Both the position numbers and the translations under genes were made by a program. Shown piece by piece: positions 1-64,000 of a stretch of 64,000 nucleotides of DNA. Source of the stretch: Opitutales bacterium (lineage in GTDB: Bacteria > Verrucomicrobiota > Verrucomicrobiia > Opitutales > JABSRG01); contig JBMYOQ010000013.1 of assembly GCA_049599475.1 (NCBI GenBank), forward strand, positions 1 through 64,000, in the 5' to 3' direction. The notes under the pieces are model-generated. The model made no database searches. It worked only from the letters and a program-made list of their open reading frames with translations, and was not told the origin of the DNA. Positions within the stretch are counted from its first letter, which is position 1, and each line of letters starts with the position of its first letter.

Positions 1-66
1 CCGTAGACAAAACCATATAACCATAAAGCTCAATAATTATTCGAACTGGTATAAGTCCAAACTTTT

Positions 67-100
67 GTAGGGCACGCGTGGACGGGCGAACCGTGCCTAT
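67..100 (+). repeat. GTAG-type REP-like palindrome
   Basis: gtagggcacg...cgtgcctat imperfect hairpin starting with GTAG, just past the stop of 117..2546. Confidence 0.5.
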
Positions 101-116
101 GGAGATGCAGCCCAAC

Positions 117-2546
117 TTAATACAAAGCGTCTCGAAGACCTTCGGGCAGAGTCTCTTTTAGAGTATCCCAAAACACAGTCGGCTCGGGATAACTAAGGTC
201 GCCCGTTGAGATGCCCTGCATCGATGGACGCTTCGTCGACAAAACCGGTAGCCAAGATCGCTCACTCTTTAAGTCCGCAGCGAGCGGAACGAAGGTCGAA
301 GTTTCAGAATCCAAGACTAAGTAAAGGGATCGCGCTTCGTCGATATCGACACCCTCGACGGAGGTCAGGCCATTGGGTCCGATTGTCCCCACAAATGCGA
401 GAGGCAAGCTTTCAAACTGAGCAAGGAGGGCAGACGTGGCTTTTTGGGAATCTACCCACTCGTAGCTCGGGGCTGATCCCAATAGGCTATCCAGGTTCTG
501 CTGATTTCGTTTTTCCTCCAACCAACTGAGGTGATTGAGGACGATGCCAGACTGCGCCAGCAGCGACTTCGCCTGCTTCAGCTCCGGTATCCAGGAAATC
601 TCGAAGAACTCCTGACCGGAGCCCAAAACGTCGACGGTCCACTGGAGCATAAAAGCCCGGAAGGCCGGAGAGAGTCTCGCATCGTAGATTGCCGTCTGAA
701 TCAGTGGCAATGGATTCTGTTTAAATGCCCCATAATCGGCATCCCAAAGATCGGCGAGCTGTTTGGCCACCCGTGATTCGAGCGTGAGAATACCATCATC
801 ATAGACGATCCCACGGTAACGCCCCAGACCATCTTTGTTGGCAGTGGATTTTATCGATGAGGCCCCAGTCTGATCGACCAGAGTTAACTCTTGGGACACC
901 AGATACAACTCCCTCAACTCATCCAAGAGGGTCTCTTCAGACTCAACAGGCCCTTGAGTGTAGACCAGTGAGCTACTCTGCGCACCCGCATAATTATACC
1001 TAAAATACTGCCAAACATCGATGAAGCTATCATCTGTAAGCAGCTGAGTAATTTGCGTTGCTACTTCTCGAGCGTAGGAGAAATCCTCAAGTTTTAGCGA
1101 AGCGGACCTCTCAATCCACATGCGAGCCTCAGTGTCCGAAGGTGTCCACGCTTCTGGGACCAATCGTTCCCGCCAAAAAGGGAGGCTGCGCTCAGCACGC
1201 GCGAGATCAGGGAGCTGGATACCGGAAGAATTTAATCCCGCGAGACGCTCGATGCCTGATTGGACAGACTCATATGAATTAGGGTTACTCACCGAGGCCA
1301 AGGCGGCTGACATCTCATCTAAAAGAGATTGTATTACATCGCCGCGATCCACGATCGCTTCGATACGGGCTTCCGCCCCCGCCTCGACATCCACCCCGTC
1401 AAGGGCCACGGCTTTCCAGGCATCGTATTTCTCACCAAGCCCCTGGGCTCGAGGAAGCCAAGTCCGCAGGCCATCCAAGTTCATATCTCCCACGATCGCT
1501 TCCTCTAGGTCCTCAAGTAAATTGAGCAGAGGTTCAAATTCAGCTTCTTGCTTCGCTATCTTTTCTTCCTTCGAAGCTCGGGACCAGGCAATTGCTTCTT
1601 CTAATTGATCCAAGAGTGGCCCTTGGGCTTGGAGCGGTAAAGATACAATTTCCGAGCGAATATTCACCGACTCTAACGCCACGTCCAGTGAACCATTGGT
1701 GTCTTTGAAAATCTTCGCTTCAAATTTCGAAATCAACTGCTGCACCTCGGCATACTCCCGAGAAAGCGCTGAGCGTGCTTCTCTAACACTCTCCAACCGA
1801 GCTTGAAGATCGGGATAAATCTCAACAGGTAGGAATGAATCGGGCCCCTGGAATTGAGCTTCCATGGTGCCTTGCTCGATCTGATTAGCGAACAAATCGA
1901 TTGCTTCAACAAATTGGCTACGCACGGTCAGGTAGAGGCTACCTACCCCTAGAGATACAATCGCAAGTGAACTCAGAGCAATCACTCTAACGCGCTTTTT
2001 CCGACTTGTCCGCATCCGCGACACCATGGCCTGATGCTCGCGTTCGGCAGATCTACGCGTATCGGCATCACCCAGAGCTTTAGCCCATTGATCGAAAAGG
2101 AGCCCCAGCTCGTCCTCCTGCCGAGCATTGTAGGAAAAACGCTCAATCAATCGCCTACAGCGCTGGCTCAGCTCGGAGTCTCCAGAACGAATGGCGAAGC
2201 GATAAGCAGTCAGTACTGGCCCGTCGTCTCGCAACTCCGTATTCGCCAGTCGTGCGACCCACTCATTCGAAATACCTAAGGGCTGATCCTCTGTTTCCCC
2301 CAAGATGGGGTCCACATCTGGAGCGATCCCCGCTATCTCCAAAATCTGCGGGTGATCCACGACTTTCTCGAGAGCCATGACCACACGGCCCTCTTGCAAA
2401 TCGCCGACGATTGCGTGCAAGGGTTCCACGATACCCGCGCGCGCACGATTCCAAGCGCTAGCCTGAACGGACCAGTCAATATCCTCGAGAGGTCCCCCAA
2501 GCTCAGCAATCCATGACTTGAGCGTATTCTCCGTAAAATCCGACAT
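117..2546 (-). CDS. Membrane-anchored helical/coiled-coil protein, last gene of the GTPase module
   Basis: About 809 aa ORF; single TM (VRVIALSSLAIVSLGVGSLYLTV) after basic RKKR; ATG at 2546 overlaps the upstream stop (TGATG); GTG at 2549 is an alternative start. Confidence 0.8.
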   Translation of the reverse strand: MSDFTENTLKSWIAELGGPLEDIDWSVQASAWNRARAGIVEPLHAIVGDLQEGRVVMALEKVVDHPQILEIAGIAPDVDPILGETEDQPLGISNEWVARLANTELRDDGPVLTAYRFAIRSGDSELSQRCRRLIERFSYNARQEDELGLLFDQWAKALGDADTRRSAEREHQAMVSRMRTSRKKRVRVIALSSLAIVSLGVGSLYLTVRSQFVEAIDLFANQIEQGTMEAQFQGPDSFLPVEIYPDLQARLESVREARSALSREYAEVQQLISKFEAKIFKDTNGSLDVALESVNIRSEIVSLPLQAQGPLLDQLEEAIAWSRASKEEKIAKQEAEFEPLLNLLEDLEEAIVGDMNLDGLRTWLPRAQGLGEKYDAWKAVALDGVDVEAGAEARIEAIVDRGDVIQSLLDEMSAALASVSNPNSYESVQSGIERLAGLNSSGIQLPDLARAERSLPFWRERLVPEAWTPSDTEARMWIERSASLKLEDFSYAREVATQITQLLTDDSFIDVWQYFRYNYAGAQSSSLVYTQGPVESEETLLDELRELYLVSQELTLVDQTGASSIKSTANKDGLGRYRGIVYDDGILTLESRVAKQLADLWDADYGAFKQNPLPLIQTAIYDARLSPAFRAFMLQWTVDVLGSGQEFFEISWIPELKQAKSLLAQSGIVLNHLSWLEEKRNQQNLDSLLGSAPSYEWVDSQKATSALLAQFESLPLAFVGTIGPNGLTSVEGVDIDEARSLYLVLDSETSTFVPLAADLKSERSWLPVLSTKRPSMQGISTGDLSYPEPTVFWDTLKETLPEGLRDALY

Positions 2547-3367
2547 CACGAGACGACAAACAGCTTACCGCCCGAGACCATGCTTTTAAGGAGCGATGAT
2601 CGTGCTTTCAGGCTGAATTTGGAACTCAAATGCTCACGTTGCACGTGCAGGCGATCCGCATGGACATCGACAAACGAACCCGACAGACCACCAATCCAAT
2701 GTAGAGGCATATCAATATCGCAATCCTGCAAGAATGTCGTGAATGCAATTTCCCACGACATCGGTGGCGGCACGAGTGCTGAGGACTCAGCGTAGGCTTT
2801 CAAAATGAGCTGCGTATCCGTCTTATCCGTAATCAAGAACATCGGTTTATCCGATACACTCGAATGCTCCAACCATGCCGCTGCACTTTCCGGAGACTGT
2901 GTCATGGCCTCCCAATGCTTTGCGGGTAAAAGTGGCTGCATCCGCTTCAATTCCGTGAGAATACGGTTTGCCGGAAAGGGCTCGATCCACGATGGCTGAG
3001 CCTTGAATCGCTCACGCCACCCCGTCCAAAAAAGAAGTATGACCGCCGGGCTCAGGGTAAATCCAGCGCTGTTTCCATCAAAGACTAAGTGATGCGCAAT
3101 GTGGTTTGCTCGATGACTATAGTCAGCACCCGCAAAACCAATTTTCGTGATCACAAACAGCTCACGACCTTTGTGTATGATCGAATGAAAACGATGGACC
3201 CATGGGCGCGTGCCCGTCCAATTCTCATAGCGACTGCGTACCTCTAGCAGCTGCACCACCTCTTCGGGGAGTTCCTTGGAACGCGCCACCGTGCAGAAAC
3301 CAGAAGCCCCTTGTTCCAAGCCAGAAGGAGCTGAAGTAAATATTAGCTGGTATACTTGCCCGTTCAT
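2546..3367 (-). CDS. GAP1-N2/GAP1-M domain protein (GTPase-associated protein 1)
   Basis: QLIFTSAPSGL..G.SGFCTVARS and GADYSHRANHIAHHLV match GAP1-N2; VPPPMSWEIAFTTF resembles GAP1-M; ATGA overlap with the GTPase gene. Confidence 0.8.
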   Translation of the reverse strand: MNGQVYQLIFTSAPSGLEQGASGFCTVARSKELPEEVVQLLEVRSRYENWTGTRPWVHRFHSIIHKGRELFVITKIGFAGADYSHRANHIAHHLVFDGNSAGFTLSPAVILLFWTGWRERFKAQPSWIEPFPANRILTELKRMQPLLPAKHWEAMTQSPESAAAWLEHSSVSDKPMFLITDKTDTQLILKAYAESSALVPPPMSWEIAFTTFLQDCDIDMPLHWIGGLSGSFVDVHADRLHVQREHLSSKFSLKARSSLLKSMVSGGKLFVVS

Positions 3368-4635
3368 GGATGCGCTCCTCCTTCCTTCTGAGTACTCGGC
3401 ACTAGATTCCCTTCACATTTGGACAGGGCCCAGAGAAAAGGAATATCGACAAATTTCGGCCGAATACGCCGTGGATCTGGAGCCAAATAGCCTTCCATGG
3501 GACCTTCGGTAATCAGCTCTGGAGAATGACCAATCGCGCTCGCAGCAAAATACATAACATTGCTCGAAAGTGCCTCGGCGTTGGCGACAATGCCGGATGC
3601 GTATTCTAGCAAGAGTTCTCGAAGGATTTCAGAATTATGCCGGATCGCTGGTTCGGAAATAGCACCATCGACGATGGGCTCCTTGAATTGGCTCCAATCA
3701 ATCAAACGACCCCAAATATCTGCCTTACCTATGATGATCGCCAATGGGGTCTCGACTCGATTAAACGCAGAGATGTTGCGCAGTCGCTTGATACGTGCCT
3801 CCATTTCAGACAGGAGAATATCCTGTTGATCCCTCACACCTTGCTGGCGCAGCTGAGGATCTTGGACATACGACAGTGCCTTACGAAATCCTGGATTCGA
3901 GGCAGGATTGAATAGGAATAGCAGAACAGATGAATGAGCGACGTGCAGCGCTCCGGGCGATGCCTCGATATCGATATTTGGCTGAAAATGCTCACCGGCA
4001 TTGTCATAAAAAATCAGCGACGCGTTGTGATCGGCAGACTCTTTGCCGGACAAGGTATAAACGAAGGGCTTCGGCAAGGCAACGGAGCGCCCTCGACGCA
4101 CGGCCTGGTCGTACATTTTACCTTCAAAGGTCGTTTTGTCTAGAATTGCTTCTTCTCGGGTCGCGGCTGAGAAGATCTGGTTCTTCATCTCGTTGAGCAA
4201 TACATTACCCGCGGGATCTTCATCCCTGAATGTAACACCGAAATCCTTATACAAGGTCGACTGAAGCTCGTTAATCAAGACACTGAGGTAATAAGACTTA
4301 CCCGCACCCGGGGCTCCGATGACCGAAAAAATATGATGCGGCGTATCGCAGTATCCTCCCGGTAATTTACGTCGACAATGCGGACAGGCAATGTCGTAGC
4401 TGAGCTCACCTTGAGGATCTATGGCGATACCGTCTTCATTGAAATTACTTGCCCAAAAGCGAGGTGCATGTCCGGGGCCAAGAACAGGATCTCCCTCCTT
4501 TCCCATATTTGCCTCGATATTCATCACAGACCCGAGACCAAACTTCTCCCAACAAGCAGGGCAAAAGAAGGGCTGCGGCTCAGCAAACCACTGCTGATCC
4601 TCAATAAACGGTTCAAACTCGGAGGCTTCAGGCAT
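3364..4635 (-). CDS. TRAFAC-class GTPase with N-terminal Zn ribbon (conflict-system type)
   Basis: CPAC...CPHC; G1 GAPGAGKS, G3 DNAGE, G4 GKAD, G5 SAIG. Confidence 0.85.
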   Translation of the reverse strand: MPEASEFEPFIEDQQWFAEPQPFFCPACWEKFGLGSVMNIEANMGKEGDPVLGPGHAPRFWASNFNEDGIAIDPQGELSYDIACPHCRRKLPGGYCDTPHHIFSVIGAPGAGKSYYLSVLINELQSTLYKDFGVTFRDEDPAGNVLLNEMKNQIFSAATREEAILDKTTFEGKMYDQAVRRGRSVALPKPFVYTLSGKESADHNASLIFYDNAGEHFQPNIDIEASPGALHVAHSSVLLFLFNPASNPGFRKALSYVQDPQLRQQGVRDQQDILLSEMEARIKRLRNISAFNRVETPLAIIIGKADIWGRLIDWSQFKEPIVDGAISEPAIRHNSEILRELLLEYASGIVANAEALSSNVMYFAASAIGHSPELITEGPMEGYLAPDPRRIRPKFVDIPFLWALSKCEGNLVPSTQKEGGAHP

Positions 4636-4637
4636 GT

Positions 4638-6023
4638 CTAGCGATTCAAGCGTTGGGCTACCTTATCCAAGTTTCCAGAGACAATCGCGATCTTATCCAT
4701 CTGCTCACGCAACTCCGCAGCCATCAACTCTCGGTCGTTATTTCGATCGGCGATCTCGCTCTCCAGAGCTTCTACTCTTTGCTTACGCTCGCGAAGAGTC
4801 TCTCGTAATTCATCGACTTTGGTCGTCAAGCGTGTCTCAGAATCCGTGCGCTCCTCGTGAGCTTTCTTCTCAAGGCTGAGATCCGACTGGAGAGATTTTA
4901 CAGTCTTCTTCAATTGCTCGACTTCGCCCTCGAGCTCTTCGATGCGTGTTTCCTGCTGCTTCCGCGTCATTTGAGACGCCTTCAAATTATCCGATTTCTC
5001 GTGAGCGGTTTTCTCTGAAGTCGCTAAATTTTCACGAAGCTCATCACTATTTTTCTCGAGTGAATAGATCTTCTGCTGAAGTGATTCTACTTCTGCCTGG
5101 TGCGTATCCTTCATACGTCCCATCTCCTGCTCAAACTCTCTGCGCGCACGAGCCTCTCGGCGCTGGCTGTCTTCGAGCTGCCGCTGCAATTGCTCAACTT
5201 CTGCCTGCAAATCTTGCTTCTCAAGCGTGGCATTTGTCGTGGCGCTGGCAACGGACTTCAACTTATCACGCTCAGACCTCAAACGGCTATTCTCAGTCTC
5301 AAGCTTCTCAACCCGCTCAAGCCATTTCTGATTATCCACAGCAGTTTCGCCGGAATCTTCTTCAGTAAATTTTGAGGATATCTTTGGGAGCAAATCGGAG
5401 AGCGGAATCCAGTCGTCGGAATCATCGTCCCAGCCCCAGTCAGCCATCGAAAATGTGCCCTGCTCGATCCGTGCTTTGAGGTGCTTCAGCGAGTAGAAGA
5501 TGTGCTGCTTTTCGTCCTTGAATACGTTGATCTCGTTCACGGTAGTATCTTCCTCGATGGAGGCTTGAGCTTTAAAATTCGTTGAGTCTTGGGTTTTCTC
5601 TGGTGTCGCCTCAGGCGATTCTTCAGCCGGCGGCTCCGGTGTCTCAGCGGTCAACACACGCGGGGCTTCAAGCGTCTCCGAAGAGAGGTGTCGCCACGAT
5701 GTCGATTTCGCATCCCAAGCCCACATTCCGGCTGCGAACTCTCCCGCAGCTTGCGCTTTTTCAAATGCTTCTGCCGACCAAAGGCGGGATTTCTCCGGGC
5801 TCTTTGTGTCCACGACATAGATGCCCGGTAAAAGTTGAGTGGCCTGTTTCCCGGTAGACTGCTCATGCTGTGCAGCTTCCTCTACAGTCAAAGGTCTCGG
5901 CAAAGATTCCCCAGGTGCCCAAAACAAGTTGGCATCTTGCGCCCAAGCAAGCGATTGCTCCTGCTTCGAGTCGATTGCTGGGGTAGGAAATTGCATTTTC
6001 CAGAATCCAATGCCCGTAAGCAC
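4638..6023 (-). CDS. GYF_2 (DUF4339)-like domain protein with long C-terminal coiled coil
   Basis: Two GYF_2-like segments (WSAEAFEKAQAAGEF...WAWDAKSTSWRHL; YSLKHLKARIEQGTF...WGWDDDSDDWIPL) followed by an E/K/Q/L-rich coiled coil; start at GTG 6023 or ATG 5996. Confidence 0.75.
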   Translation of the reverse strand: MLTGIGFWKMQFPTPAIDSKQEQSLAWAQDANLFWAPGESLPRPLTVEEAAQHEQSTGKQATQLLPGIYVVDTKSPEKSRLWSAEAFEKAQAAGEFAAGMWAWDAKSTSWRHLSSETLEAPRVLTAETPEPPAEESPEATPEKTQDSTNFKAQASIEEDTTVNEINVFKDEKQHIFYSLKHLKARIEQGTFSMADWGWDDDSDDWIPLSDLLPKISSKFTEEDSGETAVDNQKWLERVEKLETENSRLRSERDKLKSVASATTNATLEKQDLQAEVEQLQRQLEDSQRREARARREFEQEMGRMKDTHQAEVESLQQKIYSLEKNSDELRENLATSEKTAHEKSDNLKASQMTRKQQETRIEELEGEVEQLKKTVKSLQSDLSLEKKAHEERTDSETRLTTKVDELRETLRERKQRVEALESEIADRNNDRELMAAELREQMDKIAIVSGNLDKVAQRLNR

Positions 6024-6057
6024 CTAAGACTCAAGGACAAACCGAAGATGAGACCAC

Positions 6058-6091
6058 AAAAAAGCCGGAACGCTGGGGGGAGCGTTCCGGC
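6058..6091 (-). terminator. Intrinsic terminator directly upstream of the GYF gene
   Basis: Perfect 11-bp GC-rich stem, 6-nt loop, followed by TTTTTT. Confidence 0.85.
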
Positions 6092-6157
6092 AAATCGCAT
6101 GTTGGGTGTAACATGCAAGATGGCCGGGGTAGGCACATCGTGGGGTAACAACGATGT
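6058..6157 (-). ncRNA. Putative small RNA or structured leader with four C-rich-loop hairpins
   Basis: Stems ACAUCGU/ACGAUGU, GCC/GGC, GCAUGUU/AACAUGC and GCCGGAACGCU/AGCGUUCCGGC with loops UGUUACCCC, UACCCC, ACACCC, CCCCCC; ends in U6. Confidence 0.6.
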
Positions 6158-6158
6158 A

Positions 6159-6187
6159 ACAATCGGTCAAAAACCCCATTTTCGCAA
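6159..6187 (-). promoter_or_regulatory. Putative sigma70 promoter for the C-rich RNA
   Basis: TTGCGA-N17-GATTGT; a similar TTGATT...GATTGT arrangement precedes the gene at 32523. Confidence 0.45.
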
Positions 6188-6405
6188 GTGATTAATAGAG
6201 ATTATCAGTTCTACTTAAGCAAAATCAGCTCCATTAATAGCTATCGATTATCAACTATTAGCACCCGCCAACATATTGGTGTATAGTCATTTAGGAAAAT
6301 CCGTTTTTGCCATTAGGACGAAATTTTCTTCCCATGCACCTCTCTGATAAACCTACGCTTTTACAGAGTTTTATGGTTTTTTACAAATTTGTAAAAAAAT
6401 CTGAT

Positions 6406-7644
6406 TTACTCGTGCCTAAGCGCTTCGATGGGATTCAAGATAGCCGCTCTAATTGCGGGATAGATCCCCGATAGCACCCCGATTGCGCTGCTGAAGGCAA
6501 AGCCCAACATCATAGCATTCCATGGGACCGATTCAATGACGTCTCCTCCCGGAATCATGGTCTTAAACACTTGGATCACCGCCAGGCTGATCAACATGCC
6601 AAAAACGCATCCGAGTATACTGATGACAATCGATTCCGCTATAAACTGGATGAAGACGTCGCTACCCTGGGCACCAATCGCCTTGCGCACACCGATCTCG
6701 CGAATGCGCTCATTCACCGAGGCCAACATAACGTTCATAATTCCGATTCCTCCCACCACCAGTGAGATTGCAGCAATGCCTCCTAGGGAAAATTTGAAAT
6801 TGCGCTCGAGCTTGTTGAGTTCGGCCAGCTGATCTTCGCCTGTTTCGACCTCAAAATCTAAAATTCCGTTATGCGCGATTCGCATGGTGTTTTCGACGGA
6901 GGTCGTCACTTGGGTCAGCTCCTGGGGATCTCTGATCTTCAGAAGAATACGATTTATACTATTCTCCTCCCCTCGATGCTCCAAAGCTGTGCTCACTGGG
7001 ATCAGGGCGACCCGAAACTTCCAAAAGAGCGCATTGCGCCTCTGACCCGGATTCCCCAAATACTCTTCAGCGAGAACACCGATTACCCGATAAGAAGCCC
7101 CATTGAGCCTCACTTGTTTCCCTGTCGGAGATTCTCCTGGAAACAATTGGTTCGCCGCGTAGGGCCCCAAGACAATGACACGCTCCTTGCGCAAAACGTC
7201 CATCTCACTGATGAATCGGCCTGACTGCATCTCATAATTGAGAATAACCTGATAGTCCGGCTCTACTCCATGAACCGGCTGGGAATAGCTATTATCCTCA
7301 AATGAAATGCGCTCCCAACCTTCATCAAACCGAGTCGATGCATGGCTGACACCTTCTACCGAGGATCGGATCGCATCTATATCGTAAATGGTCATTCCGG
7401 GAGACAAGTAGGCGATTTCCTCCTGTCTTTCAGGAACTGAGTTGCGGCTGATTTCGATTTTCTCGATGCCACCCAGACTCTCGAAAGCTCCACGCGTGGA
7501 CCCAATCATCCCTTCGATAACACCCACCATTGATACCAATGCGGCGACACCGAGTACAATCCCACTTATCGAGAGCATGGTACGCACTTTATGCGCCCAA
7601 ATTTCACGAATGCTATTTATAATACCTGTCCACAGAGCACTCAT
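6406..7644 (-). CDS. ABC transporter permease, MacB/FtsX family
   Basis: GGIGIMNVMLASVNERIREIGVRKAIGA and C-terminal PIEALRHE. Confidence 0.95.
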   Translation of the reverse strand: MSALWTGIINSIREIWAHKVRTMLSISGIVLGVAALVSMVGVIEGMIGSTRGAFESLGGIEKIEISRNSVPERQEEIAYLSPGMTIYDIDAIRSSVEGVSHASTRFDEGWERISFEDNSYSQPVHGVEPDYQVILNYEMQSGRFISEMDVLRKERVIVLGPYAANQLFPGESPTGKQVRLNGASYRVIGVLAEEYLGNPGQRRNALFWKFRVALIPVSTALEHRGEENSINRILLKIRDPQELTQVTTSVENTMRIAHNGILDFEVETGEDQLAELNKLERNFKFSLGGIAAISLVVGGIGIMNVMLASVNERIREIGVRKAIGAQGSDVFIQFIAESIVISILGCVFGMLISLAVIQVFKTMIPGGDVIESVPWNAMMLGFAFSSAIGVLSGIYPAIRAAILNPIEALRHE

Positions 7645-8372
7645 GCCACCGGAGCCGAGCCTCCCACCTCTTCACGGTTTCCAGATTTGGGCTCCTGTCG
7701 ATAATCCTCCAAGATCAAGCCATCCTTCATCCGTATGACTCGATCACAGAAACTCGCCACGTGTGGATCGTGGGTGACGATAGCGAGCGTGTTGCCCTCC
7801 CGCTTTAGTTCACCAAACAGATCCATGATTTTATCCACGTTTTTGGAATCAAGATTCCCCGTGGGTTCATCTCCTAAAATCAGGCGCGGTTCATTAATTA
7901 ATGAGCGTGCAATCGCCACCCGCTGACGTTCCCCTCCGGATAGCTCGAGCGGCGTGTGCTGTTTGCGATGCCCCATTCCTACTCGCTCCAAAACCTCCTC
8001 CGCACGCACCCGGCGGTTCGGATCCCGTCGGCGCGCGTAGTGAGTAGGCAGCAGTATGTTCTCGAAGACTGATAGACGGGGGAGCAGATTGAAGGATTGG
8101 AAAACAAAACCAATCTTGCGGGAGCGCAGTGTGGCTCGGTCCTTCTTGGAAAGATGCGTCACATCCTCGCCTTCGAACAGGATTTCACCCTCGGTTGGAC
8201 GATCCATAAAGCCGAGGACGTGCATCAAAGTCGATTTGCCTGATCCAGAAGATCCAGTAATCGCGACAAGTTCTCCCTCCGTGATGGTGACATCGACCCC
8301 ATCAAGCGCGTTCACGACCTCGTTCCCGACCTTATAGCGCTTCCTCAGCGCCCGTGTCTCAATGACTTTCAT
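7641..8372 (-). CDS. ABC transporter ATP-binding protein (LolD/MacB-like)
   Basis: GSSGSGKS, LSGGERQRVAIAR, DEPTGNLD. Confidence 0.97.
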   Translation of the reverse strand: MKVIETRALRKRYKVGNEVVNALDGVDVTITEGELVAITGSSGSGKSTLMHVLGFMDRPTEGEILFEGEDVTHLSKKDRATLRSRKIGFVFQSFNLLPRLSVFENILLPTHYARRRDPNRRVRAEEVLERVGMGHRKQHTPLELSGGERQRVAIARSLINEPRLILGDEPTGNLDSKNVDKIMDLFGELKREGNTLAIVTHDPHVASFCDRVIRMKDGLILEDYRQEPKSGNREEVGGSAPVA

Positions 8373-8394
8373 CCAATAAAAAAGCTAACCGGCT

Positions 8395-9540
8395 TCAGGA
8401 TTCAGCAGTTGTTTCGCTACCGAGTTCTTTATTCGAGCCAGCGCTACCTTCGAGCAAAAGCGCTTCGTCCGGACGGTTGCGCGCGATTTCAAGACCTTCG
8501 TCGATACCATCCAAAATTTGAATGTATTTGTGATCCCGAATCCCCAGCTGCACGGACTGCCGACTGAATCCCGTATCTTCCTTTCGATAGACGAAGGGGC
8601 GATCGTTATCATCGAAAAACACGGATGAGATCCCCACCGCAATCGCATCCTCAGCACGGTCGACCAAAATTTCAATGTCTCCGCTAATCCCTGGACGGAC
8701 CAAACGACCAGCCGTCTCCAGCTCAAAACGCACGGGGAAGACTCGGCGGTTACGCTCCGTTCGCGCAGACGCTGCGATCTGGCTCACACGAGCAGTGAGT
8801 TTGTCTCCGCCGAGGGAATCGAAAGAGATCGAGGCCTCCTTGCCGATATAGAGCTCGTTCACTTCGAGTTCGCTCACCGTTGCTTCCAAATACATGCGCG
8901 AGAGGTCCGCTACATTCATCAAGAGCGTTCCATTGCTATTGGAGTTTACCCCATTGATCACGCGACCTTCTGTAAGGTCGAAATCGATCACGATACCGTC
9001 ATGAGGAGCGCGCACAGTGGCCCGATCCAAATCTTTTTGCGCCTCAATCAGGCGCGTTTCGCGAATAGATAACTGTAGCTGAGCGAGTTCAAAATCCGTC
9101 TTCGCATTCAGATAGTCTGCCTCATTGGCATAGTTTTCAGCATGCAGGGCTTTGAGCCGCTCGTAGTCCCGCTCCTCTCGCTCGAGACGCAACCTTTCGG
9201 ACTCAAGCTGCCTCTGAGCCTCCTCGAGGCGAGTCTGTAAATTGGTGCGATCGAGTTCTATCAAGGGCTGGTCCTTCACCACGCGATCACCCTCTGCTAC
9301 AAGAAGCTTCACGATGCGCCCATTGATTTCCGATCTCACCTCTGTCTCCAAGATAGGGCGCACCGAGGCACTTGTGACAATCGTCTCCTCGATATCGGCA
9401 ACAACAGATTTGGTTATCCGGACTTCTTCTATTTGTTTCTGCAGTTCAGCTGCAGTATCGGGTGAGACCGCTTGATAGGCCAGATAGCCTAGGCCGCTAC
9501 AGGCAGCGATAAAGAGAGTTAAAAATATTACAGTTTTCAT
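8395..9540 (-). CDS. Efflux periplasmic adaptor (MacA-like)
   Basis: N-terminal TM, lipoyl half-motifs (EVRSEINGRI; VRAPHDG), alpha-hairpin. Confidence 0.92.
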   Translation of the reverse strand: MKTVIFLTLFIAACSGLGYLAYQAVSPDTAAELQKQIEEVRITKSVVADIEETIVTSASVRPILETEVRSEINGRIVKLLVAEGDRVVKDQPLIELDRTNLQTRLEEAQRQLESERLRLEREERDYERLKALHAENYANEADYLNAKTDFELAQLQLSIRETRLIEAQKDLDRATVRAPHDGIVIDFDLTEGRVINGVNSNSNGTLLMNVADLSRMYLEATVSELEVNELYIGKEASISFDSLGGDKLTARVSQIAASARTERNRRVFPVRFELETAGRLVRPGISGDIEILVDRAEDAIAVGISSVFFDDNDRPFVYRKEDTGFSRQSVQLGIRDHKYIQILDGIDEGLEIARNRPDEALLLEGSAGSNKELGSETTAES

Positions 9541-9552
9541 ATGTGGTGATTC

Positions 9553-11067
9553 TTAAAGCCGTGATGTTTCGGAAGGCTGTCCATCTAAGGGCCCGTCCTC
9601 TTCAGTCTTCTCAACAAGAGAGACCCGGGGCGCAGTGTCCCAAGAGATGTTAAATCGTTGGAAAAGCTCGTGGTCCAAGCGGGCTCGCAAGGTGTCCTGT
9701 CGGAGGACGCGCTGCAGTGTCGACACACGCTGCAGTCGGGCGTCATCCAAGGAACGCTGCGCCTGTAAGACATTTCTAAAGGTTTCGACCCCTGCTCGGT
9801 AACCCGCACGCTCCCGCTCAAATAATTTCTCCTGAAGTGCCACTTGTTTTTCAGAAATTTCCAGCTGAGCCAGGGACGCCTTAAGATCGCGGATCACCTG
9901 ACGCGCAAGCACGCGCTTGTTATACTCGGCGCGCTCGAGCCGAGTGGTTTCTTTACGAAGTTCCAAATTGGCCAAACGCTCATCAGCCTTGTCCTCTCGC
10001 CGTCCCCACGGCATCGAGACAGAGATGCCCGCGCCCCAGGAATAGCCACTTCTCTCGATCGCGGAATCATAAGCCCCAAATGTATCCGATTCCCTACCAA
10101 GAGCCCGGCCATTAAGTGAAAGATCTACCCGGGGCAAAAGGTTGCGCCGCGCCACTGCACGATCGCGCTCCAATATGGCCAATGAGTTTTCGATGATGCG
10201 GAGATCCAGATCATGAGCCATCACCTCTGGGAACCAAATCGCCTCATCAGGCAGCACCGGAGTCGCATCGGGTAATGGAACCACATCGTCCGAGTAATCG
10301 GCCAAGATTTCTAGCCCAAGCAGCACCCACAATTTATCATGAGCGGCTTCAATGCTCAGCTCCGTGTCCAGTAATGCTTGTTGACGTGTGGCCAGCGAAG
10401 CTTGCGCTTGCAACACTTCAAGATCCGTCGCCAAGCCAAGTTCCAAGCGCCGCTCATTCTCACTCAGGAGATTTTCCGCGAGTTCGAGAGAAGACTGAAG
10501 CAGACGGAGCCGCTCCTGCTCGAACGCCAGACTCCAATAAGCGTCCACTGTCTCCTGTATCGTATCCAACACCTGTCCTCGATAGGAGAGCAAAGCCGAC
10601 TCATTGCGCACTCGGGCACGAAACAAGTTGGCCAAATTCACCGTCTTTCCGGCGCCTCCTAAGAGTGGTTGCCGGATATTAAACCCCAAAGTCGCCTGGG
10701 TGTCGTCGCTGAACGAGGAGTAAGCCGCATCTGTAGAAAGAGTGATCTGCGTGCCTAGCCCGGTGCGTTTACTTATGCTAAAATCCCCATCCACCGATTC
10801 TCGTGAGGGGCTGGAATTACCGCTTTGGTCAGTCTGCGAGCCAGGCGATTTCCGCTCATTGTAGCCAAGCGAAGTTCTCAAAGTAGGATCAAAAGAAGCC
10901 TCCGCTCGCTCGATATTCGCCTCTGACTGAGCGTAGTCGAATCGATTCAGACGTACGTCGAAATTGTTCTCCAAAGCTTTCGAGACTGCATCGCCTAATT
11001 CCAAAGACGCTCCATTCACAGTCGAAAGGATCAACACAGAGATTATAAGTGTCAGGTGGTGGTACAT
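9553..11067 (-). CDS. TolC-family outer membrane protein
   Basis: Signal peptide from MYHHLTL; LELGDAVSKALENN; two OEP repeats; first gene of the exporter operon. Confidence 0.9.
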   Translation of the reverse strand: MYHHLTLIISVLILSTVNGASLELGDAVSKALENNFDVRLNRFDYAQSEANIERAEASFDPTLRTSLGYNERKSPGSQTDQSGNSSPSRESVDGDFSISKRTGLGTQITLSTDAAYSSFSDDTQATLGFNIRQPLLGGAGKTVNLANLFRARVRNESALLSYRGQVLDTIQETVDAYWSLAFEQERLRLLQSSLELAENLLSENERRLELGLATDLEVLQAQASLATRQQALLDTELSIEAAHDKLWVLLGLEILADYSDDVVPLPDATPVLPDEAIWFPEVMAHDLDLRIIENSLAILERDRAVARRNLLPRVDLSLNGRALGRESDTFGAYDSAIERSGYSWGAGISVSMPWGRREDKADERLANLELRKETTRLERAEYNKRVLARQVIRDLKASLAQLEISEKQVALQEKLFERERAGYRAGVETFRNVLQAQRSLDDARLQRVSTLQRVLRQDTLRARLDHELFQRFNISWDTAPRVSLVEKTEEDGPLDGQPSETSRL

Positions 11068-11201
11068 TAATATCAGGGGGGGCCACTCAGCAGATGGATA
11101 CGAAAGCGCTGAGTATGGCACTGATTTGAATGAAACAACGCAGCATACCAGATGGTTTCATCGATTCAATTATCCAGGCAGGATAATTTGTTTACGTTGA
11201 A

Positions 11202-12011
11202 CTAAATATCTATCGCTACACGCTCTCGTCCTTCAAAATAGTGGAGCTTATCGAAGCCAATCGAGCTCAACAGCGGGACTACCGATTCAAAATGCTGCGC
11301 AACACTCTCGGGCCTATGGGAGTCCGATCCTATAGTCAGCTTGCATCCCATTTCATGGGCCCATCTTAGGATGATGGGGTCCGGGTGCACCTCGTAAACA
11401 CCTTTGCTCAAGCCACTGGTGTTCACCTCGATGCAAATATCTTCTTCCACCGTAGATAACAAAAACCGACGAATCACTTCTTCGTGCTCAAAGGGCTCAA
11501 AATCGTCAACGGTGCCATAGATGCGAATGACATCTGGATGGGCAATGCTATCGTAGCGCCGCGAGTGGACACCGTCTATCAGCACCCGGAAATAGGCATC
11601 TATTTTTTTAAAGTCTGTATCGAGCTTATGCACCCTCAGCCACTCCTGAAAGATCGCGGTGTGATGATGCATGGACCCAAGTACAAAATGGAAATCGTGG
11701 TCCGCGATTACCGCATCCATCTCGCGCATAATCTCCTCTGACGGAAAAATTTCCGCCTCGATTCCGGCCAGCACGCGCACACCATAATCCTCTCCTACCT
11801 TTGCAGCCGCCCGCACCATGGCAAAGTACAGATCGAGATCTTTCTGCCGCATCCGTATATTGCTTCCACCAAAGCCAATATTCGCCATCGGAATATGACA
11901 GGTAAAGGTGATGAGATCCAGTGCACGCTTAGCGGCTTCGCGAACGTATTCAACCGGCTCACCAATCGCGTGGCCGCAGAGCGGCGTATGCATATGACAA
12001 TCAATTCTCAT
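11202..12011 (-). CDS. PHP-family histidinol-phosphatase (HisJ-like)
   Basis: DCHMHTPLCGHA, AHPD, GSDSH. Confidence 0.88.
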   Translation of the reverse strand: MRIDCHMHTPLCGHAIGEPVEYVREAAKRALDLITFTCHIPMANIGFGGSNIRMRQKDLDLYFAMVRAAAKVGEDYGVRVLAGIEAEIFPSEEIMREMDAVIADHDFHFVLGSMHHHTAIFQEWLRVHKLDTDFKKIDAYFRVLIDGVHSRRYDSIAHPDVIRIYGTVDDFEPFEHEEVIRRFLLSTVEEDICIEVNTSGLSKGVYEVHPDPIILRWAHEMGCKLTIGSDSHRPESVAQHFESVVPLLSSIGFDKLHYFEGRERVAIDI

Positions 12012-12064
12012 TTAATCAGAGGGAAATTCTTTAAAGCCTTTTCTTTTTGAACACCGAAAAACTG

Positions 12065-12709
12065 CTAAGGACTCAGTCGCGAAACAGTCCAGGTGTCGGC
12101 ACCCAAAGATTCGCGCTCATAACGAAAACGGTCATGTAAACGACTAGCGCGCCCCTGCCAAAATTCGACTGTGAGCGGCTGAATCTTGAAGCCTCCCCAA
12201 AAATCTGGCAGCGGAATTTCACCGTCTTTGAACTTTCGCCTCATTTCCTCCAGCTTCATTTCAAGGATCTGTCTCGATGAAATCACACTGCTCTGCTGCG
12301 AAACCCACGCCCCCAACTGCGACCCTTTTGGCCGGGACAAAAAATATTTCAATGAGGTCGCCGAGGACACTTTTTCGGCCACTCCGGTGACAATCACCTG
12401 GCGCTGCAACTCGAGCCAAGGAAAACATACGGATACCTGCGGGTTGTCGCCGATCTGCTCCGATTTTTCGCTCGAGTAATTCGTATAGAACACCAGCCCC
12501 TCAGCATCGAAAGCCTTCATCAAAACCGTACGGCTAGTCACTCGCGCAGCCTTGTCCGCGGTCGAAAGCACCATCGCATTCGGCTCCAGCAACTCGGCAG
12601 CACAGGCTTCTTCAAACCATTTTTGAAACTGCGCCAATGGCTCGTCTGCGAGATCATCGAGCTCAAGTTTCGCTTGTGTGTATTCCTTTCTGAGATCCGC
12701 AGGATTCAT
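12065..12709 (-). CDS. pdxH: Pyridoxamine 5'-phosphate oxidase
   Basis: LRKEY, EPNAMVLST, FYTNY, EFWQGRASRLHDR, RLSP; start reassigned to ATG 12709. Confidence 0.96.
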   Translation of the reverse strand: MNPADLRKEYTQAKLELDDLADEPLAQFQKWFEEACAAELLEPNAMVLSTADKAARVTSRTVLMKAFDAEGLVFYTNYSSEKSEQIGDNPQVSVCFPWLELQRQVIVTGVAEKVSSATSLKYFLSRPKGSQLGAWVSQQSSVISSRQILEMKLEEMRRKFKDGEIPLPDFWGGFKIQPLTVEFWQGRASRLHDRFRYERESLGADTWTVSRLSP

Positions 12710-12837
12710 AAACAGATCAACTTGAGCAGGAAACAAACCGTGTGCAAGCTCCCGAGAACATAGTATCGAAATCGGACGAGGAAGAATTCCACAGCTTCCG
12801 CTTGCGCCCCAGCCGAAGCAAGGCCACATTCCGCGCG

Positions 12838-13224
12838 ATGAAATACGTATTTGACCACACCCGCATCCGCGTTTCCGACCTCGACAAGTCCATCCAGTGG
12901 TATTGTGACCACTGCGGTTTCGAGGTAGACCGACGCACTGACAAATCCCCTTCAGGAAACCAACTCGCCCACCTCGCGATCCCAGGCAGCCCACATAAGC
13001 TCGAGCTGACCTACTCCCCAGATTTCGACGTTACATTTCCCGAAGATCTCATCCATACATGCATCCGTGTGGATGACATCATCACTTACTGCGCTGAACG
13101 CGAAGCTGCTGGCGTCGAAATTTGGCCAGGCAGTTGGAAGGAGAAATTCGCAAACTCCGAAAAACGTATGGCCTTCATCACCGACCCCGATGGCTACGAA
13201 GTAGAGATCTTGGAGATTCAGTAG
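12838..13224 (+). CDS. VOC family protein (lactoylglutathione lyase-like)
   Basis: HTRIRVSDLDKSI..Y, LELTY, AFITDPDGYEVE. Confidence 0.9.
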   Translation: MKYVFDHTRIRVSDLDKSIQWYCDHCGFEVDRRTDKSPSGNQLAHLAIPGSPHKLELTYSPDFDVTFPEDLIHTCIRVDDIITYCAEREAAGVEIWPGSWKEKFANSEKRMAFITDPDGYEVEILEIQ

Positions 13225-13293
13225 AGTTTCTCTAAGGAGATTTCGAAAAATCAGGCGAACCGTTAATTGCGGGGATATGGCATACTCTCAGAT

Positions 13294-13320
13294 CGGCTCA
13301 CCGAGACGGTGCGCCCTACC
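13294..13320 (-). repeat. GTAG-type REP-like palindrome
   Basis: ggtagggcgcaccg-tct-cggtgagcc; a related degenerate hairpin lies at 13393-13417. Confidence 0.55.
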
Positions 13321-13476
13321 AATATGGGTTTAAGATGCGCTGCCAGAAATGAAGAAAAGGGCTATTGAGGTAGCCCCTAAAGGCTTCCGAAACGCCCGTT
13401 CGGAGAACGAGCGCTTGCAGGGTATGCCCCTATAACAACCAGGGCGAAGCTTTGGCATCACCGAAACTCTAGACAC

Positions 13477-13508
13477 AAAAAAGCTCAACCACTTCGGGTT
13501 GAGCTTTT
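13477..13508. terminator. Bidirectional intrinsic terminator after rpmA
   Basis: aaaagctcaacc-loop-ggttgagctttt. Confidence 0.85.
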
Positions 13509-13530
13509 GAAAATTTGCTGAGCGTGAGGC

Positions 13531-13776
13531 TTAAGCTGTGACTACGTTCACCTTGCGGTGTGCTTTGTCGAAAGCAACTTTGCCGTCTGTGAGGGCGAAC
13601 AAAGTGTGGTCACGGCCGATGCCGACATTAGCTCCAGGATGGAAGCGTGTGCCGCGCTGGCGAACGATGATGTTTCCAGCAATAACTGCTTGGCCACCAT
13701 ACTTCTTGACGCCGAGCATCTTAGGATTGCTGTCGCGTCCGTTCTTTGAAGTTCCTTGTCCTTTCTTATGTGACAT
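13531..13776 (-). CDS. rpmA: 50S ribosomal protein L27
   Basis: [35 protein letters not shown]. Confidence 0.99.
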
Positions 13777-13795
13777 TGTGAGTCCTCTCTAAATG

Positions 13796-14110
13796 TTAAG
13801 CAGTGATTGAATCGATTTTGATAACCGAGAGTTGCTGACGATGACCGATGTTGCGGCGGTAGCCCTGACGGCGCTTCTTCTTGATAATGGTGACCTTCTT
13901 GTCCTTCTTGTTTTCGAGAACGGTCGCTGTTACAGAAGCTCCTTCCACGAGAGGTGCTCCGATCTTGGAGTCCGCGCCATTGTGGATCATCAATACATCC
14001 GCAAGCTCGACGGTGGATCCGGCTTCCGTTTCAGGGAAGCGCGAAACTTTCAGGATATCACCCTCTGAAACGGTGAATTGTTGGCCTTGCGTTTTGATTG
14101 TCGCTTTCAT
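13796..14110 (-). CDS. rplU: 50S ribosomal protein L21
   Basis: [21 protein letters not shown]; directly upstream of rpmA. Confidence 0.98.
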
Positions 14111-14201
14111 GGGAAAAAGCGTGAAAGAATCCAAATTTAAGAAGCTCTGGCAAGCTATTTATCAAAATTGCTGAGGATTTTAGAATAATTTCTGCGTTTG
14201 G

Positions 14202-14355
14202 ACTCACGCGAAGGCGCTAAGACGCGAAGCTAAATCGCAGCTACTAAGCCTCAAAGGTAGTAAATCATATAGGTCAGCTTTTCCTCGTTCAGCGAGTCGG
14301 GGCTCTAGAAAAACAATCTTTGCGTCTTTGCTCCTTGAGCGTAGCGGGCGTGAGT
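14202..14355. repeat. Short inverted-repeat-bounded intergenic element
   Basis: Ends actcacgc / gcgtgagt, with internal (cgcgaag, cgctaag) versus (ctttgcgtctttg) units. Confidence 0.55.
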
Positions 14356-14376
14356 TTCTATCTTCAGTGAAGAAGA

Positions 14377-15117
14377 CTACTCCGGCTTTTGCAGCACCCA
14401 GAAGCGACAGTCGTCGCTGAACTCGCGGACCCGCTGCGACTCATTCGCCACGACCGAACGCATGACATCTGCCTCGACCCGAAACCCTGCGGCCTTCGCC
14501 ATATCTCGAATTTCTTGAGTAGTCGGCACATGAATGAACAGCATGCCCATATCGGTCTCTTCGTAACGATCTCCAAAATCCTCCAGCTCCGGATTCTGCT
14601 GCCCTTTGCGCCAACGCTTTTTTTCAGACTCCCAAAATGAGCGGAATTTCGGCAGCTCGCGATCGTGCGTCGTAAATACAAAGTAAGCGCCCGGACGAAT
14701 TACGCGGAACACTTCATTCATCGCCTTCTGACGATTGTCCGCTCCAGGAATCTGCATCATCCCGTTGAAGCCAAAGATCGCCCCGTCGAAAAGGTTATCC
14801 TCAAACGAGAGCTTGGTCGCATTCTCCACTTTGAACGGGATCGAATATTCGAGAGCCGCAGAAATTCGGCGAGCCTCCTTGACCATCGCCTTCGCTAGGT
14901 CTGTCGCGAGCACATGTTTATAGCCCAGTTCATGGAGTCCAAAGACGATACGCCCGGTGCCACAGCCCAGTTCTAGAAGGCTCGCATCCTTTTCCGGAAA
15001 CACGCGGGTAAAGATCTTTTCCTCGCTCTCCCAGAGCCCCACACCAGCAGTGGCGCGTGCGTAGTGATCCACGACCATCGTCGTGCTGTAGAATTCGCTG
15101 ACTGACGAATCTTTCAT
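14377..15117 (-). CDS. Class I SAM-dependent methyltransferase
   Basis: LLELGCGTGR, LSFEDNLFD, RVIRPGA. Confidence 0.92.
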   Translation of the reverse strand: MKDSSVSEFYSTTMVVDHYARATAGVGLWESEEKIFTRVFPEKDASLLELGCGTGRIVFGLHELGYKHVLATDLAKAMVKEARRISAALEYSIPFKVENATKLSFEDNLFDGAIFGFNGMMQIPGADNRQKAMNEVFRVIRPGAYFVFTTHDRELPKFRSFWESEKKRWRKGQQNPELEDFGDRYEETDMGMLFIHVPTTQEIRDMAKAAGFRVEADVMRSVVANESQRVREFSDDCRFWVLQKPE

Positions 15118-15119
15118 AA

Positions 15120-17510
<2,391 letters not shown>

Positions 17511-17542
17511 GGCATAGAGAATCTTCTTTATTCACTAGAAAG

Positions 17543-17571
17543 GCAGCCTCCATCCCGGGGCTGCTTTTTTT
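17543..17571 (+). terminator. Intrinsic terminator after icd
   Basis: gcagcctc/ggggctgc stem followed by T7. Confidence 0.85.
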
Positions 17572-17596
17572 GATTTCAAAAAAACTGAATTTACTA

Positions 17597-17626
17597 TGTG
17601 ACTTTTTTCACGAAATTATTTTCGTG
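17597..17626. promoter_or_regulatory. Overlapping palindromes upstream of the sbtA-like gene
   Basis: TGTGA-N6-TCACG (CRP/Rex-like) overlapping CACGAAA-N4-TTTCGTG. Confidence 0.4.
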
Positions 17627-17632
17627 TAACCT

Positions 17633-18580
17633 ATGTCGCTCGTAACGATATTCAATTTACCTGTCCTGTTTTTCATTTTTGGCGTCTTTGCGAAGTTCGT
17701 CCGGTCCAATCTCGAGATACCGGATTCGATCGTAAAAGCAGTCACGCTCTACCTGATGATGGCCATCGGCATCAAAGGAGGTCTCAGCCTCGTGGATGCA
17801 CCCAGCCTACTGGATGCGGCCTCACCCATTTTCATTGTCATCCTAGCCAGCTTTCTGGTGCCCACCTATGTCTATTTCAGTTTCAAACGCTGGGTAGGCT
17901 CGGCAGACGCGGCCGCTATCGGAGCAACCTATGGTTCAAACTCGACGATGACCTTTGTCACCGCAGCAGCATTCCTAGACACCCTAGATGTCCCCTACGG
18001 CGGCTATATGACGGTTGCCCTCGTGATTATGGAAACCCCAGCCATCATCTATAGTATTTTCCTCCACAAGCGCAGCAGTGTCGGTTCTAGCTGGGGGGCC
18101 GTTAAAAATGCTCTCTTGGATGGCACACAGCTGCTTCTTATTGGAAGCCTAGTAATTGGCGTCGCGGGATCCTATGTGACCAAAGATACAAACATGCTCA
18201 CAGGTTTCATATCCGGAGATATCTTCACGGGTATGATGGGCTTCTTCCTACTCCACATGGGATTGAAGGTAGGTGAAAACCTCCGCGACAATCTAAAATC
18301 CCTACTCAACCCCCTCCTTGTTTGCTTTGCCATCATCGGACCGTGGTTAAACGGACTGATCGGCTTTTCACTTTCCGCTCTCTTTGGTCTGCAGCCAGGC
18401 GACGCTCTTTTGGTGACAATACTCTGCGCGAGTTCTAGCTACATTGTGGCACCGGCCATCATCCCCTATGCGATACCCGAAGCCAATGTGGGTAGATTTC
18501 TCACGATGAGTATCGGCATATCTTTCCCGGTAAACATTCTTTTGGGAATACCGGTCTGGTGGAGTCTCTGCCAATTCTAA
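17633..18580 (+). CDS. Sodium-dependent bicarbonate transport family permease (SbtA/DUF897-like)
   Basis: SNLEIP, YLMMAIGIKGG, ATYGS, METPAI, ASSSYIVAPA, FPVNILLGIP; about 10 TMs. Confidence 0.85.
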   Translation: MSLVTIFNLPVLFFIFGVFAKFVRSNLEIPDSIVKAVTLYLMMAIGIKGGLSLVDAPSLLDAASPIFIVILASFLVPTYVYFSFKRWVGSADAAAIGATYGSNSTMTFVTAAAFLDTLDVPYGGYMTVALVIMETPAIIYSIFLHKRSSVGSSWGAVKNALLDGTQLLLIGSLVIGVAGSYVTKDTNMLTGFISGDIFTGMMGFFLLHMGLKVGENLRDNLKSLLNPLLVCFAIIGPWLNGLIGFSLSALFGLQPGDALLVTILCASSSYIVAPAIIPYAIPEANVGRFLTMSIGISFPVNILLGIPVWWSLCQF

Positions 18581-18619
18581 ATGTCTGACCCTCGCACAGT
18601 CTAGTCGATGAATGGAACT

Positions 18620-21600
18620 CTAGAGTAGTTTGCCTATGCGAAATTTCAATTCCGCGACGCCACAATAGAGCACGGGCACTACGAAGATCGTCAGAAGCGC
18701 GAGCAGCATACCTCCAAATGATGGAATTGCCATAGGAACCATAATATCCGAGCCACGGCCCGTAGACGTGAGCACTGGCAAAAGTGCCAGAATAGTGGTA
18801 GCACTCGTCATCATCGCTGGACGCACCCGTCTCACAGCACCCTCAATAACCCTTACTCGAATAGCCTCGATAGAATCCGCAGGAAGATCGCGAAAACGTT
18901 GCCCAATGTAGGTGCTCATCACCACCCCGTCATCAGTCGCGATGCCAAACAGAGCGAGAAAACCGACCCAAACGGCAACACTCATATCGATAGGGCTAAT
19001 CTGAAAGAGGTCTCTGAGATTTTGTCCGAACATTTCAAAATCCAAAAACCAGGGCTGCCCGTAGAGCCAGAGCATAATAAAGCCCCCAGACCAAGCAAAG
19101 GCGACACCTGAGAACACAATACAAGTGGTCGAGAAGCGCTTAAACTGAAGATAAAGAATCGCCCAAATAACAAACAAAGCGATAGGTAATACAATCCTTA
19201 GCTTCTTCTCAGCGCGCACTTGATTTTCATAACTGCCCGTAAATTTATAGCTCACTCCCGCAGGAATATTGAGTGCGCCGCTCGCTATTTTACTCTCAAG
19301 AAATGATCGCGCTTGCTCAACCACCTCGACTTCGGCGAAGCCATCCTGTTTATCGAAAATTACGTAACCGACCAAGAAGGTGTCCTCACTCTTAATCATC
19401 TGTGGTCCTCGCACATAGTTGATAGACGCTAGCTCGCGAAGCGGTATTTGCGTACCATCCGGGGCCGCCACAAGTATACCTTCAATAGATTCAATCGTAT
19501 CGCGCAGCTCGCGCATATAGCGGACCCTCACAGGATAACGCTCACGTCCTTCGACCGTTTGCGTAATCGGTTTTCCTCCAATGGCTACCTCGATTACATC
19601 CTGAACCCTCTTAATTTTCACACCGTAGCGCGCGATGGCATCACGATCTATCGCTATTTCCAAATAAGGTTTGCCTACAATACGGTCCGCGAGCACCGCC
19701 TCTGCTTTCACTGCAGGCACTTGCTTCAATAAGCCCTCAATCTCAAGAGCTACGGATTCTATTGTATCCAAATCGGGACCATATACTTTTAATCCCATGG
19801 GGGCCCGCATGCCACTCTGCAACATGACAATACGCGCAGCAATTGGTTGTAATTTTGGAGCGGATGTAGTGCCTGGAATCGTCGCGGCTCGAACGATCTC
19901 ATCCCAAATATCATCCGGCGATCGTATTTCATCTCGCCACTGCCGGAAGGGTCGACCCCTTTCTTCGAAAATGAGAGCTCCCGACGCATCGCGTTCAAAC
20001 GCTTCTGTCGTAGAATTATAGGCAAAAGTGAGAATACGGCCATTTTCGTCAATTATGTATTCAGACTTATAGGTGATAATCGTCTCGATCATCGAAATCG
20101 GCGCGGGATCCAAAGGGCTCTCTGCTCGACCAAGCTTGCCGACCGCTAATTCTACTTCCGGAATCGCATTGATCGCCATGTCTTGTTTTTTTAATACATC
20201 CATAACCTCTCCTATAGACGCGTGAGGCATGGTTGTCGGCATCAGCAGATATGAACCTTCATCGAGATCAGGCATAAATTCTTTGCCCAAGCCCGGAACC
20301 GCATGCGTCATAGCGACAAAGGGCTTAGACATCTTCACACCATCGGGAAGCCAAGCAAACATTTGCCCGAAACCAATCCACACTGAAAAACCAAATACCA
20401 GGATCGCACCGCATAAAGTGCAGAACAATACCTTCATCCCCAGAACCCACTGAAGGAGTTTCGGATACAGAAGAATAAACAAATAAAATAACCCCAGTAA
20501 CGAGCCTATGCTAAGCAATACAAAAGCAAAATTCTGAAGAGCATTTTCAGGCCCTAAGGGCATCCAGTCTTTAGATAACCAATGCACCATAAAAAGCGCA
20601 AAAACTACTAAGCACAAAACTCTTACTCGAGATCCAAGAAAGGATAGCAGCGATGTCAAAGGCTCAAGAACCCGCTTAAGTGCTCCAGGCTTATGAGCGC
20701 TATTTCCCCTAATAAACAAGTAGACTAAAACAGGTACTAGAACCAATGAAACGATGATTGAGCCAATCAGAGTAAAGGTCTTAGTATAGGCCAAAGGTTT
20801 GAAGAGCTTGCCTTCCGCAGCCTCCATGGTAAGGACAGGCAGAAAACTGATGATCGTTGTAAGGACAGCAGTGACGACAGCTCCGCCCACTTCGCAAGTA
20901 GCATTTAATACGACTGAAAAACGGCTCTCATCCGGACTCTCCTCTTTCAAGCGCTTTAATATATTTTCTACCAATACAATGCCCATATCGACGATTGTAC
21001 CGATCGCGATAGCAATGCCCGAGAGTGCGACAACGTTGGCATCGATCCCCATCAGCTTCATGCCGATGAATGCGCCCAAAACAGCGAGAGGCACCACTAG
21101 GGACACGATAAATGCCCCCCGCAAACGCAGCATCATCACAACAACGACAATTACGGTGACCAGGATTTGTTGGCGTACCGCATTTTCCAAAGTACCCAGA
21201 GTCTCATAAATCAATCCAGTGCGGTCATAAAACGGAACGATTTCCACTTGGCTGACTGCTCCATCATCCAACTCTTTTTTCGGCATGCCTGGCGCGATCG
21301 CAGCGATCTTCTCTTTGACTCGCTTAATCACTTCGAGCGGATTCTCCCCAAAGCGAGTCACTACGACTCCGCCCACAGCCTCCGCGCCAGCCTTATCCAG
21401 AGCCCCTCTACGCAGCGCAGGGCCATATACGACCTCAGCTATCTGTGCCAAAGTTATCGGTACATTCTCGCGCTGAGTCACGACGGTCTTACGCAAGTCA
21501 TCGAGATTCTCGATGAAACCTAAACCACGTATCACATACTCGACCGAATTAATTTCTATAGTGCGTGCGCCGACATCGAGATTACTACCCCGCACTGCCT

Positions 21601-22276
21601 CAAAAACTTCGTGGAGTGCGATTCCATATGTGCGTAAAGCATCCGGATCCACATTGATCTGATATTCCTTTACGAACCCTCCGATTGAAGCGACTTCAGC
21701 GACCCCTTCAACACCTTGCAAAGCATAGCGAACATACCAATCTTGCGTGCTGCGCAGTTCGTTGAGATCCCAGCCTCCCGTGGGCTTTCCTTCAGGACTC
21801 ATACCTTCTAAAGTGTACCAGAAAACCTGGCCTAAGGCCGTTGCGTCGGGGCCTAATTGAGGGGATACTCCCTGTGGCAATGTACCGGTGGGTAGACTAT
21901 TGAGCTTCTCCAAAATCCGTGAACGCGTCCAATAAAACTCCGCCTCCTCCTTAAAGATAATGTAGATCGAGGAGAACCCAAACATAGAGTAGCTGCGGAT
22001 GGTTTTCACCTCGGGTAACCCCAACAAGGCTGTCGTAAGCGGATACGTCACTTGATCTTCGATATCCTGAGGTGAGCGCCCCATCCATTCAGTGTAGACG
22101 ATCTGCTGGTTTTCACCGATATCCGGAATCGCATCGACTGGGACGGGGTCCCTAGGCAAAATCTCCGATTCCCAATCAAAGGGCGCGACCGCCACCCCCC
22201 ATAAAACCAGAAGCACCGTAAACAGAACAACGACGAGCTTATTCTCCAGACAGAAACGTATCAGGGAATGGATCAT
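18620..22276 (-). CDS. cusA: Heavy-metal RND permease, CusA/SilA type
   Basis: DAIPDIGENQQIV, GPDATALG, SGIAIAIG, FMPDLDEG, MLQSGMR, RVRPAMMT. Confidence 0.93.
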   Translation of the reverse strand: MIHSLIRFCLENKLVVVLFTVLLVLWGVAVAPFDWESEILPRDPVPVDAIPDIGENQQIVYTEWMGRSPQDIEDQVTYPLTTALLGLPEVKTIRSYSMFGFSSIYIIFKEEAEFYWTRSRILEKLNSLPTGTLPQGVSPQLGPDATALGQVFWYTLEGMSPEGKPTGGWDLNELRSTQDWYVRYALQGVEGVAEVASIGGFVKEYQINVDPDALRTYGIALHEVFEAVRGSNLDVGARTIEINSVEYVIRGLGFIENLDDLRKTVVTQRENVPITLAQIAEVVYGPALRRGALDKAGAEAVGGVVVTRFGENPLEVIKRVKEKIAAIAPGMPKKELDDGAVSQVEIVPFYDRTGLIYETLGTLENAVRQQILVTVIVVVVMMLRLRGAFIVSLVVPLAVLGAFIGMKLMGIDANVVALSGIAIAIGTIVDMGIVLVENILKRLKEESPDESRFSVVLNATCEVGGAVVTAVLTTIISFLPVLTMEAAEGKLFKPLAYTKTFTLIGSIIVSLVLVPVLVYLFIRGNSAHKPGALKRVLEPLTSLLSFLGSRVRVLCLVVFALFMVHWLSKDWMPLGPENALQNFAFVLLSIGSLLGLFYLFILLYPKLLQWVLGMKVLFCTLCGAILVFGFSVWIGFGQMFAWLPDGVKMSKPFVAMTHAVPGLGKEFMPDLDEGSYLLMPTTMPHASIGEVMDVLKKQDMAINAIPEVELAVGKLGRAESPLDPAPISMIETIITYKSEYIIDENGRILTFAYNSTTEAFERDASGALIFEERGRPFRQWRDEIRSPDDIWDEIVRAATIPGTTSAPKLQPIAARIVMLQSGMRAPMGLKVYGPDLDTIESVALEIEGLLKQVPAVKAEAVLADRIVGKPYLEIAIDRDAIARYGVKIKRVQDVIEVAIGGKPITQTVEGRERYPVRVRYMRELRDTIESIEGILVAAPDGTQIPLRELASINYVRGPQMIKSEDTFLVGYVIFDKQDGFAEVEVVEQARSFLESKIASGALNIPAGVSYKFTGSYENQVRAEKKLRIVLPIALFVIWAILYLQFKRFSTTCIVFSGVAFAWSGGFIMLWLYGQPWFLDFEMFGQNLRDLFQISPIDMSVAVWVGFLALFGIATDDGVVMSTYIGQRFRDLPADSIEAIRVRVIEGAVRRVRPAMMTSATTILALLPVLTSTGRGSDIMVPMAIPSFGGMLLALLTIFVVPVLYCGVAELKFRIGKLL

Positions 22277-22391
22277 CACGTTCTAAAAAGCTTCCTCACA
22301 AGCAGACAAGGAACACGAGCATCATAGCCTAACAGTTGTGCTGGATCGAACAAAGCACTCATCGCCCTTGTATCACTGATGTGTTTTTCAA

Positions 22392-24203
22392 TCACTCCCC
22401 CAACTTTCCTTTTACTTCGCCACACATGAGCATCATGGAACCAAAATAAGGGTTTCGAAGGTCATCACTGTCTTGGATCCAATCAGCTCCCGTCGCTCCG
22501 TAGACCATGGGACAATGCATCAGCCACAAGCCTTCCGTCTTTTTCAAAGAAGCGATCATTGCCTGAGATAATACATCGAAATGAGGCCGGCGCATCGCTT
22601 CTAAATCACCAGCTGCAGCCATGGCATGCAAGGCATCGTGAAGCTCCCCAGAATGTCCGTGAATTTCAAGTATCTCCTTCGCGTGCGTAAGCGATTTATC
22701 AAAGTCATCATTCGCCATCGCCTTTTGCAGAGCAAGATACGGCGCAACCAAAGCGTCAGCGAGCTTCTCCGACAGGACAATCGAAGACTGCCCTCCTTCG
22801 ACTTGTTCTGTTTCGGGGTTCATCATGCTCGGCTTGGCTTGAATCTGAAGGGCACTGTCAATTTTGAACGCACCATGAGTGACTACATTTTCACCGACCT
22901 CCAGGCCCTCTTTCACGATGAAAACGTCTCCTGCCCGGAGACCTAAAACTATCTCGCGCCCCTCAAAGGATGGGCTCTCTGAATCCGGCATTTCCACGTA
23001 GACAACGGCACGCTTACCTGTCCGCAGAACAGCCGAAGATGGCACTACAACTGGCGCTTCGCTTGCCTCCCCTGGAACATAACCCAACTCCTCTGCAGGC
23101 ACTAGATCCATACCGCACACATCGCAGGCCCCGGGACCGTCCTTGACGATCTCAGGGTGCATGGGGCTGATCCACTTGCCCGCCAAATCTGGCGCATACA
23201 CTTGTCCGTTCTCAGCAATACGAGAGGATACCAAAGCCCGCACAAACATGCCGGGTTTCAATCGTCCTTGCTTATTGGGTATATTGACCCGCACTCGCAC
23301 AGTCCGCGTTTTACTATCAACAAGTGGTTCGAGAAATGCAATCTGACCTTTAAAGGTCTCACCAGGAACGGACTCCACTGAAAACGAAACCTCCTGTCCG
23401 AAGCGCAACCAGGGAAGATCTGACTCATAAGCATCCAGATAGGCCCACAGAACCGAGAGATCTACGATTTCAAATAGAGGTTCCCCCGTCTCCAGATAGT
23501 CACCTTCATTGACATGTTTGGCCGTCACGATGCCTCCCGCCGGGGCTTTCAGAACAAAATGATCTTTGGCTTCTCCGCTCTCAACAATTGCGTCTATCTG
23601 CTCAGGCAACAGGTCCCAGAGGCGAAGCTTTTCACGAGCGGCACGCGTAATCGAACTATTTGGATCTGCCCGATATGCAGATAGGAGTTCACGCTGTGCT
23701 GTCAGCAAATCGGGGCTGTAAACCTTTGCTAGATGTTCCCCTTTCTGGACACGAATGCCTGTGAAATTCACATACAATTCATCGATCCGTGCTGGAAAGC
23801 GCGCACTCAACGACCTTTCTCGGGTTTCGTCATAATCCAGCTTGCCCACGAGTCGGATCTCGGCCTCCGGGAAATCACGCCGAATTTCGGTAGTCTGAAT
23901 ATCTGCCAAGGCCCTCGAAGCCTCACTCATACTCAAAGCACGTGGTCCTTCACCAGCACCGGAGCCCGACTCGAGAGGAATCAAGTCCATCCCACAAATG
24001 GGGCAATCTCCCATTTCGGGCTGTTGAATAGAAGGGTGCATGGAGCAAGTCCATGTCTCAGGCACCGAACTTGCCTGCAATGATTCAATGCCTACGGCGT
24101 GATCGTGTGCATCATTGCCGAAAAACAAACGTCCGATAAAAATCCCGACAATTAGCGCGATACAGATACCCCCGAGGAATGTTATCGAAGTTTGCTTATT
24201 CAT
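22392..24203 (-). CDS. cusB: CusB-type adaptor with heavy-metal-binding domains and C-terminal DUF3347-like region
   Basis: WTCSMHP..CPICGMDL, ISPMHP..CDVCGMDL, HCPM..NPYFGSMMLMCG. Confidence 0.9.
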   Translation of the reverse strand: MNKQTSITFLGGICIALIVGIFIGRLFFGNDAHDHAVGIESLQASSVPETWTCSMHPSIQQPEMGDCPICGMDLIPLESGSGAGEGPRALSMSEASRALADIQTTEIRRDFPEAEIRLVGKLDYDETRERSLSARFPARIDELYVNFTGIRVQKGEHLAKVYSPDLLTAQRELLSAYRADPNSSITRAAREKLRLWDLLPEQIDAIVESGEAKDHFVLKAPAGGIVTAKHVNEGDYLETGEPLFEIVDLSVLWAYLDAYESDLPWLRFGQEVSFSVESVPGETFKGQIAFLEPLVDSKTRTVRVRVNIPNKQGRLKPGMFVRALVSSRIAENGQVYAPDLAGKWISPMHPEIVKDGPGACDVCGMDLVPAEELGYVPGEASEAPVVVPSSAVLRTGKRAVVYVEMPDSESPSFEGREIVLGLRAGDVFIVKEGLEVGENVVTHGAFKIDSALQIQAKPSMMNPETEQVEGGQSSIVLSEKLADALVAPYLALQKAMANDDFDKSLTHAKEILEIHGHSGELHDALHAMAAAGDLEAMRRPHFDVLSQAMIASLKKTEGLWLMHCPMVYGATGADWIQDSDDLRNPYFGSMMLMCGEVKGKLGE

Positions 24204-25506
24204 GTTCTGAGGTAGCTTTGAAAGTGCCCATGAGAGGCTGATTGCTGAGGGCCTGAATTGCGATACGGCGTTTCCATACTTCGGCAGCAGCCTCCCAATA
24301 AGTCAGCCTTAAGTCCAAGAGTGAGCGTTCACTATCGATCAGTTCAACAATGCTTGTGCGTCCCGATTCATAGCTCGCCCGTGAATTTTCAACCGCCTGT
24401 TCAGCGAGGGGCACCAACTCTTTGCCATATAGTTTTTGACGGCGACTTGCGTCCTCTAAAAATGCCAAATGCCCGCGAAGTTCAGCACCCAATTCATTGC
24501 GCCGATTCTCCAAGTCATCCTCATAGGCCCGCTGAGTCGCGAGAGCCTCCGCACGCGCTGCACGCGTTTTATCCACCCAAAGTGGAAGATTTACCGAGAG
24601 CATGACACCCCATGCATCTTTACCGGTATCGGAAACCGCCGTTGCCGATTCTCCTATTTGGATATAATTCAGTCCTATCGATACATCAGGATATCGGTCC
24701 AAATCGGCTATTTGTTTGCGAGCTTCTGCGCTGGAGACTCGTCGTCGCAACATTTCGAGTTCGGGGTTTTGAGAGTCGAGGGCCACTAGATTAGCAGACA
24801 CGTCCATACTCACAGCGACAGGAGGGTTCCAATCTGGCCAAGGAAGTACGTCTGAGTTTTGCAGGCCTAGGAGCTGAGAAAGTTCGGCAGATTTCGCGAG
24901 GCGCTGTTGTTCCAACGACTGTAGCTGATCGTCCACTTTACCCATTTCCACTTTGAGTCTAAGTAAGGCATTCACATCGGACCCGCCTTGAACTTTTGCC
25001 TCCACAACAGGCTCCAACTTTTGCAGCAATTTGCTACCCTCCTCAGTGAGCCTCAATATCTCCTGGAGACACGCGTAGTCGAAGAATGAATCAGAAACCC
25101 GGCGTGCGAGCGACAGTTGTTGAGCCTGGTAAGCATACCACAGGGCCTCCGCTTCAGCCGACGCTGCACTTTCCCGGGAATCTAGTTTTCCAAACCATGG
25201 AATTTTTTGACTAAGCGAAAAAGCCGTATCCTGAGGACCCGTGCGAGTCTGAACAGACTCCACAAAGGCGGTAACCTGTAGCACCGGATCCGGCAAGGCA
25301 GCTGCCTGTGGCACCCTTTGAATTGCCGCATGATAACGATGTTCAAATGCCTGGATCTCGGGGTTTCCGGACTGTGCCTGCTCGAGATAGTCATGCAGAC
25401 GAGCTCCATCAGGTTGAAATCCGGGTGTGTCCTCAGCCATAGCAAGCCCACTGGACAGGACTCCGATCAATCCAGCTATGAGTGCGTATGCTATTGGGTG
25501 TGACAT
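24196..25506 (-). CDS. TolC-family outer membrane factor of the metal efflux system
   Basis: Signal peptide, ALPDP, SQKIPWFGKL; operonic with cusB/cusA. Confidence 0.9.
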   Translation of the reverse strand: MSHPIAYALIAGLIGVLSSGLAMAEDTPGFQPDGARLHDYLEQAQSGNPEIQAFEHRYHAAIQRVPQAAALPDPVLQVTAFVESVQTRTGPQDTAFSLSQKIPWFGKLDSRESAASAEAEALWYAYQAQQLSLARRVSDSFFDYACLQEILRLTEEGSKLLQKLEPVVEAKVQGGSDVNALLRLKVEMGKVDDQLQSLEQQRLAKSAELSQLLGLQNSDVLPWPDWNPPVAVSMDVSANLVALDSQNPELEMLRRRVSSAEARKQIADLDRYPDVSIGLNYIQIGESATAVSDTGKDAWGVMLSVNLPLWVDKTRAARAEALATQRAYEDDLENRRNELGAELRGHLAFLEDASRRQKLYGKELVPLAEQAVENSRASYESGRTSIVELIDSERSLLDLRLTYWEAAAEVWKRRIAIQALSNQPLMGTFKATSEHE

Positions 25507-25511
25507 AAAGA

Positions 25512-25541
25512 CTTAAACGAGTCGAGCGGGGGGAACCCTCA
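25512..25541 (-). promoter_or_regulatory. ECF sigma promoter, copy 2, upstream of the efflux OMF
   Basis: TGAGGGT-N15-CGTTTAAG-N5-ATG; identical boxes and spacing to 26920-26949. Confidence 0.8.
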
Positions 25542-26114
25542 AACTTTTTCCCTCATTTCAAGAAGTTCGGATTTCATCAATTTACGCGCTCGATAAATAC
25601 GAGTTTCAACAGTCTTTCGATTCGTATTCAAAACCAGTGCACATTCATCATAAGAATGATCCTCGAGAACACAAAATATGAAGGGAAATTTAAGCTTCTC
25701 GGGTAGCTTTTGAATACATGCCTGAACGCGGCGAAGATCATCACGATATTGGTTTTCCACAGCAGGGTTTGACGCTCCAGAATCAATATTTTCCAATTCC
25801 AATTTCTCTGATTCGATCGTTAATATGCGCTGTTTCTCACGCTCAGCCTTGCGCAATCGGTCTCTGCAAAGATTCAGAATAATCGCAAAAATCCAAGTTT
25901 TCACAGTAGCTTTGGGCGTGAACCGGTAGGCATTTTTATATACGCGAAAGAAGGTGTCTTCGACCACTTCTTGACTGTCAGAAGCATTACCCAGATAGCG
26001 GAATGCAAAGCGAAACAGGGCCTCTTTATATCGAGCCATTAGCATGATGAGGGCAGACTCATCCCCCTGCCCCACACGCTCAAGAAGCGCAATATCCTCC
26101 GCATTCTCTCCCAT
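25539..26114 (-). CDS. ECF RNA polymerase sigma factor (CnrH-like)
   Basis: Region 2 (DSQEVVEDTF, KTWIFAI..NLCRD) and region 4 (SYDECA..TVETRIYRAR). Confidence 0.93.
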   Translation of the reverse strand: MGENAEDIALLERVGQGDESALIMLMARYKEALFRFAFRYLGNASDSQEVVEDTFFRVYKNAYRFTPKATVKTWIFAIILNLCRDRLRKAEREKQRILTIESEKLELENIDSGASNPAVENQYRDDLRRVQACIQKLPEKLKFPFIFCVLEDHSYDECALVLNTNRKTVETRIYRARKLMKSELLEMREKV

Positions 26115-26120
26115 TTAGAT

Positions 26121-26591
26121 TTATTGCGGGACGCTCAAGGCCTTAACTGCAATTTCGCGGAGGCGGACCTGTTTATCCTCCGGCAGCGCGTCCATCATAT
26201 CATAATAATGTTGAATCGATAGTTCCTGCAGCTGGCCGTGAACAATATGAAGCTCATGAATGGCGTGCTTGAGCTCTGCTGTGAGCTCATCGGATTCGAG
26301 GATTAGCTTGCGGAGCGCTTCCGTCTTTGCATCAAACTGGGCCTGAAGAGCAGATTTCTGAGTCCGATACGCGGGCTCAACAGCATCAACTGCCGCTGCC
26401 TCTGCTGCGCTCAATTCCAAGGTTGTATGCAACCAGTGATGACCATTCTCGCCATCATGGTGGCTCCAGTCTTGATCCCCTTGCATCAGATGGGTCGTGA
26501 CTATCGAAACAATCACCGAAATCAGCACCAAGCCAGCCACGAGCGCAACAGCAACGACAGCCTTCTTTTTATTCAAAGATTCTGTGCTCAT
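26121..26591 (-). CDS. Periplasmic heavy-metal sensor (CnrX/Spy-like)
   Basis: N-terminal TM, His-rich HH..HHWLH..LEL, HELH..HGQLQ..H...M..L. Confidence 0.82.
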   Translation of the reverse strand: MSTESLNKKKAVVAVALVAGLVLISVIVSIVTTHLMQGDQDWSHHDGENGHHWLHTTLELSAAEAAAVDAVEPAYRTQKSALQAQFDAKTEALRKLILESDELTAELKHAIHELHIVHGQLQELSIQHYYDMMDALPEDKQVRLREIAVKALSVPQ

Positions 26592-26914
26592 GGTAGACTT
26601 AATAAATGCGACTCTTGAAAGACATCGAAATCCAGAGCTCTAGCGGCTAGATGACGCTCAGAAATTAATTCGGGCTCTGAGTCGAGCGACAACATTGTCA
26701 CGCAGGCACTGACAGCCACCGCGACGGCTATAGAGGCTCCAACAAATGCAGGTTTTGGCACTAAGTTGATCAACCAATCAGTTATTGGCTGCACTCTCGG
26801 CTCACCTACCAAACGAATCCGCCTCAATACATTGTCTTCAAGGGCGCCGGGAGGCTCTGGAAGTGGAACTTTTTTCGCACTGTTTATCAGATTATCAAAA
26901 GAATCGTCTCGCAT
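26588..26914 (-). CDS. Putative single-TM anti-sigma factor (CnrY-like)
   Basis: 108 aa, one TM, ATGA overlap with the sensor gene, position matches cnrY. Confidence 0.7.
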   Translation of the reverse strand: MRDDSFDNLINSAKKVPLPEPPGALEDNVLRRIRLVGEPRVQPITDWLINLVPKPAFVGASIAVAVAVSACVTMLSLDSEPELISERHLAARALDFDVFQESHLLSLP

Positions 26915-26919
26915 ATCCC

Positions 26920-26949
26920 CTTAAACGGTTGGTTCGCAACTGACCCTCA
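26920..26949 (-). promoter_or_regulatory. ECF sigma promoter, copy 1, upstream of the anti-sigma gene
   Basis: TGAGGGT-N15-CGTTTAAG-N5-ATG. Confidence 0.8.
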
Positions 26950-27121
26950 GATTTTCTGCTGATTGACAGTCATTTCTTATAAAGCCTAGGTGAACTTCTC
27001 GAAAGGCGAGCCTTTTGTAACGGTTTAATGAAAAGTCCGAGCCTAGTTTGACTCCCGCCGAAAAGCCGAGATAGCTGCACAACTTAAATCAACTCCAGAA
27101 CCCTAATTTTAGAGAAACCTC

Positions 27122-28036
27122 GTGCTCGCGACTCCCACAGAAGACCAAATAATCGCCCCAGATTCCCTCGAAAGCTTTGCAGGCATTATCCTAGATGTCC
27201 GCATACCGGAATCCTATGAAGAGGGGCATATCGTTGGCTCCCAGAATTTCAGCGTATACCAAACAGATTTTCTGAAAAAAGTGCCCGAAGCCTTCCCCGA
27301 CAAAACCATACATCTTTTGGTTTACGGAGATGGGGATCCATACAAAGCTGACTTAGCTGCACTCGGGCGACTAACCTATTTGGGATATTCGAATGTTTCA
27401 GTGCTTGATGGCGGTATCAAAGCCTGGAAAGAAACGGGCGGTGCGATCGAGGGATCCGGTGAACCCGCGGAAAAAGCGGTCCTCTCCGGAACATTTCCAT
27501 TGGACACCGAACGCACCAAAATCCGATGGGTAGGTCGCAATTTAATGAATCAGCACAACGGCGAGATCGCAGCCAGCTCGGGAACCCTGAGCATTTCGGA
27601 GGACGGATCTCCGACGGAGGGAGAGCTAATCGTCGATATGCAAAAGATGGAGTGTCATGACATACCAGAAAAGTCTCTCGCTGCCATGCTTATCGAGCAT
27701 TTGGAGAGCGCGGACTTCTTTGACACCGCATCCTATCCCGAGGCCAGCTTTACACTCGAATCTGCGACACCCATCGAAGGGGCCACCTACGGAAAACCAA
27801 ATACTCACGTGAAGGGCTCACTCGCTGCGCGCGGGGTTGTGGCAGATCTAGAAATCGATGCTCTCATCGAACCAATAGAGGATGGCTACGTATTTCAATC
27901 AGTGTTCGATTTCGATCGTACCCAGATCGGAGCCCTCTATGGATCAGGAAGTATTTTTGAGCGCCTAGGCATGCACCTTGTCAATGACTTGGTGAGCTTG
28001 GATATTACCGCATTTTTCGTGAAGTCTCCGCGATAG
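27122..28036 (+). CDS. Rhodanese-like + YceI fusion protein
   Basis: LDVR..YEEGHI.G and LDGGIKAW; then IRWVG...HNG...HLESADFFD...YPEASF...FDRT. Confidence 0.85.
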   Translation: MLATPTEDQIIAPDSLESFAGIILDVRIPESYEEGHIVGSQNFSVYQTDFLKKVPEAFPDKTIHLLVYGDGDPYKADLAALGRLTYLGYSNVSVLDGGIKAWKETGGAIEGSGEPAEKAVLSGTFPLDTERTKIRWVGRNLMNQHNGEIAASSGTLSISEDGSPTEGELIVDMQKMECHDIPEKSLAAMLIEHLESADFFDTASYPEASFTLESATPIEGATYGKPNTHVKGSLAARGVVADLEIDALIEPIEDGYVFQSVFDFDRTQIGALYGSGSIFERLGMHLVNDLVSLDITAFFVKSPR

Positions 28037-28130
28037 GCGCACGAAGGAGCATCATTAGGTTTAGCTGAGAACGGAAGCGTCTTTTGGCGCATCCAATTTC
28101 CTAAATTCAATTAGCCCAGTTGATACATAA

Positions 28131-28165
28131 AAAAGCCGATCAACATCATGCGTCGATCGGCTTTT
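28131..28165. terminator. Bidirectional terminator between the yceI fusion and wzc
   Basis: aaaagccgatc...gatcggctttt. Confidence 0.8.
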
Positions 28166-28195
28166 CAAATAAACGAGTAGATATACGCAAAAGCA

Positions 28196-30517
28196 TTAAA
28201 CCTTCTGCTCTTCTTCCTCTTTCCGATACATGATCTTACTCCGGTGTTGCTCATCAACATCCACGTAATAATCCTTATAACTGCTATCGTAGTAGTGGGA
28301 GTAATAATACGAAGAAATATTCAAGTTGATGTTATTCAAAATCGCACCGAAGACAGGTGTATTTGAATCCAAGAGACGACGGACATTCAACTTAGCGGTC
28401 TTACGCTTTACGGTGTTAAATTTTGCAACATATACGACGCCATCTGCGTGCGGAAGCAGCGCCAAGGTATCAGAAACCGCAACAAGAGGCGGAGTATCGA
28501 TGATGATCTTGGTATACCGTTTCCGGAGATCTTGAATCAGTTCTACAAGCTTCGGATTATTCAGAATCTGCGTTGGGTTCTTCGCCTTTGCACCAGCAGG
28601 TAGCACATCCAGATTTGGGTAGAGTTCCTTAATGATGCAATCGTCGATATCTCCGCCGTCCTGAAAGTAAGTGACAATTCCCTTATCTACCTGAATTTGG
28701 AGCGACTTTGCTACATTGGGGAGACGTAAATCACCATCCAGAAGCAAAACCTTTTCACCATGAGTAGCATAAGTAAGCGCCAAATTTGTCGAAACAAATG
28801 ACTTACCCTCACCTGGCACCGTGGAAGTATTTAAGATCACCCGGGCATCTCGGCTATCATCATTCAAACGAAGCGTAGAATGAATCGATCGGAAAGCCTC
28901 GGTCACGTGTCGATCCTGATTGCTCGCAACCGCCTGGGCCTTCTCCGAAGCATCCAAGCGCTTGATTCGTGGAACAATTCCAATAAGCGGAAGGCCAACC
29001 ACACCCTCGATATCGAAAGCCGTTTTCACACGATCATCCAAAAATGCGATTAAGAAAACAAGGCCGATACCACAACCGGTGCCTCCGACAAGCCCAAGGG
29101 CTACGTTCAAAATAACGTTCGGAGAACTTGGCTTAGACGCAGGGAAAGCACGGTCAACGATAAGAACATTTGGATTCTTTATGTTTACCTGAGTTCTTTC
29201 TTTTGAAAGACGGGCATTGAGATCCTGATAAAAGAGTTCTTGAACGGCTAGATCTGCCTCGAGGGACTCATACTTCACTTTCAATTTTGACAGCTCAATC
29301 AATGCATCCTCTTGAGCATCCAGACGTGCCTGGGCTTGTTCGTAAGCATTTCTGGACGCTTGATAATTTGAATATGCGACTTGAACCGAGGACTGCAGGG
29401 ATTCGCTCAATTCCTTCTCCGCTTGGGCCAGCGCTTCCCGAGCCGCGATCATTTGCGGGTGTTTGTCGCGGTAACGCTTAGAAAGCGAAGAAATCTCAAT
29501 TTTGGAACTAGAGACTGTAACGAGCAAATTAGCTACCTGAGGATCCCGGGCGATGAACTCGATCTCCCAAAGGTTTCGACCACTGTCACGATATTCCTGA
29601 ATTTGATCCCAAAGTGTAGCCGCCTGATCATAATTGCTCTTTTCCATTACGGCTAACTCGTTCAGGCGAGCCATCTCCTGGAGGGCTATGTTCTCATCCT
29701 TATCCAAGGATACAGAGCCAGAACGCTCACGGAATTCCGCCAGCTCGCTCCTTATACGTTCCACTTCATCACGCTGCTGTGCAGAACGGGTCTCCAAGTC
29801 TTCAACAGTCTTGATTGTGTCATCAATACTGTTCGAGAGGTTGTAGTTCATGAACTCTTCTGCGAAGAGATTCGCGACGCGCGCCGCAATTTCACGATCC
29901 GGATGACTATACGAAACAGCCACCATGCGACTCAGACGGAACGGGGATACTTCCCGATTTTCACCTAAGACTTCGATAGGAGTTAAAGCTCCAGATAAAA
30001 GAGTAGCATCACGGTACGGTGCCATGAATCGGGTCCTCTCATCCGGAGTGAGCCGTTGATTCACTTTTTCAATAACCGCAATACTCTCCAGTCGGCCAAT
30101 CTGGGTATTTAAATCCTCAGTACCTCGAATTTCATTAGGATCCTCGTCTCCAATTTGCCCGAGCGGGTTGATGTCATCTCGGAGAATTTCAAGCGTTGCG
30201 ACAGATTGAAAAATCTCGGTCGCGTTGTAAGTGTATATAATGGAACCCGCTAGAATAAGCGCAAATGTCACAATAAAATACCAGATGCGCTCTCTAAAAA
30301 TCAGCAAATAATCCTTGATGGATCTGTGCTGAGCATCGTCCTGGTTACCGTAGCCATAGCCTCCTGGCCCACCTTGGCCACCATAGCCGTAGCCACCATA
30401 GCCGTAGCCACCGTAGCCTCCATAACCATAGCCGCCGCCCTGCGGAGCTTCATAGTAGCCACTCGGGCCTGTTTTCACACTTCGCGGCTGATTGCTTTGC
30501 GGAGGATTGTCGGACAT
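28196..30517 (-). CDS. Polysaccharide co-polymerase/BY tyrosine kinase (Wzc/GumC)
   Basis: Two TMs, EAFRSI, Walker A PGEGKS, LDGDLR.P, IIDTPP, C-terminal Tyr cluster. Confidence 0.95.
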   Translation of the reverse strand: MSDNPPQSNQPRSVKTGPSGYYEAPQGGGYGYGGYGGYGYGGYGYGGQGGPGGYGYGNQDDAQHRSIKDYLLIFRERIWYFIVTFALILAGSIIYTYNATEIFQSVATLEILRDDINPLGQIGDEDPNEIRGTEDLNTQIGRLESIAVIEKVNQRLTPDERTRFMAPYRDATLLSGALTPIEVLGENREVSPFRLSRMVAVSYSHPDREIAARVANLFAEEFMNYNLSNSIDDTIKTVEDLETRSAQQRDEVERIRSELAEFRERSGSVSLDKDENIALQEMARLNELAVMEKSNYDQAATLWDQIQEYRDSGRNLWEIEFIARDPQVANLLVTVSSSKIEISSLSKRYRDKHPQMIAAREALAQAEKELSESLQSSVQVAYSNYQASRNAYEQAQARLDAQEDALIELSKLKVKYESLEADLAVQELFYQDLNARLSKERTQVNIKNPNVLIVDRAFPASKPSSPNVILNVALGLVGGTGCGIGLVFLIAFLDDRVKTAFDIEGVVGLPLIGIVPRIKRLDASEKAQAVASNQDRHVTEAFRSIHSTLRLNDDSRDARVILNTSTVPGEGKSFVSTNLALTYATHGEKVLLLDGDLRLPNVAKSLQIQVDKGIVTYFQDGGDIDDCIIKELYPNLDVLPAGAKAKNPTQILNNPKLVELIQDLRKRYTKIIIDTPPLVAVSDTLALLPHADGVVYVAKFNTVKRKTAKLNVRRLLDSNTPVFGAILNNINLNISSYYYSHYYDSSYKDYYVDVDEQHRSKIMYRKEEEEQKV

Positions 30518-30525
30518 GGGAATAA

Positions 30526-31113
30526 TTAAAATCTACGTTCTACCACGTGAAGGGTGTCACCATCAATTAGCGGAAAATCACTCGTATTCGGGTTCGATAT
30601 AATTTCATCCAAATTCAGCTCTCTCGTGATAATCTCGCCTGACTCCAACACGCGTTTCAGTTGGATTCGACTAAGATTCGCTAAGCGGGTAGTGCCCCCA
30701 GCTTGAGCAATGGCATCAGAAAGGAACAAAGGTCTGTCAGGCGGAATGAGCACCACGCCTGGTCTGTGGACTTGGCCCAACACATTAACATTGCGCGCAG
30801 CATACTCGATAACCTGGAGACTCAGTTGAGGGTTCACAAAGTAATCCGCATCATAACGTTTGAAGAGATATTGCTGAGCATCAGAAACGGTCATCGAACC
30901 CAATCGTACCATGCCAACTAAGGGCAATCGGACAGATCCATCTGCTTCAACCCTGACTTGAGCCTCCATATCAGGCTCCTGAAATATACGAAAATGGAGA
31001 ATATCACTCGGCTGAATCACATAATTCAAACCTACGCTACCGGAACTGTTTCCGCCAGATTGGGCCAGAGCAGCTGTCCAACTAGCGAGTAAAATGATAA
31101 GGAATCTTGCCAT
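30526..31113 (-). CDS. Short polysaccharide export protein (OPX/Wza-like; Poly_export + SLBB)
   Basis: YVIQPSD, DGSVRLPLVG, NVLGQVHRPG, IAQAGG; no lipobox and no C-terminal OM helix. Confidence 0.9.
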   Translation of the reverse strand: MARFLIILLASWTAALAQSGGNSSGSVGLNYVIQPSDILHFRIFQEPDMEAQVRVEADGSVRLPLVGMVRLGSMTVSDAQQYLFKRYDADYFVNPQLSLQVIEYAARNVNVLGQVHRPGVVLIPPDRPLFLSDAIAQAGGTTRLANLSRIQLKRVLESGEIITRELNLDEIISNPNTSDFPLIDGDTLHVVERRF

Positions 31114-31116
31114 GAC

Positions 31117-31151
31117 AAAAAAAGAGACTGCCGACAGATATCGACAATCTC
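31117..31151 (-). terminator. Intra-operon terminator ending 3 nt before the OPX start codon
   Basis: gagattgtcga-N6-tcggcagtctc followed by T7, then gtcATG. Confidence 0.7.
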
Positions 31152-31193
31152 AAGAAATATTAAATCTAAGGCTAAAAGAAGCCGAACGTCCGA

Positions 31194-32336
31194 CTAGTAA
31201 CGAAGACTCGCAGTCAACTCCACGACGGTGTTGTCGTAATCAAGGTTGATGGTCGAGTCATTCTCGAGATAATATGCTGTCAGGCCAAAGTTCAGATAAC
31301 CATTCGGGGAGTAGTAAACGCCCACACCTCCAGTAACCATATCGTCCTCGCGGTCGGTTGAGATGTAATCGTCGCTCAGGAACGAAATGAAGGGTGCGAC
31401 AGTCCAGAGATCGTTGATCGAGTATATACCTTCCACTGACGCAGTTGACGACTCGATAGGATTACCAGCAACGGTACTCGCAAAGTCCTGGCTAATATTA
31501 AGCTTAACATTAAGCTTGGGTGTCGCTTCCCAAGAAAGTGCGCCTGCTACGTAAAGCAATGTCTCATCACCTCGAGAACCAGAATCAAAACTTCTCTCGG
31601 TGTAACCAATATCAAACTCTCCCTTGAGTTTCGGAAGAATCGTACCGTCCACACCCACAGTCAATCTTACGTCCTCTGGATCAACGCCTACTTGAGTTGG
31701 AGTATCATCAATATCCGCTTTTCTGTAGTTCGCACCAACAGTAAGATCCCACAATGGGCTCATCGCGTAAAAACCTTTTACGCCAAAGTTGAACACATCT
31801 CTATCCGCAAGAACCGCTCCGAAAGTTCCCACGTAATCCTGAGCGAGAAATGTAGAATTCACTCGCGCCTTCACCTTTTTCGATACCTGGTAGGTCACAT
31901 CGCCGCCAAACTGGAGATTCTCAACCTCGATTAGGCTACCCGCGCGTTGCTGTGTCTTCTGCTGTTCCTCAGTAAATAAAGCGTCGAAATTCGCTGAGAT
32001 TACAGGAGATCCATAGTTAGCATTGAAGTATACCAGAAGATTATCCACATCGAACTGGTCGTTGTCAGTGTAACGCAAGAATTCGTTTTGCACGGTGAGA
32101 CTCGCATCCCAAATTGTTTCGCCGCGGAACAAGTCGAACTCGAGCCCTGGAGTGACAGTGAAGATCACATCGTCAAGAGCGTTCGTCGGCGAGTATGTCA
32201 CGTTGTCGTCGACAGTCACCGCGGTATCGAGTTTAAAAAAGATATCAACGTTGTCGCCAACAGAGATCATCGGGGCTGCACTCGCGATTGTCGCAGAGAC
32301 AGCTGAGGCAATGGCCAGAGAGGTGGCTAATTTCAT
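31194..32336 (-). CDS. Outer membrane beta-barrel protein associated with EPS export
   Basis: Signal peptide, alternating beta-strand pattern, C-terminal LTASLRY, upstream of OPX and wzc. Confidence 0.82.
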   Translation of the reverse strand: MKLATSLAIASAVSATIASAAPMISVGDNVDIFFKLDTAVTVDDNVTYSPTNALDDVIFTVTPGLEFDLFRGETIWDASLTVQNEFLRYTDNDQFDVDNLLVYFNANYGSPVISANFDALFTEEQQKTQQRAGSLIEVENLQFGGDVTYQVSKKVKARVNSTFLAQDYVGTFGAVLADRDVFNFGVKGFYAMSPLWDLTVGANYRKADIDDTPTQVGVDPEDVRLTVGVDGTILPKLKGEFDIGYTERSFDSGSRGDETLLYVAGALSWEATPKLNVKLNISQDFASTVAGNPIESSTASVEGIYSINDLWTVAPFISFLSDDYISTDREDDMVTGGVGVYYSPNGYLNFGLTAYYLENDSTINLDYDNTVVELTASLRY

Positions 32337-32522
32337 AGAAGAGAGTAGTTTGTCCTGTTGAGGTTTCTAAATCCTGAACGCGAATTGATTGCGCTCTATC
32401 AATAGATGGCAAGATCATTTCTGGTTTTCGTCAAAAAAACTATAATCTAAGAATAAAATCGAGCGAAAGTTGATTGATTAAAAAGCATTTCCCCCGATTG
32501 TGAAAATGAACCCAAAAGATTC

Positions 32523-34160
32523 ATGTCGCAAGAAACCCCAATTCGCAGACCCAAACTATTCGGCTTCGCTTTCTATGAACGCTCAAATGATGGCCGATGG
32601 CGCCTTCATTTGAGATGGGGTCGTATTCTTTCACTTTTCCTTAGCCTCACGATCATCGGATGGCTCTCATGTGGCCTAGGTCTCTACCTCTTCTTCAAAT
32701 ATAAACGCGATTACGACGAGGTCTCCTATGCTAAAATGCTGATTCTCCCCCTCCGTTATGAGCAGCACCGTAGCGAAATGGGGAACTACCATATCGAGAA
32801 AGCAAAGGAGCTTTTCGCAGAGGGAGATTTTGGTCCTGGAATCACCTTCCTCAGAGCGGGCGTCATGCGCGCGACCGAGAATATTGAAGGCAGGCTCCTC
32901 CTAGCGGAGATTTTCTTGAGCGGCTACCGCCAACCCGAAATGGCAATCGAGCTGTTGAAACAAGGCGCACCTTACGGCTACCAAGATATCGATTACGTAC
33001 GTAGCACAGTTCGGCTTATGCTTCGTCAGCATCAAGATATGGAGCTCCTGCAACTCGCCGACGAATTCCTCCCTAAACTATCCGAGAATGAGCAGGTCGC
33101 CAAGATCTTCGCTGTAGGTTCGGCATCGGCAGCATTCTATCGCGGAATGTATGATACAGCCGAAGATTTCATAAACGAGTACGATCTCAAGAACTCGCCC
33201 GAAGGCCTGATCCTGAGCTCAAAGATACTAAGCGCACGCGGTCAAAATGTAGACGCTATCGTTTTGCTCGAGAACAATGCCAATCGTTTCAGCAATCGAG
33301 AGCTCATCTTCATGGAGCTCATTCGCGCTCACCGTGAAGCCGGAAACCTCGATAAGGCTCGCCAGTATGCTATCCTGCGAAACCTCAACAACCCGCTTAA
33401 CCCGGGCCCGCGCATCGAACTCCTCCATGCATACAACTATTCCGAGCAAACGGACCGCCTCGCCGAGGAAATCGACAATTACATTGATCAATTCGGCTCA
33501 GAGGAACGTTCCCTGGCACTTCTCGCAGAATTCGGGGCAAAGACCGGAAACGCTTCGCTGAACAGAGACATCTACAATTTGGCTATCGAAAACAGTTTCG
33601 ACCTGTCCCTTTTCTCATACCTCGTAATCGAGGCCGAGAACTCCGCGGGGAACTTCAAAGATGCGCTCAATCTTGTCGCCCAAATTCTTGAGGAAAAACC
33701 AATCTGGCTCGACGAGCGCTCGCCCATCCTGAGTGCTCTCCGCGCAGTATCCTACTACGGCGATGGCCAGGATGCAAAGGGCTCTATCTACCTGAAAGAA
33801 ATTCTCCAAAATCCCGACGTTCGCAACCAGACACTGCTCGCGCTTTCGACGACCCTAAAAGATCTAGGCCGGCTCGAAGAAGCCAGATCCATCCTGGAAG
33901 CCGCTTACGAAGAGACTCCGGAAAACCAAGGGGCCCTTTCAGCACTCATGCGCTTGGATATTGAGCTGGGGCGCATCGACGACCTCAACGAGAAGTTGGT
34001 CAACCTACTTTCCATGCGACGCCCCCCTTACGACCTCCTCCAATTGGCTTATGACAGCTTGGGAAGCGACAAATTCATGTTCACTCCGAATAGGAATTCT
34101 GTCATCCAGCAGCTCGCAGAGATCCTTCGAGAAAGGTCCGCTAACAGCTCGGGCGTTTAG
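32523..34160 (+). CDS. Membrane-anchored TPR-like protein
   Basis: N-terminal TM followed by helical repeats (LKDLGRLEEARSILEAAYEETPEN). Confidence 0.75.
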   Translation: MSQETPIRRPKLFGFAFYERSNDGRWRLHLRWGRILSLFLSLTIIGWLSCGLGLYLFFKYKRDYDEVSYAKMLILPLRYEQHRSEMGNYHIEKAKELFAEGDFGPGITFLRAGVMRATENIEGRLLLAEIFLSGYRQPEMAIELLKQGAPYGYQDIDYVRSTVRLMLRQHQDMELLQLADEFLPKLSENEQVAKIFAVGSASAAFYRGMYDTAEDFINEYDLKNSPEGLILSSKILSARGQNVDAIVLLENNANRFSNRELIFMELIRAHREAGNLDKARQYAILRNLNNPLNPGPRIELLHAYNYSEQTDRLAEEIDNYIDQFGSEERSLALLAEFGAKTGNASLNRDIYNLAIENSFDLSLFSYLVIEAENSAGNFKDALNLVAQILEEKPIWLDERSPILSALRAVSYYGDGQDAKGSIYLKEILQNPDVRNQTLLALSTTLKDLGRLEEARSILEAAYEETPENQGALSALMRLDIELGRIDDLNEKLVNLLSMRRPPYDLLQLAYDSLGSDKFMFTPNRNSVIQQLAEILRERSANSSGV

Positions 34161-34225
34161 GTAAAACCGACCGACTCTCCAATTTTCCTGTTTGCCAATT
34201 TCCCAAAGCTATCTTGGCTGAAGAG

Positions 34226-35029
34226 ATGTCTGCCAACAGCTTCTCATTGCTCGGATCAAGCAGCTCCGGCAATTCGGGGTTCCTCGAGACAGATCATTCA
34301 AAAGTTCTCATAGACTTAGGGTTCAGTGGGCGCCGAACTCTAAAATTTCTAGAGCAACTTGGGACATCAATCACGGAGATAGACGCGATTTTCCTCACCC
34401 ACGAGCACAGTGATCACGCGACTGGGCTCAGCGGGCTCTCCAAACATCCAGACATCCAAATATATGCCAATCGAGATACCGCGCGTGCCATCCAGTCCAA
34501 ACTGAAATGGCGCCCCAACTGGAAGATTTTCGAGACGGGTAGCACATTCAAGGTGGGTGACATCGAGGTGTCGGCCTTCTCGGTGCCCCACGACGCCTAT
34601 GATCCTGTCGGCTACACGTTCACTTGGGGCTACGGCGACCTTTTCTCTCCAATCCAAAGCCTAGCTTGGGCTACGGACATGGGCTATGTGCCGGAATCTG
34701 TCAAAAATCACCTGAAAAGCGTCGATACCCTGGTGATTGAGGCCAACTACGATGAAGACCTACTCGAAAAAGACCTAAAGCGGCCCTGGTCAGTCAAACA
34801 GCGCATTCGTGGCAGGCATGGACACCTCTCGAACCAGGACGTCATTAAACTTTTTAAAGAAATCGAACGCCCCAACTGGAAACAGGTATTCCTTGTGCAT
34901 CTCAGTCGCGACTGTAACTGCAAAGACCATGTGAAAAACCTTTTTTCCTCGATTGCGGACTATTCCAGGAAATTCGAACTTTCTATCGTGGATCCCGAGG
35001 AATTCTGTCCAAAACCCATATTTTTTTGA
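34226..35029 (+). CDS. MBL-fold metallo-hydrolase (YycJ/WalJ-like)
   Basis: SSSSGN, THEHSDH, PHDA, EANYD, GHLSN, HLS. Confidence 0.92.
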   Translation: MSANSFSLLGSSSSGNSGFLETDHSKVLIDLGFSGRRTLKFLEQLGTSITEIDAIFLTHEHSDHATGLSGLSKHPDIQIYANRDTARAIQSKLKWRPNWKIFETGSTFKVGDIEVSAFSVPHDAYDPVGYTFTWGYGDLFSPIQSLAWATDMGYVPESVKNHLKSVDTLVIEANYDEDLLEKDLKRPWSVKQRIRGRHGHLSNQDVIKLFKEIERPNWKQVFLVHLSRDCNCKDHVKNLFSSIADYSRKFELSIVDPEEFCPKPIFF

Positions 35030-35077
35030 CACGGCTGCCCTTTTTACCCATCCACAGACCCTTTCACACTCACACCT

Positions 35078-36568
35078 ATGAACGAATCACGGAGCGGCAT
35101 TACCACTGTACCTTTTCAGAAGGACAAGCCTTTGCCTAATACAACACCAAGTATTAGACAGACGAAAATTATTTTCACGATTGGTCCAGCGACTATGAGC
35201 GAAGAAGCTCTAGAGAAGCTGATTCTCCAAGGAGTGGACATCTGCCGTATCAATATGGCGCATGCTTCCCACGACTGGACCCGTGAAATCTGCCAACGGG
35301 TAATAAAGGTATCCGAGAAGGTGGGTCGCGAGATCGCCATAATGATGGACGTCAAGGGCCCCGAGATCCGCACCGGTAAGGTCGGCGAGGAACCATACAT
35401 CCTCGAAGAAGGCGAAATTTTCGATTTCATCACGAAACCGACAGACGAAGACCAATCTCTCGACGGGAAACGCTACATCGACGTCAACTATCCTGACCTG
35501 GACAAGGATGTCCATGTCGGCGACACCATCCTCGTAGATAGCGGACTCATGCGCCTAGAGGTCCTAGAGATCACCGATGGACGCATTCGCACGAAGGTCA
35601 TCATTCCTGGCCCACTGGGCAACAAACGCCACATCAACCTCCCAGGTGTCCGCGTAAACCTGCCTTCTCTTACCGAGAAAGACCACGGTGATATCAAAGT
35701 AGGTATCGAAGAGGGCATTGATTTCTTCGCTCTTTCTTTTGTGCGCGAGTCATACGACCTCGACATCCTTCGTCGTGCGTTGACCGACCAAAACTCGAAA
35801 GCGCTCATCATTGCGAAGATTGAGGATCAACAAGCGATTTCCAACCTAGATGACATCATCGCGGCCTCCGACGGTCTGATGGTAGCACGTGGCGACCTCG
35901 GTATCGAATGTCCTTACGATGAGCTTCCGATCATCCAACACCGCGCGATTAAGACATGCTTGCGCATCGGTCGCCCAGTGATCGTCGCAACCCACATGCT
36001 GGAGTCGATGATTGAAAATCCTGTCCCGACGCGTGCTGAGGTTTCCGACGTATCGACAGCAGTTTTGGAAAAGTCTGACTGCATCATGCTTTCGGGCGAG
36101 ACCACGACAGGTAAGTATCCTTTCGAATGTATTGAGGTCTTCAAACGCATCTCACTTCGCATGGAAGAAGCGAGCAGCACCGACAACTTCGACGGTGTTG
36201 AACTCAAAACCCCTAAGGCGAAGATGCTCAAGTCCGCAGCGCACCTCGCTAAGGATCTGGATAATTGCGCAATCGTCGTATTCACGCGCAGTGGCTATCT
36301 CGCCAAGATCATGTCTTCACTCCGTCCGAAAAGTCCAATTTTCGCGTTCACGGACAACCAAGACCTGTTCCGCTCACTCTTGATTCTCTGGGGCATCGAG
36401 CCATTCTATATGGACTTCGACGACAACCCAGAAACGACCATCGAAAACGCGCTCGCGATGCTCAAGAAGCGTCCATGGGTCTCCGCAGGCGACAACATCG
36501 TGATTATTACCAACGTCCTCTCGGGCGATTGCGTGATCGATTCGATTCAGTTGCGCAGAGCGCCGTAG
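35078..36568 (+). CDS. pyk: Pyruvate kinase
   Basis: [46 protein letters not shown]. Confidence 0.98.
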
Positions 36569-36590
36569 TCGATTTCCGATTTCAAACTTT

Positions 36591-36627
36591 AAAATACCCG
36601 TGGCTCCTCAGCCTCGGGTATTTTTTT
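36591..36627. terminator. Bidirectional terminator after pyk
   Basis: aaaatacccg...cgggtattttttt. Confidence 0.82.
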
Positions 36628-36629
36628 GC

Positions 36630-37190
36630 CTACATGTCGCTCCATCCAGGCAGCTCTCCCTGCTTATGGCGATAAGCATCGAGCAAATCATCGAGGGTGT
36701 GGACATCCAAATCTCCCACCCGGTCATCGTCATACTGATGCGCGGTAATTTTCCACGGATCTCCGTAGGCATCCAAACATGCTTGAGTCTGCGCCCAAAC
36801 CGCGAACGGCACAGACAACACCTCTCCCAAGTCCTGAACTTTAGCAACGGCATCATCAACCACCACAGATTCACAGAAGGGGAAATTAATATTAAAGTTC
36901 ACATGCACATCCCCAGGAACCTCATTCATGATGTGCTGAAACACGGGGATAGATGGCACGTTGTCCGCGCTCAGAGCCTCTGGTCTCCTTAGAACACGAG
37001 CGCCAAACCCATGAGCCACCCGCGCGATCAACTCGCTCTCGGTCGAGACCACGATTTCATCCAAAGACTTCGCGCCCTCCAACACCCGGATCCCCCACCC
37101 GACCATAGGCATACCATGGAAAGGCATCAGGTTCTTGTGGATGAGTCGCTTACTTCCCAAACGCGCAATTATCGATCCGACCACTCTCAT
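36630..37190 (-). CDS. Acylneuraminate cytidylyltransferase (NeuA/KdsB)-family protein, short
   Basis: IIARLGSKRLIHKN, VVSTE, RP..LS.D, DVHTLDD. Confidence 0.82.
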   Translation of the reverse strand: MRVVGSIIARLGSKRLIHKNLMPFHGMPMVGWGIRVLEGAKSLDEIVVSTESELIARVAHGFGARVLRRPEALSADNVPSIPVFQHIMNEVPGDVHVNFNINFPFCESVVVDDAVAKVQDLGEVLSVPFAVWAQTQACLDAYGDPWKITAHQYDDDRVGDLDVHTLDDLLDAYRHKQGELPGWSDM

Positions 37191-37257
37191 AATAATACCT
37201 TATCATATAGTCGTCTCTACCCCAGAAAACTAAGCAGTTTTTAATAGGGGAATCGAA

Positions 37258-38091
37258 TCAGGATCCTCTCAAAAGACTCTCAACATACCTGCAAAACACC
37301 GGGCTCCCCGAATAAAATGGAGTCTTACCTTGGTTGACGTGAAACGAGGTCATGGGGAAAATATCTTCTTCGATGAAGTGAAATTCCGCTCCAGCACCCA
37401 GCGCAATCGCATAGGCCGCAGCGATATCCCAAACGGAAACTTTAAAATCGATCACTCCGTCCATGAGCCCGTTCCCTATGTAAGCACCGGCCAGGGCTGC
37501 ACTTCCCAGAGAGCGCACTCGATACGTGCTCATCAGGGGCTCAAACTTGCACAAAATCTCCGGTTTCATCGGAAAATGGAGCCCAATCGTCGTTTGGCGA
37601 TCCAGAGCACTCCGATGCTCCGGTCGCAATTTTTTGCGTTTCTCCGTCACCCCAAAATCTGGACCACCCTCGATAAGCACGTCTCGAGTCATATCATAAA
37701 CAAACCCATAGATCGGGGTGCCACCCTTAAGCAAAGCCAGGGAGATAGAGCACACGGGATAGCCGTCTGCAAAATTCTTTGTTCCGTCAATCGGATCGAT
37801 AATCCAGGAAAATGGCGTGTCGAGCGCGAGCACTTCATCCGCAGGATTCGATTCTTCTGAGCAAAATACGTCTTCGGGAAAGTCCTCAGATAAGGAACCT
37901 ATGACTTTCTCAGAGATCGCGTAATCCGCAAAAGTCACCGGCGTCTGATCTTCTTTGAACTCGCGGGAAACACGTCCCAACTGATCTCTGAAAAAAGGGA
38001 TTTGCGCCTCCACAGCCACACGTCCCGCATTGATACGATGGCGAATTTCTTTGGCCCAATCGGGACCTCGTCTGCGGGATTTGCTAGGCAT
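37258..38091 (-). CDS. Inositol monophosphatase family protein
   Basis: SEE, IIDPIDGT.NF, RSLGSAAL, WDIAA. Confidence 0.93.
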   Translation of the reverse strand: MPSKSRRRGPDWAKEIRHRINAGRVAVEAQIPFFRDQLGRVSREFKEDQTPVTFADYAISEKVIGSLSEDFPEDVFCSEESNPADEVLALDTPFSWIIDPIDGTKNFADGYPVCSISLALLKGGTPIYGFVYDMTRDVLIEGGPDFGVTEKRKKLRPEHRSALDRQTTIGLHFPMKPEILCKFEPLMSTYRVRSLGSAALAGAYIGNGLMDGVIDFKVSVWDIAAAYAIALGAGAEFHFIEEDIFPMTSFHVNQGKTPFYSGSPVFCRYVESLLRGS

Positions 38092-38157
38092 AAGCGCTCA
38101 AGGATGAATTATCCTCAGGCGGGGAAAAGCCTAAACAGAGAAAATAAAGGGTGCGGC

Positions 38158-39555
38158 CTACTCCGAGTCGACAGGCGCCTGTTCAAAAGCGCCCCCAAGT
38201 GCTAGGTGCAAATTAACCCGATTTAAGAGATAAGAAGACTCCTGAGTAATGAGATCACGGCGCGCGTTGTCTGCTCGGCGCTGAGCCTCCAGGACCGTCA
38301 CAATATCATTCAGGCCACTCTGATAACGCTCCCAGGAGATCGTCTCAGCATCTGTTGAAGCCTGCGCTGCCTCGCGCTGAGCATCCAATCGCTCCGCGAA
38401 TAGCGTATCACTTGTAAGCGCGGACTCAACCTCCAGAAAAGCCCCCAAAACTGTTGAGACATAGTTATGTCCAGCCTGCACATACTGAGCCGTCGCAACA
38501 TCTTGCTCCGCCTCCAAACGTCCAAAATTAAACAGAGTGGTCCCGAGACCTCCGAAAATTGACCACACATTAAAGTCTGGATCCGTCAGATCACCGAGAT
38601 CCGAACTCGAATGTCCAAAGGATCCCGTTAGTGAAAGAGCCGGCAGGCGATTTTTGTGGGAAATCGATCTTCTGAAGGCCGCGGCGTCGAGACGCGCGCT
38701 CGCTTGAGCGATGTCTGGTCGGCGCTCAAGAAGCTCCGAAGGCAAACCCGAGGGAACCGATGCGGGGACCTGAGGCAGCTCATCAGAGACCGCGAGTACC
38801 CCAGCTGGGTAACGTCCCAAAAGAATTTCCAGCGAACGAATGGTTTCATCCAAATTATCTTTATTCGCAGCCACCGAGCTACGCGTCGACGCTGCCGTAG
38901 AGCGAATCAACTGCAAATCAAGCGCGGAGCTGATACCTCTCTCGAAGCGACTGTTTATGATTTCCACATTCTCCTCGTAAGACTCCAAGGTGCTCTCTGC
39001 TAAATTCAGCTGCTGCTTGGCGGCAATCGCCTGTATCCACAAACGCGCCACATTCGCCGCAAGGGACAATCGAGCTGCATCAAAACTCGCCTCAGACGCC
39101 AAATAGTCGAACTTCGCAGCATTTTTCGCATCACGCACTCGCCCCCAAATGTCGATTTCCCAACTCACTCCCAAGGACGCATTGGCGGATGTAGAATAAA
39201 TATTCTGTCCAGTCTGCGTGTTGGACAAGGAGCGGCGAAGTGATCCATCTGCAGTAATCGTCGGAAACAGCCGAGCACCCGAAATCTTCGCATTGAAAAA
39301 AGCCGCATCTAGAGACGCCATAGACGCCTGTATCGACGGATTTTTTTCCAGGGCCTCTTCCACGAGCTGCTCAAGCTCACTCGACTCAAAATCCGTGAGC
39401 CAAGCGTCTAGAATTTCCGCCCCACTTTCGGCATCTGAAGACCACGCTTCCGGAGTCTCGATCTCAGGAGTCGGGGCGTCCTTGGCATTCCAAGTCTCGC
39501 AGCCCGAGAATACCAAAATGAAAGAGCTAGTAATAAATCCTATTGTTTTACGCAT
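38158..39555 (-). CDS. Efflux outer membrane lipoprotein (NodT/OprM family)
   Basis: Lipobox FSGC, SWEIDIWGR, PSELLERRPDI, LHLALGG. Confidence 0.92.
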   Translation of the reverse strand: MRKTIGFITSSFILVFSGCETWNAKDAPTPEIETPEAWSSDAESGAEILDAWLTDFESSELEQLVEEALEKNPSIQASMASLDAAFFNAKISGARLFPTITADGSLRRSLSNTQTGQNIYSTSANASLGVSWEIDIWGRVRDAKNAAKFDYLASEASFDAARLSLAANVARLWIQAIAAKQQLNLAESTLESYEENVEIINSRFERGISSALDLQLIRSTAASTRSSVAANKDNLDETIRSLEILLGRYPAGVLAVSDELPQVPASVPSGLPSELLERRPDIAQASARLDAAAFRRSISHKNRLPALSLTGSFGHSSSDLGDLTDPDFNVWSIFGGLGTTLFNFGRLEAEQDVATAQYVQAGHNYVSTVLGAFLEVESALTSDTLFAERLDAQREAAQASTDAETISWERYQSGLNDIVTVLEAQRRADNARRDLITQESSYLLNRVNLHLALGGAFEQAPVDSE

Positions 39556-39719
39556 GAGTCGTTTGCGGTGTTTCCGGCACCATAAAATGTGGCAACCATT
39601 CCGCTCAAAGCGGCCCTGCGAGCAAACTCTGTGCACAGAAACGAATTTTTACGGGAATAAGGCCAACGCTTTGACAGCTCTCACACAGAACGTTCCATTT
39701 ATCACAACGCAAATTAACA

Positions 39720-41849
39720 ATGGATTATTCCTCACTTTCGAACGTCTTTCGGCTACTCCCAATAGCAATATTGCTTTTCGGATCGATATCTTCGGCCCAA
39801 GAAGGCGCCCCCGTCGAGCAACCATACGTCACCGCGCGCTTGGTCGCAGACACACCTCAGATCTCTCTAGGACAGACATTCTATCTTGGAGTTGAATATA
39901 AGATGGAGGAAGCCTGGCATATTTATTGGAAAAACCCAGGCGACACCGGTATCCCCACCGAGATAAAATGGGAGCTTCCCGATGGCTTTACCGCCGGTCC
40001 TCTAAAATGGCCGACTCCTAAACGCTATCTCATGGGCGGCCTAATGAACTACGTGCATGAGGGGACCGTGATTTTGATGTCGGAAATTCAGGCTCCGGCC
40101 TCTCTGGACGGCGGCAGCTCCTTCACCTTCAAAGCGCGCTCCGACTGGCTCGTCTGCAAAGATATCTGCGTGCCCGGCGGAGCAGACCTTGAGCTCACTC
40201 TAGAGAGCGGGAACAACAGCGACACAGCTCCAGCACTCGCCGCAGCGTTCGAAGCAAACCAAGCTAACTGGCCTGGGGATTCGGCAGACTCAGGCATCGA
40301 AGTCACCGCATACACCCAGGCCGATTCCGTCTATCTCGTCATCAATTCTGAGAAACTCAGCCCATCAGACCTATATTTTTTCGAAGATAATACACTTAGC
40401 CTCGATCCCAGCGGCTACCCCCTTTCCCCAGTCGTCGATTCAAACGCCCAACAACCTTTAACAAACGAAGGGTCACAAATTCTCATGACGCTTACCAAGA
40501 GCGAATGGGGACCTGAATCTTTTGGCCAAATCGGCGGAGTCCTAGAAAGCGAGCAAGGTAGCTTCTTCTTCCAAACAGAGGTATTGCCCGGGCCACCCGT
40601 TTCGTCGGTGACACCTGCGGAGAGCCCTGCCGAGCCGTTCACCTCGATCCTTATCTACGCATTCGTTGGCGGTCTTATTCTCAATCTCATGCCATGCGTG
40701 TTCCCAGTAATCGGCATAAAAATCATGGGCTTCGTGAATCAAGCTGGGGAGGATCGAAAAAAGATCATCGCTCACGGAGTTATTTTCACCGCCGGAGTCC
40801 TCGTTTCGTTTTGGATACTCGCGTTCATTTTCATCGGTGTCCGAGCTGGCGGCGAAACTCTCGGGTGGGGGTTCCAGTTTTTCGACCCAGCGATGCCCTA
40901 CATATTAGCCATCGTCTTTCTGGTTTTCGCCATGAATTTGAGCGGTGTGTTCGAAATTGGGACCTCTGTCATGAGTGTCGGACAAGGCCTATCCAGCAAA
41001 TCTGGACTGGTCGGCACCTTTTTCAGCGGAGCTCTCGCGACCCTGGTGTCCACCCCCTGTAGCGGCCCCTACCTCGCGCCCGCACTCGGCGCCATCGCGA
41101 CGCTTCCCGACATTTCCGCATTCATGGTGTTCACCTTCATTGCGATTGGACTGTCTACACCCTACCTGGCCCTATCAATTTTTCCAGGTCTGGTTAAGCG
41201 ACTCCCGAGACCCGGCGCCTGGATGGAAAGCTTCAAGCAATTCATGGCCTTCCTGCTCTATGGAGCCGCAGCGGTGATGTTTGCGGTGTTCACTGGCTTG
41301 GTAGAAAAGAATGAGGCTATGGACTCCGACACATCCCTATTCGGCGCAGTGTCGATAACGCTCGTAGCCATGGGAGTGTGGATTTACGGCCGGTGGGCTG
41401 CTCCTCATAAGACCGCCAAGAGTAAGCTGATCGCTAAGGCGCTGGCATGCGTTCTCGTCATTGGCGGCTCGGTATTCGGCTTCCCTCGAGAGAGTCAATT
41501 GACCTGGGAAACCTGGTCGGCTGAGCGCATAAAACAGGCCCAAGAAGCTGGAGACACCGTCTACGTAGATTTCACAGCGTCCTGGTGCCTCACCTGCCAA
41601 ACCAATAAGAAATTTGCGCTGGGCACCCAGAAAGTCATCGAACACATACTCGATGAAAACATCCTCCTGCTCAAAGCCGATTGGACCGATTTCGACCAAT
41701 CAATCACCGACGAATTGGCGCGCTTTCAGCGAAACGCGGTACCGTTTAATCTCGTCTACGGTCCCGGACTTGAGGAGCCCCTCATCCTCCCAGAAGTGCT
41801 CACACCCGGTATTATTTTGGACGCTTTCGAAGACGCCCAGAACCCCTAA
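39720..41849 (+). CDS. dsbD: Thiol:disulfide interchange protein DsbD family
   Basis: WHIYWKNPGD, LVC..IC.P, LNLMPCVFP, TPCSGP, thioredoxin WCLTC. Confidence 0.92.
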   Translation: MDYSSLSNVFRLLPIAILLFGSISSAQEGAPVEQPYVTARLVADTPQISLGQTFYLGVEYKMEEAWHIYWKNPGDTGIPTEIKWELPDGFTAGPLKWPTPKRYLMGGLMNYVHEGTVILMSEIQAPASLDGGSSFTFKARSDWLVCKDICVPGGADLELTLESGNNSDTAPALAAAFEANQANWPGDSADSGIEVTAYTQADSVYLVINSEKLSPSDLYFFEDNTLSLDPSGYPLSPVVDSNAQQPLTNEGSQILMTLTKSEWGPESFGQIGGVLESEQGSFFFQTEVLPGPPVSSVTPAESPAEPFTSILIYAFVGGLILNLMPCVFPVIGIKIMGFVNQAGEDRKKIIAHGVIFTAGVLVSFWILAFIFIGVRAGGETLGWGFQFFDPAMPYILAIVFLVFAMNLSGVFEIGTSVMSVGQGLSSKSGLVGTFFSGALATLVSTPCSGPYLAPALGAIATLPDISAFMVFTFIAIGLSTPYLALSIFPGLVKRLPRPGAWMESFKQFMAFLLYGAAAVMFAVFTGLVEKNEAMDSDTSLFGAVSITLVAMGVWIYGRWAAPHKTAKSKLIAKALACVLVIGGSVFGFPRESQLTWETWSAERIKQAQEAGDTVYVDFTASWCLTCQTNKKFALGTQKVIEHILDENILLLKADWTDFDQSITDELARFQRNAVPFNLVYGPGLEEPLILPEVLTPGIILDAFEDAQNP

Positions 41850-42283
41850 CTCAGATAAACCAGCTGCTCTTCTCTAGGCTCTTTCTTGAAATAGAGCACG
41901 AAGGTGTCGCTCTTTTCATAAGGAGTGTAGGGAGCTAGGAATTCGACAAACCACGTATTCCCCCGATGGGGAGAAAACCCGGCATCATATATCCATCCGA
42001 CCTGTCGCGGATGCTTGCCTCGCACTTCGAATTCAAAACGAGTCAAGCGAAAGACCTCCGGAGGAAGACGCTCAATCCAGCCTTCAGACCAGTCCAATCC
42101 CGGCGTTATCAAATCTGGGGTCTCTATTCGAAGATTACCATCCAGCCGCAAATTGATCGTCGCCGGGTGACAGGCCTCCAGCTCTGGCAGGTGCTTTAAA
42201 AGAAATGGCATCTGCATCGGGACGGTCTTTGTCGCCCATCCCAATCCTTTCGTGGGCACTCCCTCTATCCTGAATTCCGTCAT
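41846..42283 (-). CDS. Hypothetical protein resembling archaeal CTP-dependent riboflavin kinase
   Basis: IEG...GLG, HPATINLRLD, GWIY...PH...VEFLAP parallel RibK motifs in order. Confidence 0.55.
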   Translation of the reverse strand: MTEFRIEGVPTKGLGWATKTVPMQMPFLLKHLPELEACHPATINLRLDGNLRIETPDLITPGLDWSEGWIERLPPEVFRLTRFEFEVRGKHPRQVGWIYDAGFSPHRGNTWFVEFLAPYTPYEKSDTFVLYFKKEPREEQLVYLS

Positions 42284-42391
42284 CTCCTAAACCAACGACA
42301 AGAGACGCTCCCAATCAATACAGGATATTCTGCAGAATCTTCGAAATCGCAGCTTAGATTACATCTCCCAGGACGACTTATTGTCTCCGGC

Positions 42392-43540
42392 ATGGATATT
42401 CTTAACGACTCCTCGGCAGATAATAAAAAAATCCTGCTACATACCATAGAAGCAAGCACGCTTCCTTACACAGTTGCTAAGCCCCACGGGAACCGCGAGT
42501 TAATCTACGTAAATCCCGCCTTCACCGAGTGTACCCAATACACGTCTGACGAATCGATAGACCGCAACTGCTCCTTCCTTCAGGGTGAGCAGACAGATCA
42601 AAGCGAAGTAGACCGGCTCCGCAAAGGTCTCGACACTTTTACTCCCGTAAACTTGGAGCTCATCAACTATCGCAAGGATGGTACCCCTTTCTGGAATTAC
42701 CTGCGCATTTCACCCGTATTTTCTGACACGCGAGAGCCCATTGCTTTTGTTGGCATCCAGGCAGATGTAAGCGCCCGCCGCAATGAAGACCGCATAGCCC
42801 GCGAACGCCAAAAATTCGAGGCCCTGGGCACGGCTTCAGCCAATATTAGCCACGAGATCAAGAATGCACTTCAGCCACTCTTTCTGCTCAAAGATCTACT
42901 CGAGGACTGGCAAACCCTCGACCCAGCGACCATCGATCGCACCCTCAACGCATTCGGAAGCAACTTGGAAATAGCAGATAAGATCGTCCGAGGGTTCCTA
43001 AAATATTCCCGACAGGGCGAGCAAACTCTCTCAAAAATTAAGACTGAGGCCCTCTTTCCCAGCATCAGCGACTTCCTAAAGAGCGCTATTCCAAACCGCA
43101 TAAATTTCACCAGCCATTTCGACGAACTCCTAGCGGATCATAGCATCGAAGTCCCCGAAACTGCCTTTCAGCAGGTCGTTTTGAACCTCGCCAACAACGC
43201 TGCCGACGCCATCACAAATAAAGGTAGCATCGAGATGCGTTGGAGCAAACGGGCGATCCAGGGCCAGGTAAGCAATCAACAAACGCTCCTCTCCGGCAAC
43301 TATCTCTGCGTCGATATCATCGACGACGGTTGCGGCCTTCCCGAAGGCAAAGAGAGCTCCATTTTCAACGCATTCTTCTCCACCAAGCCTCCCGACAAGG
43401 GCACTGGCATCGGACTATCCGTTTCTCGCGAAATGATTACCGAGTGGAACGGCCACATTTCCGCCCATACGACAAAAGATTGCCGAACTTGCTTTCGCAT
43501 TCTGCTCCCGCTCAAGAAAACAACCCCACACCCGAATTAA
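42392..43540 (+). CDS. LOV-domain (blue-light) histidine kinase
   Basis: YVNPAF...NCSFLQG...NYRKDGTPFWN...GIQ; HisKA SHEIKN; HATPase N box, DDGCG, GTGIGL. Confidence 0.92.
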   Translation: MDILNDSSADNKKILLHTIEASTLPYTVAKPHGNRELIYVNPAFTECTQYTSDESIDRNCSFLQGEQTDQSEVDRLRKGLDTFTPVNLELINYRKDGTPFWNYLRISPVFSDTREPIAFVGIQADVSARRNEDRIARERQKFEALGTASANISHEIKNALQPLFLLKDLLEDWQTLDPATIDRTLNAFGSNLEIADKIVRGFLKYSRQGEQTLSKIKTEALFPSISDFLKSAIPNRINFTSHFDELLADHSIEVPETAFQQVVLNLANNAADAITNKGSIEMRWSKRAIQGQVSNQQTLLSGNYLCVDIIDDGCGLPEGKESSIFNAFFSTKPPDKGTGIGLSVSREMITEWNGHISAHTTKDCRTCFRILLPLKKTTPHPN

Positions 43541-43545
43541 GCCTC

Positions 43546-43926
43546 ATGAAATCAATCCTCATAGTGGACGACATGACAGGCGTCCGCGAAGCCATGACGG
43601 TCCTGCTCGAAGTCGCTGGCTACAAAGTAAGTACCGCTCAAAACGGTGAAGAAGGCTTCCAAAAAGCCGCATCATCGCAGTTTGACCTCATCATTACTGA
43701 CATTCTCATGCCCGAGCTCGACGGCAATGAGATGATCATGAAAATCCGCGAAGCTGCCAAAACAACGCCTATCGTAGCCATGTCGGCTGGCGGTAACGGC
43801 GTCGCATCAGAAGCCGCTCTCAGCCTCTCAAAGGAACTCGGCATCACGACACTCGAAAAGCCTTTCTCAAAGGCTCAGTTGCTCGATTTGGTAAACACAA
43901 TCCTAAACGCCCCTGCCGCATGTTAA
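43546..43926 (+). CDS. Single-domain response regulator
   Basis: [23 protein letters not shown]. Confidence 0.93.
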
Positions 43927-45971
43927 TCAAAAAACTCCTACGCCCGCGTATCAGTGTCCGGATCTTCACGCTCATCGCAGTGATGATCGGCGCCATGATT
44001 TACTTGAGCAACACGTCCATCACTCAAATCCGAGCAATCGGAAAAGAGATGGAGGATATTGCCGAACGTGATTTACCGCTCACTCAAGCCCTTGAGCACG
44101 TGACGGTTCACGAGCTCGAGCTGCAAATTCATTTTGAAAAAGCCCTTAGACTCGGCCTCGAAGATTCCCAGGAGTCCAAGGACTATTTCGCTAAAACTAC
44201 GAAAGAGATTTCATCCATAAAGGAGAAAATCAAGCAGGAGGTCGAAGAAGTCATTACCATGACTGGGAATGTTCTCTCTGAGGACGTCGCAAAAGCGACT
44301 CGCGATGAATTCCAGTTAATTCAAGATGAGATGTTAGCGATCACTAAAGAGTATGCAGATTACAAAAAGCATCTAGAGACCACGATCGCTCTAATCGAGA
44401 AAGATACTAGACGCTTCACCGAAGGTTACTCGGATGAAATCCATGAGGAAATTGAGATTTCCGAGAAGCTCCAAGAACACCTGGCACATAAGGTCGAAGG
44501 AGTCCTCGAAGAAATTACAAGTTTTACGATTCGCGCTGCCAGAGAAGCCGTCGAGCATGAGCACCACGCAGAGGAAATGCTCGCTTCAATCAAATGGATA
44601 GCCGCATGCATCGCTCTAACCCTTGGCATCATCATTTCCCTCGGTGTCACGCGGCCCGTAGGCAAACTGATAAACGCAATGAAGCGTATCTCAGCCGGGG
44701 ACTTGGATACACATATCCCAAAAACTTTTTTCGACGACGAAGTCCGAGACATGAGCATCGCCATGGAGTATTTCCGTGCACAAGCAAAGAAAGCGAAGGA
44801 GCTGGATGAGAAACAAAAGCTGCGCCAGAGCGAAATCAATCAGCTCATCGGAATCTTCGGATCCAGCATCGGCGGTGTATTTAACTCAATACTACAGTCT
44901 TCCAAAACTGTTGTAGATCGGGCAACAAGTATGAGAGCCTTGAGCGAAGAAAATTCAAATTCTTCAAGCCAGCTTGAAATGGAAGCACGAGACTCGGAAA
45001 ACAACACTTCTGCGATCAATTCCTCCACTCAGCAAATGGCACAAGCAGTCGAGGAAATCAGCACACAAATTAATCGCGCTGCCACCCTGACTCGGGATGC
45101 CACCGAGATGGCCCATAAGTCACAGCAGGAAGTTGTCCGCCTCACAAAGATCGCCGATGAGGTGGGCGCTGTGATCGATCTCATTGGAGACATTGCCAGT
45201 CGTACAAATCTACTCGCCCTCAATGCCACTATCGAGGCTGCAAGCGCAGGCGAAGCAGGCAAAGGTTTCGCAGTGGTCGCATCCGAGGTAAAAGAGCTTT
45301 CAAGGCAAACCCACGGTGCGACCGAAGAAGTCACCGAGAAGATTACCCGGATCCAAGAAGCTTCCGGTGAATCTGAAAAATCGATGAATGAAATCGTCGC
45401 CCTAATCGGCCGTATCAATGAATCAACGACAAACATTGCCTCGGCAGTGGAGGAACAAAGTGCTACTACTTCCGAAATTGCTGACGGTTTACAGATCATA
45501 ACCGGGGCTGCTCAAAACGTCTCAGTGGCCGTTCATTCTATCAACGAAAAATCAGTGGATGTCACTCAGTCCTCAGATGAAGTGCATAGTAATGCCGAGT
45601 CGATGATGAACGAGTCGGAATCGGTTCAACGGGAAGTAGAGATGTTCCTCGGAGCTCTCAAAATAGACGACCTGGACGACAACACCTACAGTTCAAGAAA
45701 GGTCTCCCTTGAAGCATCCATCGACTCAAGCGGAATCAACTGGAAGGGCACCGTAATGGAAGCGTCGACCGCTCACCTCACAGTGAGACCCGCAATCAAT
45801 AGTAATATCGGCCAAAGCCTTAAAATATCTATTGGCAGTTTCGACGAACCCGTAACAGGGCGCGTTTCAAAACGTGATGCTTCAGAGACTACGATCCAGC
45901 TGCCTCTCGACGATAAGAGTATCGAAAAAATGTCGAAGCAACTGGCTAGCTTAGACGCGCTTACGGTATAA
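43920..45971 (+). CDS. Methyl-accepting chemotaxis protein with degenerate C-terminal PilZ-like domain
   Basis: Two TMs, [37 protein letters not shown]; beta-rich tail. Confidence 0.92.
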
Positions 45972-47445
45972 ACGTATCCAATACTTTGGCACTGCTCACC
46001 ACCCCCGGGAGCCCTGCTCCCGGATGAGTGCCCGCCCCTACGAAATACAAGTTCTTCACGTCTTCACTCTTATTGTGAGGGCGGAACCAAGCACTTTGCA
46101 ATAGGGTGGGTTCAAACTGGAAGGCACTGCCCATATAGGCATCCAATTCGGTCTCAAAATCCTTCGGTGTAAAAATCCGCTTGGTCACCAAGTGTTTCCG
46201 GAGATCCGGCACTAAGTGATCTTTTTCCAAGGATTCGAAGATCTTGTCGCAATAGGCCTCCTTAATATCATCCCAATCTTGGCCGCCGCCCAAGTGCGGC
46301 ACAGGACTGAGGACATAGAACCCTTCACAACCTTCTGGAGCAAGCGACGGATCCGTCCGCGTCGGAGCATGCAGATAGAGTGAGAAATCCTCAGCGACTA
46401 TTTTGTTGTGGAAAATATCAGTGAGCAGGCCTTCGTATCGAGGCCCCAATACAATACTGTGGTGCGGCAGGTGCTCGTATGTGCGATCTGTCCCAAAATA
46501 CACAACGAATAAGCTCATCGCATAGCGCATTTTTTCGAGCTTCTTATCCGTCCACTTTGCACGGTGCTGAGGCGCGATCATCTTGCGATACGTGTTCGCG
46601 ACGTCTCCATTGGAAATCACAATCTCAGCCGGAAACTCACGACCATCCGCAGTCTTCACTCCATCTACGGCACCATCGCGTACCTTTATTTCGGATACAC
46701 GCGCATCCAGCTCGATTTTGCCTCCGATGTCCTCGAAGAGTTTCACCATTGCATTCACCAAAGCACCCGTTCCTCCCATCGCAAAATGGACACCCCAGGT
46801 CTTTTCCAGGTAATGGATCATCGCATACACCGCACTCGACTCCATCGGATTTCCCCCGATCAAAAGAGGCTCAAAGGAGAATACCTGCCGGAGGGCCGGA
46901 TCTTTGATAAATTCGCCTACTCGCTTAAATACCGATTTATCCGCTCTCAGCTTGATCAGGTCGGGCGCGACTTTGACCATTTCCCAGATAGAGTGGAAGG
47001 AATGGTCCGCTAGGTCCGTAAAGGCGCGATCAAAAATCTTACTGCTATACTCCAGGAATTCGCGATATCCAGCGACGTCGTCTGGGTTGAACTTAGCGAT
47101 CTCGGATTCTAGGGACTCTTGCTCGCCACGGTAGTCAAACACCCGCCCATCATCGAAGTAGATGCGGTAAAAAGGATCGCACGGTACGATATCCACGTAG
47201 TCCTTGATGTCCTTACCGGCCACCTCGAAGAGCTCGTCGAAGATAAAGGGCACCGTCACAATAGTCGGACCCGCGTCGAAGATAAACCCTTCGTCCTCGT
47301 ATACATAAGCACGGCCACCAGGCTTATCGCGCATTTCTAGGATCGTAGTCGGGTAGCCCTTAGCCTGTTGGCGGATCGCAGCAGCGAGACCGCCGAATCC
47401 AGAACCAATGACAACGACCGGGGGTTTGGGTGCAGGAGAGACCAT
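45961..47445 (-). CDS. crtI: Phytoene desaturase family protein
   Basis: [45 protein letters not shown]. Confidence 0.95.
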
Positions 47446-47675
47446 ATTTGAGCAGACTGTACAGACCTCGCGAACTAGCAAGCAACAGGAACGAAAATTA
47501 CCCACCCCTCTCGCAAACCAGTAGCATCTCCAAACCCTAAAATAAGCCATACTTATACTAAATGTTTTTTTAATAAATTTAGCTAATCTTATTTTGACCA
47601 TTCATCAGGAATCCGACTCAATAGATACATGGAACCGATCCTCGGTTCCTGCCTTCGGGCTTTCTGCTATTGCTT

Positions 47676-48956
47676 ATGAAAACGACCAAAAATCGTTGGC
47701 TCATCGCTCTATCCGGCGTGGGCATTCACGTATCTATCGGATCTGTTTACGCCTACAGCGTAATGACTCTCCCATTGAAGGAAGCTTTGGGCTGGGAGAA
47801 ATCACAGATTACCTTCGCTTTCAGTATCGCGATCGTTTGCCTCGGCCTCGCCGCAGCATTCCTCGGACAATTTGTTGAGAAACGCGGCCCGCGCGCATCC
47901 GGCATTCTATGCGCTATCTGCTATGGTCTAGGCACCATCGGAGCTGGTTTCGCCGTAAAAATGGAGTCGATGCCTCTGTTCATCGCAACCTACGGAGTCC
48001 TCGGAGGTATCGGTCTTGGTGTCGGCTACATCACGCCAGTTTCTACCCTAGTAAAATGGTTCCCAGACCGCCGCGGGCTTGCTACCGGGATGGCCATCAT
48101 GGGCTTCGGTTTCGCCTCCATGATCTTCGGCCCAACCATGGCAAAGCTCTTTGAAACGGTGGGGCCCGCGAGCACATTTTGGATTCTCGGCAGCGTATAC
48201 TTCGTCCTGATATTCTGCTCAGCTCTCTACATCGCTCCACCACCTAAAGGCTGGAGCCCAGAGAAAAGCTTGAGCGCGAATAGCCCCAACGCTGCAAAAC
48301 CCGCAAGCGCAGACCTTGCACAGCTCACAGTGCCTGAGGCCCTGCGGACGATCCGCTTCTATTTCCTCTGGTTGATGCTCTTTATAAACATCACCTGCGG
48401 CATCGCCGTGATCTCCGTAGCATCTCCTATGGCTCAGGAAATGGCTGGCATGAGCGCCACCGCAGCCGCAGCCATGGTCGGCATGATGGGGCTCTTCAAT
48501 GGTATAGGCCGTATCGGCTGGGCGAGTTTTTCAGACATCATCGGCCGCCCCGCCACCTATATCACATTTTTCGTCATCCAGATTTCTGCATTCATCGCCC
48601 TGTCTAAGGTAAGCAACGGACTGGCCTTCCAATTCCTCGTGCTGCTGATTCTCACATGCTACGGCGGCGGGTTCTCAACCGTGCCAGCCTTCCTGGGTGA
48701 TCTCTTTGGCACCAAGCAGCTCAGCGCAATCCACGGCTGTCTGCTCACCGCATGGGCCGCCGCCGGTATGGTCGGTCCAACGATCGTGACTCAAGTGCAG
48801 GAGCGCACCGGGAGCTACACGGGCACATTAATGGTTTTCGCAGGGCTCTTCGTAGCCGCCCTCATTACATCCATCCTTCTGGTATTCAATATTCGCAAGA
48901 TCCGCGGAGAGGCAGACAAGCACACCAGTCACCTCCCCGGAGCCAAAGCCGCTTAA
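47676..48956 (+). CDS. MFS transporter, oxalate/formate antiporter (OFA) family
   Basis: NRWLIA..VGIHVSIGSVYAYS, KWFPDRRGLATG, CYGGGF, LTAW. Confidence 0.92.
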   Translation: MKTTKNRWLIALSGVGIHVSIGSVYAYSVMTLPLKEALGWEKSQITFAFSIAIVCLGLAAAFLGQFVEKRGPRASGILCAICYGLGTIGAGFAVKMESMPLFIATYGVLGGIGLGVGYITPVSTLVKWFPDRRGLATGMAIMGFGFASMIFGPTMAKLFETVGPASTFWILGSVYFVLIFCSALYIAPPPKGWSPEKSLSANSPNAAKPASADLAQLTVPEALRTIRFYFLWLMLFINITCGIAVISVASPMAQEMAGMSATAAAAMVGMMGLFNGIGRIGWASFSDIIGRPATYITFFVIQISAFIALSKVSNGLAFQFLVLLILTCYGGGFSTVPAFLGDLFGTKQLSAIHGCLLTAWAAAGMVGPTIVTQVQERTGSYTGTLMVFAGLFVAALITSILLVFNIRKIRGEADKHTSHLPGAKAA

Positions 48957-48983
48957 ACCCCAACTTTTGATTAGGTAAACACA

Positions 48984-51272
48984 ATGAAAACAATAGATAG
49001 CAAATGTAGCGCTGCCTGGACCGGTTTTGCACCCGGCGATTGGCAAGCAGAAGTCAATGTAAGAGACTTCATTCAGAAGAACTACGTGCCCTACATGGGG
49101 GACGCAGGTTTTCTCGCCGGCCCTAGTCCCGAAACAACAGCTCTCTGGGAAGATGTCATGCAAGGCATCCGCCAGGAGAATAGTACTAAAGCCCCAGTCG
49201 ACTTCGATTGCGACAATCCGGCTACCATCACGTCTCACGGACCTGGATACATCTCCAAGGAGCTGGAAAAAATCGTCGGCCTACAAACCGATAAACCCCT
49301 CAAACGCGCCATCATCCCCAATGGGGGAATCCGCATGGTCGAGCAATCTTGCGAGGTGTATGGCAAGAAACTCGATCCCGAGGTAAGCAAAATCTACAGC
49401 AAATACCGCAAGACGCACAATCAAGGGGTCTTTGATGTATACACAAAATCAATACGGGCTTGCCGTTCATCTGGAATATTGACCGGCCTACCCGATGCTT
49501 ACGGGCGCGGCCGGATCATCGGAGACTACCGCCGCGTAGCCCTCTACGGGATCGACTTCCTCATGAAAGATAAGATGCGCCAGCACGCATCTTACGAAGA
49601 TAAAATGTCGAACCCCAAGAACAACCAAGACTTGGAAAACCTGATACGCCTGCGTGAGGAAATCGCGGAGCAATATAGAGCGCTTCAAGATCTCAAGAAA
49701 ATGGCGGCATCCTACGATATCGACATTAGCGGGCCAGCTCAGACTGCCCAAGAGGCGATACAATGGACTTACTTCGGCTACCTAGCAGCAGTAAAAAGCC
49801 AGAACGGCGCAGCAATGTCGATCGGCCGCGTATCCACCTTCTTCGACGTCTATATCTCTCGCGATCTGGATGCCTTCAGAATCACCGAGACCGAAGCGCA
49901 AGAGATGATCGACCACTTCGTCATGAAGCTCCGAATGGTCCGCTTCCTGAGAACCCCCGAATACGACGAACTGTTTTCTGGAGATCCTATTTGGGCCACC
50001 GAATCTATCGGTGGCATGGGCCTCGACGGACGCCCACTCGTCACCCAGACCAGCTACCGGATGCTGCACACCCTGTATAACATGGGTCCCAGCCCCGAGC
50101 CGAATCTGACAGTCCTGTGGTCTGAAGATTTGCCACAAAATTTCAAAGATTACTGCGCGCAAGTCTCCATCGATACGTCTTCTATCCAATACGAGAACGA
50201 CGACCTGATGCGCAAGGACTTCGACAGCGACGACTACGGGATCGCCTGTTGCGTGAGCCCAATGATCATCGGCAAACAGATGCAGTTCTTCGGAGCTCGG
50301 GCCAATCTAGCAAAAGCCCTCCTCTACAGCATCAACGGCGGTGTCGACGAAAAGAGCGGCAAGCAAGTAGCCCCCGAAACGGCGGCCCCCGAGGGCGTTC
50401 TCGAGTTCGACGATGTCATGTCTCGCCTCGACGGCCTTATGGATTGGGTGGCACAGCAATATGTGACCGCGCTGAACTGCATCCACTACATGCACGATAA
50501 ATACAGCTACGAGGCCGCACTGATGGCACTCCACGATGCTGAAGTCCGTCGCACCATGGCATGCGGTATCGCAGGCCTATCCGTCTGTGCCGATTCTCTA
50601 TCCGCCATCAAATACGCCAAAGTCACTCCGATCCGCGATGAAAACGGAATCGCCAAAGATTTCCAAATCGAAGGCGACTTCCCTAAATTCGGTAACAATG
50701 ACGACCGCGTAGACGACATTGCGACCAATCTCGTGAAGCGCTTCATGAGCAAGATCAAGGAACGTGTCACCTATCGAGATTCACTCCCGACCCAGTCTAT
50801 TCTCACCATTACATCCAATGTCGTGTATGGTAAGAAAACAGGCACAACACCTTGTGGCAGGAAAGCGGGCACACCATTCGCACCGGGAGCCAATCCGATG
50901 CACGGCCGCGATGAGAAAGGCGCAGTCGCCTCCCTCTCCTCTGTCGCAAAGCTTCCATTTGAAGATGCCCAGGATGGAATCTCTTATACATTCTCAATCG
51001 TTCCAGGCGCACTCGGAAAATGTATCGAAGATCGCCAGACAAACCTAGCCAACCTAATGGACAGCTACTTCGAAAACAACGAAGAGCTCGAAGGCGGCCA
51101 GCACCTGAATGTGAATGTCTTCAATCGAGATACATTGATCGACGCCATGGAACACCCTGAGCAATATCCACAGCTCACCATTCGTGTATCCGGATACGCA
51201 GTACGCTTCAACTCCCTCACAAAGGAGCAGCAGCAAGACGTCGTCACCCGGACCTTCACCGAACGAATGTAG
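48984..51272 (+). CDS. pflB: Pyruvate formate-lyase
   Basis: [33 protein letters not shown], glycyl-radical RVSGY. Confidence 0.98.
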
Positions 51273-51286
51273 AAAGGTAAATACTC

Positions 51287-52075
51287 ATGTGCGCTTACAT
51301 GCTACAACCCGGCTCGCCTACGCTGCTTAAATCCAAGGAGCGCAAGGTCACTGGGCGCGTGCATTCGATCGAATCCTGCGGAACTGTTGACGGACCGGGC
51401 ATCCGGTTCGTCCTCTTCCTCCAGGGATGCTTGATGCGGTGTAAATACTGTCACAACCGGGACACTTGGGACCTAGATGCAGGCAAGGACATGAGCGTCG
51501 ACGACGTCATGGCCGAGCTCAAGAGCTGCCGGCGCTTCTTTAAAAGCGGAGGTATCACCGTCTCTGGCGGCGAAGCGCTTTTGCAAATCGAATTTGTCAC
51601 CGAGCTGTTCCGGGCGTGCAAAGCCGAAGGCATTCACACCTGCCTGGACACCAACGGCTACATTCGCCACTGCAAGCACCTCCTGGATCCGCTTTTGGAT
51701 GTGACCGATCTGGTCATGCTTGATCTGAAGCAAATGGATCCGCAAAAGCACATCGAGCTCACGCGGACACCCAATACATTCGCTATTCAATTCGCTCATA
51801 TCCTTCACGAGCGGCACCAGCCGACCTGGATTCGCCACGTCGTCGTCCCTGGCTATACCGATGATGAGGCCTCTCTCAAAATGCTCGCTGATTTTGTAAA
51901 AAACAAAAGCAACATTTCGCGGGTCGAACTCCTACCCTACCACAAAATGGGCTGCCACAAGTGGAAAGCCTTCGGAGACCGCTATCCTCTGGAAGGCGTA
52001 GAACCCCCACCGAGTAACAAAATGGATGCTATCGTGCAGCTCATGTCACAAAACGGAGTGAAGGCCGTTTACTAA
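51287..52075 (+). CDS. pflA: Pyruvate formate-lyase activating enzyme
   Basis: GTVDGPG, CLMRCKYCHNRDTW, SGGE, LPYH. Confidence 0.97.
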   Translation: MCAYMLQPGSPTLLKSKERKVTGRVHSIESCGTVDGPGIRFVLFLQGCLMRCKYCHNRDTWDLDAGKDMSVDDVMAELKSCRRFFKSGGITVSGGEALLQIEFVTELFRACKAEGIHTCLDTNGYIRHCKHLLDPLLDVTDLVMLDLKQMDPQKHIELTRTPNTFAIQFAHILHERHQPTWIRHVVVPGYTDDEASLKMLADFVKNKSNISRVELLPYHKMGCHKWKAFGDRYPLEGVEPPPSNKMDAIVQLMSQNGVKAVY

Positions 52076-52115
52076 GACCCGCAAATACCCAAGCAAGTGC
52101 TACATAGCCCTAATC

Positions 52116-52153
52116 AAAATACCCCGGTTGTGCGAGAGCGACCGGGGTATTTT
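52116..52153. terminator. Bidirectional terminator after pflA
   Basis: aaaataccccggt...accggggtatttt. Confidence 0.85.
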
Positions 52154-52180
52154 GTTATTCAATTTCTGGCTGAGCCGTGT

Positions 52181-53599
52181 CTACTGTGTGACAAAAATAT
52201 CGTCGACGTAGGCCACTTGAGCAGGACTACCGGCGGCACTATTTCTAAATTGCAGACGAACAATAATAAGCTCCGTGTATTCCGCCGGAACTGTCACTGT
52301 ATCCGAATATTCATCATAATTATAGGGGTCATACTCGAGGCCTGATAAATCACCCCATCCACTGTTGAGCCATTTGGTTTTTCCATCGGATGGTCGACGG
52401 ACTTTGATACGCATACGCGTTTCAATATCACCCACTTCGGTGGCACTGAGCGAGACACTATATCCGAGCTGAAGCTCTGCATTATCAACAATCGCGAGAT
52501 TTAGGTTTTTATGGGTCGCTTTACTGGTAGATGTCGCCTCTTTCACGGTGTGCTGCCCAGCCCATCCATCGAGCGTCCATGCAACGCCCTCGACACGCGT
52601 CATATCTCTAAAAGATTCAGACTCCAAAAAGTCTTCTGAATATAGAGGCGGATTGGGGACATACTCAATAAAGTCTGCCCAAAATGCAGGAACAGAATCG
52701 CCCATCGTTCCAAGTTCAAGGATCCACCAATTCTCTACGCAGTCGGAGTAGTCGACACCTCCGTTTTTAATAGCGCGGTTGCTCCCTTTACCTCCGACAA
52801 TACTGTCCGCAGTTGCCCAGTATGCTCGGGTGAGCGCATTGGGATTGAGCTCTGTGGACGCTCGCTCAATCCACTCTGTATCCAGGTTTTTATACTTAGG
52901 CGTCGCATTCCCATCATCATTACCGTCGTCTATCTTGAAGTAATTAGTGTGCAATTTCAGATAGTCCAAAATTGCGCTACTATCCGTTCCTCCGACGAAA
53001 CTCAGATCAGGATCATCCTCGCCGGTTTCGACACGACTTTTACCCTCATTCCAGTCACTATGCTGGACCACGACAATCGGACTACCGCCATTGCCATTGT
53101 AACTACCCTGCCCCGGAGTGAGCGTACCGCGCACAATCAGTTCATTTACCCAAGCTGACGTAATGTTGGATTGTCCGGCCTCCTGGACCCAAACACGCCC
53201 GCCACTATCTAAGATAACTTCGGCTTGATCTGCAATTCTCTGCACAGAAAGATTCCACTTATCCAAACCATCCTCACGTAAAGCATCGGTCCAGGTGTCA
53301 TCGTCTTCTGGCCCGAGGATCATTTCCATCAGGACATTCGAGTCCCAGATTCTACCGGTCTGGTTACCGTATGCATAGAGCACACCATAAACGTTGATGT
53401 CCTTATAATTTGGATGCGCTAAAATAGAACCGAAAGCAGCCTGAGCATGCACATCATCGGTATCCGGCCGGTTATCGAACTGTGCAATTAGCAGATCATT
53501 TTCTTTATCGAATGGCGGCAAAGCATCGCGATTCTGCGCGTGCGAATGAGAGATACTTGTACAGAGCACAAGCGCTAGCAGGGTATATGTTTTCTTCAT
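52181..53599 (-). CDS. Secreted hypothetical protein (nucleoside-hydrolase-like DxDD domain + C-terminal beta-sandwich)
   Basis: Signal peptide MKKTYTLLALVLC..SHA; FD..PDTDD; C-terminal EDFLE...YVDDIFV typical of CBM-like folds. Confidence 0.65.
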   Translation of the reverse strand: MKKTYTLLALVLCTSISHSHAQNRDALPPFDKENDLLIAQFDNRPDTDDVHAQAAFGSILAHPNYKDINVYGVLYAYGNQTGRIWDSNVLMEMILGPEDDDTWTDALREDGLDKWNLSVQRIADQAEVILDSGGRVWVQEAGQSNITSAWVNELIVRGTLTPGQGSYNGNGGSPIVVVQHSDWNEGKSRVETGEDDPDLSFVGGTDSSAILDYLKLHTNYFKIDDGNDDGNATPKYKNLDTEWIERASTELNPNALTRAYWATADSIVGGKGSNRAIKNGGVDYSDCVENWWILELGTMGDSVPAFWADFIEYVPNPPLYSEDFLESESFRDMTRVEGVAWTLDGWAGQHTVKEATSTSKATHKNLNLAIVDNAELQLGYSVSLSATEVGDIETRMRIKVRRPSDGKTKWLNSGWGDLSGLEYDPYNYDEYSDTVTVPAEYTELIIVRLQFRNSAAGSPAQVAYVDDIFVTQ

Positions 53600-53642
53600 A
53601 CAGGGGGTGTTGGTGATTCTGGATTGAGAGCCTTCGTATCGA

Positions 53643-56600
53643 TCATTGACTATCTGATACAGAAAGGCGCACAAAGTGTTTCGTTGCGTCGGCAGGAAGC
53701 TCGATTTCGCTGGTTACGAATTCAAATTCTGAATCATTCACATCTTCTTGCGCTGATATCTGAGATACAACAGCGGGGAGCCACGTCCCTTTAAGACTAT
53801 CTGTCTGAAACACTTCATAGCTCAGCCCATGGGCAGCTGGGTCCTGGCGTCTGCGATATACGAACTCCATGACTAGAGTATCCGCACCTTCATTTACAGT
53901 GAGACCTGGGGCGAGTAGGTAATCATCACTTGGATTCGTTGGATCACCGCCGAGCGCGAACTCCATCAAATTACTCAATCCTCCCAGATCAGGATCCGCA
54001 TTCTCTCCTTGCTCTCCAACAGGAATGCCCACGAAACTTTCGAGCCAGTCTTCAAAAGTAAGCTTGGATTCGCTCGATGGAATAAAACCGATATCTATGT
54101 TGTCAAAATAGGCGAGATAGCTCTCCGCATTTTTCCTATCGCGCACATAGAGGCGAACCCCGCTGGCTTGAGTGAAATCCAGGCCATTGAGTGCCCAATC
54201 ACCATCATTCAAATTGACTGTGTTGCTTCCCGAGACCTCTGAGGCAGTTTCCAAATTAGTCAGCGTCCAGGATAGATCGTATTCACCCGGAGTCCCCGTC
54301 TCTTGAAATATACCTCTGAATCGCTGCCATGCATCCTGCACGGGCGAAGCGCTATTCTCCGCGACTCCATCGACATAGAAATCTCCATCGCGATCTAGCC
54401 GTATCTCGGCGTTGACCGATGTTTGGTCAGAACCCAACAAATACAGCCTCACCGAATCATTACCATCTAAGTTGGAGGCACTGAGCGCTGTACTATAAAA
54501 ATCAAACTGTACCTCCAGTCCGTTGACCAGTGTCACGTTCTCAAAAAGGGCATTGATGAACTGGTCATCCTGTGTGCCGCTTCCGATTTGATTCATGAAC
54601 AGTACCTGAGAACTCGTATTTCCCAAGGTTTCCGGATTGACTCGAATTTGATACTCTCCGGCGAAGGCCGAATAGGACAACCCGATGTCTGCCTGATCCT
54701 CACCCAGGCCATCGACATCTTCATTCAATGCCAAACCGCTATTTGTGGTATCCAGAGGAGAGTCGTCTTCGAAGTCTTCCTGGAAAATTGAACTCTGAAT
54801 TACATTAAGAGTGAATTCCTGTGTATCCACATCTCCATCACTGTCTTCTACCTGAACTGTAAAATTGGAAGTACCCAAAGTGTCTGCGGTGCCAGAGATG
54901 ATTCCATCCAAGGATAGCGACAAACCCTCCGGCAAGGCACCATCGATTATCGTCCATTCGAACGGGGCGCCTAATCCAATCACCTCCAACCCAATGGAAT
55001 AAGAACGGTTTAAGGGAGCGTCTGCTAGAGAGACTGTCTGAATTTCCGGGATAGGTTCCGGCTTCACTGTTGGTGAATAATATCTGACTAATAGGTTGTC
55101 GAAATACGCGAAGTAGCCATCCCTATTTTTTCGATCCTCCACGTGCATCCGAATTCCATTCGCAACCGTCGTGTCTAATGAATTGAGTGACCAATCCCCA
55201 TCGTTCAAATCCACACGATTCACTCCCGAGCTAGATGCTGCAGTCTCGATATTGGTATATGTCCAATACAAGTCGTACTCGCCCGGCGTATCTGTAGCGA
55301 TGAAGATGCCCTCAAAGCTCTGCCAAGCATCCTGCACTGCTGTTCCCGTGACTACGGTTGATCCATCGATGACAACCTTTCCATCTCGATAGATTCCCAT
55401 CTGGGCGTTTGCAGAGCTGTCGTCTTCACCAATCAAATACAGTCTAACAGAATCCGAACTGTGTAATTCCTCGGCATTCACAACTGTGCTGTAAAAATCG
55501 AAGCTGATCTCTAGGCCGTCTACAGGAATCGTTGCATCAAAGAATCCATTGATAAACTGGCTATTCTGACTGCCATCTATGGCGTTCATGAAGAGCACTT
55601 GAGAGCTCGAATTTCCATTCGCTTCCGGATTGAGCTGCACTTGGTAGTCTCCTGCAGGATTTCCGTAGGCCTTTCCGACATCAGCGATATCCTCGCCACC
55701 GGCATCCACATCACCACGAAGCGACAGCCCTTGATCAGTGGCGTCCAAGGGAAAATCATCTTCAAAATCGTCGCTAAAGACTCGTGCACTATTCACGATG
55801 GTAATCGTGTAGCTCTGTACGAAAGTATCTCCGCTCGCATCCTCAATCTGTATCTCGATATCTGTGACAGCTTCCTCAACAGGAACACCGCTAATCACTC
55901 CATTATCGGTATCGAACGACAAACCAGAAGGGAGTGAACCACTCACCACGGACCACTCTAACGGACCATCCTCGCCACGCGATTGAAGCTCGATGGAATA
56001 TTCAGCTCCGACCACGAAATCAGGCAAGGATGCCGTGACGATAGCCGGTATATCTAGTGGAATCGTATTCCGCAATAAGATGACCCAGTCTCCATCTTCG
56101 GATATCGGAGGCGTCCCCAAATTCACACTACTCCCACTGGAAACCTCAGTGATCGCTGTCTGCCTCAAAGCACCGCCCTTTCTAGGGTCGTACCAATCGA
56201 CAGTATAGTTTCCGAAATCATTCGTGAGATCTACCGTAGTCTCTCCGCCAAACTTGAGATAGATAAGGTGAACATCGCCTGCTTTGGACAAGACCCAACT
56301 ATCCGTATTGCTGGAGATCGCATTATTGATGCTCATCTCGTGGAAGGGGATATTGTTATCGCTAAAGAATTGGAGCATGTATCGGCAATAGTCCCAATAT
56401 TCATCCCGACTTCTGAAATCCTGAAGAGTCAAATCCGATTCATCTTCTTGGTAGCCAAAGTAGAAGTTTGCCCCGGCACCCCCGGCCATAACGGTTCCCC
56501 AAAGCGCTTGCTTACGCCCATATTCTTGAGCCACATTTGATGAAAGGTCAGGTGCCAAGGCGATACTAGCATTTCCCGGCTCGTCACTGAACACCACCCA

Positions 56601-58781
56601 GGGCCTCCCGGCTTCAGCCGATTGTTCCACCCAATTTGAGACGTCTCCATATACATCATTGAAGGAACCGTTGCCCATTTGAAGGGATGCACCTGTCAAA
56701 TATGAACCTGTAGATGTATCAGGATCAAAGGGCTCCATGGGCTCCCCCTTTAGTTTTCCATACACTGCATTTTTGCCTCCGGGGTAGGTATGAATTACAG
56801 TCAGGTGACGATATGGATCATTCTCGTGGAAGAATTGCGTATAGGATTTAACGGCAGTCTGCTCCGTATCTGCCAGTTCATTATTTTCATGCATATCATT
56901 TTCTTCACCGAGGTTCCACGTAACCCCTAAGTTGTGACCAAAACGAGCCATCAACTCTCGATAATACAATTTGCGTTCTCGCCCGAGATATCCTCCGTCC
57001 AAAAGCAGATCATTCTCAGTCTCCTGCGTTTTAATATCCATGAGCATTCCGCGTTTGGTCGCGTAGGCCATGATGCGTTCCCATTGAGCCATTTTAGAAA
57101 CATCGAAACGGTCATGATATACCACACTGGCATCCCAGCGCGCATCATCTCCAATAGCCTCGTAGGCTGCGACATCATCAATCAACAGATGAGGGAAGAC
57201 ATTATCGTCGTCCCCATCCAAATTGAATGTAAGGAAGGAAAAAGAATTTAAGCGCTCGGTCCCAGATAAGTAGCGCAGCGCGCCCAATATCTCTGTTCCC
57301 TGAGTTTCGCCCGTACCTGGATTAGTCCATGTATAGAAGGCTGCATCATCCGCATCGTAGTCATCAGCGTGAGGCGCCCAGCTTTTTCGCAGGTTTCCAT
57401 TTCCATTCCTGTCATTGGGCGTGTCATCAAAATCTTCATACGCCAACATGTTCTCAGGGGAATCAGGGCCCGCTTTCATAAAATATTCTCCACTCCCGGC
57501 GAATTGGAGAAATCTTTCACCGACATAGCTCAAGCGACCGCGGTTGGGACTCCTGAAATCAAAGCCAGACTTATCACTTTCAACGATGGTAAATGAGCCT
57601 GATAGACCGTTTAATCCGCTCACCGCTGTGCCAGCATCTGAATCACCGGAAATGGCCACATCTGCCCCCTCACGAAACAGGACTTCGTAATCCCACACGC
57701 CTATTTTGTCTGGGGACAGATGGGCCCTCCATTTATCGCCTCCTGTGGCCGAAGTATTGAGCGCATTGCCATCCGCCGCAAAATATCCAGGAACGGTGTA
57801 GCTTAACCCGCTCGCACTATGCGTGAACACTACCTCCATCCGGTAATCCGTAAACGGATTGGGCGTTGCAGTCTCGCTCGAGCTCGGTCCTGTAAGGGTA
57901 AGATCGACCTTATGCCAACGCTTCAGCTGCCCTCCAATAGTAACCAGTCCATTCACGACTGGTGTATCTAATGTCTCCGTTGCCGTGTCATCGGCAAGTG
58001 GCTGATCTTGGGGTGCACCATTCAAGATATCATTGGGTATATCCGCTTCCGCGAGCAATGCCGATTCCGGGTTGCTCAAGTCACGTACGGTAGACTTTTC
58101 GCTGCTCGTATTTTGGTCGTTGTGCCGGAATAAAATACGATTGATCTTAAAATCCCGAGATCGACCTGAAATCGTGAATGTATAGATCTCTCCGGCATAT
58201 AGCCTATATTCTGCACGGCGTTTATTACCTTCTCCCCCTAGATCTATACGACTCCCAGACTCCCAAACGAATTGGTTATTATTTCCACCAAAAAATTTGT
58301 AGTGGGATCTCAAGACTTCTAGAGGTGCGTCATTATTATGATATTCGTGACTGTAAGACAGTGAATTATTTGGAATATCAAGGGGGTCTGGGTTTACGGC
58401 ATCGAAATTTCCTGTGAGCTTAATGAAGCAATCATTAGCGACATCAGTGCGGTTTGCCTGATTTAATTTAGCAGCATGGAGCTCTAGGTGATATATGCCG
58501 CCCTTGTTGATCCTAAAGCGGTACTCCAAGGGTGAATTCACCGGACCACTCGTGTAGCTATTTCCGGTAAATTCTATAGCTCCGGTTCCCGTCAAATCGG
58601 AAACGTCTGTTGTCGTATTCAGAATCCACTCACCAAAATCTGAATCCGTATTTTCAGCCTCCATGATGACAGTTCCGTCCAAGGGATCATTCGGATCAAA
58701 CGTTTCATCGTATATTCTGGGTTGCGCCTGTAAGGAGCCGAGACATGCACATGCCAAGCAGTACATACTCAGATTTTTCAT
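53643..58781 (-). CDS. Large secreted multidomain glycan-active protein (DUF5060, putative TIM-barrel GH, putative collagen-binding domain, two Ig repeats)
   Basis: NPFTDYR..GYFAADG..KWRAH; WNLGEEN; WYDPRKGG; two He_PIG-like SGSLPSGL/GALPEGL units; C-terminal DPD.GG.SNLMEFALGGDP; alternative start 58799. Confidence 0.8.
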   Translation of the reverse strand: MKNLSMYCLACACLGSLQAQPRIYDETFDPNDPLDGTVIMEAENTDSDFGEWILNTTTDVSDLTGTGAIEFTGNSYTSGPVNSPLEYRFRINKGGIYHLELHAAKLNQANRTDVANDCFIKLTGNFDAVNPDPLDIPNNSLSYSHEYHNNDAPLEVLRSHYKFFGGNNNQFVWESGSRIDLGGEGNKRRAEYRLYAGEIYTFTISGRSRDFKINRILFRHNDQNTSSEKSTVRDLSNPESALLAEADIPNDILNGAPQDQPLADDTATETLDTPVVNGLVTIGGQLKRWHKVDLTLTGPSSSETATPNPFTDYRMEVVFTHSASGLSYTVPGYFAADGNALNTSATGGDKWRAHLSPDKIGVWDYEVLFREGADVAISGDSDAGTAVSGLNGLSGSFTIVESDKSGFDFRSPNRGRLSYVGERFLQFAGSGEYFMKAGPDSPENMLAYEDFDDTPNDRNGNGNLRKSWAPHADDYDADDAAFYTWTNPGTGETQGTEILGALRYLSGTERLNSFSFLTFNLDGDDDNVFPHLLIDDVAAYEAIGDDARWDASVVYHDRFDVSKMAQWERIMAYATKRGMLMDIKTQETENDLLLDGGYLGRERKLYYRELMARFGHNLGVTWNLGEENDMHENNELADTEQTAVKSYTQFFHENDPYRHLTVIHTYPGGKNAVYGKLKGEPMEPFDPDTSTGSYLTGASLQMGNGSFNDVYGDVSNWVEQSAEAGRPWVVFSDEPGNASIALAPDLSSNVAQEYGRKQALWGTVMAGGAGANFYFGYQEDESDLTLQDFRSRDEYWDYCRYMLQFFSDNNIPFHEMSINNAISSNTDSWVLSKAGDVHLIYLKFGGETTVDLTNDFGNYTVDWYDPRKGGALRQTAITEVSSGSSVNLGTPPISEDGDWVILLRNTIPLDIPAIVTASLPDFVVGAEYSIELQSRGEDGPLEWSVVSGSLPSGLSFDTDNGVISGVPVEEAVTDIEIQIEDASGDTFVQSYTITIVNSARVFSDDFEDDFPLDATDQGLSLRGDVDAGGEDIADVGKAYGNPAGDYQVQLNPEANGNSSSQVLFMNAIDGSQNSQFINGFFDATIPVDGLEISFDFYSTVVNAEELHSSDSVRLYLIGEDDSSANAQMGIYRDGKVVIDGSTVVTGTAVQDAWQSFEGIFIATDTPGEYDLYWTYTNIETAASSSGVNRVDLNDGDWSLNSLDTTVANGIRMHVEDRKNRDGYFAYFDNLLVRYYSPTVKPEPIPEIQTVSLADAPLNRSYSIGLEVIGLGAPFEWTIIDGALPEGLSLSLDGIISGTADTLGTSNFTVQVEDSDGDVDTQEFTLNVIQSSIFQEDFEDDSPLDTTNSGLALNEDVDGLGEDQADIGLSYSAFAGEYQIRVNPETLGNTSSQVLFMNQIGSGTQDDQFINALFENVTLVNGLEVQFDFYSTALSASNLDGNDSVRLYLLGSDQTSVNAEIRLDRDGDFYVDGVAENSASPVQDAWQRFRGIFQETGTPGEYDLSWTLTNLETASEVSGSNTVNLNDGDWALNGLDFTQASGVRLYVRDRKNAESYLAYFDNIDIGFIPSSESKLTFEDWLESFVGIPVGEQGENADPDLGGLSNLMEFALGGDPTNPSDDYLLAPGLTVNEGADTLVMEFVYRRRQDPAAHGLSYEVFQTDSLKGTWLPAVVSQISAQEDVNDSEFEFVTSEIELPADATKHFVRLSVSDSQ

Positions 58782-58864
58782 CGGAGGACGGGAGATCATT
58801 GTAGAGGGATATGTGGGGGTTGGTGGTTGGTTTTTTTAAAGGGTAGAGAAGCCCTAAAAGTATT

Positions 58865-60121
58865 CTACAAATCGCTTTTCACTGCGAAATGGAGCTCTGG
58901 AGGATTATCGCTTCTCCGCGAACTCAAAAAGAAATCATTACCGCCTGGATCCATTGCGACCAGAAAGTGGTTGATACCTGGTCGTAAGGCCGTAGGCGGA
59001 AATTCAAAATCGATTGGATGCTCTGCTGTAAACTTGCCTTCAACAGATGCCAGTTCATGGCGGGGCAAAGTCTTCGATGTTTCGGGAGTCGCACCGTCGG
59101 GCAATAAAAAGAGACGCACAATCCCTTCTCCGTATTTTTCGTGCACCTTGTATTCAAAATAAAAACGCATCTTGCAGGAATACTGGACGAGCGCTTCATC
59201 CCCTAAATCAAAAGTGAGAAAAGGGGCGCTTCCTTTTAGAGGGTCCACCCTCAGGGCTCGGGATCTAGCATAACCAAAATCGTCCTCGGGATTTATGATT
59301 CTCTTCTCGAAATTTTGTACTTCCAGTTGGGCGCTATCTGAATCGACCACTTGGCGACGATTCAAGAGAACCGACTCCTCAGTATCAGAAGCTTCGAAAC
59401 TTACAGTCCCCTCTCCGACAGCAACCTGTGTATTTTCTTCGGCGCTTACGCTAAACCGGGTGCCCAAAACTCGCACAATTCCGTGGGCAGTTTCGACCAT
59501 CAAGGGTGCCCCTTCAACTTGCTTGGCCACCTTGGCTTTCAGGAAACCACGATCCAAGCGCAAGACTTTCGCACCATCTCTCTCCGAGATGAATAGCTCG
59601 GAATTCTCTGCGATTCTTATGGTCGTATCTTCTCCGATGTAATGAAACTGTAGTGACGTTTTCGAGTCCGTACTTATTCGATCCCCGACGGCAAGTGTTT
59701 GACCTTCGAGCGCCACTCGAGATTCCCCGCTTACGGGGACAATGGAAGATGTGCCATCAGGATTGTAAATCTGCTCGATCGTAGCCACAGGACGACCGTA
59801 AACCTCATTAACGTCATTCTGCGTCCACCAATAGGCTCCCGCTAAAGCTAGAAGCACCACAAAGATCGCTGCTATTTTAAAAATTACAGGGAAAGGAATC
59901 GGCACGCCCGGGCGGGGTCGACTACACTGACTCTTTTTCCTGATTCTTTGCTCTTCGTGAGTCTCGCGAAAACTCGCATCAATCAAGGTCCCTAGATGGA
60001 AATACTCCGCCGCTTCGGCGCGGCTTTTTGCTCTGCTCAACAAGGATTTCAATTCCTGGATTTCAGCCGCATCCAAGGATCCTTCTTCATGCCCGATCAA
60101 AAGCTCTTGCAATCGATTCAT
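58865..60121 (-). CDS. FecR-family anti-sigma factor
   Basis: Single TM, LDRG, VETAHG.VRVLGTRF.V, V.VGEG.V; ATGA overlap with the sigma gene. Confidence 0.88.
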   Translation of the reverse strand: MNRLQELLIGHEEGSLDAAEIQELKSLLSRAKSRAEAAEYFHLGTLIDASFRETHEEQRIRKKSQCSRPRPGVPIPFPVIFKIAAIFVVLLALAGAYWWTQNDVNEVYGRPVATIEQIYNPDGTSSIVPVSGESRVALEGQTLAVGDRISTDSKTSLQFHYIGEDTTIRIAENSELFISERDGAKVLRLDRGFLKAKVAKQVEGAPLMVETAHGIVRVLGTRFSVSAEENTQVAVGEGTVSFEASDTEESVLLNRRQVVDSDSAQLEVQNFEKRIINPEDDFGYARSRALRVDPLKGSAPFLTFDLGDEALVQYSCKMRFYFEYKVHEKYGEGIVRLFLLPDGATPETSKTLPRHELASVEGKFTAEHPIDFEFPPTALRPGINHFLVAMDPGGNDFFLSSRRSDNPPELHFAVKSDL

Positions 60122-60642
60122 AGCGAGCACGACTCCATTCTCTTATCGACACATTGCTTGAGCGTTTCTCGTGTTCGGAACAGCATTACTTTTACCGCAC
60201 TCGTACCTTTTTTCAGGACTTCGGAGAGCTGCGCAATCGACATCTGCTCTTCATGCCGCAGCCGCAAGAGTTCCGATGATTTTTGAGGTAAACGACCAAT
60301 ACACACTTTGAGGGCTTCTTCACGATCTCGCCACGTGGTCGCATCATGATTTTCCTCGAATGCCAAATCGAACAGATTAATCAGCTCACTATCGTAAACG
60401 ACCTTTGAATTAGCCTGAGACCTCCAGCGGTTTAAAACTATATTTTTTGCCACTCGGCGGCACCATGCAGCTGAGTTCGGCATTGATTTGCCCTTCTCAA
60501 TCGCACCATCGAACGCTAACCATACTTCTTGGAACACATCCTCGGCACCATCTGTACCCCCTAGGACCGTCCGGATATATGCCATCAGGGCATGCCGGTC
60601 TTCCAGGAATTGTTTATTTAGTGTCCTCCTTAGGTCTTTCAT
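60118..60642 (-). CDS. ECF RNA polymerase sigma factor
   Basis: AEDVFQEV, W...AKN, AVKVMLFRTRETLKQC. Confidence 0.92.
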   Translation of the reverse strand: MKDLRRTLNKQFLEDRHALMAYIRTVLGGTDGAEDVFQEVWLAFDGAIEKGKSMPNSAAWCRRVAKNIVLNRWRSQANSKVVYDSELINLFDLAFEENHDATTWRDREEALKVCIGRLPQKSSELLRLRHEEQMSIAQLSEVLKKGTSAVKVMLFRTRETLKQCVDKRMESCSL

Positions 60643-60914
60643 AGGGGGTTCACATAGCCATAACGCTCAGGCAGCAAAGGTTACATTTTTTTCAAATTAT
60701 AAGATGATGCGCTTCCAACAGCCACAGTTCGGAAGCTCAATTTAAGAAGTCGGATGCAATGCTCCCAAATGTCCTAGTAGCTTTAGATTGGACGCTAAGA
60801 TAAGAGGTAAAACTATCTTTAATAGCGTTATAAAAACGCCTTTACGACCCAACCCGTGCTTGATCTGCAAAAATCTGCGATTTCAGCAGAAAATTTCATT
60901 TTTCAACTTGATTT

Positions 60915-60933
60915 AATGAGAATGATTCTCACT
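60915..60933. promoter_or_regulatory. Fur-box-like operator inside a sigma70 promoter
   Basis: AATGAGAAT-G-ATTCTCACT with a perfect 7-1-7 core, between TTGATT (60908) and CACTCT (60930). Confidence 0.75.
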
Positions 60934-60941
60934 CTCACAAT

Positions 60942-61025
60942 TAAGAGGCTTGAGACCCCTCTATAAAGATAAGATGATACGCAGAAATGCCCCTGCCGGT
61001 GAGCGCCGGTAGGGGCCATTTTTTT
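60942..61025 (+). ncRNA. Putative Fur-repressed small RNA
   Basis: Promoter with Fur box, 5' hairpin agagg/cctct, A-rich linker, strong terminator, no credible ORF. Confidence 0.6.
60987..61025 (+). terminator. Intrinsic terminator
   Basis: gcccctgccgg-N6-ccggtaggggc followed by cattttttt. Confidence 0.85.
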
Positions 61026-61201
61026 GCTGAAACAATTGGAGAGCTGCCGCGGTCCATTCTGGTCCATAGGCTATTCGTGCGACTGAAGGAGATCGTCGGA
61101 TACTGCATCACAAAAGAGGCCCATTACCCAACGCGCGCAAATTGCCGTCTAATCCATTGCAGTTGCGACACGATACTTTAATAGAACCTGCTCAACTTAT
61201 C

Positions 61202-62032
61202 ATGCGGAAACGAATCATCGCATACCTAGCGACTTTTATCCCTCTGTTCATCATGATGTCTTACGTGGTCAACGCTCAGTTCTACCATCCCAATAATGAA
61301 GACTATGGGTCGCCTGCTAAATTTGGTCTGCAGCACGAAGATCTTCATTTTAAAAGCTCCGATGGCGTTCAGCTCCACGGCTGGTATATCCAAGCACAGC
61401 AGTCGCCCAAGAAGGGCACCATTCTACATTTCCACGGCAACGCTCAGAATATCTCAGCGCACCTGAATGGTGTCTATTGGCTAGCAGAGGCGGGTTATGA
61501 CCTCTACTTAATCGACTACCGAGGGTTCGGAAGATCGAAAGGTAAGCCTGACCAGAAAGGCGTATTTGCAGATTGTGTAGCGGCAATCGAACTGGTTCAA
61601 GCCAGGCTGAAGGACGGAGAGGGATTCGTGATCCTAGGACAGAGTATGGGAGCGGCCAACGCCATTGCCGTAAGCGGAGAGAAGAAATTTGAAAACCTAA
61701 GGGGCGTAATCGCCGAGGCTCCGTTTTACTCCTACCGCACAATCGCTAAGGACAAGGTGGGAGGCCTCTTAACCCCCCTCGTCGGCGTCTTTGTGAAAGA
61801 CCACAAGAGCCCTCACCTTGTGGTGGGAGATATCAGCCCGACTCCGCTTCTGATCGTCCACGGCACAGCGGATGTCGTAGTCCCCTACCAACACGGGAAA
61901 GATTTATACGAAGACGCAAAAGAACCCAAAGAATTGTGGACCGTGCCTGGGGCGGGTCATCTCGACATTTTCTACGATCCGGAAAACCAAAGCAAACTCC
62001 TTCAGTTACTAGAAATTTGGTTCAAAGAATAA
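61202..62032 (+). CDS. Alpha/beta hydrolase (YfhR-like)
   Basis: HFHGNA.N, DYRGFG.S, GQSMG, HGTAD.VV, GAGH. Confidence 0.92.
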   Translation: MRKRIIAYLATFIPLFIMMSYVVNAQFYHPNNEDYGSPAKFGLQHEDLHFKSSDGVQLHGWYIQAQQSPKKGTILHFHGNAQNISAHLNGVYWLAEAGYDLYLIDYRGFGRSKGKPDQKGVFADCVAAIELVQARLKDGEGFVILGQSMGAANAIAVSGEKKFENLRGVIAEAPFYSYRTIAKDKVGGLLTPLVGVFVKDHKSPHLVVGDISPTPLLIVHGTADVVVPYQHGKDLYEDAKEPKELWTVPGAGHLDIFYDPENQSKLLQLLEIWFKE

Positions 62033-62112
62033 ATCGAAACTGTAAAGCTCGAGCCACTTGTAGGCGGCAATTGCTCATTAGCGCCCGAGAGAGCGACACA
62101 GGAAACAGGATA

Positions 62113-62772
62113 CTAGCGTTTACCCCACAAGCGGTAACCGCCTTTGAACGCATTGGCATTCGTGCCTAGAATGCAATCTTCCGGGAGTTCTTTAAGCTCT
62201 TTGGCATTCCCTCCACCAAGCACAATATATTCGGCCTGCATAGCCATCTTCAGCATGGGCACGGCCTCGGCGACCAATTTACGCCACTTTTTCTTTCCAA
62301 GTTTTTCGAGGCTCCGGACGCCTAGCCATTCCTCAAATGTCTTACCCTTTTTGAAGGGTAGGTGGGCCAGCTCTAAGGGCTGCACCGTTTTATTGATTAC
62401 TAAGGCAGCTCCCAGGCCCGTTCCCAATCCGAGGAAGAGCATCCGGCCTCCGTTATAACTCCCCAGTGCCTGCATGGCAGCATCATTGATCATCTTGACT
62501 GGTTTTCCAAAGGCGCCTTCGAAATCGAAATCTACCCAACCGTCGCCCAGGTTTTTGGGCTCAATCAAAGGCTTCCCGTCAACCACGGGACCTGGGTAAC
62601 CGATGGAAATTACATCGAATACCCACCCTGCGGCCTGCGTCTGTTCCAAGACGGCAGTCACCATATCTTGCGGAGTCAATTCCGGCCCAGAGGGAATTTT
62701 GATCCTCTTTCTACGCCCTGTTGCCAGCAGTTTCACATTACTTCCCCCAATATCGACGACGAGCACTTTCAT
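62113..62772 (-). CDS. ROK family protein (polyphosphate glucokinase-like)
   Basis: VDIGGSNVK, GYPG, NDAAMQA, GLGTGLG, ELAH, LGGGN. Confidence 0.88.
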   Translation of the reverse strand: MKVLVVDIGGSNVKLLATGRRKRIKIPSGPELTPQDMVTAVLEQTQAAGWVFDVISIGYPGPVVDGKPLIEPKNLGDGWVDFDFEGAFGKPVKMINDAAMQALGSYNGGRMLFLGLGTGLGAALVINKTVQPLELAHLPFKKGKTFEEWLGVRSLEKLGKKKWRKLVAEAVPMLKMAMQAEYIVLGGGNAKELKELPEDCILGTNANAFKGGYRLWGKR

Positions 62773-62880
62773 AGACCCTAAAATCGGCATAACTTCCCAA
62801 AACACAAGATAGTTGAGTCGATACAAGTGATCTTGAAAAAACGTTCCACGAATGGGCATTTCCACTGCTTAGGAAAGGCG

Positions 62881-64000
62881 ATGCCCACTCACACATTTCG
62901 CTCTTTCGCAGTAGGATTCTGCCTTCTGCTCTCACTGCTTGTTTCCGTCTGCTTCGCCCAAAACGAAGAGGATCCTCAATTCCCCGGGGACGTAGACATA
63001 CAGTATCATATCCCCGTCCCGATGCGCGATGGCGTCACCCTCGCCACCGATGTTTACCTTCCAGATTCAGAAGGAGGCCCCTTCCCTACTCTATTTGTAA
63101 GGGATATGTATGGCAATGGAGGCGCCGCCGTCCGCCAGCGCTACGCCCGGCTCGCGACCTCCAACGGCTATGCATTCGTCTACCAAAGCGTTCGGGGTCG
63201 CTACGATTCCGAAGGTGCCTGGTATCCTTATTTCAATGAGCAGAACGACGGCGACGACGCCATATCCTGGATCGCCGAGCAAGCGTGGTCGGACGGCAAA
63301 GTCGGAATGTTCGGCAGCAGCTATTTGGCCTCAGTACAGTGGTTGGCCGCCCTTAATGACAACCCTGCCCTCGTCGCCATAGCTCCCTCGGTAAGCCCAG
63401 GCAACTACTACCGTGACGTCGCCTACCCAGGCGGTGCCTTCTCTCTCCTTAGTCGCGCCAGCTGGGGTATCGGTCTTGCCGGTAGTCGCACGAACATGAC
63501 ATTTCCCGTCGATTGGATTGGTGGCATCGACCACTTGCCCTTGAAGACCTTGGACCAATCACTGGGATTCAATATTCGGCACTTTCAAGACTGGCTGAAA
63601 CACCCCAGCTACGATAGCTATTGGCGCCCGCTCAACCTCGAAGCTCGAGCGACTGAAATGTCCGTTCCCGCTTTAAATATCGGCGGCTGGTTCGATGTAT
63701 TTCTGCGCAGCACGATAGGTAGTTACAAAACCATGACTGAACAAGCGCGGACCGAACTCGCGAGAGAAAACCAACGGCTCTTAATAGGCCCTTGGCCTCA
63801 CGGCTGGAATCGATCCACTCAAAATGGCGACCTAGATTTCGGACCTGATTCTCTCGTAGATTGGGATTCGCTGCACCTCGATTGGTTTGACCACTGGCTA
63901 AAAGGGGAGTCTCTCAGTGACGAGCCTCCCATAAAAATATTCGTCATGGGCGACAATGTTTGGAGGTATGAGAACGCCTGGCCGCTTGAGCGCACGGAGT
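62881..64000 (+). CDS. CocE/NonD family hydrolase, 3'-truncated by the window edge
   Basis: Not in the ORF track; hand translation gives a signal peptide, PMRDGVTLATDVYLP, RGRYDSEG, GKVGMFGSSY, GGWFD, IGPWPH. Confidence 0.9.
   Translation, partial: MPTHTFRSFAVGFCLLLSLLVSVCFAQNEEDPQFPGDVDIQYHIPVPMRDGVTLATDVYLPDSEGGPFPTLFVRDMYGNGGAAVRQRYARLATSNGYAFVYQSVRGRYDSEGAWYPYFNEQNDGDDAISWIAEQAWSDGKVGMFGSSYLASVQWLAALNDNPALVAIAPSVSPGNYYRDVAYPGGAFSLLSRASWGIGLAGSRTNMTFPVDWIGGIDHLPLKTLDQSLGFNIRHFQDWLKHPSYDSYWRPLNLEARATEMSVPALNIGGWFDVFLRSTIGSYKTMTEQARTELARENQRLLIGPWPHGWNRSTQNGDLDFGPDSLVDWDSLHLDWFDHWLKGESLSDEPPIKIFVMGDNVWRYENAWPLERTE

Follow-up and report, generated by a model that had tools for sequence, protein, structure and literature searches.

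A four-gene GAP1-N2/DO-GTPase operon from an Opitutales bacterium, a candidate motor-less switch at the inner membrane

Gene content of the operon

The window, by which we refer to the whole stretch of 64,000 nucleotides that was analysed, contains near its beginning four confirmed open reading frames on the minus strand (A, 4638–6023; B, 3364–4635; C, 2546–3367; D, 117–2549). The initial annotation had described these genes as tightly coupled, and the coordinates as well as all three junctions bear this out: a 2-nt gap separates A from B (TAG-AC-ATG), B and C overlap by ATGA, and C and D by TGATG. For gene A the ATG at 5996 is a more likely start than that at 6023, as both the same-genus orthologue and the database protein P0151 begin there, and for gene D the most likely start is the ATG at 2546 (P0004). 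The features of this region are as follows.

4638..5996, minus strand: gene A, 452 aa, two divergent GYF-like repeats, a variable linker and a coiled coil
3364..4635, minus strand: gene B, 423 aa, zinc-ribbon DO-GTPase (TRAFAC)
2546..3367, minus strand: gene C, 273 aa, GAP1-N2 and GAP1-M only
117..2546, minus strand: gene D, 809 aa, predicted single-pass inner-membrane protein
6064..6091, minus strand: terminator-like hairpin with T run, ~70 nt upstream of the gene A start, a pattern match only
1..59, no strand: end of a multicopy repeat, outside the operon, where the contig breaks

The hairpin could either terminate transcripts that enter from the ABC-transporter genes upstream or act as an attenuator of the operon; such patterns were found at 10 sites in positions 1–6500, where 6.7 are expected. 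The repeat at 1..59 is probably an insertion sequence. Further genes of the operon past this contig end, downstream of D, are unlikely, because in one related genome (G001) RNase Y converges on D, and in the genome from which the window comes (G000) RNase Y lies at the end of another contig (C22), with multicopy repeats at both contig ends. The genes around the operon have housekeeping or transport functions.

Protein B contains two CxxC zinc knuckles, CPAC (25–28) and CPHC (84–87), which represent either one split site or two ribbons, and its motifs G1 to G5 are intact (G1 GAPGAGKS, 107–114; a conserved T168; G3 DNAGE, 211–215; G4 GKAD, 303–306). The DNAGE motif includes the Walker-B glutamate, a pattern shared by 81 of 84 related GTPases. 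The match to DO-GTPase2 (PF19993) is exactly at the threshold (27.0 bits, cut-off 27), and the predicted structure (pLDDT 81) has the fold of small TRAFAC GTPases, with matches to a YcjX-type GTPase (PDB 6nz4; Z 12.1 over 238 residues, 15% identity) and to MglA (Z 11.9, within 1 of a RagA-like GTPase and YcjX). The description of B as a Zn-ribbon TRAFAC GTPase with recognisable G1 and G3–G5 motifs is thus upheld by motifs, profile and fold. B is without the N-terminal FHA/GYF extension that most of its relatives carry. No match to the GTPase was found in plasmid, phage and viral collections, a weak result, as these probably contain few elements from the PVC bacteria.

For protein C, which had been annotated as a GAP1-N2/M protein, the GAP1-N2 domain is clearly present (PF20013, E 6e-18), but GAP1-M was detected only below the cut-off (E 0.0028), with 44 aa left between this match and the C-terminus. 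No GAP1-C match, membrane helix or periplasmic extension was found in C. A DENN-like fold for GAP1 received no sequence-level support in the PDB, and no supporting paper was found.

Protein D has one hydrophobic segment (~187–207), preceded by seven K/R within 17 residues and followed by one. This is consistent with the large membrane-anchored protein proposed earlier, and D is predicted to be a single-pass inner-membrane protein with a cytoplasmic helical domain of ~185 aa and a periplasmic part of ~600 aa. It gave no match in Pfam, NCBIfam or PADLOC, its model in the ESM Atlas is of low quality (pLDDT 0.48) and gave no usable match, and a PDB sequence search returned helical look-alikes only. 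D belongs to an unnamed protein family, of which 1795 representatives were found at E<=0.001 and 303 at 1e-30, and which supplies the constant third gene of such operons; within this family it is a shortened form, in which ~170 aa of the cytoplasmic region of its relatives are missing.

Protein A, in which no membrane segment was found, consists of GYF-like repeats at ~aa 50–105 and 155–205 followed by a coiled coil of ~230 aa. The coiled coil of the proposed GYF-coiled-coil protein was confirmed; the GYF part holds in a divergent form, as the GYF_2 profile does not match the whole protein and gives E 0.034 on the isolated repeat 2. In profile comparisons with the GYF domains of related loci, repeat 2 scored 24.9 and repeat 1 scored 19.3 (shuffled maxima 12.1 and 11.3, respectively), and the best ESM Atlas matches were GYF_2 clusters at 0.80, which we use as a lead only. 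Based upon these results, the presence in A of a divergent tandem GYF pair, with the first repeat weaker, is supported. Only six proteins in 5.8 billion match aa 1–215, and the gene is restricted to the window's family, where it co-occurs exactly with gene B (3/61 relatives). The idea that A arose by fission from the FHA-GYF extension found in related GTPases was rejected, since the probability of profile similarity is under 1%; A therefore looks like a separate recruit. Its coiled-coil matches to SMC, JetC, LmuB and ZorA are non-specific and, where given, far below cut-offs. Within the operon, conservation is highest in repeat 2 (90% identity to the same-genus orthologue vs 80% for the GTPase), because of which the earlier suggestion that the GYF repeats sense an invader is doubtful.

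Related loci and their distribution

The order of the four genes is identical in G003 and, split over two contigs, in G001, in agreement with the expectation that they are conserved together; the locus at which they reside in G000 and G001 differs from that in G003. In the Verrucomicrobiota the constant core of the system consists of the GTPase, GAP1 and D, with GAP1 and D following the GTPase in 66 of the 76 loci with at least 7 kb of downstream sequence. In G010 and G050 the GTPase lies apart from GAP1 and D, with all three still present. Downstream of the core lie genes for a MotA/ExbB motor and its two ExbD-like subunits in 18 loci, or a PilM-like cluster (8/76), or neither of these. All 18 motor loci encode a membrane-anchored GAP1 of 608–964 aa, whereas no locus with a short membrane-less GAP1 has a motor. 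The PilM-linked loci (families f75 and f102), in which a PilM-like gene and two single-pass genes follow the core, possess the same short GAP1 as the window. The motor subfamily was not found in G000 (96.6% complete), where only generic ExbB/TolQ paralogues were detected. Judged from these sequences, the form in the window is a derived, motor-less one, which combines a GTPase without FHA/GYF and a GAP1 without anchor with an extra GYF-GYF-coiled-coil gene. Among the intact verrucomicrobial versions in this analysis it is the smallest and, as both its GTPase and its GAP1 are soluble, it offers a convenient pair for biochemistry.

The system is present in 56 of 401 genomes of the phylum, 13 of 61 relatives, three of seven genomes of the window's own family and 77 of 101 genomes of one genus, and in view of this patchy distribution it is dispensable. 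One cultured species with a homologue is Prosthecobacter fusiformis (EI77_01138, P0158). In a quick tree of the GTPase, 21 family changes were counted (minimum 18, shuffled mean 38), which favours a tree following taxonomy and a largely vertical inheritance. In family f3 the GTPase occurs in all 36 genomes, two of which have a motor. All 20 f3 loci that were fetched contain GTPase-GAP1-D beside a divergent ECF sigma gene, at the same locus and with no variable effector gene; this ECF link is absent in the window. The dN/dS values for the four closest f3 pairs were 0.04–0.08 for the GTPase, 0.05–0.18 for periplasmic D and 0.03–0.12 for the ECF control, values which pertain to the f3 genes rather than those of the window and which, as pairwise means, miss site-level selection.

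Relationship to known systems

GAP1/DO-GTPase systems are widespread and are assumed to be immune systems. As the initial annotation had stated, they appear to lack experimental characterization: in the literature searched we found no experimental study of GAP1-N2/DO-GTPase systems, and also no paper joining a planctomycete GYF, GTPase and TolQ/ExbD gene cluster. Their action against invading elements is a prediction only in the text of Kaur (2020; PMC7159879). By its sequence the operon is a member of these GAP1-N2 DO-GTPase systems, with the GAP1-N2 protein encoded downstream of the GTPase, and the GAP1-GTPase core that had been recognized earlier holds in this respect. The GTPases of these systems have a conserved Walker-B glutamate and N-terminal zinc ribbons, usually two (Kaur 2020; PMC7159879), and B agrees with them in its DNAGE motif and its two CxxC knuckles. 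The absence of a vWA gene, regarded earlier as an unusual trait, does not distinguish the operon, as the text of Kaur (2020; PMC7159879) does not count vWA as a core part of GTPase-centric systems.

Several differences from the systems in that text were observed. The GAP1-N2 systems, whose occurrence in verrucomicrobia is mentioned there, have FNIII as a third component (Kaur 2020; PMC7159879), whereas the operon is without an FNIII protein, GAP1-C or a variable effector. No fn3 match was obtained in the four proteins or in 39 related proteins, the fn3 matches of the own genome being on other contigs; the C-terminal part of D could hold a very divergent FNIII fold. The paired-GYF gene mentioned for planctomycete versions is fused to trypsin or a membrane-rich region (Kaur 2020; PMC7159879), but in the operon a coiled coil is joined to the two GYF repeats. 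The main text of that paper does not mention partner D, the MotA/ExbB motor or a link to PilM; its Figure 1 source data may list these neighbourhoods. Lastly, inheritance of the operon looks vertical, in contrast to the mobile systems described there: the tree is taxonomic and GC3 of the operon equals the window mean, yet the distribution is patchy and three f3 genomes (G541, G548 and G551) have a mobile- and foreign-looking copy, with a separate GTPase clade and trypsin fused to D.

A bacterial GYF domain that binds a host proline-rich sequence is described in the text of Attia et al. (2024; PMC11135422) for a GTPase-controlled envelope motor. This Myxococcus Agl-Glt system (GltJ ZnR-GYF, MglA, AglZ; PMC11135422) resembles the operon in that a small GTPase, a zinc ribbon, a GYF adaptor and a long coiled-coil protein are linked to a protein of the inner membrane. 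It differs in that the GTPase there is MglA, whereas the DO-GTPase of the operon has its own zinc ribbon and the operon has no motor; a TolQ/TolR-type motor of this kind was not found in G000, and no MglB or Glt homologues were seen in the fetched loci. We regard the likeness as an analogy, not membership. The TolQ-like subunit and two TolR/ExbD-like subunits of the motor-bearing relatives are presumably comparable to AglRQS. The YcjX-type GTPase, which we take to be the product of the DO-GTPase gene in pspFABC operons, differs from B in its low identity and its other partners, and no psp genes are present here. That gene, for which the preprint does not use the name YcjX, has been predicted to act in membrane stress (10.1101/2020.09.24.301986).

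Possible functions of the operon

We consider the operon to be a form of the verrucomicrobial GAP1-N2/DO-GTPase systems that lacks the motor and is inherited mostly vertically. It would act as a GTP-gated inner-membrane switch that reports on the condition of the cell envelope, and not as a defence system that releases an effector; we assign this reading a probability of about 0.5. D would span the inner membrane as the sole anchor of the complex, and its conserved cytoplasmic helical domain would be the putative docking site of the soluble GTPase-GAP1 pair, with the nucleotide state set by GAP1. Protein A may take the place of the GYF adaptors that have disappeared from both the GTPase and the membrane; it would bind a constant partner of the host that is rich in proline, and its coiled coil could serve in oligomerisation or localisation of the complex. 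The core found in relatives would govern a motor of the MotA/ExbB type or a platform resembling PilM; the window's lineage would have lost the motor while retaining switch and scaffold. The earlier proposal of a membrane output with no enzymatic effector fits these observations, no effector domain being found in the four proteins.

In a bolder and more tentative extension, GTPase-GAP1-D would be a plug-in switch of the Verrucomicrobiota for interchangeable envelope machines, a PVC counterpart of MglA-GltJ-AglZ serving trans-envelope adhesion or polarity, and thus part of core cell biology, not immunity. The machines would be the MotA/ExbB motor with two ExbD-like subunits, the PilM-like platform and the GYF-coiled-coil scaffold. 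The identification of D as an unannotated third core protein, together with the swapping of output modules, gives a direct test of defence versus envelope function.

The main competitor, to which we attach a clearly smaller but still substantial likelihood, is an anti-phage or conflict system (Kaur 2020), in which periplasmic D would sense infection, the GTPase-GAP1 pair would fire and A would form a containing or toxic polymer. Besides the family membership, DO-GTPase systems with non-enzymatic, multimer-forming effectors are predicted in the text of Kaur (2020; PMC7159879). Several observations favour defence or stand against a switch. The distribution is patchy, the loci in G000/G001 and G003 differ, the window lacks the ECF link, and D changes fast (46% identity within the genus, 39% in the stalk). 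Variable GYF fusions (trypsin, PrsW, RDD, DUF4190) and vWA or FGS genes occur in motor-bearing relatives, and the mobile-looking copies carry trypsin or FGS domains; in G541 an FGS-type gene like Kaur's effectors lies upstream of the extra trypsin-D copy. As a control, Cas1 was detected in 28 of the 36 f3 genomes, and therefore high prevalence alone does not exclude defence. However, in PADLOC proteins B, C and D were without a match and A matched coiled coils only, a variable effector is present only in the motor-bearing relatives (the same four genes occurring in 3/3 f1 genomes), and there is no defence-island context at the operon in these three genomes. The envelope switch is favoured over defence because the GTPase tree is taxonomic, the f3 genomes all carry the GTPase, with a fixed locus in the 20 fetched, and dN/dS is low. 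The defence reading of the initial annotation is thus weakened but not refuted: housekeeping-like conservation is seen in some lineages, such as f3, but not across the phylum.

It is rather unlikely that the operon is an MglA-like regulator of polarity or pili, in which the switch would mark a pole or site and activate the platform of the type IV pilus, and A would be a scaffold comparable to AglZ. The PilM-like gene right after the core in f75 and f102, next to a window-type GAP1, is consistent with this, as are a PilM-like membrane protein on another contig (C8) of the own genome and the presence of MglA among the best fold matches of B. However, the PilM-linked GTPases belong to a different major branch of the tree, no pilus genes lie near the operon in the window, and the fold match of B is common to many small GTPases.

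Least probable of all is a decaying motor-operon remnant with little present function, since, although the motor, the FHA/GYF extension, the GAP1 membrane part, the GYF-membrane gene and part of cytoplasmic D are gone and four of the seven family genomes are without the system, all four reading frames remain intact, with their coupling, in three genomes, the catalytic motifs are preserved, the new gene A has been gained, and A, B and C are conserved within the genus (74, 80 and 84% identity, respectively) like five neighbouring genes (70–85%).

Organization and family assignment of the operon

The window is the first part of contig C13, from a genome of 4.68 Mb (96.6% complete), and the four minus-strand genes with coupled junctions described in the initial annotation were confirmed in their places, each as the only copy in this genome:

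4638..5996, minus strand, gene A, GYF-like pair and coiled coil
3364..4635, minus strand, gene B, zinc-ribbon DO-GTPase
2546..3367, minus strand, gene C, GAP1-N2 and GAP1-M
117..2546, minus strand, gene D, predicted single-pass inner-membrane protein

In Pfam searches, C matched GAP1-N2 (E 6e-18) and, weakly, GAP1-M; B matched DO-GTPase2 with a score exactly at the cut-off; A gave coiled-coil matches only; and no Pfam match was found for D, which is a member of a large unnamed protein family. For the GTPase, the nearest named match, a gene from a 'Verrucomicrobiota bacterium' assembly, is 80% identical. A structure model of B (pLDDT 81) matches TRAFAC GTPases, the best row being an Asgard RagA-like GTPase (Z 12.7, rmsd 3.1, 173 aligned), with YcjX (Z 12.1, rmsd 4.4, 238 aligned) and MglA (Z 11.9, rmsd 4.3, 186 aligned) tied with it within 1 Z unit. 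When compared with a GYF profile built on 37 domains from related loci, both repeats of A outscored every one of 40 column shuffles.

The four-gene operon is real and, as first proposed, belongs to the known predicted family of GTPase-centric systems, defined in passages of Kaur 2020 (PMC7159879) by a DO-GTPase and GAP1. These passages list verrucomicrobia among the lineages with such systems, give an FNIII protein as the third part of the GAP1-N2 type, and describe planctomycete versions with FGS domains or with a paired-GYF gene fused either to trypsin or to a membrane-rich region. They also confine vWA to some actinobacterial and firmicute themes, and the lack of vWA was therefore wrongly taken as a reason for calling the operon unusual. 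MotA, TolQ, ExbB, ExbD, and PilM are absent from the main text of that paper, and among the papers listed by a literature search for the family names, none is experimental on a GAP1/DO-GTPase system as judged from the listing and passages.

Related loci and the derived layout

The GTPase is present in 13 of 61 relatives and in 56 of 401 genomes of the phylum, the genome under study being counted in both. Among 84 loci tallied from wide regions, which are not independent since 20 come from one family, 76 reach at least 7 kb downstream of the GTPase; GAP1 is found there in 71 (one more lies just under the detection threshold), D in 68, and both in 66. A MotA/TolQ/ExbB gene follows in 18 loci (PF01618 E 1e-6 to 1e-12 in the six scanned) and, where the locus is long enough, is succeeded by two single-pass proteins that share a conserved aspartate in the membrane; these gave no match in a Pfam scan and are read as ExbD/TolR-like by motif. 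The profile of this motor matches 27 of 401 genomes at E<=1.2e-96, a cut set after the fact at a score gap with a profile built from 10 of the 27. The GTPase is present in 25 of these 27; the motor is missing from 30 of 55 GTPase genomes and, among same-order relatives, is found in 2 of 12. The motor trio also occurs in two genomes without the GTPase (L111 and L117, in G414 and G112). A PilM-like gene replaces the motor in eight loci of families f75 and f102 (L068-L071, L073, L078, L090, L092), where the GTPase, a short GAP1 and D lead directly into a PilM-like membrane protein followed by two single-pass proteins. In L062, L065, L094, L162, L093, L160, L161, and L137, D is unseen after GAP1, or GAP1 or D is split in two frames; this apparent erosion could represent assembly errors.

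Most related GTPases carry an N-terminal extension of 70–350 aa (FHA, GYF or zinc ribbon where named by Pfam), which is missing in only 3 of 84 loci; the GTPase of the window is without it. A membrane helix together with a periplasmic extension is found in most related GAP1 proteins, whereas C lacks both; D, its cytoplasmic region reduced by about 170 aa, still has the conserved YRxAxR motif. The operon is without the usual GYF-membrane gene, and no motor was found by profile search of the 96.6% complete genome; gene A stands in place of both. Gene A occurs in exactly 3 of 61 genomes, viz. the family members that also carry B, and its N-terminal half has six database matches. Because the GTPases of this family form one clade (support 100) among same-order relatives, the layout is a derived one.

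In each of the 18 motor loci GAP1 is long and membrane-anchored, and a short soluble GAP1 is seen only in motor-less loci; hence the extension may be a motor-coupling arm, dispensable after motor loss. Several motor-less lineages retain a long GAP1, so the link is one-way only.

Envelope role or defence

We consider that the operon functions as an envelope switch, with a probability of about 0.5. What the analysis establishes directly is gene order, domains, motifs, co-occurrence and inheritance. From the positive-inside rule we infer the topology of D, on whose cytoplasmic domain the GTPase and GAP1 would dock. Gene A would combine the roles of adaptor and scaffold, in analogy to the GYF of GltJ, which binds the proline-rich part of AglZ according to passages of Attia et al. 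2024 (PMC11135422), and the operon would relay envelope state.

A defence system, the label originally suggested, is possible but less likely than an envelope role. In its favour are patchiness (entire families lack the GTPase system, as do 24 of the 101 genomes in one genus), a Cas1 control that reaches 28 of 36 genomes in family f3, fast divergence of D (46% identity within the genus), motor-bearing relatives in which GYF fusions vary and trypsin, FGS or vWA genes occur, and three f3 genomes that carry a GTPase from a separate clade, in different surroundings. However, the GTPase tree tracks families (it needs 21 changes, against a minimum of 18 and 38.1 after shuffling), and the GTPase is present in 36 of 36 f3 genomes. 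GTPase-GAP1-D stands beside a divergent ECF sigma gene in every one of the 20 f3 loci fetched (chosen among the best-scoring of the 36), an adjacency that recurs in f30 and f36; a GYF-two-helix gene immediately follows D in 18 of the 20. Two f5 genomes retain all three genes despite a split operon. For the 4 closest pairs out of 190, dN/dS is 0.04–0.18 for the GTPase and D and 0.11–0.47 for the periplasmic part of GAP1; more distant pairs, which are near-saturated, give higher values of up to 0.65. We regard a pilus or polarity regulator as improbable, and a decaying relic as more so.

In G010 and G050 (L025/L107, L026/L108), the GTPase lies apart from GAP1 and D and has lost its zinc-binding cysteines, with G1-G4 kept. 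The separate-clade copy in f3 genomes G541 and G548 (L151, L152) is motor-bearing and has trypsin fused to D in a protein of 1849 aa, with an FGS-type gene on the upstream side and a vWA-like gene on the downstream side; the f3 GTPase matches listed include no resident-type copy from these genomes. In G551 (L153), a second GTPase copy, at which GAP1 was not detected, is directly followed by a 1567-aa trypsin-D protein.

Surroundings of the operon

Positions 1–59 are the end of a repeat common to more than 20 contig ends of this genome, and contig C22 is closed just after RNase Y by another, different repeat end; one multicopy insertion sequence between rny and gene D probably explains both. 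Since RNase Y faces D across the repeat by synteny with the related genome G001, D is most likely the last gene of the operon. Other features are:

6406-11121, four same-strand genes, MacB/ABC/membrane-fusion/TolC exporter-like as read from sequence alone
13531-14134, rplU-rpmA, about 8 kb upstream of the operon
C69:18869-19390, C86:13804-14985, C12:72147-73872, C16:2094-2909, five further GYF proteins of this genome

The exporter-like genes hold the same position in G001 and are unlinked in G003. Tandem repeats are present in two of the five GYF proteins and membrane helices in four, and they are possible partners in trans. In 3 of the 20 f3 loci, rplU is likewise a neighbour of the ECF pair, which may be chance.

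Follow-up and report, generated by a model that had tools for sequence, protein, structure and literature searches.

A candidate small RNA with C-rich loops at the junction of an efflux-pump and a GTPase operon in a marine member of the Verrucomicrobiota

Introduction

Among the described small RNAs that resemble the element reported here, sX13 of Xanthomonas is about 100 nt long and consists of an unstructured 5' region followed by three stable stem-loops with apical CCCC or CCCCC loops; it acts on G-rich motifs near start codons independently of Hfq (PMC3771888). The same source mentions UCCC motifs in Staphylococcus RNAs, and HPnc5490 (RepG) of Helicobacter. The 6C RNA of Actinobacteria, also named B11, presents C-rich loops in adjacent stem-loops that bind unpaired G-rich stretches, often the ribosome-binding site, with no RNA chaperone (PMC6486639).

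Here we analyze an intergenic element on the minus strand of a marine Verrucomicrobiota genome (G000), which lies between an efflux-pump operon upstream and a GTPase operon of the conflict type downstream. All coordinates refer to the window, that is, the whole stretch of 64,000 nucleotides of DNA that was analyzed. The predicted RNA and its parts are:

6058..6152, minus strand: predicted small RNA of 95 nt that begins at the expected start and finishes with the U-tract, both ends being predictions
6140..6152, minus strand: single-stranded 5' end GUUGUUACCCCAC, a candidate seed that contains the first UACCCC and that the MFE and the centroid structure alike leave unpaired, in both species
6136..6156, minus strand: hairpin 1 (H1), CAUCGU / loop UGUUACCCC / ACGAUG, -6.7 kcal/mol when folded alone
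6119..6139, minus strand: P2, GAUG-U-GCC / loop UACCCC / GGC-CAUC, from predicted folds
6095..6118, minus strand: P3, UUGCAUGUU / loop ACACCC / AACAUGCGA, -8.9 kcal/mol
6058..6091, minus strand: P4, intrinsic terminator with an 11-bp stem (6091-6064; 11 pairs, 8 of them G-C), loop CCCCCC and U6 (6063-6058), -20.5 kcal/mol

Like sX13, the predicted RNA has a free 5' end (13 nt here) and three stem-loops, and Hfq was not found in this genome. Its C runs, which can be set beside those of sX13, are CCCC in the 5' end and in the P2 loop, CCC in the P3 loop and CCCCCC in the terminator loop. Unlike sX13, it is a candidate RNA; it has no sequence or Rfam match, belongs to a different phylum and a different locus, and its P3 loop is not C-rich in G001, a genome of the same genus. 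With 6C (B11) it shares C-rich loops in adjacent stem-loops, and pairing may be supposed by analogy. The 6C RNA is conserved throughout a class of bacteria, whereas the RNA studied here has no Rfam match and occurs in 2 of 151 genomes of its order. A C-rich 5' end, P2 loop and terminator loop are found in both species, and the P3 loop is C-rich in the window only.

Other small RNAs offer more partial parallels. In RsaE/RoxS and Cuckoo, C-rich unpaired motifs, UCCC or CCUCCUCCC, pair with Shine-Dalgarno-like sequences. The motif here is (U)ACCCC, which sets the element apart from those RNAs and from the UCCC-bearing RNAs of Staphylococcus, and no Rfam match links it to them. HPnc5490 (RepG) uses a C/U-rich hairpin loop to pair with a G-rich tract in its target mRNA, and the CCCCCC terminator loop resembles it in this respect; there is no homology, and the terminator loop of G001 reads ACCCCCUA. 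CsrB and RsmZ carry GGA in their hairpin loops. An initial sequence-only reading of this DNA had likened the element to them, and it does have several consecutive hairpins with similar loops, but the single GGA within 6152-6058, at 6088, sits in the terminator stem, and we have dropped the analogy. Finally, DapZ and MicL are small RNAs produced from an internal promoter in an mRNA 3'UTR. Like them, the element follows an operon on that operon's strand, shares its terminator and is preceded by a (predicted) promoter of its own; unlike them, it is a predicted RNA, and about 215 nt separate the efflux stop codon from its promoter-like box.

Results

A single-copy, strongly folded element

The element is real, conserved and strongly folded. 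The 95-nt RNA (6152..6058) has an MFE of -40.6 kcal/mol, a structure that makes up 44% of the ensemble (z -8.2, with 0 of 200 shuffles as good), and a 116-nt stretch reaches -46.2 kcal/mol against -23.9 +/- 3.2 kcal/mol in 200 shuffles (z -6.96, again 0 of 200 as good). The folding that the sequence-only reading had proposed is thus far beyond chance, and even without the terminator the hairpins retain a z of -4.46, a value that none of 200 shuffles equalled. The opposite (plus) strand folds about equally well (z -6.51), and we assigned the element to the minus strand because of the U-tract after the stem and a U-G pair in P3.

From 5' to 3', the 95-nt RNA consists of 13 free nucleotides, P2 (4+3 bp), P3 (9 bp), a UUU linker, P4 (11 bp) and U6. 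This differs in part from the four adjacent hairpins first described. H1, the third hairpin (7-9 bp, 6118-6095) and the fourth are present, but the second is only a 3-bp helix on its own (GCC/GGC) and becomes a real hairpin, P2, only with the outer stem GAUG/CAUC (6139-6136 / 6122-6119). Because this outer stem uses the 3' arm of H1, H1 and the full P2 are mutually exclusive. The 5' arm of H1 lies at or upstream of the predicted start (about 6152), and the H1 stem is not kept in G001, where it is absent at the homologous columns and others pair (UCGUC/GGCGA). H1 is an alternative to P2 that probably does not belong to the RNA. The last hairpin was correctly recognized as a terminator (an 11-bp stem with 8 G-C pairs, followed by U6), and P4 is the sole terminator-like site on its strand between the efflux stop codon and gene 1 of the GTPase operon.

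The loops are C-rich as originally listed, but their convergence, taken as a mark of selection on structure, is by itself not beyond chance. When a cluster is defined as at least three hairpins within 110 nt, each with a stem of at least 6 bp and a G-free loop containing CCC, there is one cluster in the genome, at this locus, and two shuffled genomes likewise contain one each; lowering the stem threshold to 5 bp gives 7 in the genome and 10 and 9 in the shuffled ones. In G001, moreover, P3 has the loop UUUU. Taken by themselves, C-rich loops do not exceed what chance produces.

Several other identities were considered for the element. Both BLAST and a covariance model find one copy in the genome, and it is therefore not a dispersed repeat; the end of a mobile element was ruled out on the same count. 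Reading the region as a small ORF (51 aa, 6179-6024) was rejected, as the ATG and the frame are both lost in G001. When 1.5 kb was searched against Rfam 15 on both strands with E values up to 10, no described family, among them 6C, sX13, RsaE, Cuckoo and CsrB/RsmZ, matched at its gathering score, in keeping with the initial proposal of a new RNA. Six sub-threshold matches (E 0.5-9) were at chance level and mainly terminator-based, the best being Aar at 23.7 bits (gathering score 60) and AsxR at 22.9 bits (gathering score 63).

Conservation in a genome of the same genus

In a BLAST search of 61 related genomes, one true match was obtained, in G001, with 73% identity over 140 nt. Synteny is identical there, with the MacB-type gene, the spacer and gene 1 in the same order. 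The G001 counterpart is also 95 nt long and has the same architecture (z -7.15), with 11 free nucleotides, P2 with the loop AACCCC, P3 with the loop UUUU, and P4. What the two species share is a single-stranded GUUGUUACYCC, P2 (loop WACCCC), P3 and an 11-bp terminator with U6. Identity between G000 and G001 varies along the region as follows:

Gene of the efflux operon: 75-80%
Initial 200 nt of the spacer: 30-60%
6200-6100: 60-67%
Terminator: 87-93%, more than any other part of the spacer
6057-5999: 77-80%
Opening codons of gene 1: 90-100%
Later parts of gene 1: 50-60%

Conservation in the spacer begins at the -35-like box of the P1 promoter-like site described below. Within the RNA, 11 of the 13 bases of the 5' end and 5 of the 6 bases of the P2 loop are identical, and GUUGUUACYCC and WACCCCGG are kept while the surrounding stems change. 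In P3, whose stem is longer in G001, two pairs are changed on both sides (U-A to C-G and G-C to A-U) and one is changed on one side. In P2, which in G001 is (A)GGCG-A-CC / AACCCC / GG-G-CGCC(U), the outer stem GAUG/CAUC is replaced by GGCG/CGCC, with two double changes (A-U to G-C and U-A to C-G). We took the P2 covariation from two separate folds because gap placement in the MAFFT and model-based alignments hides it. The covariation amounts to four pairs in all, from two sequences, and the P2 pairs need gaps other than those placed by MAFFT. With this counterpart and its compensatory changes in P2 and P3, the structure is conserved in a relative.

The start of gene 1 shows a pattern of its own. 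Over the base before the ATG and the first 50 nt of the gene (5997-5947, minus strand), identity between G000 and G001 is 100%, even at synonymous sites; elsewhere the gene is 50-60% identical as DNA and 72% as protein. This suggests, at the level of sequence comparison, a constraint on the RNA or the DNA at the start of gene 1. The strongest promoter-like match of the 550-nt region also lies inside gene 1 (5950-5922, CTTGCTT-N17-TTGTTT), with scores of 11.8-14.7 here and 9.6-12.5 in G001.

Promoter-like sites before the RNA and before the operon

Two promoter-like sites lie on the minus strand in this region:

6159..6188, minus strand: P1 promoter-like site, C+TTGCGA (6188-6182), a 17-nt spacer and GATTGT (6164-6159), scored with the tRNA-promoter matrix
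6005..6035, minus strand: operon promoter-like site, C+TTGAGT (6035-6029) and ATTGGA/TTGGAT (6011-6005), with a start predicted within a few nucleotides of the ATG

The boxes TTGCGA-N17-GATTGT on the minus strand had already been pointed out, and are found as claimed (6187-6182 and 6164-6159). A scan for E. coli-type promoters on the minus strand of 6000-6290 returned nothing and missed P1, and we therefore examined the genome's own tRNA promoters. From the 53 tRNA genes identified with aragorn, we dropped the arrays on contigs C33 and C86 together with genes that have less than 120 nt of contig upstream, which left 33 stand-alone genes. In 24 of these 33, TTG[ACG]N lies 40-55 nt before the mature 5' end, in most cases with a C and an A-rich run just before it; 17 nt further along sits a weak second box rich in T (GATTTT, GATCTT, TTGATT). 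The tRNA promoters of G000 thus combine a strong C-TTGAC/TTGC -35 box behind an A-rich run with a weak T-rich -10 hexamer, and a design of this kind is therefore missed by E. coli-type scans. As for the omitted C33 array (C33:1243-4720 of G000), it contains 17 tRNA genes for different amino acids in about 3.4 kb, a type of tRNA gene array that phages or mobile elements often carry.

With a scoring matrix built from the 24 tRNA promoter sites, P1 scores 9.1, which is reached by 6e-4 of genome positions, or 13.0 (3.5e-5) when the A-rich upstream part is included. The genome contains 331 matches of at least 13.0, and 41% of them fall outside ORFs of at least 150 aa, compared with a baseline of 14.4% (2.9-fold). 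An intergenic match this strong is therefore more often real than not, an estimate that is inflated by the AT-richer composition of spacers. P1 predicts a start at G6152, the base with which the conserved GUUGUUAC opens, and CTTGCGAAAA at P1 is invariant in G001. The P1 score is weaker in G001, at 4.3-4.6, which is reached by about 1e-3 to 5e-3 of positions.

The boxes of the operon promoter-like site belong to two blocks that do not vary, TTGTCCTTGAGTCT and GCATTGGATTCT; the spacer separating these blocks does vary. The site (CTTGAGT-N17-ATTGGA) scores 6.5 in both species, and since 3e-3 of genome positions do as well, it is weak when taken alone. We also compared the conserved boxes by eye with sigma-54 and ECF-type promoters, and rejected these readings because spacing or bases misfit in both species.

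Neighboring genes

The sequencing runs that carry the window's DNA are labelled as seawater and marine metagenomes; no RNA run was among them, and the four DNA runs with the window contain the same organism only, with no variants. The efflux operon upstream of the element encodes OEP, HlyD, an ABC ATPase and a MacB_PCD+FtsX permease, and ends at 6406 on the same strand as the element. The genes on either side are:

6406..7644, minus strand: MacB_PCD + FtsX permease gene, the last gene of the efflux operon, with no terminator other than P4 for its transcripts
4638..5996, minus strand: gene 1, 452 aa, coiled coil, the first of a four-gene operon
4635-3364, minus strand: gene 2, DO-GTPase2-like, with a DO-GTPase2 match exactly at the cut-off (27.0 bits vs 27)
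3367-2546, minus strand: gene 3, GAP1-N2/GAP1-M, by family match
2549-117, minus strand: gene 4, 810 aa, without a family assignment

The four operon genes are closely spaced, with 4-nt overlaps between genes 2 and 3 and between genes 3 and 4. PADLOC reports coiled-coil matches only, for gene 1. The conserved start of gene 1 is the ATG at 5996, and the GTG at 6023 is out of frame in G001. The terminator had been placed 35-60 nt before the first gene; the figure of 35 nt holds for the GTG, but the distance to the conserved ATG is 62 nt.

Two further observations concern this region. A 23-nt perfect palindrome of A/T-only type, T7ACAAATTTGTA6 (6399-6377, minus strand), lies 7 nt past the stop codon of the MacB-type gene, in an area that is poorly kept in G001. 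Both assemblies also have a contig break at or inside the GTPase operon: the G000 contig begins 116 nt beyond the last gene, and in G001 the DO-GTPase2-like gene is split across two contigs (C57 and C17).

Distribution of the RNA and of the GTPase operon

To follow the RNA beyond these two genomes, we searched 151 genomes of the order with a covariance model made from the G000 and G001 sequences. True matches were found in those two genomes only (2/151). Five extra matches (E 0.015-0.035 per genome) were discarded, as they align to generic GCCGG...CCGGC-U6 terminators alone. In comparison, 36 of 151 order genomes have GAP1-N2, the two sets of 151 having overlapping members and possibly not being identical. 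An 18-mer from the terminator flank matched 58 metagenome stretches, and the complementary arm was found in 0 of the 58. A scan for the loop pattern matched two viral contigs, both unrelated.

Gene 1 is itself rare. Homologues occur in 3 of 401 genomes of the order (G000, G001 and G003), and a search of 401 genomes of the phylum gave 13 matches, 12 of which are weak coiled-coil matches (E 1e-5 to 9e-4). No homologue was found in JGI metagenomes or in viral contigs, and the genome_contigs collection yielded only the G001 contig. Protein relatives in ENA/Logan contigs (P0003-P0006) are 56-60% identical.

The third genome, G003, belongs to a different genus of the same family and has the same four-gene operon in another genomic context (L121:3511-9269, G003:C63), with products of 474, 421, 275 and 776 aa in the order coiled-coil protein, DO-GTPase2-like protein, GAP1-N2 protein and large unknown protein; its gene 1 is 38% identical to that of the window. 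There, the operon sits behind a divergent gene, and the 157-nt spacer is unstructured (z -0.35), with promoter-like boxes and no terminator. The MacB ortholog of G003 is elsewhere followed directly by another gene, and the element is absent. As G003 has the operon without the RNA, the RNA is not tied to the operon. Together with the counts of 2/151 and 36/151, this means that the RNA accompanies neither GTPase modules at large nor this particular operon, and the co-occurrence that the sequence-only reading had held out, along with its suggestion of an RNA component of the system, did not survive the comparison. Its connection with the GTPase system is that of a neighbor and not that of a component. 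The RNA has been seen only in genomes that place the operon head to tail behind the efflux genes, and is most likely restricted to one genus of marine Verrucomicrobiota.

This distribution also bears on whether the element has a transcript of its own. It could instead be a structured 3'UTR and terminator of the efflux operon, in which case the CTTGCGA box would not be a promoter, P4 would stop the MacB-type operon and insulate the GTPase operon, and P2 and P3 would be stabilizing or accessory hairpins. An element of this kind would be expected in the two genomes where the operon lies behind the efflux operon and not in G003, where the neighboring gene is divergent and no terminator is needed; P4 is, moreover, the only terminator-like site after the efflux stop codon on that strand, and both the weakness of P1 in G001 and the chance-level count of C-rich loops suit such a role. 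Yet the 200 nt from the stop codon to the box are barely kept (30-60%), and conservation starts precisely at the box that resembles the -35 element of this genome. The loop and 5'-end sequences are kept while the stems change, for which a mere stabilizer has no need, and in G003 the MacB ortholog directly precedes another gene with no such element between them. We regard an element of this kind, with no transcript of its own, as rather unlikely.

Could the element act on the GTPase operon in cis?

The position of the element, on the same strand as the operon and 62 nt before its ATG, would also fit a cis-acting leader. The operon would then be transcribed from P1 and kept off by P4 until some factor permits an alternative fold or read-through. 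When the RNA is folded up to the terminator loop, both species do pair the 3' side of P2, CCGGC(A), with the 5' arm of the terminator, (U)GCCGG, around P3. However, this alternative helix has 5-6 bp, against an 11-bp terminator of -20.5 kcal/mol, and the full-length MFE structures retain the terminator in both species. The 5'UTR is 77-80% identical, and the 51 nt that begin with the base preceding the ATG show 100% identity, as a regulatory leader might; but the 5'UTR and coding start fold no better than shuffles (z -0.43 and -1.23). A leader would likewise accord with the low score of the operon promoter-like site, although this site consists of two invariant blocks at -35/-10 spacing that come after the terminator. 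The orthologous operon of G003 has neither a leader structure (z -0.35) nor a terminator, so that the arrangement does not travel with the operon. The attenuator put forward in the sequence-only reading is thus a weak candidate, and we consider such a leader quite improbable.

A connection in trans is suggested by a repeated motif. CCTACCCC occurs 87 times in the genome (both strands), yet twice here on one strand, 146 nt apart (6133-6126 and 5987-5980), once in the P2 loop and once in codons 4-6 of gene 1; TACCCC is found three times within 170 nt, and the gene 1 copy lies inside the 51-nt block that is 100% identical to G001. The (C)CUACCCC sites in the RNA and in gene 1 codons 4-6 might bind the same protein or G-rich RNA, and the RNA would then act as a decoy or sponge that titrates a regulator of gene 1 translation. 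The motif was, however, noticed after the fact, and the copies in the G001 RNA read UACUCC and CCAACCCC, so that only the mRNA copy is exact there. We found no candidate binding partner either. CsrA is encoded in the genome, but this protein binds GGA, which the loops of the RNA lack. We consider a decoy of this kind highly improbable.

More broadly, the RNA could be a dedicated regulator of the adjacent GTPase operon, either as a decoy sharing CCUACCCC with the perfectly conserved first codons of gene 1 or as a terminator that transcription passes once a signal, for instance phage attack, arrives. There is in our estimation a small chance of this. If it were true, a costly GTPase system of the defence type would be held back by an RNA switch until it is needed.

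Discussion

We tentatively favor a new stand-alone small RNA of about 95 nt (6152..6058, minus strand), of the C-rich-loop kind represented by sX13 and 6C, while giving this reading somewhat less than an even chance. It is the option of an independent small RNA, among those first proposed, that best agrees with a conserved box resembling the genome's tRNA promoters, a well-defined fold with compensatory changes in P2 and P3, a strong terminator and the lack of a matching Rfam family. The weakness of P1 in G001 detracts from it, as does the P3 loop, which is not C-rich there, and a plain terminator or 3'UTR fits the distribution equally.

On the stand-alone small-RNA reading, transcription would start from the RNA's own promoter, CTTGCGA-N17-GATTGT, and stop at the strong intrinsic terminator. 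The transcript would expose three single-stranded segments rich in C and free of G: GUUGUUACCCC at the 5' end, UACCCC in the P2 loop and CCCCCC in the loop of the terminator. If these segments act as their analogues in sX13 and 6C do, they may pair with G-rich, Shine-Dalgarno-like mRNA sites and reduce translation with no need of Hfq. Transcripts coming from the efflux operon would stop at this terminator too, and read-through would thereby be kept out of the GTPase operon, whose own promoter-like boxes lie 30-60 nt further on.

Neither Hfq nor ProQ was found in the genome (96.6% complete), which fits the chaperone-independent C-loop RNAs sX13 and 6C. As for possible targets, the duplex energies of the whole RNA with the operon are no better than those of 20 shuffled RNAs, and we treat duplex prediction as uninformative because shuffled RNAs scored better. 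By sequence, a few sites in the genome are complementary to the 5' end, none of them confirmed as a gene start.

With respect to the neighboring operon, the present evidence adds no RNA part to GTPase conflict systems. The analysis does provide a usable picture of the promoters of this organism, with a strong CTTGAC-like -35 box, an A-rich upstream stretch and a weak T-rich -10 box. Among the titles listed by our literature search, none was devoted to small RNAs of Verrucomicrobiota. If expressed, the RNA would be one of very few structurally supported small-RNA candidates in this phylum, and it would add a further case of C-rich loops directed against G-rich ribosome-binding sites, in a lineage with no detected Hfq or ProQ.
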